4,805 bases of DNA, taken from IMG/VR virus record IMGVR_UViG_3300014539_000096, one strand, 5' to 3'. The notes below the pieces were generated by a model. It did not search any database and had not been told where the DNA came from. It was given only the letters and a program-made list of their open reading frames with translations. The translations under genes and the position numbers were made by a program. Each line of letters begins with the position of its first letter. Positions within the stretch are counted from its first letter, which is position 1. Of the stretch, positions 1 to 4,805 are shown one piece after another. The stretch comes from a virus. Lineage: Duplodnaviria > Heunggongvirae > Uroviricota > Caudoviricetes.

Positions 1-59
1 ACAGATCATTCACCAATGGTCCCCCTTCGTTTACATTAGCCACAATTGAATATGGGTAA

Positions 60-839
60 ATGACGATGAATTCATTCGAGCGAAGGAATAAGATCATCCA
101 ATTAGTGAATGAACAGGGAACCGTGCTTGTTCAGGATCTGGCGGGAGTATTTGCTGCCTCGGAAGCGACAATCCGTGCCGATTTGCGCTTTCTCGAACAA
201 AAAGGCGTGGTTACGCGCTTTCATGGCGGTGCGGCGAAAATAATGTCCGGTAATAGTGAAACCGAGACCCAGGAAGTCGGGTTTAAAGAGCGATTTCAGC
301 TCGCCAGCGCGCCGAAAAACAGAATAGCGCAGGCGGCAGTCAAAATGATCCATGAAGGGATGACCGTTATTCTCGACAGCGGAAGTACCACAATGCTTAT
401 CGCCGAAGGATTAATGACCGCCAAAAATATCACGGTGATTACCAACAGTCTCCCGGCAGCGTTTGCCCTTTCCGAAAATAAAGACATTACTCTGGTCGTC
501 TGTGGTGGCACGGTCCGCCATAAAACGCGCTCGATGCATGGTTCCATTGCCGAGCGTTCATTGCAGGATATTAATGCCGATTTAATGTTTGTCGGTGCTG
601 ATGGTATTGATGCGGTTAATGGTATTACGACCTTTAATGAAGGTTATTCGATTAGCGGTGCGATGGTCACCGCCGCTAATAAAGTGATTGCCGTTCTCGA
701 TTCATCGAAATTTAACCGTCGCGGTTTTAATCAGGTACTGCCAATCGAAAAAATTGACATTATTATTACCGATGATGCTGTATCAGAGGTGGATAAACTG
801 GCATTGCAGAAGACACGGGTAAAATTAATTACGGTGTAG
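60..839 (+). CDS. gatR: DeoR-family transcriptional repressor, galactitol-operon regulator GatR-like (intact, 259 aa)
   Basis: Full-length ORF. The N-terminal region fits a DeoR-type HTH domain and the C-terminal part (DSGSTT, VVCGG motifs) fits a DeoR sugar-phosphate-binding domain. The protein is recognised from memory as GatR. Convergent with yegS, as in the E. coli gat locus. An alternative start at ATG 66 (MNSFERR) is possible; neither start has a strong Shine-Dalgarno. Confidence 0.8.
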   Translation: MTMNSFERRNKIIQLVNEQGTVLVQDLAGVFAASEATIRADLRFLEQKGVVTRFHGGAAKIMSGNSETETQEVGFKERFQLASAPKNRIAQAAVKMIHEGMTVILDSGSTTMLIAEGLMTAKNITVITNSLPAAFALSENKDITLVVCGGTVRHKTRSMHGSIAERSLQDINADLMFVGADGIDAVNGITTFNEGYSISGAMVTAANKVIAVLDSSKFNRRGFNQVLPIEKIDIIITDDAVSEVDKLALQKTRVKLITV

Positions 840-850
840 TATTGTTCTGT

Positions 851-884
851 ATGCCGGATAAGGTATTTACACCGCATCCGGCAT
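851..884. repeat. REP-type imperfect palindrome in the convergent gatR/yegS gap
   Basis: ATGCCGGATAAGG...CCGCATCCGGCAT has perfect 9-bp outer arms (851-859 and 876-884) with a mismatched inner stem, the GCCGGATG/CATCCGGC signature typical of enterobacterial REP units. It lies between two convergent stop codons (839 and 921), so it may act as a bidirectional terminator or mRNA stabiliser. Confidence 0.6.
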
Positions 885-920
885 TTCGGATTCTCCCTGG
901 TTCAAGAGAGAATAGTTTGA

Positions 921-1820
921 TTAACGCAATAATGGACAATCTGGTGGTAATCGACAACGCAACGCCGCCGGAAGTATTTCAATATGAAAGTTTTGTCCGC
1001 TCAACGGTTCGCCATCAAGATTAAAAGTGATTTCGTGTGGGGCTTGTATATCAAACCACGACGAAGCGCCTTCGATAATATTCGGGTTATCTTCGTCAGA
1101 TTTTAAGGTTGATACGAGAGCCGGAAGAATTTCATCGCCGGTAAAAATGCGCAGTTGCAGCAAGCCATCGTTAATTAACGCGTTCGGACACAATTGCTGA
1201 CCGCCACCGGCCTGACGCCCGTTACCAATACCAATGACCAGGGCGTCACCTTGCCAGTGAAAGTTTTCACCGCGGATTTCACAACGGTCCGGTTGCAGAG
1301 TATCCATGCGCATTAAGCCATGAATGATGTAAGAGACGCCACCCAGCGCGGCTTTTAATTTTTCCGGCGTTTCTGTGGTAATACGCGTCCCAAATCCGCC
1401 TGTCGCCATATTAATAAAACAGGTTTGTTTGTTGACCTGCGCCATATCTATCGCAATGGCGTTACCGGCAATTGCCAGTTTCAGCGCCTTATCCAGTGCC
1501 TCAGGAATCCCTACACTGGTGGCAAAATCATTGGCGGTTCCTAATGGCAAAATTCCCAGCGCGGGTATTTCATCCCCCTCACACTGAATCAACGCCGTAG
1601 AAACTTCATTAATGGTGCCATCGCCACCACCGGCAATCACCGTTGCGACGCCCAACTTCCGGGCCTCCTCTACATATCGTGCGGCATCGCCTTTCTCCCA
1701 GGTGACCCGCACATGGATCGTCATTCCTTCCTCACGCAACAGCATAATTGCTTCGCGCAAGGGTAGATTGTCAGTACTTTTGCCATTAAGAATCAGTAAG
1801 CTGGCGGGAAATTCTGCCNN
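921..1820 (-). CDS. yegS: lipid kinase YegS (diacylglycerol-kinase catalytic-domain family)
   Basis: The track ORF 921-1760 begins at an internal Met. The frame stays open upstream (…[25 protein letters not shown]…) to codon 1818-1820, which reads NNG on this strand and is consistent with ATG. The GGDGT nucleotide-binding motif ([11 protein letters not shown]) is present. Length would be 299 aa if the start is at 1820. Confidence 0.85.
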
Positions 1821-1828
1821 NNNNNNNN
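1819..1828. other. run of 10 N (assembly gap or masked bases)
   Basis: Literal nnnnnnnnnn in the sequence. It overlaps the predicted yegS start codon and its ribosome-binding site. Confidence 1.
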
Positions 1829-2234
1829 TGATCGTATGTGCCTTTATGATTGGTCTGTAGATAGTGTAGAGCAGAAAACAAAAGGTGGAGTCAGAACAGG
1901 ATGAAAGTCGGAGGATAAAAAGTCAGTTCAAGTATGGAGGATTCAGTGGTTACCACCAGGAGCTTGCAATGGGGACAGCGAATATTAACGGTAACCACCG
2001 ATAAATTTCAAAAAAGAGCATATACCTAATATTCAACTAAACAGTGGCATCTTCAATATAATATATTAAAGCCCCCATGGAGTTACCCTGAAGGGCCTCA
2101 ATGTCCGTAATTCCTACTTATGTAGGAAATGTTGTACAGAACATTTATTATAATCCTATTCAATTATAATAATCATGCCGTTATTATATTTAAACACTAG
2201 AGAGTGTCGTTGGTATTTAATGGGGGAAGGTGAG
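1829..2234. promoter_or_regulatory. divergent yegS/yegR intergenic control region (AT-rich, several palindromes, -10-like hexamers)
   Basis: About 400 bp between two divergent start codons. TATAAT hexamers at 2149-2154 and 2165-2170; palindromes TTCCTAC-N4-GTAGGAA (2111-2128) and AAATGTT-N6-AACATTT (2127-2146); 11-bp palindrome GTGGTTACCAC (1947-1957). No transcription start sites can be assigned by eye. Confidence 0.35.
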
Positions 2235-2552
2235 ATGAAAAAGATAGCTGCTATATCATTAATTAGTATTTTTCTTATATCTGGTTGTGCTGTGCATAAT
2301 GATGAAACAAGTATCGGTAAATTTGGTCTTGCATATAAAAGTAATATTCAGCGTAAACTCGATAACCAATACTACACCGAAGCCGAAGCTTCTTTAGCCA
2401 GGGGTAGAATATCTGGTGCAGAAAATATAGTAAAAAATGATGCAGCCCATTTCTGTGTTACTCAGGGCAAAAAAATGCAGATAGTTGACCTGAAGACAGA
2501 AGGTGCAGGATTACATGGCGTCGCTCGTCTGACATTCAAATGTGGAGAGTGA
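2235..2552 (+). CDS. yegR: small predicted lipoprotein of unknown function (105 aa), YegR-like
   Basis: Start chosen at ATG 2235 (MKKIAAISLISIFLISGC...), preceded by GGGGGAAGG. The N-terminus is a signal peptide with a lipobox (ISG-C) and Ala at +2, suggesting Lol sorting to the outer membrane. Two further Cys residues are present. The 20-codon 5' extension in the track (from 2175) lacks a ribosome-binding site. The symbol is assigned from memory of the K-12 gene order next to yegS. Confidence 0.7.
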   Translation: MKKIAAISLISIFLISGCAVHNDETSIGKFGLAYKSNIQRKLDNQYYTEAEASLARGRISGAENIVKNDAAHFCVTQGKKMQIVDLKTEGAGLHGVARLTFKCGE

Positions 2553-2614
2553 GAATATTTTTTGGTAAGCATCAAACATGCGCGTTCTGGTTGTGCTTAG
2601 CCGGAACCTGTGCG

Positions 2615-2647
2615 AGCACGATGCCGTTACGTGAAAGGCATCGTGCT
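2615..2647. repeat. perfect 11-bp inverted repeat (stem-loop) downstream of yegR
   Basis: AGCACGATGCC (2615-2625), an 11-nt loop, then GGCATCGTGCT (2637-2647). No U-run follows on either strand, so it is not a canonical intrinsic terminator. Confidence 0.6.
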
Positions 2648-2710
2648 ATGAAGGGAGATTCTATCGATGTGGTCAATGGAAGACGGTGACCAGGGATAGG
2701 GCTTATGCAT

Positions 2711-2737
2711 AAAAAATAAGCCCGTGTAAGGGAGATT
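2711..2737. other. P2-type att core sequence (attL of the prophage)
   Basis: AAAAAATAAGCCCGTGTAAGGGAGATT matches my recollection of the 27-bp P2 attP/attB core. It sits 79 bp beyond the int stop codon, at the point where gene content changes from host to phage. Confidence 0.75.
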
Positions 2738-2816
2738 TAGGGTGTCACCAGTAGGGGCTTTCAACGGTACAATGCGGGTTTGAGCGGCATAAATTACCAC
2801 TGAAAGCCCTTAAACG

Positions 2817-3830
2817 TTACTCTACTGTGGACACTGTGTGGACACACTCGACCTCAGTACCACCTCTTAGCGGATTAAGAGAAATGGCGTCCTGAAGGTA
2901 CTCTGGCGCAAAATGAGCGTAAACCATAGTTTGCTCAATCCGCGTGTGACCTAGTATCCGTTGTAGCGTGATAATACTTCCTCCATTAATCATGAAATGA
3001 GTGGCAAAGCTGTGCCTTAGTGCATGTGTAGCTTGCCCCATTGGCAAATCCGGTTTTATTGCTTTCATTGTTCGTCTGAAGCGAGGGTAATCAGCATCAG
3101 GGAATAAAAAACCTCGTTTGTTATCCGCGATCATTTTGGCAACAGCCTCTGAGATCGGGACGGTGCGTGGTTTGTTTGTTTTCGTTTTAACAAACGTGAC
3201 GCGGTTATGGATGATATTTTCTGCTTTCAAACGAGCTGCTTCTCCCCAACGTGCTCCAGTACTCAGGCAAAGAATCGCAATCTTTTTGTTGTCGCCGTCA
3301 AGAGCAGCAAGCAGTAAGGCAATTTCTTCCTGCGTGAGATAGCCTGTGTCTGGTTTTTCCTCCTTAAGCCTTTTTGTCCCTCTGATAGGGTGCTCACCAA
3401 AGAATAACTCCGCTTCAATCAGGGCTGTAAACATGCCGCTAATACATGTTAAATCACGATTGATACTCGAAGGTTTAATACCCTGACTTCTTCGGGTAGC
3501 GCAGTACTGGCTGATAAGCGATTTCGTAATTTGAAATGCGCATGGGTCATTCGTTATTTTTGTGAAGATTTCAATTTTTCCAAGATTAGATTTCCCATGC
3601 TCTTCGTGTTTACCCTTTAAATCCCACCAGATCTGTGTCAGCTCCGACAGACGTCGCTTGTCTGTTGGTTTTGATAGCCATTCTTTATTGTGGTGGTTGT
3701 ACAACGTGTATTTCGCGAAAGCGACAGCTTCGCTTTTCTTATCAAACTTCCTACGGATGCGTTTTCCATTACGTCCAGTAGGGCGGATGTCCACTTCATA
3801 TCGACCATCATCGAGTTTTTTGATTGCCAT
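2817..3830 (-). CDS. int: phage P2-type tyrosine integrase (337 aa)
   Basis: Full-length ORF with GGAGGG 7 nt upstream of the ATG. C-terminal catalytic signature of tyrosine recombinases (ARWGEA... HALRHSFATH... LGHTRIEQTMVYAH). The sequence is recognised as P2 Int. Confidence 0.95.
   Translation of the reverse strand: MAIKKLDDGRYEVDIRPTGRNGKRIRRKFDKKSEAVAFAKYTLYNHHNKEWLSKPTDKRRLSELTQIWWDLKGKHEEHGKSNLGKIEIFTKITNDPCAFQITKSLISQYCATRRSQGIKPSSINRDLTCISGMFTALIEAELFFGEHPIRGTKRLKEEKPDTGYLTQEEIALLLAALDGDNKKIAILCLSTGARWGEAARLKAENIIHNRVTFVKTKTNKPRTVPISEAVAKMIADNKRGFLFPDADYPRFRRTMKAIKPDLPMGQATHALRHSFATHFMINGGSIITLQRILGHTRIEQTMVYAHFAPEYLQDAISLNPLRGGTEVECVHTVSTVE
2826..2844. promoter_or_regulatory. tandem direct repeat TGTGGACA-N3-TGTGGACA, candidate Int arm-type binding sites
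   Basis: Exact octamer at 2826-2833 and 2837-2844 with 11-bp periodicity, inside the last codons of int and about 90 bp from the att core. From memory, P2 Int arm sites are direct repeats of this type. Confidence 0.5.
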
Positions 3831-3884
3831 CAGAAAACCCTCCGAGTGGTGTGTTTTTTTGCGACTACTAATCGCTTTTTTCGT

Positions 3885-3905
3885 GGTGGCTGAAATTTAG
3901 CCACC
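3885..3905. repeat. perfect 7-bp inverted repeat in the C-int intergenic spacer
   Basis: GGTGGCT (3885-3891), loop GAAATTT, then AGCCACC (3899-3905). On the C-int transcript the hairpin is followed by an A-run rather than a U-run, so it is not a typical terminator. It may be a processing or regulatory structure. Confidence 0.4.
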
Positions 3906-3945
3906 AATAGTAGGCACTTGTGATGAATATATTCACGATGAATTG

Positions 3946-4245
3946 TTAACCAGTCTTTTGACCGGAGTGGGGCGACGTTGTTTCGTTTTGCCCAAAGTGT
4001 GCGAGAGCGGGCGCAATTTGCCCGGACTCAGGAGCGATCTGATTGGTCATGAACCATAAAGTGTATTTGGTGAATTGTGGGGTCTGCAGGATGTTCATCA
4101 TGACATCTGTTGGAGGTGTTGAACGACCACTTTCATAGTAACTCAGCGTGCCATACGGAACCCCTGTTAAATCAGCAAGTTGTTGTCTGCTCAAATACTC
4201 TGATTTTCGCATTAAGACTATCTTCTCGCTTATCGTGTTTGACAT
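3946..4245 (-). CDS. C: P2-type immunity repressor C (99 aa)
   Basis: Full-length ORF recognised as the P2 C repressor. It is transcribed leftward upstream of int, and its start codon overlaps the Pe -35 hexamer. Confidence 0.9.
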   Translation of the reverse strand: MSNTISEKIVLMRKSEYLSRQQLADLTGVPYGTLSYYESGRSTPPTDVMMNILQTPQFTKYTLWFMTNQIAPESGQIAPALAHFGQNETTSPHSGQKTG

Positions 4246-4267
4246 GGTGTTTAGATCTCAATAGTAT
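4239..4267 (+). promoter_or_regulatory. candidate early promoter Pe (TTGACA, 17-bp spacer, TAGTAT)
   Basis: Consensus -35 TTGACA at 4239-4244, a 17-bp spacer, and -10 TAGTAT at 4262-4267, oriented toward cox. The -10 lies between the two operator repeats. Confidence 0.6.
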
Positions 4268-4280
4268 TTAGTTTAGATGT
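4249..4280. promoter_or_regulatory. C-repressor operator: two direct-repeat half-sites spaced 22 bp
   Basis: GTTTAGATCT (4249-4258) and GTTTAGATGT (4271-4280) match at 9 of 10 positions and their starts are 22 bp apart, flanking the Pe -10. This agrees with the published P2 operator arrangement as I recall it. A third partial copy, TGTTTAG, is at 4285-4291. Confidence 0.65.
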
Positions 4281-4316
4281 AGATTGTTTAGTGCTTGGAT
4301 GTGGGCACTAAAAGGC

Positions 4317-4322
4317 ATTATA
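4317..4322 (-). promoter_or_regulatory. candidate Pc -10 hexamer (TATAAT on the minus strand)
   Basis: A perfect TATAAT on the minus strand, facing Pe so that the two transcripts would overlap by a few tens of bp. No good -35 is found at 16-18 bp spacing. Confidence 0.4.
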
Positions 4323-4422
4323 AGACATTAAACGCAATTCATGAGGGCTATCCGTCAGCCACGCGTTGTGTTTCCTGCCAGTCAGTCTTTGAAGCAAAAA
4401 ACAAGCATTACCGGAGAATGGC

Positions 4423-4698
4423 ATGAGTATTCGTATCGAAATTGGCGAACGTTATGTCGTTACCAGTGACAGCTTTCAGTTTATTCTCCACGAGAAAAAG
4501 AGAGCGGAAAGCGGTAAAAACGCCGGTCAGGAATGGCTGTCGGTGGTTGGTTATTACCCGAAATTAAGCCAGCTCGTTTCCGGCCTGATGCATCACGATA
4601 TTCTGACCGGAAGCGCAAAGTCTTTTGCTGATTTAAACGCGCAGGTTGAGCAACTCAGCAAGCGTTGTTCAGAGGCTTTTGGCTCATATGGCCGTTAA
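4423..4698 (+). CDS. cox: P2-type Cox protein (excision directionality factor and Pc repressor, 91 aa)
   Basis: Full-length ORF recognised as P2 Cox, with GGAGA 5 nt upstream of the ATG. It is the first gene of the rightward early operon. Confidence 0.9.
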   Translation: MSIRIEIGERYVVTSDSFQFILHEKKRAESGKNAGQEWLSVVGYYPKLSQLVSGLMHHDILTGSAKSFADLNAQVEQLSKRCSEAFGSYGR

Positions 4699-4740
4699 AG
4701 CCTCCGGGCGTTTTGTCCCTCCGTCAGCATTTGCCGCAGG

Positions 4741-4763
4741 CACCGGTAAGGCGTTTACCGGTG
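4741..4763. repeat. perfect 9-bp inverted repeat downstream of cox
   Basis: CACCGGTAA (4741-4749), loop GGCGT, then TTACCGGTG (4755-4763). No clear U-run follows. Confidence 0.5.
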
Positions 4764-4766
4764 CTT

Positions 4767-4805
4767 ATGCATGGAACGCGCCACGCGAGGCTGTCGGGCG
4801 CGAAA
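4767..4805 (+). CDS. possible 5' end of the next early-operon ORF (truncated by window edge)
   Basis: ATG at 4767 opens a frame (MHGTRHARLSGAK...) that runs to the window end. An in-frame GTG at 4761 and an out-of-frame ATG at 4771 are alternatives. The ribosome-binding site is weak and the protein is not recognised. Confidence 0.25.
   Translation, partial: MHGTRHARLSGAK

What the first reader, a model, noticed from the sequence alone, without database searches (positions are those of the whole stretch)
1990..2552. yegR and its upstream region are markedly AT-rich compared with neighbouring host genes
By eye, yegR (especially its 5' half) and the 200 bp upstream are much more AT-rich than gatR and yegS. 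The gene encodes a small Cys-containing lipoprotein of unknown function and sits directly beside a phage att site. This pattern suggests a horizontally acquired islet, possibly an old moron left by earlier occupants of the att site, and a likely target of H-NS silencing.
Basis: partly seen in the sequence, partly recalled or inferred. Interest (0 to 1): 0.35.

Follow-up and report, generated by a model that had tools for sequence, protein, structure and literature searches.

The report
yegR islet at the P2 att site
The AT-rich yegR gene is a real 789-bp foreign insertion that became fixed in E. coli at the spot where P2-type phages integrate, and it still carries a decayed phage attachment site, but the gene and its H-NS/EvgA regulation were already known.

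Summary
Window 1990-2552 has 36.1% GC against 47.9% for gatR-yegS, and yegR GC3 is 25.5% against 48-49%.

Comparison with 120 species-level loci shows the ancestral state: yegS directly abuts the cyaR sRNA terminator, which is the P2 att core. E. coli carries a 789-bp insertion there (window 1922-2710) that matches none of the other species' loci. Its left edge holds an in-register degenerate copy of the att core (18/27) followed by a P2 arm-like stretch. This looks like an attL relic.

yegR is present in at least 98% of 5,426 complete E. coli genomes, whether or not the att site is occupied (77% empty). It is therefore an old, fixed acquisition and does not belong to today's prophages.

The YegR family is tiny and patchy. 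Relatives sit on IS-flanked segments of conjugative plasmids. Others sit inside prophages between the lysis and terminase genes, which is a classic moron position.

The promoter carries a perfectly conserved EvgA box (2111-2128). Published work reports EvgA and H-NS binding at this promoter region.

The protein is an 88-residue mature lipoprotein with no detectable structural relative, and its function is unknown.

This is a new example of a known kind and is of moderate interest.

The parts
1829..1921 (-). Ancestral yegS leader/promoter-proximal DNA, not part of the islet. It is conserved in Escherichia sp. E1V33, Citrobacter, Salmonella and Enterobacter.
   Evidence: blastn of window 1829-2760 against 120 species loci gives matches to 1832-1921 (E1V33), 1854-1906 (C. 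amalonaticus), 1859-1906 (Salmonella) and 1863-1907 (Enterobacter).
1922..2710 (.). The inserted islet (789 bp, 39.5% GC), specific to E. coli among the loci sampled.
   Evidence: Homology with the yegS-cyaR junction of E1V33 breaks at about 1921 and resumes at 2711. No other species locus matches the interior. GC.
1917..1943 (+). Degenerate copy of the P2 att core at the left junction (attL-like relic).
   Evidence: 18/27 identical to the core at 2711-2737, the best non-self hit in the window. Only 8% of shuffles have any hit of at least 18/27 anywhere. It begins exactly where the ancestral core begins. 13/22 positions match outside the shared A-run, binomial P 0.0007-0.008. It is polymorphic among strains (10-19/27; all but one variant, which looks shifted by a 1-nt deletion, score 16-19), and some variants are closer to the core.
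1944..1975 (+). Stretch resembling the int-proximal (P') arm of the resident P2-like attL, at nearly the same distance from the core.
   Evidence: 17/24 identities at offsets 5-29 versus 6-30 from the core. The near-register segment score has P = 0.001 on shuffles and is tied top of 4,537 window positions. This is moderate evidence.
2038..2067 (+). Sigma-70-type promoter-like site TAAACA-18-TATATT, the one published for yegRZ.
   Evidence: Consensus scan. The same hexamers are listed for yegRZ in PMC3946193 Table 1.
2111..2128 (+). EvgA box TTCCTACTTATGTAGGAA, an 18-bp inverted repeat 107 nt upstream of the yegR start codon.
   Evidence: One mismatch to TTCYTACANNTGTARGAA, with 0 of 200 shuffles giving a match. 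In 70 kb of K-12 the same pattern at 2 mismatches or fewer hits only upstream of emrK/evgA, frc, yfdX, safA and ydeP. It is identical in 20/20 E. coli loci. EvgA binding to the yegR promoter is reported in PMC8147483.
2166..2194 (-). Promoter-like site TTTAAA-17-TATTAT, published for yegS. It now lies inside the islet.
   Evidence: PMC3946193 Table 1.
2235..2552 (+). yegR CDS (105 aa). It has a Shine-Dalgarno AAGGTGA at 2227-2233, a signal peptide M1-G17 and a lipobox Cys18, giving an 88-residue mature domain with conserved Cys74 and Cys103.
   Evidence: ORF list, RefSeq annotation, family alignments with invariant C18, C74 and C103, AF2 model beta-beta-beta-alpha-beta-beta.
2553..2710 (+). 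3' part of the islet (48.7% GC), strongly structured as RNA. It contains a 14-bp-stem hairpin at 2615-2647 and a 10-nt partial repeat of the att core (AAGGGAGATT, 2651-2660). No U-tract terminator is present.
   Evidence: Folding 2553-2740 gives MFE -67.6 kcal/mol against -48.0 +/- 3.8 for shuffles, z = -5.2. No Rfam match.
2711..2737 (+). Intact 27-nt P2 att core, which is the terminator stem-loop of the cyaR sRNA gene in unoccupied genomes. Here it is the attL core of the resident P2-like prophage.
   Evidence: Rfam CyaR_RyeE match spanning it in the empty site L001:3886-3971. It is conserved in nearly all species loci. Homology to unoccupied genomes ends at 2737. cyaR is listed as a P2 insertion site in PMC3032704.
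2817..3830 (-). Integrase of the resident P2-like prophage. It is context and not part of the islet.
   Evidence: Pfam Int_N and Phage_integrase; annotation in L003.

Best explanation
yegR and its AT-rich promoter belong to a 789-bp piece of foreign DNA (window 1922-2710). It was inserted in the E. coli lineage between yegS and the terminator of the cyaR sRNA gene, which is the attachment site of P2-type phages. The insertion then became fixed in the species.

Most probably it arrived through integrase-mediated integration of a P2-family element at that site. The left att copy and part of the adjoining phage arm decayed, all phage functions were lost, and one cargo (moron-type) gene was kept. 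The right att copy was preserved because it is the cyaR terminator, and it still serves as attB. In this window it is occupied by a present-day prophage that has nothing to do with yegR.

How it works, from published work and inference: the AT-rich promoter is bound by H-NS. Under acid stress the EvgS/EvgA system activates it through the 18-bp EvgA box at 2111-2128. The product is exported, lipidated at Cys18 and, lacking an Asp at +2, sorted to the outer membrane. There it forms a small beta-beta-beta-alpha-beta-beta domain, probably with a Cys74-Cys103 disulfide. It presumably acts as an envelope-protective accessory factor. Its biochemical function remains unknown.

Shown here: the composition, the insertion boundaries, presence in E. 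coli irrespective of att occupancy, the att-like relic, the EvgA box, and the mobile contexts of relatives. Inferred: delivery by a P2-family element, the silencing/counter-silencing logic, localisation, and role.
For: Composition.

Insertion relative to the ancestral yegS-cyaR adjacency: E1V33 alignment; 58/101 species loci with a gap of 160 nt or less; no interior match in other species.

Fixation independent of prophage: the yegR region is present with at least 80% cover in 5,328/5,426 genomes, whereas the empty att junction is intact in 4,203. One genome that lacks yegR lost it through an IS1-associated deletion.

attL relic.

cyaR terminator is the att core.

The site is a general insertion hotspot: cdtABC in E. 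albertii; inserts of more than 400 nt, up to about 4.4 kb, in Salmonella, Enterobacter, Raoultella and others.

The family is small and mobile. Only 66 of 1.84 billion representatives score E <= 1e-3. 89 plasmids carry ~48%-identical homologues; 65 of the 98 matching plasmid records are conjugative. One homologue is IS-flanked and the Enterobacter copy lies between IS3 elements. Homologues that are 77-82% identical sit at unrelated chromosomal loci. Members occur in Serratia, Pseudomonas aeruginosa and Neisseria. YegR-like genes lie inside prophages between Rz/endolysin/holin and terS/terL/portal, on the opposite strand, in a 35% GC dip. Mobile copies share the low GC3 of 27-31%.

Regulation: EvgA box; EvgA binding and H-NS site in the literature; co-induction with ydeO/yfdX.

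Protein: lipobox and conserved Cys; detected in OMV/exosome proteomics.
Against: No remnant of int, C or cox coding sequence is detectable inside the islet. No sequenced phage carries the E. coli islet DNA, except records that include host flank.

The att relic is only 18/27 identical, five of those positions being a shared A-run. The arm similarity is modest (P about 0.05 without the register constraint).

The prophages in which family members sit are lambdoid in layout, not P2-like, and the other mobile copies are IS- or plasmid-borne. Delivery by another route therefore cannot be excluded.

Only one close Escherichia relative with an empty site was sampled, and E. fergusonii and the other cryptic clades were not seen.

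No terminator-like site follows yegR.

The H-NS high-affinity motif is not enriched beyond chance in the window.

A yegR knockout had no phenotype in glucose-limited chemostats.
Confidence: 0.62

Rival explanations
1. The islet is foreign DNA but was not delivered by an att-specific integrase. An IS- or plasmid-borne yegR cassette was inserted, or recombined, next to the cyaR terminator by transposition or illegitimate recombination. The att-like sequence at the left edge is a coincidence.
For: Present-day mobile copies are flanked by IS3, IS630 and IS26 elements on plasmids and in Enterobacter. No phage gene remnant lies in the islet. DNA similarity with the closest homologues is limited to the CDS. 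The arm similarity is weak without the register constraint.
Against: The insertion point coincides to the base with the start of the att core of a known phage integration site. The 27-mer that follows is the best core-like sequence in the window and is in register. No IS ends or target-site duplications were seen at the borders.
Confidence: 0.22
2. yegR is an old vertically inherited gene of the yegS-cyaR region that was lost repeatedly in other enterobacteria. Its AT-richness reflects weak selection or functional constraints (promoter, signal peptide) and not foreign origin.
For: yegR is nearly universal and syntenic within E. coli, irrespective of prophage content. Promoters and signal-peptide regions are usually AT-rich.
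Against: 58 of 101 species loci across many genera have yegS abutting cyaR, with conserved junction DNA and no trace of the islet. A close Escherichia relative has the empty state. Homologues lie at unrelated loci and on mobile elements. GC3 of 25.5% affects the whole CDS and lies below every long ORF sampled.
Confidence: 0.04
3. yegR arose de novo in E. coli from AT-rich non-coding DNA beside the att site.
For: It is a short, taxonomically restricted gene. It has no hit in the local Pfam-A copy, no fold relative, and no knockout phenotype in one study.
Against: Clear full-length homologues with conserved lipobox and Cys pattern exist in Serratia, Pseudomonas, Neisseria, plasmids and prophages.
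Confidence: 0.01

Closest known systems
Phage morons such as lambda bor (an outer-membrane lipoprotein gene downstream of Rz, transcribed against the late operon)
   Same: YegR-family genes in prophage contigs L227-L231 occupy the same slot: between the Rz spanin and the terminase genes, on the opposite strand, in an AT-rich dip. They encode a lipoprotein of about 105 aa with a lipobox and a C-terminal Cys, like Bor. The E. coli copy has the same composition.
   Different: There is no demonstrable homology to Bor. hhalign probability falls from 78% to 4.4% once the signal peptide is removed, and a shuffled control scores higher. There is no Pfam Lambda_Bor hit. The E. coli copy is no longer inside any phage and is under host (EvgA) control.
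P2 remnant at locI of E. coli K-12 (ogrK-yegZ) and other prophage relics at the cyaR att site
   Same: Same integration site, the cyaR terminator core. Like ogrK/yegZ, the islet is DNA left at the site after decay of an integrated element. E. albertii keeps cdtABC plus an IS remnant at the same place.
   Different: The K-12 remnant is strain-specific and still recognisably P2 (D' and ogr). The yegR islet is species-wide, lies on the other side of the active att core, retains no phage gene, and has only a degenerate att copy.
EvgA regulon genes of E. coli (ydeP, safA-ydeO, yfdX, frc, emrKY, gadE)
   Same: An 18-bp inverted-repeat EvgA box lies about 110-250 nt upstream of the start codon. The genes have AT-rich, H-NS-associated promoters and are co-induced.
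   Different: yegR is a single small gene with no known role in acid resistance. It lies far from the evgAS and ydeP clusters.
Pfam PF27694 (YegR) / PHROG phrog_21109
   Same: The protein belongs to this family according to the precomputed Pfam annotation of all hits, and it matches phrog_21109 at E = 3e-71.
   Different: Both families have unknown function. The E. coli YegR sequences in phage collections come from prophage boundary overshoot, so the strong PHROG match may reflect the same artefact. Membership in a PHROG is therefore not evidence that the E. coli gene is phage-borne.

Membership tests
Integrase-delivered genomic islet at the 3' end of an RNA gene | Absent from close relatives whose flanks are intact and contiguous | tested here: met
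   Escherichia sp. E1V33 has gatD-gatR-yegS-cyaR-trhP with yegS leader DNA running straight into the att core. 58/101 species loci show the same adjacency.
Integrase-delivered genomic islet at the 3' end of an RNA gene | Flanked by direct repeats derived from the attachment site | tested here: inconclusive
   The right copy is intact (2711-2737). The left copy is 18/27, in register, P about 0.002 outside the A-run, and is followed by an arm-like stretch, P about 0.001. This is suggestive, but the copy is degenerate.
Integrase-delivered genomic islet at the 3' end of an RNA gene | Carries an integrase gene or its remnant | tested here: not met
   tblastn of Int, C and Cox against 1922-2710 gave nothing better than E = 1.6. 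The only integrase nearby belongs to the resident prophage beyond the intact core.
Integrase-delivered genomic islet at the 3' end of an RNA gene | Base composition and codon usage deviate from the host | tested here: met
   The islet is 39.5% GC, its core 2000-2400 is about 30-35%, and GC3 is 25.5% against 48-49% for the neighbours.
Phage moron | Located inside a phage genome between functional modules, as an independent transcription unit | tested here: inconclusive
   Met for family members in prophage contigs (L230 and L231 show lysis genes, then YegR-like, then terminase). Not met for the E. coli gene itself, which is carried by no phage except as host flank.
Phage moron | Own promoter and terminator | tested here: inconclusive
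   Promoter-like sites and the EvgA box are present. No terminator-like site lies downstream, only U-tract-less hairpins.
EvgA regulon | EvgA box (18-bp inverted repeat TTCYTACA-NN-TGTARGAA) in the promoter | tested here: met
   2111-2128 has 1 mismatch, with 0/200 shuffles matching. The consensus was recalled from memory and then validated on five known target promoters in K-12. The box is conserved in 20/20 loci.
EvgA regulon | EvgA binding and EvgA-dependent induction | not testable with these tools
   Literature only. A review states that EvgA binds the yegR promoter strongly (PMC8147483). yegR rises 11.9-fold together with ydeO, yfdX, oxc and emrK (PMC5811628).
H-NS-silenced xenogeneic DNA | AT-rich DNA bound by H-NS | not testable with these tools
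   AT-richness is shown here. H-NS binding to the yegR-yegS spacer comes from genomic SELEX (PMC3946193). The 10-nt H-NS motif occurs twice with one mismatch, which is not above chance.
H-NS-silenced xenogeneic DNA | De-repression in an hns mutant | not tested
   No data were found in the papers searched.
Bacterial lipoprotein, outer-membrane sorted | Signal peptide with lipobox [LVI][ASTVI][GAS]C and no Asp at +2 | tested here: met
   M1-KKIAAISLISIFLISG-C18-A19. C18 is invariant in all 23 family members aligned, and G17 is invariant in the 8-sequence alignment. YegR peptides are found in OMV-derived material (PMC9973271).
Bor/Iss lipoproteins (Pfam Lambda_Bor) | Sequence homology of the mature domain | tested here: not met
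   hhalign of the mature profile against mature Bor gives probability 4.4% and score 18.5, and 1 of 30 shuffles scores higher. No Pfam hit even at E <= 10.
Pfam PF27694 (YegR) | Match to the family model | tested here: inconclusive
   PF27694 is listed as the precomputed domain for every homologue. The local Pfam copy lacks the model, so hmmscan returned nothing.

The most novel reading that the evidence does not exclude
The YegR family is a previously unrecognised class of phage- and plasmid-borne outer-membrane lipoprotein morons. They would be functional analogues of Bor, Cor or TraT that alter the cell surface, for example by superinfection exclusion, serum resistance or envelope-stress protection. 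E. coli domesticated one copy from a P2-family element and rewired it to the acid-sensing EvgS/EvgA system.

No terminator follows yegR. EvgA-driven transcription could therefore read through the att site into whatever occupies it: ogrK in K-12, which is co-induced 6.6-fold, and antisense to int in this window. That would couple host acid signalling to prophage gene expression or stability.
Probability: 0.12. Interest if true: 0.6.

Novelty: new member of a known kind. Interest (0 to 1): 0.33.

Why it matters
This is a clean, datable example of how a phage attachment site in an sRNA terminator accumulates cargo. One gene was left behind, fixed in the whole species, placed under H-NS, and recruited by a host two-component system. 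It explains why an orphan lipoprotein gene of the EvgA regulon sits where it does.

It also shows the cyaR 3' end to be an insertion hotspot across Enterobacteriaceae (cdtABC in E. albertii, other inserts in Salmonella, Enterobacter and Raoultella).

Finally, it exposes a database artefact. yegR is filed in phage collections because prophage boundaries overshoot into host DNA, so its strong PHROG match is not evidence of phage carriage. The function of YegR is still open.

Tried and rejected
- **Homology to lambda Bor.** The first hhalign gave 78% probability, but this was driven by the signal peptide. Mature-only probability is 4.4%, and there is no Pfam hit.
- **Fold relatives.** Neither PDB nor BFVD gave a match at E <= 1e-3, and TM-scores were at most about 0.5. 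A profile search of PDB sequences found nothing.
- **Rfam.** Nothing in 1829-2816, even at E <= 1.
- **Remnants of int, C or cox in the islet.** None.
- **Phage DNA similar to the islet.** Only records that contain host flank. The 80 IMG/VR hits kept (the best of 107) have yegR within about 2.3 kb of a contig end, in most exactly at the end, consistent with boundary overshoot.
- **A second att relic at 2634-2660.** The 10/10 repeat AAGGGAGATT is real, but the 27-mer is only 15/27 and the arm comparison is not significant (P = 0.38). Left unresolved.
- **H-NS high-affinity motif.** Two one-mismatch sites, both inside the islet, but the count is not above chance.
- **An apparently divergent yegR allele (65%) in E. 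coli ECMA0423.** This is an indel-ridden assembly, not a real variant.
- **Primary EvgA literature.** Masuda and Church 2002 is not held, and no held paper containing the EvgA box consensus was found. The EvgA consensus was therefore validated empirically on known targets.
Full report
**What is in the window.** The 4,805 bases are E. coli chromosome. The layout is gatR (60-839, +), yegS (921 to about 1829, -), yegR (2235-2552, +), the 27-nt P2 att core (2711-2737), and then a P2-like int (2817-3830, -), C repressor (3946-4245, -) and cox (4423-4698, +). A run of ten N at 1819-1828 interrupts the yegS start and stands for a single base in complete genomes.

**The observation.** The finding interval 1990-2552 has 36.1% GC, against 47.9% for the host flank 1-1818 (chi-square P = 1e-6) and 45.9% for the prophage part. 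The lowest-GC 563-nt window of the whole sequence starts at 2001. The 235 nt upstream of yegR are 32.8% GC, the 5' half of the gene 32.7% and the 3' half 42.8%. GC3 of yegR is 25.5%, against 48-49% in gatR and yegS. In a 70-kb K-12 sample that itself contains AT-rich islands, only 3.4% of 563-nt windows are this low, and none of 50 long ORFs has so low a GC3. The mature protein has 88 residues, not 85.

**Distribution within E. coli.** The yegS-yegR-att stretch is found in 5,424 of 5,426 complete genomes, with at least 80% cover in 5,328. A 201-nt probe spanning the unoccupied yegR-cyaR junction is intact in 4,203 genomes, so about 1,220 have the site occupied or disrupted. yegR is therefore present whether or not a prophage occupies the site. 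One genome that lacks it lost it through an IS1-associated deletion that also removed part of a P2 prophage. The region is more diverged among strains than the neighbouring yegS. Only 55 genomes are at least 99% identical and 943 are below 95%, against 2,249 and 24 for an equally long yegS probe.

**The att site.** In an unoccupied genome Rfam finds CyaR (100.7 bits) on the minus strand, with its terminator stem-loop coinciding with the att core. Homology of unoccupied genomes to the window ends exactly at 2737. cyaR is listed as a P2 insertion site in E. coli W, K-12 (ogr-D') and B (PMC3032704).

**Between-species comparison.**
- A scan of one genome per species with a cyaR pattern returned 120 loci.
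- After orientation and tblastn with YegS, TrhP, GatR, GatD, YegR and Int, 58 of the 101 loci in which yegS is visible have the yegS start within 160 nt of the cyaR terminator. These include Klebsiella, Kosakonia, Citrobacter amalonaticus and sedlakii, several Enterobacter species, and Escherichia sp. E1V33. None encodes YegR except an E. coli entry.
- Alignment of E. coli with E1V33 shows homology through the yegS leader up to window 1921. E1V33 then runs directly into AAAAAATAAGCC..., whereas E. coli has 789 extra bases before the same core at 2711.
- The interior 1922-2710 matches no other species locus, while 1854-1906 and the core are conserved across genera.
- The site is an insertion hotspot. 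E. albertii has cdtABC and an IS remnant there, and inserts of more than 400 nt, up to 4.4 kb, occur in Salmonella, Enterobacter, Kluyvera, Leclercia, Raoultella and others.

**A relic of integration.**
- The 27-mer beginning exactly where the ancestral core begins (1917-1943) is 18/27 identical to the core. It is the best non-self hit on either strand, and a hit of at least 18/27 anywhere occurs in 8% of shuffles.
- Leaving out the shared A-run, 13 of 22 positions match (binomial P 0.0007-0.008).
- The following bases resemble the int-proximal arm of the resident attL at almost the same distance from the core (17/24). An unconstrained local alignment gives P = 0.05. Constrained to within 2 nt of register, P = 0.001, tied top of 4,537 window positions.
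- Among E. coli strains the relic varies (10-19/27; all but one variant, which looks shifted by a 1-nt deletion, score 16-19), and some variants carry the core base at polymorphic positions.
- No coding remnant of int, C or cox is left.
- I read this as a decayed attL. That reading is inference.

**The gene family.**
- The word-indexed search found almost only E. coli and Shigella sequences.
- An exhaustive profile search of 1.84 billion representatives found 66 proteins at E <= 1e-3, about a dozen of them full-length lipoproteins of roughly 105 aa.
- Named members come from Serratia, Klebsiella/Citrobacter/Kluyvera (a multispecies protein), the Pseudomonas aeruginosa group and Neisseria iguanae.
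- tblastn found homologues about 48% identical on 89 plasmids; 65 of the 98 matching plasmid records (nine of which carry E. coli-type yegR) are conjugative. In the example inspected the gene lies between IS3-like and IS630-like elements.
- In Enterobacter sp. BIDMC 29 the gene lies with an MFS transporter gene between IS3-family transposase genes.
- Homologues of 66-82% identity sit at unrelated chromosomal loci, with DNA similarity confined to the CDS.
- In IMG/VR prophage contigs a YegR-like gene lies between the holin/endolysin/Rz cassette and terS/terL/portal, on the opposite strand, in a 35% GC dip. This is the position that bor occupies in lambda.
- Mobile copies have GC3 of 27-31%, like the E. 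coli gene.
- By contrast, every occurrence of the E. coli gene itself in phage collections is host flank at the edge of a P2-like prophage record. This artefact may also underlie the strong phrog_21109 match.

**Regulation.**
- An 18-bp inverted repeat at 2111-2128 matches the EvgA box with one mismatch, and no shuffle gives a match.
- The consensus was recalled from memory, so I tested it. In 70 kb of K-12 around evgAS and ydeP, the hits with at most 2 mismatches lie only upstream of emrK/evgA, frc, yfdX, safA and ydeP.
- The box is identical in 20 of 20 E. coli loci that include the promoter.
- A review states that EvgA binds the yegR promoter strongly (PMC8147483).
- yegR rises 11.9-fold together with ydeO, yfdX, oxc and emrK, and with the downstream ogrK (6.6-fold), on glutathione exposure (PMC5811628).
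- The yegR-yegS spacer is marked as containing an H-NS site by genomic SELEX. The published promoter hexamers for yegRZ and yegS are at 2038-2067 (+) and 2194-2166 (-) (PMC3946193).
- The short H-NS motif is not enriched.

**The protein.** The lipobox LISG-C18 and Cys74 and Cys103 are conserved across the family. The AlphaFold model has mean pLDDT 74.7, with about 80-93 over most of the mature domain, and a beta-beta-beta-alpha-beta-beta topology. It has no significant match in PDB or BFVD. A first hint of relatedness to Bor disappeared when the signal peptides were removed. YegR peptides were reported from OMV-derived material (PMC9973271). A knockout had no phenotype in chemostats (PMC3708739), and one TraDIS screen found depletion under gentamicin (PMC10879529).

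**Verdict.** The AT-rich patch is real. It is the core of a 789-bp horizontally acquired insertion at the cyaR/P2 att site that is fixed in E. coli. It most probably is the last cargo gene of a long-decayed integrated element. It is now H-NS-associated and EvgA-controlled, and it encodes an outer-membrane lipoprotein of unknown function. The gene and its regulation are known. The origin story, as far as the held literature shows, has not been spelled out. Interest is moderate.

Noticed in passing
window 1819-1828: A run of ten N interrupts the yegS start codon region. In complete E. coli genomes the ten N correspond to a single base (A), so this is an assembly gap or mask. Coordinates to its right are shifted by +9 relative to native sequence.
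   Followed up: yes
L110 (Escherichia albertii NBRC 107761), about 1-3010 in the orientation with cyaR on the minus strand (the reverse complement of the stored locus): At the same cyaR att site E. albertii carries ORFs that I recognised as a cytolethal distending toxin operon (cdtA, cdtB, cdtC) plus an IS-like remnant, instead of yegR/yegS. The identification rests on the ORF N-termini, with no family search run. This would be another case of cargo left at this attachment site.
   Followed up: partly
L006-L125 (120 species loci), region between yegS and cyaR: The cyaR 3' end is an insertion hotspot across Enterobacterales. 19 of 101 loci have inserts of more than 400 nt, up to 4.4 kb (for example Salmonella diarizonae 2.9 kb at 37.7% GC, and Raoultella 4.4 kb). 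The contents were not analysed.
   Followed up: partly
window 2553-2740: The yegR 3' region folds into three strong hairpins (MFE -67.6 kcal/mol against -48 for shuffles, z = -5.2). It has no U-tract and no Rfam match. Its role (mRNA stabiliser, relic of att arms, or something else) is unknown.
   Followed up: partly
window 2651-2660 and 2728-2737: An exact 10-nt direct repeat AAGGGAGATT, the loop part of the cyaR terminator/att core, lies 77 nt apart. It may be a second partial att relic. The full 27-mer is only 15/27, and the repeat is decaying in K-12.
   Followed up: partly
L132:2494-2663 (phage record vB_EcoM-720R8); also hits H8 and H22-H26: Some E. coli lineages carry an extra AT-rich insertion of about 170 nt immediately after the yegR stop codon, preceded by a copy of TGAGAATA. 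Its nature is unknown.
   Followed up: no
L132, L141-L220; PHROG phrog_21109: yegR, and in one GenBank phage record also yegS and gatR, is included in phage and IMG/VR records because P2-like prophage boundaries overshoot into host DNA. The very strong phrog_21109 match may reflect the same artefact, though this was not checked.
   Followed up: yes
window 2826-2833 and 2837-2844: A tandem direct repeat TGTGGACA lies inside the 3' end of int. From memory it resembles the arm-type Int binding sites of P2 attP. This was not tested.
   Followed up: no
window 1854-1906: A purine-rich stretch upstream of yegS is conserved at 81-83% in Citrobacter, Salmonella and Enterobacter. It is presumably the ancestral yegS leader or promoter. 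In E. coli the published yegS promoter now lies 350 nt further away, inside the islet.
   Followed up: partly
L134 (E. coli 30EVA2): An IS1 element lies between yegS and a truncated P2 prophage (portal, terminase). yegR and the int end of the prophage have been deleted.
   Followed up: partly

What the first reader, a model, noticed from the sequence alone, without database searches (positions are those of the whole stretch)
2553..2850. Host-prophage junction: complete P2-type att core next to yegR, the locus I recall as holding a decayed P2 remnant in K-12
The 27-mer at 2711-2737 sits 79 bp past the int stop. To its left, gene content and composition are host (yegR, yegS, gatR). From memory, E. 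coli K-12 carries only ogr-like and D-fragment remnants of a P2-like phage next to yegR. Here the int-C-cox end is intact with full-length ORFs and a consensus Pe, so this may be a complete and possibly inducible prophage at the same site.
Basis: partly seen in the sequence, partly recalled or inferred. Interest (0 to 1): 0.5.

Follow-up and report, generated by a model that had tools for sequence, protein, structure and literature searches.

The report
Junction of a decayed P2 prophage
The 27-base sequence really is the phage P2 attachment core, marking where a P2 prophage joins the E. coli chromosome next to yegR, but the prophage is a roughly 5-kb dead remnant that has lost its excision gene, so this is an ordinary, already known kind of feature.

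Summary
Window 2711-2737 is identical to the annotated 27-bp attP core of phage P2. DNA to its right is P2 at 99.3% identity: Cox-binding region, P' arm Int sites, int, C, Pe/Pc. DNA to its left is the E. coli gatR-yegS-yegR backbone. The core is also the last 27 nt of the CyaR sRNA gene, the classical P2 site.

The interpretation "intact int-C-cox, possibly complete and inducible" fails. The 91-aa ORF at 4423-4698 is P2 Orf83 (DUF5405), not Cox; the two happen to be the same length. A 1,695-bp deletion with its junction at 4346-4350 removes cox, orf78, B, orf80, orf81 and most of orf82.

A near-identical public contig (GCA_050713875.1, 2 SNPs) shows the rest. A second deletion of about 26.8 kb joins A' to T'. 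Then come U, D, ogr, the P arm, a second exact core, and intact cyaR and yegQ. The whole element is 5,070 bp.

It is a cryptic P2 remnant with both att junctions intact, locked in because it lacks Cox. It probably still confers P2 immunity through C. About 14% of complete E. coli genomes carry P2-type int-C at this junction. Low interest.

The parts
60..839 (+). gatR (DeoR-family galactitol repressor), host backbone
   Evidence: ORF; annotated as a DeoR/GlpR regulator in the matching genome. Corresponds to K-12 gatR, which is split by IS3 there.
921..1829 (-). yegS (lipid kinase), host. Its start codon is interrupted by a run of 10 N at 1819-1828
   Evidence: In L008 the N-run corresponds to a single base A of the ATG.
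2235..2552 (+). yegR, the last host gene before the junction
   Evidence: 105-aa YegR annotated in the matching genomes and in K-12.
2553..2710 (.). Host-side arm of the junction (B arm). Contains a perfect 11-bp hairpin (2615-2625 / 2637-2647) and a fossil P2 P-arm-like segment (2664-2693)
   Evidence: The stretch 2401-2737 is 100% identical in phage-free sites of the form yegR-flank-core-cyaR-yegQ. Hairpin. Fossil.
2711..2737 (.). 27-bp P2 att core, equal to the last 27 nt of CyaR read on the minus strand
   Evidence: Exact match to annotated P2 attP 24356-24382. The same 27-mer ends the Rfam CyaR match at the other junction in L001 and L008.
2754..2827 (.). Cox-binding region of the P' side, placed by coordinate transfer from P2 24399-24472
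   Evidence: P2 annotation. There are no nucleotide differences from P2 in this stretch; the first mismatch is at 2846.
2825..2851 (.). P' arm Int arm-type sites: TGTGGACA at 2826-2833 and 2837-2844
   Evidence: P2 annotation 24470-24496. Repeats located. They match the consensus tgTGGaCa given in PMC3448106. Two mismatches to P2, at 2846 and 2851, both outside the octamers.
2817..3830 (-). int, P2-type tyrosine integrase, 337 aa, full length
   Evidence: Four aa differences from P2 Int: E39A, E161D, A327V, S329C. Pfam Int_N plus Phage_integrase.
3946..4245 (-). C, immunity repressor, 99 aa
   Evidence: Identical to P2 C. Pfam HTH_3.
4239..4278 (+). Early promoter Pe (-35 at 4239-4244, -10 at 4262-4267) with C operator half-sites O1 (4249-4256) and O2 (4271-4278), both GTTTAGAT
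   Evidence: Coordinate transfer from P2 annotation. No mismatches to P2 here. Promoter scan gives TTGACA-17-TAGTAT, 10 of 12.
4317..4342 (-). Pc promoter for the C-int transcript (-10 at 4317-4322, -35 at 4337-4342)
   Evidence: Coordinate transfer from P2 25962-25987; sequence identical to P2.
4346..4350 (.). Junction of deletion 1. P2 25995 is joined to P2 27691, a loss of 1,695 bp, with microhomology GGCT(A). cox, orf78, B, orf80, orf81 and the 5' two-thirds of orf82 are missing
   Evidence: Two-piece alignments to P2 and to an intact-end prophage. Junction sequences. No cox ATG follows.
4346..4426 (+). 3' remnant of orf82 (TraR/DksA-type zinc finger), truncated
   Evidence: Aligns to P2 27691-27772.
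   Evidence: Two aa differences from P2 Orf83 and no resemblance to the P2 Cox sequence. Pfam DUF5405, E 2.4e-14.
4688..4805 (+). 5' end of gene A (replication nickase), running off the window
   Evidence: Aligns to P2 A, which starts at 28034. In L008, A is cut after about 245 nt by deletion 2.

Best explanation
Window 2553-2850 is the int-side junction (host arm, core, P' arm) of a P2 prophage integrated at the classical E. coli site, the 3' end of the CyaR sRNA gene between yegQ and yegR. P2 Int recombined the 27-bp attP core with the identical 27 bp that end cyaR. This left one core copy here, next to the Cox-binding region, the two TGTGGACA Int arm sites and int. The other copy is at the ogr side, where it rebuilds an intact cyaR.

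The prophage has since decayed by two microhomology-mediated deletions. Deletion 1 (1,695 bp, inside the window) removes cox through most of orf82. Deletion 2 (about 26.8 kb, just beyond the window) joins A' to T'. What remains is a 5.07-kb cryptic element with the order attL, int, C, Pe/Pc, 'orf82, orf83, A', 'T, U, D, ogr, attR.

Shown: identity of the core and arms, gene content, both deletions, and the second core with cyaR. Inferred: without Cox, the recombination directionality factor, the element cannot excise by itself. Without B, A, cos and the structural genes it cannot replicate or make particles. C expressed from Pc probably still represses Pe and gives immunity to P2-immunity phages. 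Int plus Cox supplied in trans could still excise a 5-kb circle.
For: The core is exact, unique in the window, and equals the annotated P2 attP. The right flank matches P2 24383-25995 at 99.3%. The left flank is identical to phage-free sites of the form yegR-flank-core-cyaR-yegQ in many E. coli genomes. CyaR (RF00112, 100.7 bits) ends in the core at the ogr-side junction in L001 and L008. Of 5,426 complete E. coli genomes, 736 match at least 80% of the window and so carry P2-type int-C next to yegR.

Deletion 1 is shown by two-piece alignments to P2 and to strain Z217-2, by the junction sequence, and by Pfam DUF5405 rather than Phage_Cox for ORF 4423-4698. The remnant architecture comes from L008, GCA_050713875.1, which matches the window apart from 2 SNPs and the N-run. 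L008 shows the A'-T' fusion, intact U (159 aa), D (387 aa) and ogr (72 aa), a second exact core at 13332-13358, and a total element of 5,070 bp. Cox as the controller of recombination directionality is stated in PMC3448106.
Against: The rest of the element is read from a near-identical contig, not from the window's own source. That source could in principle differ beyond position 4805. Neither deletion junction is found in 5,426 complete E. coli genomes, GTDB representative genomes, IMG/VR or JGI metagenomes, so the architecture rests on two closely related assemblies. Immunity, Int expression and inability to excise are inferred from P2 biology and were not tested. Deletion 1 ends only 4-8 bp upstream of the Pc -35, which might alter Pc activity.
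Confidence: 0.9

Rival explanations
1. One reading: a complete, possibly inducible P2 prophage with an intact int-C-cox switch at the yegR site.
For: The core, P' arm, int, C and Pe/Pc are intact and nearly identical to P2. Many E. coli genomes carry larger P2 prophages at this junction, for example L006 and L014.
Against: cox, orf78, B, orf80, orf81 and most of orf82 are absent from the window itself. The supposed cox is DUF5405 Orf83. The near-identical contig has only 5,070 bp between the cores, with no cos, head or lysis genes. From established knowledge, P2 is not SOS-inducible.
Confidence: 0.02
2. The internal deletion is an assembly artefact or chimeric join, and the real genome carries an ordinary P2 early region.
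For: The junction is absent from every public collection scanned. The window contains a 10-N scaffold-type gap at 1819-1828. The one matching record is a draft contig.
Against: The window and L008 differ by 2 SNPs and by the N-run, so they are two separate assemblies, yet they share the identical junction. Assembly mis-joins occur at long shared repeats. Here the overlap is 4-5 bp, as is typical of illegitimate recombination, and the second deletion has the same signature, CCGGT. Other genomes show different deletions in P2 prophages at the same locus: L001, L012, L015 and K-12.
Confidence: 0.05
3. An isolated int-C fragment with no partner site, that is, no second core and therefore not a bounded element.
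For: The window itself contains only one core copy.
Against: The near-identical contig has an exact second core 5 kb away. It is preceded by D, ogr and an intact P arm, and followed by cyaR and yegQ.
Confidence: 0.03

Closest known systems
Bacteriophage P2 attP and P2 lysogens at the preferred E. coli site (locI of E. coli C; the name and its history are from my own knowledge of Barreiro and Haggard-Ljungquist 1992, which I could not retrieve)
   Same: Identical 27-bp core. Identical Cox-binding region. The same TGTGGACA arm repeats. Int with 4 aa differences and C identical. The same Pe/O1/O2/Pc. The same chromosomal position as P2-type prophages in 736 of 5,426 complete E. coli genomes.
   Different: Here the prophage body is reduced to 5.07 kb by two deletions, and cox is missing.
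E. coli K-12 cryptic prophage PR-X (ogrK, yegZ) between cyaR and yegR
   Same: The same locus and the same orientation. The ogr-side junction, with P arm and full core ending cyaR, is retained. It is a decayed P2-like prophage.
   Different: K-12 keeps only 641 bp of P2-like DNA: the last 213 bp of D, then ogr, the P arm and the core. Its yegR-side core is cut after 18 nt and fused to D', so it has no int, no C and no intact attL. The element here keeps both complete cores plus int, C, orf83, U, D and ogr.
Other partly deleted P2 prophages at the same locus (strain Z217-2 L001; L012; L015 CP055918)
   Same: The same attL, int and C, with independent internal deletions.
   Different: All of these retain cox-B-orf80-83. 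Their deletions lie elsewhere: L015 runs from A to D, L012 from O to T, and L001 has several. None shares either junction with this element.

Membership tests
P2-type attachment junction (attL, int side) | 27-bp core identical to the P2 attP core | tested here: met
   27 of 27 match to NC_001895 24356-24382, annotated attP.
P2-type attachment junction (attL, int side) | Core adjacent to a P2-type tyrosine integrase gene, with phage DNA on one side only | tested here: met
   The int stop is 79 bp from the core. P2 identity starts at 2710. The left side is host DNA and is identical in empty sites.
P2-type attachment junction (attL, int side) | Arm-type Int binding direct repeats (consensus tgTGGaCa) in the P' arm | tested here: met
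   TGTGGACA at 2826-2833 and 2837-2844. Consensus from PMC3448106. P2 annotation of the P' arm.
P2-type attachment junction (attL, int side) | Second core copy at the other prophage end, next to D-ogr and the P arm/IHF site | tested here: met
   Not within the window. In the near-identical contig L008 there is an exact core at 13332-13358, preceded by the P arm (TGTGGTCA and TGTGGACG) and followed by CyaR.
P2-type attachment junction (attL, int side) | Int/IHF/Cox-dependent recombination at the site | not testable with these tools
   Needs in vivo or in vitro excision assays.
Complete (plaque-forming) P2 prophage | cox present between Pe and B | tested here: not met
   1,695-bp deletion. No Phage_Cox ORF. 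ORF 4423-4698 is DUF5405.
Complete (plaque-forming) P2 prophage | Replication genes B and A full length | tested here: not met
   B is deleted in the window. A is truncated after about 245 nt in L008 and fused out of frame to T'.
Complete (plaque-forming) P2 prophage | cos plus head, lysis and tail gene blocks (Q through T); about 33 kb between the cores | tested here: not met
   L008 has 5,070 bp between and including the cores. Only 'T, U, D and ogr remain of the late region.
K-12-type PR-X remnant | yegR-side core truncated and fused directly to D', with no int or C | tested here: not met
   The window has the full core plus int and C. K-12 alignment.

The most novel reading that the evidence does not exclude
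The 5-kb element may not be mere debris. It could be a retained mini-island that keeps exactly the parts useful to the host or mobilisable by a helper. These are both intact att junctions, int, the immunity repressor C with Pc/Pe, and ogr. It would give immunity to P2-immunity phages and could be excised as a circle when a heteroimmune P2-like phage supplies Cox.

A related reading concerns the 'empty' E. coli site. Its fossil P arm at 2664-2693 suggests the empty site is itself the ogr-side junction of a much older P2-like prophage. In that case the CyaR terminator half in all E. coli would be phage-derived.
Probability: 0.15. Interest if true: 0.3.

Novelty: already known. Interest (0 to 1): 0.1.

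Why it matters
It matters little beyond correct annotation. The junction is the textbook P2 attachment site and is shared by about one in seven complete E. coli genomes. The useful outcome is the correction. This locus holds a non-excisable 5-kb P2 remnant lacking cox, not a live prophage, so it should not be flagged as an inducible phage. It adds one more independent decay state to a locus where K-12 and other strains show different deletions, which illustrates stepwise prophage erosion by microhomology-mediated deletion. The retained C gene predicts a testable phenotype, immunity to P2.

Tried and rejected
1. I scanned for the deletion-1 junction (36-mer) in GTDB representative genomes, IMG/VR and JGI metagenomes. 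All three gave 0 hits. A BLAST of both deletion junctions against 5,426 complete E. coli genomes found no record spanning either one. The source was only reached through an exact-protein look-up of Orf83.

2. Rfam on the window found no CyaR, as expected, because only its last 27 nt are present. The single weak hit is a REP-like palindrome at 852-887.

3. Composition profiling gave no junction signal.

4. RNA folding of the minus strand across the core and P' side showed no significant structure (z = +0.83). The terminator scan found nothing at the junction.

5. I could not retrieve Barreiro and Haggard-Ljungquist 1992, De Lay and Gottesman 2009, or Karlsson et al. 2006. Statements about 'locI' naming and P2 non-inducibility therefore rest on my own knowledge.

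6. I considered that the prophage might be the E. coli B-type heteroimmune defective P2 relative (the P2 Hy dis source). I rejected this because C is identical to P2 C.

7. I considered a satellite or PICI-like element and rejected it. There is no cos and there are no satellite genes; all the DNA is colinear with P2.

Full report
**Observation**

The window encodes gatR (60-839, +), yegS (921-1829, -) and yegR (2235-2552, +). These are followed by a 337-aa integrase (2817-3830, -), a 99-aa HTH repressor (3946-4245, -) and a 91-aa ORF (4423-4698, +). The 27-mer AAAAAATAAGCCCGTGTAAGGGAGATT occurs once, at 2711-2737. No match appears in 200 shuffles even when 3 mismatches are allowed. It is base-for-base the annotated attP core of phage P2, NC_001895 24356-24382.

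**What lies on each side**

To the right, window 2710-4350 is colinear with P2 24355-25995, with 12 mismatches in 1,641 nt. Transferring the P2 annotation places these features:
- Cox-binding region at 2754-2827, with no mismatch to P2.
- P' arm Int sites at 2825-2851, with TGTGGACA at 2826-2833 and 2837-2844. This matches the consensus tgTGGaCa in PMC3448106.
- int, with 4 aa changes from P2.
- C, identical to P2 C.
- Pe, TTGACA-17-TAGTAT at 4239-4267.
- Operator half-sites O1 and O2, both GTTTAGAT, at 4249-4256 and 4271-4278.
- Pc at 4317-4342.

To the left, the sequence is the E. coli backbone. A synthetic 'empty site' query was built from window 2401-2737 joined to the cyaR-yegQ side of L001. 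It matches many genomes at 100% over its full length in one piece. The 158 bp between yegR and the core are therefore present in phage-free sites.

At the far junction of related prophages the same 27 nt are the 3' end of the CyaR sRNA (RF00112, 100.7 bits). The site is thus the 3' half of the cyaR terminator. Integration leaves an intact cyaR at the ogr side and a displaced 27-nt copy at the int side, which is the copy in this window.

Of 5,426 complete E. coli genomes, 736 match at least 80% of the window and so carry P2-type int-C next to yegR.

**K-12 comparison**

MG1655 annotates cyaR, 'cryptic prophage PR-X', ogrK and the yegZ pseudogene between trhP (the current K-12 name for yegQ) and yegR. 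Alignment shows that K-12 retains P2-like DNA only from the last 213 bp of D through ogr and the P arm to a full core at the cyaR end. On the yegR side only the first 18 nt of the core survive (AAAAAAATAAGCCCGTGTA, with one extra A), fused directly to D'.

The best E. coli matches to the window are all two-piece alignments spanning 6,497 bp. Window 1-4350 and 4346-4805 map to P2 positions up to 25995 and from 27691 onward. The junction reads ...CAATTCATGAGGGCTA|TCCGTCAGCC..., with 4-5 bp of microhomology. The cox ATG, at P2 26005, would lie 10 bp beyond the breakpoint and is gone. Also gone are orf78, B, orf80, orf81 and two-thirds of orf82.

It differs from P2 Orf83 at 2 residues and hits Pfam DUF5405 (E 2.4e-14), not Phage_Cox. 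Cox and Orf83 are both 91 aa, which explains the mistake. Gene A begins at 4688 and runs off the window.

**The rest of the element**

The junction is absent from the complete E. coli genomes, GTDB representatives, IMG/VR and JGI metagenomes. An exact-protein look-up of Orf83 returned contig DBIYPT010000014.1 of GCA_050713875.1 (L008), which has the same C-to-orf83 spacing. Window 1-4805 equals L008 5588-10383 apart from 2 SNPs (window positions 36 and 1569) and the 10-N run, which stands for a single base of the yegS start codon. Two distinct assemblies therefore share deletion 1, which argues against an assembly artefact.

L008 continues as follows:
- A is cut about 245 nt in, at P2 28278, and joined to the tape-measure gene T at P2 21530.
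- The junction carries CCGGT microhomology at L008 10506-10510, about 125 bp past the window end.
- This deletion of about 26.8 kb removes the rest of A, the region around cos, and all head, lysis and most tail genes.
- Then follow 'T, U (159 aa), D (387 aa), ogr (72 aa) and an intact P arm (TGTGGTCA and TGTGGACG).
- Next come an exact second core at 13332-13358, then CyaR and yegQ.
- Including both cores the element is 5,070 bp.

Neither junction occurs in the complete-genome set. Other strains carry different deletions at the same locus: L001, L012, L015 and K-12.

**Mechanism**

Shown: the attL architecture (host arm, core, Cox sites, P' Int sites, int), the attR architecture, and the gene content.

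Inferred from established P2 biology:
- Cox controls recombination directionality (PMC3448106). Its requirement for excision comes from Lindahl and Sunshine 1972, cited in that paper.
- The element has the recombinase and both substrates but lacks the directionality factor, so it is locked in the chromosome unless Cox is supplied in trans.
- It cannot replicate (no B, truncated A) or be packaged (no cos and no capsid genes).
- C and Pc are intact, and Pe with O1/O2 is intact, so the host is probably immune to P2-immunity phages. Any Pe transcription would now read into 'orf82, orf83 and A'.
- The breakpoint lies 4-8 bp upstream of the Pc -35, and its effect on Pc is untested.
- From my own knowledge, P2 is also non-inducible by the SOS response, so 'inducible' would not have applied even to a complete copy.

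**Comparison and novelty**

The junction is a member of the P2 att family on every sequence criterion that could be tested. The element fails every test for a complete prophage. It differs from the K-12 remnant in keeping both cores, int and C. All of this is known biology, and the particular pair of deletions is a private lineage variant. Interest is low.

**Side observation**

The host arm contains a fossil of a P2 P arm:
- Window 2664-2693 reads TCGATGTGGTCAATG-GAAGACGGTGACCAG.
- P2 24293-24322, the start of the annotated P-arm Int site, reads TCGATGTGGTCAATGTGTGGAC-GTGACCAG.
- The local alignment score is 17, against a mean of 6.9, sd 1.0 and maximum 14 in 5,000 shuffles.
- It sits on the correct side of the core but 16 nt closer to it than in P2.
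- It is present in phage-free sites and in E. coli and Shigella representative genomes.

This suggests that the 'empty' site is itself the ogr-side scar of a much older P2-like integration.

Noticed in passing
window 2664-2693 (also 2652-2661): The host arm of the junction contains a P2 P-arm-like fossil: a 15-nt and an 8-nt exact match to the start of P2's annotated P-arm Int site. It lies on the correct side of the core but 16 nt closer to it. The last 10 nt of the core (AAGGGAGATT) are also repeated at 2652-2661. The fossil is present in phage-free sites, so the 'empty' attB may be the scar of an older P2-like prophage.
   Followed up: partly
window 2615-2647: A perfect 11-bp inverted repeat (AGCACGATGCC ... 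GGCATCGTGCT) lies 63 bp downstream of the yegR stop, with z = -2.4 on the plus strand and -3.3 on the minus strand. No T-run follows it. The stem is conserved in K-12. Its function is unknown; it may be a yegR transcript end.
   Followed up: partly
window 1819-1828: A run of 10 N interrupts the yegS start codon. In the near-identical contig L008 it corresponds to a single base (A on the plus strand). It looks like a scaffold gap or masking, not biology.
   Followed up: yes
window 852-887: A REP-type palindrome between gatR and yegS gives a weak sub-threshold Rfam hit to naRNA4 (30 bits against a gathering score of 59.5).
   Followed up: no
window 1950-2550: yegR and its upstream region are markedly AT-rich (GC 0.32-0.38, against about 0.47-0.52 for gatR and yegS). 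yegR may itself be horizontally acquired. Composition does not distinguish host from phage at the junction.
   Followed up: no
L003 (ON470606) 1-2670: The GenBank 'phage' record vB_EcoM-720R8 includes the host genes gatR, yegS and yegR, so it is a prophage excerpt with a host flank. It also carries a 169-bp AT-rich insertion 5 bp after the yegR stop that is absent from the window.
   Followed up: partly
L001 20000-39200; L012; L015: Other E. coli strains carry P2 prophages at the same junction with different, independent internal deletions and cargo. Examples are a DprA-like gene plus a hypothetical gene after A in Z217-2, and DUF4238, SIR2 or methylase/HEPN cargo in others. The locus is a graveyard of P2 decay states, and the position after A is a variable cargo slot.
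   Followed up: no
L004 (AY639599 'Phage TP'): The record named 'Bacteriophage TP ogr and putative protease' is in fact a K-12-type chromosomal remnant (yegR 3' end, truncated core, ogr, core, yegQ). It is not a phage genome fragment.
   Followed up: partly

What the first reader, a model, noticed from the sequence alone, without database searches (positions are those of the whole stretch)
2826..2844. Tandem TGTGGACA octamers inside the int 3' coding end
Two exact octamers spaced by one helical turn overlap the last int codons (…ECVHTVSTVE). Regulatory protein sites embedded in coding sequence constrain both the protein C-terminus and the DNA site. These are most plausibly Int arm-type sites for the intasome.
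Basis: partly seen in the sequence, partly recalled or inferred. Interest (0 to 1): 0.35.

Follow-up and report, generated by a model that had tools for sequence, protein, structure and literature searches.

The report
Phage P2 integrase arm-binding sites

Summary
TGTGGACA occurs at 2826-2833 and 2837-2844, 11 bp apart, inside the last codons of a minus-strand integrase gene (2817-3830).

The window is the left junction (attL, B-O-P') of a P2-like prophage at the E. coli locI site: gatR, yegS, yegR, then the 27-bp P2 core (2711-2737), int and the C repressor.

The GenBank record of phage P2 (AF063097) annotates an Int protein-binding site, "P' arm", at 24470..24496. That maps to window 2825-2851 and contains both octamers. 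Nilsson et al. 2011 (PMC3448106) give tgTGGaCa as the consensus arm site of P2-type integrases.

An intact, near-identical prophage at the same locus carries TGTGGTCA and TGTGGACG, 11 bp apart and in the same orientation, at its far junction, as does the P2 P arm. This prophage's own far end is outside the window.

Every diverged P2-type phage examined has such a pair, seven of eight beside the int 3' end. Most place it after the stop codon. P2 Int simply reads about 10 codons further through the sites.

Verdict: interpretation supported, already known, low interest.

Side observations: this prophage lacks cox through orf82, and the bacterial arm carries a relic of a P arm.

The parts
2826..2833 (+). 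Core-proximal TGTGGACA octamer of the P' arm (Int arm-type site)
   Evidence: Exact match. Lies inside the P2 'Int, P' arm' protein_bind feature mapped from AF063097. Invariant in 80 of 80 close relatives.
2837..2844 (+). Core-distal TGTGGACA octamer of the P' arm (Int arm-type site), 11 bp from the first
   Evidence: Exact match. Same P2 feature. Invariant in 80 of 80 close relatives.
2825..2851 (.). Equivalent of the annotated P2 Int P' arm binding region (AF063097 24470..24496)
   Evidence: Coordinate mapping through the alignment. 25 of 27 bases are identical to P2, and both differences are outside the octamers.
2754..2827 (.). Equivalent of the annotated P2 Cox-binding region (AF063097 24399..24472), abutting the P' arm sites
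   Evidence: 74 of 74 bases identical to P2.
2711..2737 (.). 27-bp P2 att core AAAAAATAAGCCCGTGTAAGGGAGATT (crossover region; Int core-type sites)
   Evidence: Exact match to the P2 attP core and to the published locI core. Unoccupied E. coli sites match the window only up to 2737. In the empty site this sequence is the 3' end of the sRNA gene cyaR.
2817..3830 (-). P2-type tyrosine integrase gene int (337 aa)
   Evidence: About 99% identical to P2 Int. Pfam Int_N covers residues 57-156 and Phage_integrase residues 164-308. PDB 5C6K is P2 Int residues 46-337.
2664..2702 (+). Relic of a P2-type P arm in the bacterial B arm; TGTGGTCA at 2668-2675 is identical to the first P-arm octamer of P2
   Evidence: Alignment with P2 attP and attR shows TCGATGTGGTCAATG and GTGACCAG conserved, and 16 bp of the IHF-site region missing. 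Also present in an unoccupied site and in K-12.
3946..4245 (-). Immunity repressor C gene. Its operators GTTTAGAT lie at 4249-4256 and 4271-4278 and differ from the octamer motif.
   Evidence: P2 annotation mapped onto the window; sequence read directly; Pfam HTH_3.
4346..4355 (.). Deletion junction: the Pe/Pc control region is joined to the 3' end of orf82, removing cox, orf78, B, orf80, orf81 and most of orf82
   Evidence: blastn against the intact prophage L004: window 1-4350 aligns to L004 138-4487 and window 4346-4805 aligns to L004 6183-6643. The downstream ORF 4423-4698 is DUF5405, not Cox.

Best explanation
The two octamers are the P' arm-type binding sites of the P2 integrase, seen here in the attL junction (B-O-P') of a P2-like prophage at the E. 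coli locI site.

P2 Int is a heterobivalent tyrosine recombinase. Its small N-terminal domain, roughly residues 1-45, recognises tgTGGaCa arm sites. Its core-binding and catalytic domains bind the 27-bp core 88 bp away.

Two arm sites on the same face of the helix (11-bp spacing) recruit two Int protomers. These bridge arm and core DNA to build the recombinogenic complex. IHF bends the P arm for integration. Cox fills the region between the core and the P' sites to direct excision.

The sites lie inside the int reading frame only because, in the P2 lineage, int runs about 10 codons past the point where homologues stop. The peptide HTVSTV is dictated by the DNA sites.

Shown here: sequence identity with the annotated P2 site, the matching pair in the other arm, and conservation of the pair across P2-type phages. 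Inferred from P2 and lambda literature: actual Int binding and the bridging mechanism.
For: 1. The P2 GenBank record annotates protein_bind 'Int, P' arm' at 24470..24496, which is window 2825-2851. It also annotates 'Int, P arm', IHF, core and Cox sites in the expected order. The window is 99.3% identical to P2 over 2710-4350.
2. [quoted passage not shown]
3. The other arm carries the same motif. P2's P arm has TGTGGTCA and TGTGGACG 11 bp apart. The same pair is found at attR of an intact prophage at the same locus that is 99.8% identical over window 2560-4350. These are the only two tandem pairs in 41 kb, and 1 of 1000 shuffles reaches two.
4. All eight diverged P2-type phages examined (50-79% Int identity) have a tandem pair at 11-bp spacing. 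In seven it lies beside the int 3' end; in YpM_476B the only pair in the locus fetched is about 590 bp from the stop codon. Four of these phages (P24B2, fiAA91-ss, YpM_46, ENT4) also show a second pair within one mismatch of the motif on the far side. In SEN4 and phiT5282H the far-side repeats were read by eye.
5. SEN4 and phiT5282H carry TGTAGACA in the P' arm and TGTAGTCA/TGTAGACG on the P side. Their Int N-domain has W where P2 has R16 (YEVDVWP versus YEVDIRP). The 186-type phage PsP3 has GCCGCCA-type repeats instead.
6. In 80 close relatives both octamers are invariant. The five variable positions in the last 13 codons all fall outside the octamers, and at least four of them change the amino acid.
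7. The two copies are read in different frames, so the repeat is selected as DNA, not as peptide.
8. The Int here carries the P2-type N-terminal residues Y11, D14 and R16, spaced as the discriminators of PMC3448106.
Against: - No binding experiment can be done here. The binding evidence is the depositors' annotation of P2 and the literature behind it, which I could not read directly: Yu & Haggard-Ljungquist 1993 is not in the held library.
- The far end of this particular prophage lies outside the window, and its source could not be found. The 'other arm' test was therefore done on P2 and on a near-identical prophage.
- This prophage lacks cox, so the sites may no longer be used for excision in this host.
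- The bare repeat statistic within 4.8 kb is weak.
Confidence: 0.94

Rival explanations
1. The sites are correctly identified as P2 Int arm sites but are idle relics here. The prophage has lost cox and the replication gene B, so it is locked in the chromosome and the P' arm sites no longer take part in any reaction unless a helper phage supplies Cox.
For: The window joins the Pe/Pc region directly to the 3' end of orf82, about 1.7 kb shorter than the intact prophage L004. There is GGCT microhomology at the junction. ORF 4423-4698 is DUF5405, not Cox. Cox is required for P2 excision (the cox feature note in AF063097; PMC3936717).
Against: int, the core, the Cox-binding region and the arm sites are all intact and essentially identical to P2, so any decay is very recent. 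The junction was found in no public collection, so it could be strain-specific or an assembly or window artefact. This reading concerns current use, not identity.
Confidence: 0.3
2. The octamers are a chance repeat, or a by-product of the amino-acid sequence of the Int tail, with no DNA-level function.
For: Some exact 8-mer pair at 10-12 bp spacing appears in 21% of shuffled windows, and a 9-mer pair in 5%.
Against: - The copies are in different reading frames.
- The encoded tail is missing from most homologues, while the DNA pair is kept in all eight P2-type phages examined, mostly outside the CDS.
- The same motif pair recurs in the other arm.
- The sequence matches a published consensus and an annotated binding site.
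Confidence: 0.02
3. The repeats bind a different regulator (Cox or the C repressor), or act at the RNA level in the 3' end of the int transcript.
For: The annotated Cox-binding region ends at window 2827 and so touches the first octamer. Cox and Int bind attP cooperatively (PMC3936717).
Against: - The C operators are GTTTAGAT repeats 22 bp apart at 4249-4256 and 4271-4278, a different motif.
- The P2 record assigns 24470..24496 to Int, not Cox.
- Direct repeats cannot form a hairpin, and the terminator scan found nothing on either strand at 2800-2860.
- The P arm, which has no annotated Cox site, carries the same motif.
Confidence: 0.03

Closest known systems
Bacteriophage P2 attP P' arm Int binding site (GenBank AF063097, protein_bind 24470..24496; work of Yu and Haggard-Ljungquist)
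   Same: Same element. Both octamers, their 3-bp spacer, their 88-bp distance from the 27-bp core, the adjoining Cox-binding region and the overlap with the int 3' end are all identical.
   Different: Two substitutions just outside the octamers (2846, 2851) change the Int tail from AES to VEC. Here the site is in attL of an integrated prophage that lacks cox, rather than in attP.
Arm sites of other P2-type phages (consensus tgTGGaCa; PMC3448106)
   Same: Two direct repeats 11 bp apart in every phage examined, next to the int 3' end in seven of eight, with a second pair on the other side of the core where it could be seen.
   Different: In most of them (Klebsiella ST16-OXA48phi5.4, P24B2, fiAA91-ss, SEN4, phiT5282H, ENT4) the pair lies 10-35 bp downstream of the int stop codon. 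Only the P2 and WPhi-like lineages read through it. SEN4-type phages use TGTAGACA.
Phage lambda Int arm-type sites (P1, P2, P'1-P'3)
   Same: Works alike. A heterobivalent tyrosine integrase bridges arm-type sites, through its N-terminal domain, to core-type sites, with IHF and an excisionase setting direction. This rests on established knowledge and on the description in the mv4 preprint.
   Different: Unrelated site sequence, and two sites per arm instead of 2+3. The excision factor is Cox rather than Xis. The lambda arm sites are not inside int.
Phage 186 / PsP3-type arm sites (consensus tgccGCCActt)
   Same: Same architecture and same position beside the int 3' end.
   Different: Different motif and a different Int N-domain type. 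The window does not carry it.

Membership tests
P2-type Int arm-binding site (P' arm of attP/attL) | Sequence matches the consensus tgTGGaCa | tested here: met
   Two exact TGTGGACA copies at 2826 and 2837. Consensus taken from PMC3448106.
P2-type Int arm-binding site (P' arm of attP/attL) | At least two copies in direct orientation about one helical turn apart | tested here: met
   Same strand, 11 bp start to start. The same spacing is seen in every P2-type relative examined.
P2-type Int arm-binding site (P' arm of attP/attL) | Lies in an arm flanking the att core, on the int side | tested here: met
   Exact 27-bp core at 2711-2737. The octamers start 88 bp beyond it, at the int 3' end. Homology to unoccupied chromosomes ends at 2737.
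P2-type Int arm-binding site (P' arm of attP/attL) | A matching pair of repeats in the other arm (P arm, at attR of the prophage) | tested here: met
   TGTGGTCA and TGTGGACG, 11 bp apart, in the P2 P arm and at attR of the intact prophage L004 at the same locus. Not tested on this prophage's own far end, which is outside the window; its source was not found.
P2-type Int arm-binding site (P' arm of attP/attL) | Cognate heterobivalent integrase with a P2-type N-terminal arm-binding domain encoded alongside | tested here: met
   Int is about 99% identical to P2 Int. Its N-terminus MAIKKLDDGRYEVDIRP is identical to P2 and carries the Y/D/R discriminators. The Pfam core-binding and catalytic domains start only at residue 57.
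P2-type Int arm-binding site (P' arm of attP/attL) | Physical protection or shift by Int protein | not testable with these tools
   Relies on the protein_bind annotation of AF063097 and the literature behind it. The primary papers are not in the held library.
186-type Int arm-binding site | Direct repeats matching tgccGCCActt | tested here: not met
   The motif is seen in PsP3 but not at the window's int 3' end.
P2 C-repressor operator | GTTTAGAT direct repeats 22 bp apart, overlapping the Pe promoter | tested here: not met
   Those repeats sit at 4249-4256 and 4271-4278. The octamers differ in sequence, spacing and place.

The most novel reading that the evidence does not exclude
Two readings, neither described as far as I could find, are not excluded.

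(a) The roughly 10-residue C-terminal tail of P2-lineage Int arose when a stop codon was lost. The tail is translated from Int's own P' arm sites. The Klebsiella homologue has TAA exactly where P2 has GAG. The tail may since have acquired a role in controlling Int activity, as C-terminal tails do in lambda Int. If so, the arm-site sequence and the integrase tail would be locked together.

(b) The P-arm relic in the chromosomal B arm retains an intact TGTGGTCA 35 bp from the core. It could give Int an extra arm-type foothold at locI and contribute to P2's strong preference for this site, or alter attL behaviour.
Probability: 0.08. Interest if true: 0.35.

Novelty: already known. Interest (0 to 1): 0.07.

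Why it matters
It matters little beyond correct annotation. These octamers are the documented P' arm sites of the P2 integrase, and the window is a standard attL junction of a P2-like prophage at locI. About 15% of complete E. coli genomes (808 of 5426) have a P2-type int at this locus.

The useful outcomes are three:
- One clarification: the overlap with int is a lineage-specific read-through, not a conserved dual constraint.
- Several minor side observations: a cox-less deletion derivative, a P-arm relic in the bacterial arm, and arm-site/N-domain co-variation in SEN4-type phages.

Tried and rejected
1. **Locating the source of the window.** I searched the deletion-junction 30-mer to read this prophage's own far end. 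There was no match in genome contigs, viral contigs or metagenome contigs, none in the loci already fetched, and no complete RefSeq E. coli genome covers 80% or more of window 2560-4805. The far-end test was therefore done on a near-identical intact prophage.

2. **A first choice of genome that failed.** The first complete genome chosen (ETEC4090) had an IS1-truncated int and no prophage, so it was dropped.

3. **An uninformative scan.** The search for related loci with the Int protein returned only relatives at 99% identity or more. These were useful for population variation but not for divergence. Diverged relatives were obtained by tblastn against phage records instead.

4. **Literature searches that failed.** A full-text search for the octamer returned only unrelated primer hits. 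The primary Cox paper (PMC206961) is not held, and one search was rejected for a term that was too short.

5. **A possible third arm-like site.** AGTGGACA on the minus strand at 3788-3795 encodes E-V-D of the Int N-domain, and an octamer within one mismatch of the motif recurs at this position in six of the ten loci scanned. SEN4 has GTA there, matching its TGTAGACA arms, but its sister phiT5282H has GTG. The co-variation is therefore inconsistent, and protein-coding conservation explains it.

6. **Other readings.** Cox box, C operator and terminator readings of the octamers were rejected.

Full report
**1. Observation**

The + strand reads ...TACTCTAC TGTGGACA CTG TGTGGACA CACTCGACC... TGTGGACA lies at 2826-2833 and 2837-2844, and these are the only exact copies in the window. 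The identity extends to TGTGGACAC.

Both copies lie in the last codons of the minus-strand ORF 2817-3830 (337 aa), which ends ...GGTEVECVHTVSTVE*. The 11-bp period puts the two copies in different reading frames. The V-H-T / V-S-T likeness in the peptide therefore follows from the DNA repeat, not the reverse.

Taken alone the repeat is not very improbable. Of 500 dinucleotide shuffles of the window, 21% held some exact 8-mer pair at 10-12 bp spacing and 5% a 9-mer pair.

**2. What the window is**

- ORFs and similarity searches identify gatR (60-839, +), yegS (921 to about 1821, -) and yegR (2235-2552, +). The start of yegS is hidden by the N run at 1819-1828.
- Phage P2 homology follows: window 2710-4350 is 99.3% identical to P2, AF063097.
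- The 27-bp P2 core AAAAAATAAGCCCGTGTAAGGGAGATT is at 2711-2737. It equals the published locI/attP core (PMC3931495).
- Unoccupied E. coli chromosomes match the window up to exactly 2737 and no further. In such an empty site the core is the 3' end of the sRNA gene cyaR (Rfam RF00112, 100.7 bits).
- The window is therefore attL (B-O-P') of a P2-like prophage at locI, with int (2817-3830, -) and the repressor gene C (3946-4245, -).
- A P2-type int sits at this locus in 808 of 5426 complete E. coli genomes.

**3. Identity of the octamers**

The P2 GenBank record carries these features, in order:

| Feature | P2 record coordinates |
|---|---|
| Int, P arm | 24293..24320 |
| IHF | 24324..24357 |
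| Int, attP core | 24356..24383 |
| Cox | 24399..24472 |
| int CDS | 24462..25475 |
| Int, P' arm | 24470..24496 |

With the offset of 21645 given by the alignment, the P' arm feature is window 2825-2851 and holds both octamers. The sequence is CTGTGGACACTGTGTGGACACACTCGA, against CTGTGGACACTGTGTGGACACTCTCGG in P2. The two differences are outside the octamers.

The Cox region maps to window 2754-2827 and is 74 of 74 identical to P2.

Nilsson et al. [quoted passage not shown] They give the consensus tgTGGaCa, recognised by the Int N-terminal domain, and contrast it with tgccGCCActt for 186-type phages (PMC3448106). PMC3931495 repeats the two-arms, two-direct-repeats description.

**4.

- The P arm of P2 has TGTGGTCA and TGTGGACG 11 bp apart, on the same strand as the P' pair.
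- An intact prophage at the same locus (strain ARS-C301, locus L004) is 99.8% identical over window 2560-4350. It has the exact pair at attL and TGTGGTCA/TGTGGACG at attR, 59 and 48 bp from the second core copy.
- These are the only two tandem pairs (at most 1 mismatch each, spacing 10-12 bp) in 41 kb. Only 1 of 1000 shuffles gives two.
- This prophage's own far end lies outside the window, and its source was not found.

**5. Comparative evidence**

*Close relatives.* Among 80 close relatives from IMG/VR both octamers are invariant. The five variable positions in the last 13 codons (2836, 2846, 2850, 2851, 2853) all fall outside them, and at least four change the amino acid. This is only weak statistical support, about 0.06 by hypergeometric count on my own arithmetic.

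*Diverged P2-type phages (50-79% Int identity).* All eight have a tandem pair at 11-bp spacing, and in seven it lies beside the int 3' end.

| Phage | Pair beside the int 3' end | Far-side (P) pair |
|---|---|---|
| Klebsiella ST16-OXA48phi5.4 | TGTGGACA x2 | not seen in the locus fetched |
| P24B2, fiAA91-ss | TGTGGACA x2 | TGTGGACG/TGTGGACA |
| ENT4 | TGTGGACG/TGTGGACA | TGTGGACG/TGTGGACA |
| YpM_46 (WPhi-like) | TATGGACG/TATGGACA | TGTGGTCA/TGTGGACG |
| SEN4, phiT5282H | TGTAGACA x2 | TGTAGTCA/TGTAGACG (read by eye) |
| YpM_476B | none | not identified; the single TGTGGACA x2 pair lies about 590 bp from the stop |

- In SEN4 and phiT5282H the same G-to-A change is thus seen on both sides. 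Their Int N-domain has W where P2 has R16 (YEVDVWP versus YEVDIRP). This is a one-lineage co-variation consistent with N-domain recognition.
- The 186-type phage PsP3 has GCCGCCA-type repeats instead.

**6. The overlap with int**

Homologous integrases end 3-5 residues after the conserved LNPL(R/K/G)GG. P2-lineage Int continues for 13 residues.

The Klebsiella phage DNA is colinear with the window from the octamers to the ACCACCTCT that encodes the conserved R-G-G. There are 14 nt between the second octamer and ACCACCTCT in both. Its TAA stop sits where the window has GAG, at 2847-2849.

The arm sites are therefore at a conserved place, and the position of the stop codon differs. In P2, and independently in WPhi-like phages, int reads through the sites.

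The Pfam catalytic-domain match ends at residue 308. The tail residues are included in the crystallised P2 Int construct 46-337 (PDB 5C6K). I have no information on whether they are ordered in that structure.

**7. Mechanism**

This section is inferred from established P2 and lambda knowledge; it is not shown here.

- The Int N-terminal domain (about residues 1-45) binds the arm octamers.
- The core-binding domain (Pfam Int_N, residues 57-156) and the catalytic domain (164-308) bind the core.
- Protomers bridge arm and core. IHF bends the P arm during integration.
- Cox binds cooperatively with Int between the core and the P' sites and directs excision at attL (PMC3936717).

**8. Rivals rejected**

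- C operators are GTTTAGAT repeats at 4249-4256 and 4271-4278.
- The annotated Cox region only touches the first octamer. The P arm, which has no Cox annotation, carries the same motif.
- There is no terminator-like structure at the site.
- Chance or coding by-product is contradicted by sections 4-6.

**9. Side findings**

*(a) Deletion.* Relative to intact prophages the window lacks about 1.7 kb. Window 4350 is 10 bp before the cox start. It is joined to the 3' end of orf82, with GGCT microhomology at the junction. cox, orf78, B, orf80, orf81 and most of orf82 are missing.

ORF 4423-4698 is DUF5405 (orf83-like), not Cox, and the window ends in the start of gene A. The junction occurs in no collection searched.

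If real, the prophage cannot excise or replicate on its own, and the arm sites are currently idle.

*(b) P-arm relic.* The bacterial B arm (2664-2702) reads TCGATGTGGTCAATGGAAGACGGTGACCAGGGATAGGGC. P2's P arm reads TCGATGTGGTCAATGTGTGGACGTGACCAGAAATAAATC.

The first octamer is intact and the second is degenerate. About 16 bp of the IHF-site region is missing.

The relic is present in an unoccupied site and in K-12. An exact-pattern scan of species-representative genomes found it only in E. coli and Shigella flexneri records. locI therefore looks like the scar of an older P2-like attR.

*(c) K-12.* At this locus K-12 has the known P2 remnant, a D fragment plus ogrK.

**10. Verdict**

The feature is already known and annotated for phage P2, and interest is low.

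Noticed in passing
window 4346-4355 (junction), affecting 4246-4805: The prophage lacks about 1.7 kb present in intact relatives. The Pe/Pc control region is fused to the 3' end of orf82, so cox, orf78, B, orf80, orf81 and most of orf82 are deleted, with GGCT microhomology at the junction. ORF 4423-4698 is a DUF5405 protein, not Cox. The junction was found in no public collection searched, so it is strain-specific or an artefact.
   Followed up: yes
window 2664-2702: The 'bacterial' B arm downstream of yegR contains a relic of a P2-type P arm: TCGATGTGGTCAATG...GTGACCAG, with the first arm octamer TGTGGTCA intact at 2668-2675 and the IHF-site region missing. It is also present in an unoccupied E. 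coli site and in K-12. An exact-pattern scan found it only in E. coli and Shigella flexneri records. locI looks like the scar of an older P2-like attR.
   Followed up: partly
window 2711-2737; L094 1686-1771 (-): The 27-bp P2 core is the 3' end of the sRNA gene cyaR (ryeE) in the unoccupied site (Rfam RF00112, 100.7 bits). P2 integration duplicates it, so attL keeps only an orphan copy of the cyaR 3' end downstream of int.
   Followed up: partly
L088 (SEN4) and L089 (phiT5282H), about 14-25 bp after the int stop codon and in the far-side (P) arm: These phages carry TGTAGACA-type repeats on both sides of the core instead of TGTGGACA. Their Int N-domain has W where P2 has R16 (YEVDVWP versus YEVDIRP). 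This is a possible arm-site/N-domain specificity co-variation.
   Followed up: partly
window 3788-3795 (- strand AGTGGACA): An arm-like octamer (1 mismatch) lies in the codons for E-V-D of the Int N-terminal domain. An octamer within one mismatch of the motif recurs at this position in six of the ten loci scanned. SEN4 has the matching GTA variant but phiT5282H does not, so protein-coding conservation probably explains it.
   Followed up: partly
window 2817-2849 versus L092 1171-1194: P2-lineage int reads 10 codons past the point where the 79%-identical Klebsiella phage integrase stops (TAA there, GAG at window 2847-2849). The DNA is otherwise colinear, so the overlap of int with its own arm sites comes from a shifted stop codon.
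   Followed up: yes
window 1819-1828: A run of 10 N masks the yegS start codon region. yegS otherwise reads through (AEFPAS... at 1801-1818 on the minus strand).
   Followed up: no
L003 (NZ_CP122620.1) 38963-40243: In strain ETEC4090 the int at this locus is truncated by an IS1 and the rest of the prophage is gone. gat genes are rearranged next to it. This is another decay state of the same site.
   Followed up: no

What the first reader, a model, noticed from the sequence alone, without database searches (positions are those of the whole stretch)
4239..4345. Intact lysis-lysogeny switch: Pe overlaps the C start codon and is flanked by direct-repeat operator half-sites 22 bp apart
A near-consensus Pe (TTGACA-17-TAGTAT) has its -10 between the two GTTTAGATST repeats. 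The C start codon lies within the Pe -35, and a perfect TATAAT on the opposite strand (4317-4322) gives a face-to-face promoter pair. Intact operators and full-length C and Cox suggest the immunity system is functional, and the operator sequence defines its immunity specificity.
Basis: partly seen in the sequence, partly recalled or inferred. Interest (0 to 1): 0.35.

Follow-up and report, generated by a model that had tools for sequence, protein, structure and literature searches.

The report
P2 immunity switch missing its cox
This is the textbook repressor/operator region of coliphage P2, base-for-base identical to the reference phage, but it sits in a decayed E. coli prophage remnant whose cox gene has been deleted, so only the immunity half of the switch remains.

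Summary
The sequence features are real. Pe (TTGACA-17-TAGTAT, 4239-4267), the two GTTTAGAT half-sites 22 bp apart (4249-4256, 4271-4278) and the opposite-strand TATAAT (4317-4322) are all present. Window 3830-4350 is 100% identical to phage P2 (AF063097 25475-25995), where these sites are annotated and experimentally characterised as Pe, O1, O2 and Pc. C is identical to P2 C (structures 2XCJ and 2L49).

At 4350/4351, 9 bp before the cox ATG would begin, the sequence jumps about 1.7 kb to the last 26 codons of orf82. This removes cox, orf78, B, orf80, orf81 and most of orf82.

Identical public contigs show a second deletion of about 27 kb just past the window (A' fused to 'T). The element is therefore a roughly 6-kb cryptic remnant: attL-int-C-Pe/Pc-orf83-A'-'T-U-D-ogr. 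It probably still confers P2-type immunity, but it cannot switch, excise or replicate. This is already known biology and of low interest.

One side observation is unexplained. Independent remnants reuse the same left breakpoints (P2 25995 and 28278), and each lies just downstream of a cox-box.

The parts
2711..2737 (+). attL core (27-nt P2 att core AAAAAATAAGCCCGTGTAAGGGAGATT), the left end of the prophage next to yegR
   Evidence: Equals P2 24356-24382, annotated as the attP core. The blastn match of the window to P2 starts at 2710.
2817..3830 (-). int, a P2-type tyrosine integrase (337 aa), second gene of the Pc operon
   Evidence: ORF. Pfam Int_N plus Phage_integrase. Window 2710-4350, which contains int, is 99.3% identical to P2.
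3946..4245 (-). C, the immunity repressor (99 aa), identical to P2 C
   Evidence: 100% nucleotide identity to P2. tblastn 99/99 identical. PDB 2XCJ/2L49 'C protein', E=6e-64 over residues 1-99. HTH_3 domain.
4239..4244 (+). Pe -35 hexamer TTGACA, overlapping the C start codon (4243-4245) by 2 nt
   Evidence: P2 annotation 25884-25889. Promoter scan.
4249..4256 (+). Operator half-site O1, GTTTAGAT
   Evidence: P2 annotation 25894-25901. Exact 8-mer. Mutating O1 abolishes C binding and repression (PMC1904263).
4262..4267 (+). Pe -10 hexamer TAGTAT
   Evidence: P2 annotation 25907-25912. Promoter scan, 17-bp spacer.
4271..4278 (+). Operator half-site O2, GTTTAGAT, 22 bp from O1
   Evidence: P2 annotation 25916-25923. 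Exact 8-mer.
4287..4312 (.). Perfect 8-bp inverted repeat (TTTAGTGC/GCACTAAA, 10-nt spacer) in the region where the Pe and Pc transcripts overlap. It is native P2 sequence and its role was not tested.
   Evidence: the repeat finder pair I3.
4309..4336 (+). Three tandem cox-box-like repeats over Pc: TAAAAGGCA, TATAAGACA and TTAAACGCA, with 1, 2 and 0 mismatches to TTAAASNCM. They form a Cox operator that no longer has a resident Cox.
   Evidence: Pattern scan. Direct-repeat family D1. Cox-box consensus from PMC3936717.
4317..4322 (-). Pc -10 hexamer TATAAT
   Evidence: P2 annotation 25962-25967. Sequence.
4337..4342 (-). Pc -35 hexamer as annotated in P2 (ATGAAT, a weak match)
   Evidence: P2 annotation 25982-25987.
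4349..4351 (.). Deletion junction. The shared TA (4349-4350) is followed at 4351 by the orf82 tail. About 1.7 kb is missing (P2 about 25996-27695): cox, orf78, B, orf80, orf81 and orf82 codons 1-48. The junction lies about 40 bp upstream of the inferred Pc start.
   Evidence: Split megablast match. Three-way alignment. An intact relative, Z217-2, has GGGCTA|GAGGACGACATG on the left and GCGGCTTA|TCCGTC on the right. blastn coordinates.
4346..4426 (+). Remnant of orf82 (TraR/DksA-like zinc finger): the last 26 codons plus stop, with no start codon of its own
   Evidence: tblastn of orf82 aa 49-74, 92% identity. Weak zf-dskA_traR hit on the fusion ORF.
4423..4698 (+). orf83 (DUF5405, 91 aa). It is now the first intact ORF downstream of Pe and is the ORF most likely mistaken for Cox.
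   Evidence: Pfam DUF5405, E=2e-14. 98% identical to P2 Orf83. No similarity to Cox.
4688..4805 (+). 5' end of replication gene A, running off the window. In identical contigs it is truncated after about 82 codons and fused to the 3' part of tail gene T.
   Evidence: Match to P2 28034-28151. L006 is 100% identical to window 4100-4805, and its A'|'T junction lies beyond the window.

Best explanation
The region is the immunity half of the phage P2 C/Cox transcriptional switch. It is preserved with no sequence change in a cryptic P2 remnant inserted at the yegR-side P2 attachment site of an E. coli chromosome.

**Inferred mechanism.**
- The weak promoter Pc (4317-4342, minus strand) transcribes C and int.
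- C dimers bind the two direct half-sites O1 and O2 that flank the Pe -10, and shut off Pe.
- The same C would repress Pe on any incoming P2-immunity phage, giving P2-specific superinfection immunity.
- cox is gone, so nothing encoded here can repress Pc or promote excision. The element is locked in the repressed state and cannot switch, excise or replicate.
- If Pe were derepressed it would express only Orf83 and a truncated A.

**What is shown.** Sequence identity to the characterised P2 elements, the absence of cox and B, and the remnant architecture in identical contigs.

**What is inferred.** That Pc is still active with foreign sequence upstream of about -40, and that immunity is actually expressed.
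For: - Window 3830-4350 is 100% identical to P2 25475-25995.
- C is 99/99 identical to P2 C and matches PDB 2XCJ/2L49.
- Experimental basis for operator function, the 22-nt spacing and the mapped transcription starts is in PMC1904263. Cox functions and cox-boxes are in PMC3936717.
- cox, orf78, B, orf80 and orf81 are absent by DNA alignment and by tblastn.
- The intact relative Z217-2 at the same locus carries an extra 1,701 bp between the two junction flanks.
- The same junction occurs in independent public assemblies: GCA_050713875.1, GCA_026177665.1 and ENA ERZ27313755. In each, A' is fused to 'T, followed by U, D and ogr.
Against: - No expression data exist.
- The junction replaces all native sequence upstream of about -40 of the already weak Pc, so C output could be changed.
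- The 403 of 405 complete E. coli genomes with this switch that still run from it into the 5' end of cox show that the cox-less state is rare. There is no evidence that it is selected rather than simply decaying.
- The window itself ends inside A. The second deletion is inferred from contigs identical to the window over 4100-4805 and over 1700-2900 (apart from the window's N-run at 1820-1829). It is not seen in the window.
Confidence: 0.92

Rival explanations
1. One reading: an intact, bistable C/Cox lysis-lysogeny switch in a functional, excisable P2-type prophage.
For: C, Pe, O1/O2 and Pc are identical to P2. A 91-aa ORF, the same length as Cox, follows on the plus strand.
Against: That ORF is Orf83/DUF5405. 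No cox-like sequence exists in any frame. The P2 match breaks 9 bp before the cox ATG. B is missing from the window, and identical contigs lack most of A and the late genes.
Confidence: 0.01
2. The cox-less junction is an assembly or scaffolding artefact, and the real genome carries a normal P2 prophage.
For: The window contains a 10-N run (1820-1829), so it comes from an edited or draft record. The junction is absent from 5,426 complete E. coli genomes, from the phage collection, and from the GTDB, IMG/VR and JGI metagenome scans.
Against: The identical junction, with the identical second junction, is found in contigs from different submitters and pipelines: NCBI GCA_050713875.1, GCA_026177665.1 (3 samples) and an ENA megahit metagenome. 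That is about 9 of the 25 contigs read for this int allele. Only 2 bp (TA) are shared at the join, with imperfect GGCT(T)A homology around it. That is far too short for a repeat-induced assembler error.
Confidence: 0.03
3. The remnant is inert. Pc is crippled by the replaced upstream DNA, or C levels are too low, so the locus confers no immunity and is simply decaying.
For: Pc is intrinsically weak, with a poor -35 and a 14-bp annotated spacer. It needed Pe inactivation to be detected by primer extension (PMC1904263). The junction lies about 40 bp upstream of its start.
Against: C, int and the whole Pe/Pc core carry no mutation relative to P2 over 521 bp. Window-type remnants from several assemblies are identical over 1,641 bp. 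Neither the native nor the new upstream sequence is an A/T-rich UP-like element (sequence).
Confidence: 0.1

Closest known systems
Bacteriophage P2 (Peduovirus P2, AF063097/NC_001895) C-Pe/Pc-cox transcriptional switch
   Same: int, C, Pe -35/-10, O1, O2, Pc -10/-35 and the cox-boxes over Pc are the same. The region from the int start to 9 bp before cox is 100% identical, giving the same immunity class.
   Different: cox, the first gene of the early operon, is deleted together with orf78, B, orf80, orf81 and most of orf82. Pe now reads into the orf82 tail and orf83.
Intact P2-immunity prophages at the same locus in E. coli (for example strain Z217-2, NZ_CP159630)
   Same: The flanks are the same (gatR-yegS-yegR-attL-int-C), with 99.5% identity over window 1-4350.
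   Different: They carry the 1,701 bp that are missing here. Of 405 complete genomes with this switch, 403 still run from it into the 5' end of cox.
Cryptic ('grounded') prophage remnants, such as the P2 remnant ogrK-yegZ next to yegR in E. coli K-12 (from my own knowledge; general review PMC6379469, listed but not read)
   Same: It occupies the same chromosomal site and is an internally deleted P2 that retains the attR-proximal D and ogr genes. It is non-inducible.
   Different: This remnant also keeps attL, int, C and the complete operator and promoter region, so it could still express immunity and integrase.
Heteroimmune P2-like switches (Wphi, P2 Hy dis, 186)
   Same: They share the architecture: convergent promoters and a repressor that binds direct repeats (PMC1904263 and PMC1904268).
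   Different: Their operator sequence, spacing (34 nt in Wphi) and repressors (43-63% identity) differ. The window is of the P2 class, not one of these.

Membership tests
P2-type C/Cox transcriptional switch | C-family HTH immunity repressor transcribed leftward as the first gene of the Pc operon | tested here: met
   99-aa ORF at 3946-4245 (minus strand), identical to P2 C and matching PDB 2XCJ/2L49.
P2-type C/Cox transcriptional switch | Operator made of two direct (non-palindromic) half-sites flanking the Pe -10, 22 bp centre to centre | tested here: met
   GTTTAGAT at 4249-4256 and 4271-4278, with the -10 at 4262-4267. Function is described in PMC1904263.
P2-type C/Cox transcriptional switch | Convergent Pe and Pc promoters whose transcripts overlap by about 35 nt | tested here: inconclusive
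   The hexamers are present and identical to P2. Transcription starts were mapped in P2 (PMC1904263) but cannot be measured for this locus. Sequence upstream of about -40 of Pc is non-native.
P2-type C/Cox transcriptional switch | cox as the first gene of the Pe operon, encoding the Pc repressor and excision directionality factor | tested here: not met
   The P2 match ends at 25995 and the cox CDS starts at 26005. tblastn with Cox finds nothing. The downstream 91-aa ORF is DUF5405.
P2-type C/Cox transcriptional switch | Cox-boxes overlapping Pc | tested here: met
   Three boxes at 4309-4336 with 1, 2 and 0 mismatches to TTAAASNCM. Any boxes that lay to the right of 25995 are lost.
Functional (inducible, replication-competent) P2 prophage | Early replication genes B and A are intact | tested here: not met
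   B is absent from the window. In identical contigs A is truncated after about 82 codons.
Functional (inducible, replication-competent) P2 prophage | Late morphogenetic and lysis genes are present | tested here: not met
   This is not visible in the window itself. Contigs identical to the window go A'|'T-U-D-ogr-terminator, a deletion of about 26.8 kb.
Cryptic prophage remnant retaining an immunity module | att site plus integrase plus repressor and operator retained while the lytic functions are deleted | tested here: met
   attL core at 2711-2737, int, C and Pe/Pc are intact. There are two internal deletions with short-homology junctions.
Cryptic prophage remnant retaining an immunity module | The remnant actually confers superinfection immunity | not testable with these tools
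   This needs plating of P2, P2 vir and heteroimmune phages on a carrier strain.

The most novel reading that the evidence does not exclude
The decay of P2 prophages is not random. Independent remnants reuse two left breakpoints.

- **Site A** is P2 25995, which is window 4350, directly upstream of the cox ribosome-binding site. It is joined to three different partners: the orf82 tail here, the 3' part of A in strain NMBU-W12E19, and gene J in GCA_044199155.1 and GCA_029741745.1.
- **Site B** is P2 28278 in gene A, joined to four different partners.

Both sites have a near-consensus plus-strand cox-box just upstream, and both share the motif CGCAAT-N10-TA. Site B also lies in a hairpin loop and resembles the att core.

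One reading is that Cox, with or without Int, promotes illegitimate recombination at these sites in cells that have started to derepress. Another is that they are site-specific nick or fork-arrest sites. Survivors would then be 'grounded' prophages that keep only immunity.
Probability: 0.2. Interest if true: 0.45.

Novelty: already known. Interest (0 to 1): 0.12.

Why it matters
For annotation, this locus should be called a cryptic P2 remnant with a P2-class immunity module. It should not be called an intact or inducible prophage. Any prediction of phage release, of helper function for P4-like satellites, or of a working lysis-lysogeny decision from it would be wrong.

Biologically it is one more example of a host keeping a phage repressor without the phage. 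It may protect against the very common P2-immunity phages, which are present in about 7.5% of complete E. coli genomes.

The only point with wider potential is the recurrent-breakpoint pattern. If it is real, prophage 'grounding' in P2-like phages follows preferred, possibly Cox-linked, routes.

Tried and rejected
**Searches for the junction that found nothing**
- The exact junction, and the left flank followed by any non-native base, gave 0 hits in genome contigs, metagenome contigs and viral contigs.
- The junction was absent from complete E. coli genomes and from the phage collection.
- Exact-protein look-ups of the two junction-spanning ORFs found nothing on record.
- The junction was eventually found through the Orf83 and Int look-ups.

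**Other null results**
- An Rfam scan of the window gave no hits.

**Explanations for the recurrent left breakpoint at 25995 that I considered and did not find supported**
- A P2 Int pseudo-core. The GGGCT(T)A similarity lies on the wrong side of the arm for Int cleavage, and the site is not among the top core-like windows.
- A local hairpin. None forms at site A, although there is a strong one at site B.
- Similarity to the gpA ori nick site, to dif or to Ter. By-eye comparisons gave only about 35-50% matches.
- IS630-type CTAG/TA targeting. No IS is present at this site in any of the 405 genomes.
- Microhomology alone. This explains the choice of partner (for example TGAGGGCT in J and CCGGTA in A and V) but not the reuse of the same left site.

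**A misleading pattern scan**
- Scanning for site B followed by a non-G base mostly recovered a harmless G-to-A allele (GGTACAC), not deletions.

Full report
**1. What is in the window**

The ORF list, the Pfam scan and comparison with annotated genomes give the following order:
- the host genes gatR (60-839), yegS (921 to about 1820, interrupted by a 10-N run) and yegR (2175-2552);
- the 27-nt P2 att core (2711-2737);
- int (2817-3830, minus strand);
- C (3946-4245, minus strand);
- the intergenic region named in the finding;
- a 91-aa plus-strand ORF (4423-4698);
- the start of another plus-strand gene (4688 onward).

The whole window matches hundreds of E. coli chromosomes at about 99%. The match is always in two pieces that span about 1.7 kb more DNA than the window holds.

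**2.

Pe is TTGACA (4239-4244), a 17-bp spacer, then TAGTAT (4262-4267). It is the only sigma-70-like site found in 3800-4805. The exact 8-mer GTTTAGAT occurs in the window only at 4249 and 4271. TATAAT lies on the minus strand at 4317-4322. The C start codon (4243-4245) overlaps the -35 by two bases.

Window 3830-4350 is 100% identical to phage P2 25475-25995. The P2 GenBank record annotates exactly these bases as Pe -35, O1, Pe -10, O2, Pc -10 and Pc -35 (offset 21645).

The biology is published:
- O1 is GTTTAGAT and the half-sites are 22 nt centre to centre.
- P2 C cannot bind a single half-site, and mutating O1 abolishes repression.
- Primer extension placed the Pe and Pc starts so that the transcripts overlap by about 35 nt (PMC1904263).

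C here is 99/99 identical to P2 C, whose structure is solved as 2XCJ and 2L49. This is the P2 immunity class itself.

**3.

The identity to P2 stops at 25995 (window 4350). The cox CDS begins at 26005. From 4346-4351 onward the window instead matches P2 27691 onward. That region is the last 26 codons of orf82, then orf83, then the start of A.

tblastn with P2 Cox, Orf78, B, Orf80 and Orf81 finds no significant match in any frame, even at E up to 10. Cox, B, Orf80 and Orf81 give no hit at all, and Orf78 gives only one chance-level match (E=4.4, in host DNA). Orf82 aligns only over residues 49-74, Orf83 over its full length, and C over its full length.

The 91-aa ORF at 4423-4698 is DUF5405/Orf83 and is unrelated to Cox (E=0.71). 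It happens to have exactly Cox's length, which probably misled a reader working without tools.

In an intact relative at the same chromosomal site (strain Z217-2), the two flanks read ...CATGAGGGCTA|GAGGACGACATG(cox) and ...GTGCGGCTTA|TCCGTCAGCC. The window reads ...CATGAGGGCTA|TCCGTCAGCC. This is a 1,701-bp deletion across a shared TA with imperfect GGCT(T)A homology. The junction lies about 40 bp upstream of the inferred Pc start, so the Pc core hexamers and three cox-box-like repeats (4309-4336) remain.

**4. The wider element**

An exact-protein look-up with Orf83 and with the window's Int allele found public contigs with the same junction: GCA_050713875.1, GCA_026177665.1 and ENA ERZ27313755. 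L006, from GCA_050713875.1, is 100% identical to window 4100-4805. Over 1700-2900 it differs only where the window has its 10 Ns and L006 has a single A.

These contigs continue beyond the window. A is cut after about 82 codons (P2 28278) and joined through CCGGT(T)A homology to the 3' part of tail gene T (P2 21530). U, D, ogr and the terminator follow.

The element is therefore a roughly 6-kb cryptic remnant with this order: attL-int-C-Pe/Pc-[1.7-kb deletion]-orf82'-orf83-A'-[26.8-kb deletion]-'T-U-D-ogr-(attR). It has no replication, capsid or lysis genes.

An assembly artefact is unlikely. The junctions recur in assemblies from different sources, and they share only 2-5 bp.

**5. How it most likely works**

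*Shown:* all cis elements and the repressor of the immunity arm are present and identical to P2. The Cox arm and the lytic genes are gone.

*Inferred:*
- Pc transcribes C-int.
- C bound to O1 and O2 keeps Pe off, both here and on incoming P2-immunity genomes. The host would therefore be immune to P2-class phages but not to heteroimmune relatives.
- Without Cox there is no repression of Pc and no excision (Cox functions: PMC3936717). The state is locked.
- Derepression of Pe would yield only Orf83 and a truncated A.

The main uncertainty is whether the weak Pc is affected by the foreign sequence now lying upstream of about -40.

**6. How common**

The exact P2 C protein is extremely common in public assemblies. 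Of 5,426 complete E. coli genomes, 405 carry this switch and 403 of those run on from it into the 5' end of cox. The two exceptions are:
- NMBU-W12E19, which has a different deletion;
- strain CM2, which has only a 56-bp Pe/O1/O2 fragment at two places, possibly engineered.

The finding is therefore a known, textbook system in an uncommon decayed state.

**7. Side observation: recurrent breakpoints (unexplained)**

- **Left breakpoint at P2 25995 (window 4350).** It is used in three different deletions, joined to the orf82 tail (this element), to the 3' part of A at 29940 (NMBU-W12E19), and to gene J at 11687 (GCA_044199155.1 and GCA_029741745.1).
- **Left breakpoint at P2 28278 (in A).** It is joined to T (21530), ogr (24052; complete genome CP055918), V (10666), and an internal site in A (28956; a heteroimmune IMG/VR contig).
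- **Right endpoint at V 10666.** It is used twice.
- **Shared dinucleotide.** Eight of the ten junctions lie on a shared TA.

The two recurrent left sites have different local features:
- Site 28278 lies in the 5-nt loop of a strong hairpin that looks like a terminator (-10.2 kcal/mol). It is also among the most att-core-like windows of P2.
- Site 25995 has neither property.
- Both sites have a near-consensus plus-strand cox-box just upstream, and none of the 12 other endpoints does.
- Both sites share CGCAAT-N10-TA.

The window-type and J-type remnants differ by two SNPs in int-C, so they are separate lineages.

The sample is small, was gathered opportunistically and is partly from related strains, and the motifs were found after the fact. 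I record this as a lead, not a result. Candidate explanations are Cox/Int-promoted illegitimate recombination in derepressing cells, with survivors selected, or site-specific nick or fork-arrest hot spots.

**8. Verdict**

- Novelty: already known.
- Interest: low.

Noticed in passing
window 4349-4351; L002 3199-3202; L027 3479-3483 (minus strand); L034, same position: Three independent deletion derivatives of P2-immunity prophages share exactly the same left breakpoint (...CATGAGGGCTA|, P2 25995). Their right partners differ: the orf82 tail, the 3' part of A, and gene J. Among 405 complete genomes with this switch, the only natural deletion variant (NMBU-W12E19) also uses this breakpoint.
   Followed up: partly
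L006 3506-3510; L029 1198-1201; L032 1198; L058 4402-4406 (all equal to P2 28278, about 590 bp beyond the window end): A second recurrent left breakpoint lies in gene A, after AATAAAAGCCCGGT(A). It is joined to T, V, ogr or an internal A site in different contigs. It sits in the loop of a strong terminator-like hairpin, next to a cox-box-like TAAAAGCCC. It shares CGCAAT-N10-TA with the 25995 site.
   Followed up: partly
window 1820-1829: A run of 10 N replaces a single A, the middle base of the yegS start codon on the minus strand. The otherwise identical contig DBIYPT010000014.1 and strain Z217-2 both have the A. The window therefore comes from an edited, masked or draft record.
   Followed up: yes
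NZ_CP114891.1 (E. coli strain CM2) 578534-578589 and a second place: Only a 56-bp piece of the P2 switch (Pe -35, O1, -10 and O2, equal to window 4228-4283) occurs twice in this 4.58-Mb genome. There is no annotation and no flanking P2 DNA. It may be an engineered promoter/operator cassette.
   Followed up: no
window 4287-4294 / 4305-4312: A perfect 8-bp inverted repeat with a 10-nt spacer lies in the stretch where the Pe and Pc transcripts overlap. The J-type remnant lineage carries A4290G, which would turn one A-U pair into G-U in the plus-strand RNA.
   Followed up: no
L002 (NZ_CP042892.1) 4600-6204: In NMBU-W12E19, the cox-to-A deletion leaves C next to the variable region downstream of A. 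That region there holds an ISKpn26 transposase and a SIR2-family gene, which may be a defence-system hotspot retained by a grounded prophage.
   Followed up: no
L065 (IMGVR_UViG_2548876945_000010) 9242-11868: This P2-like viral contig has three further internal deletions: P2 2214 to 6480, 8379 to 10666, and 11397 to 12158. One of them reuses the V 10666 endpoint seen in L029.
   Followed up: partly
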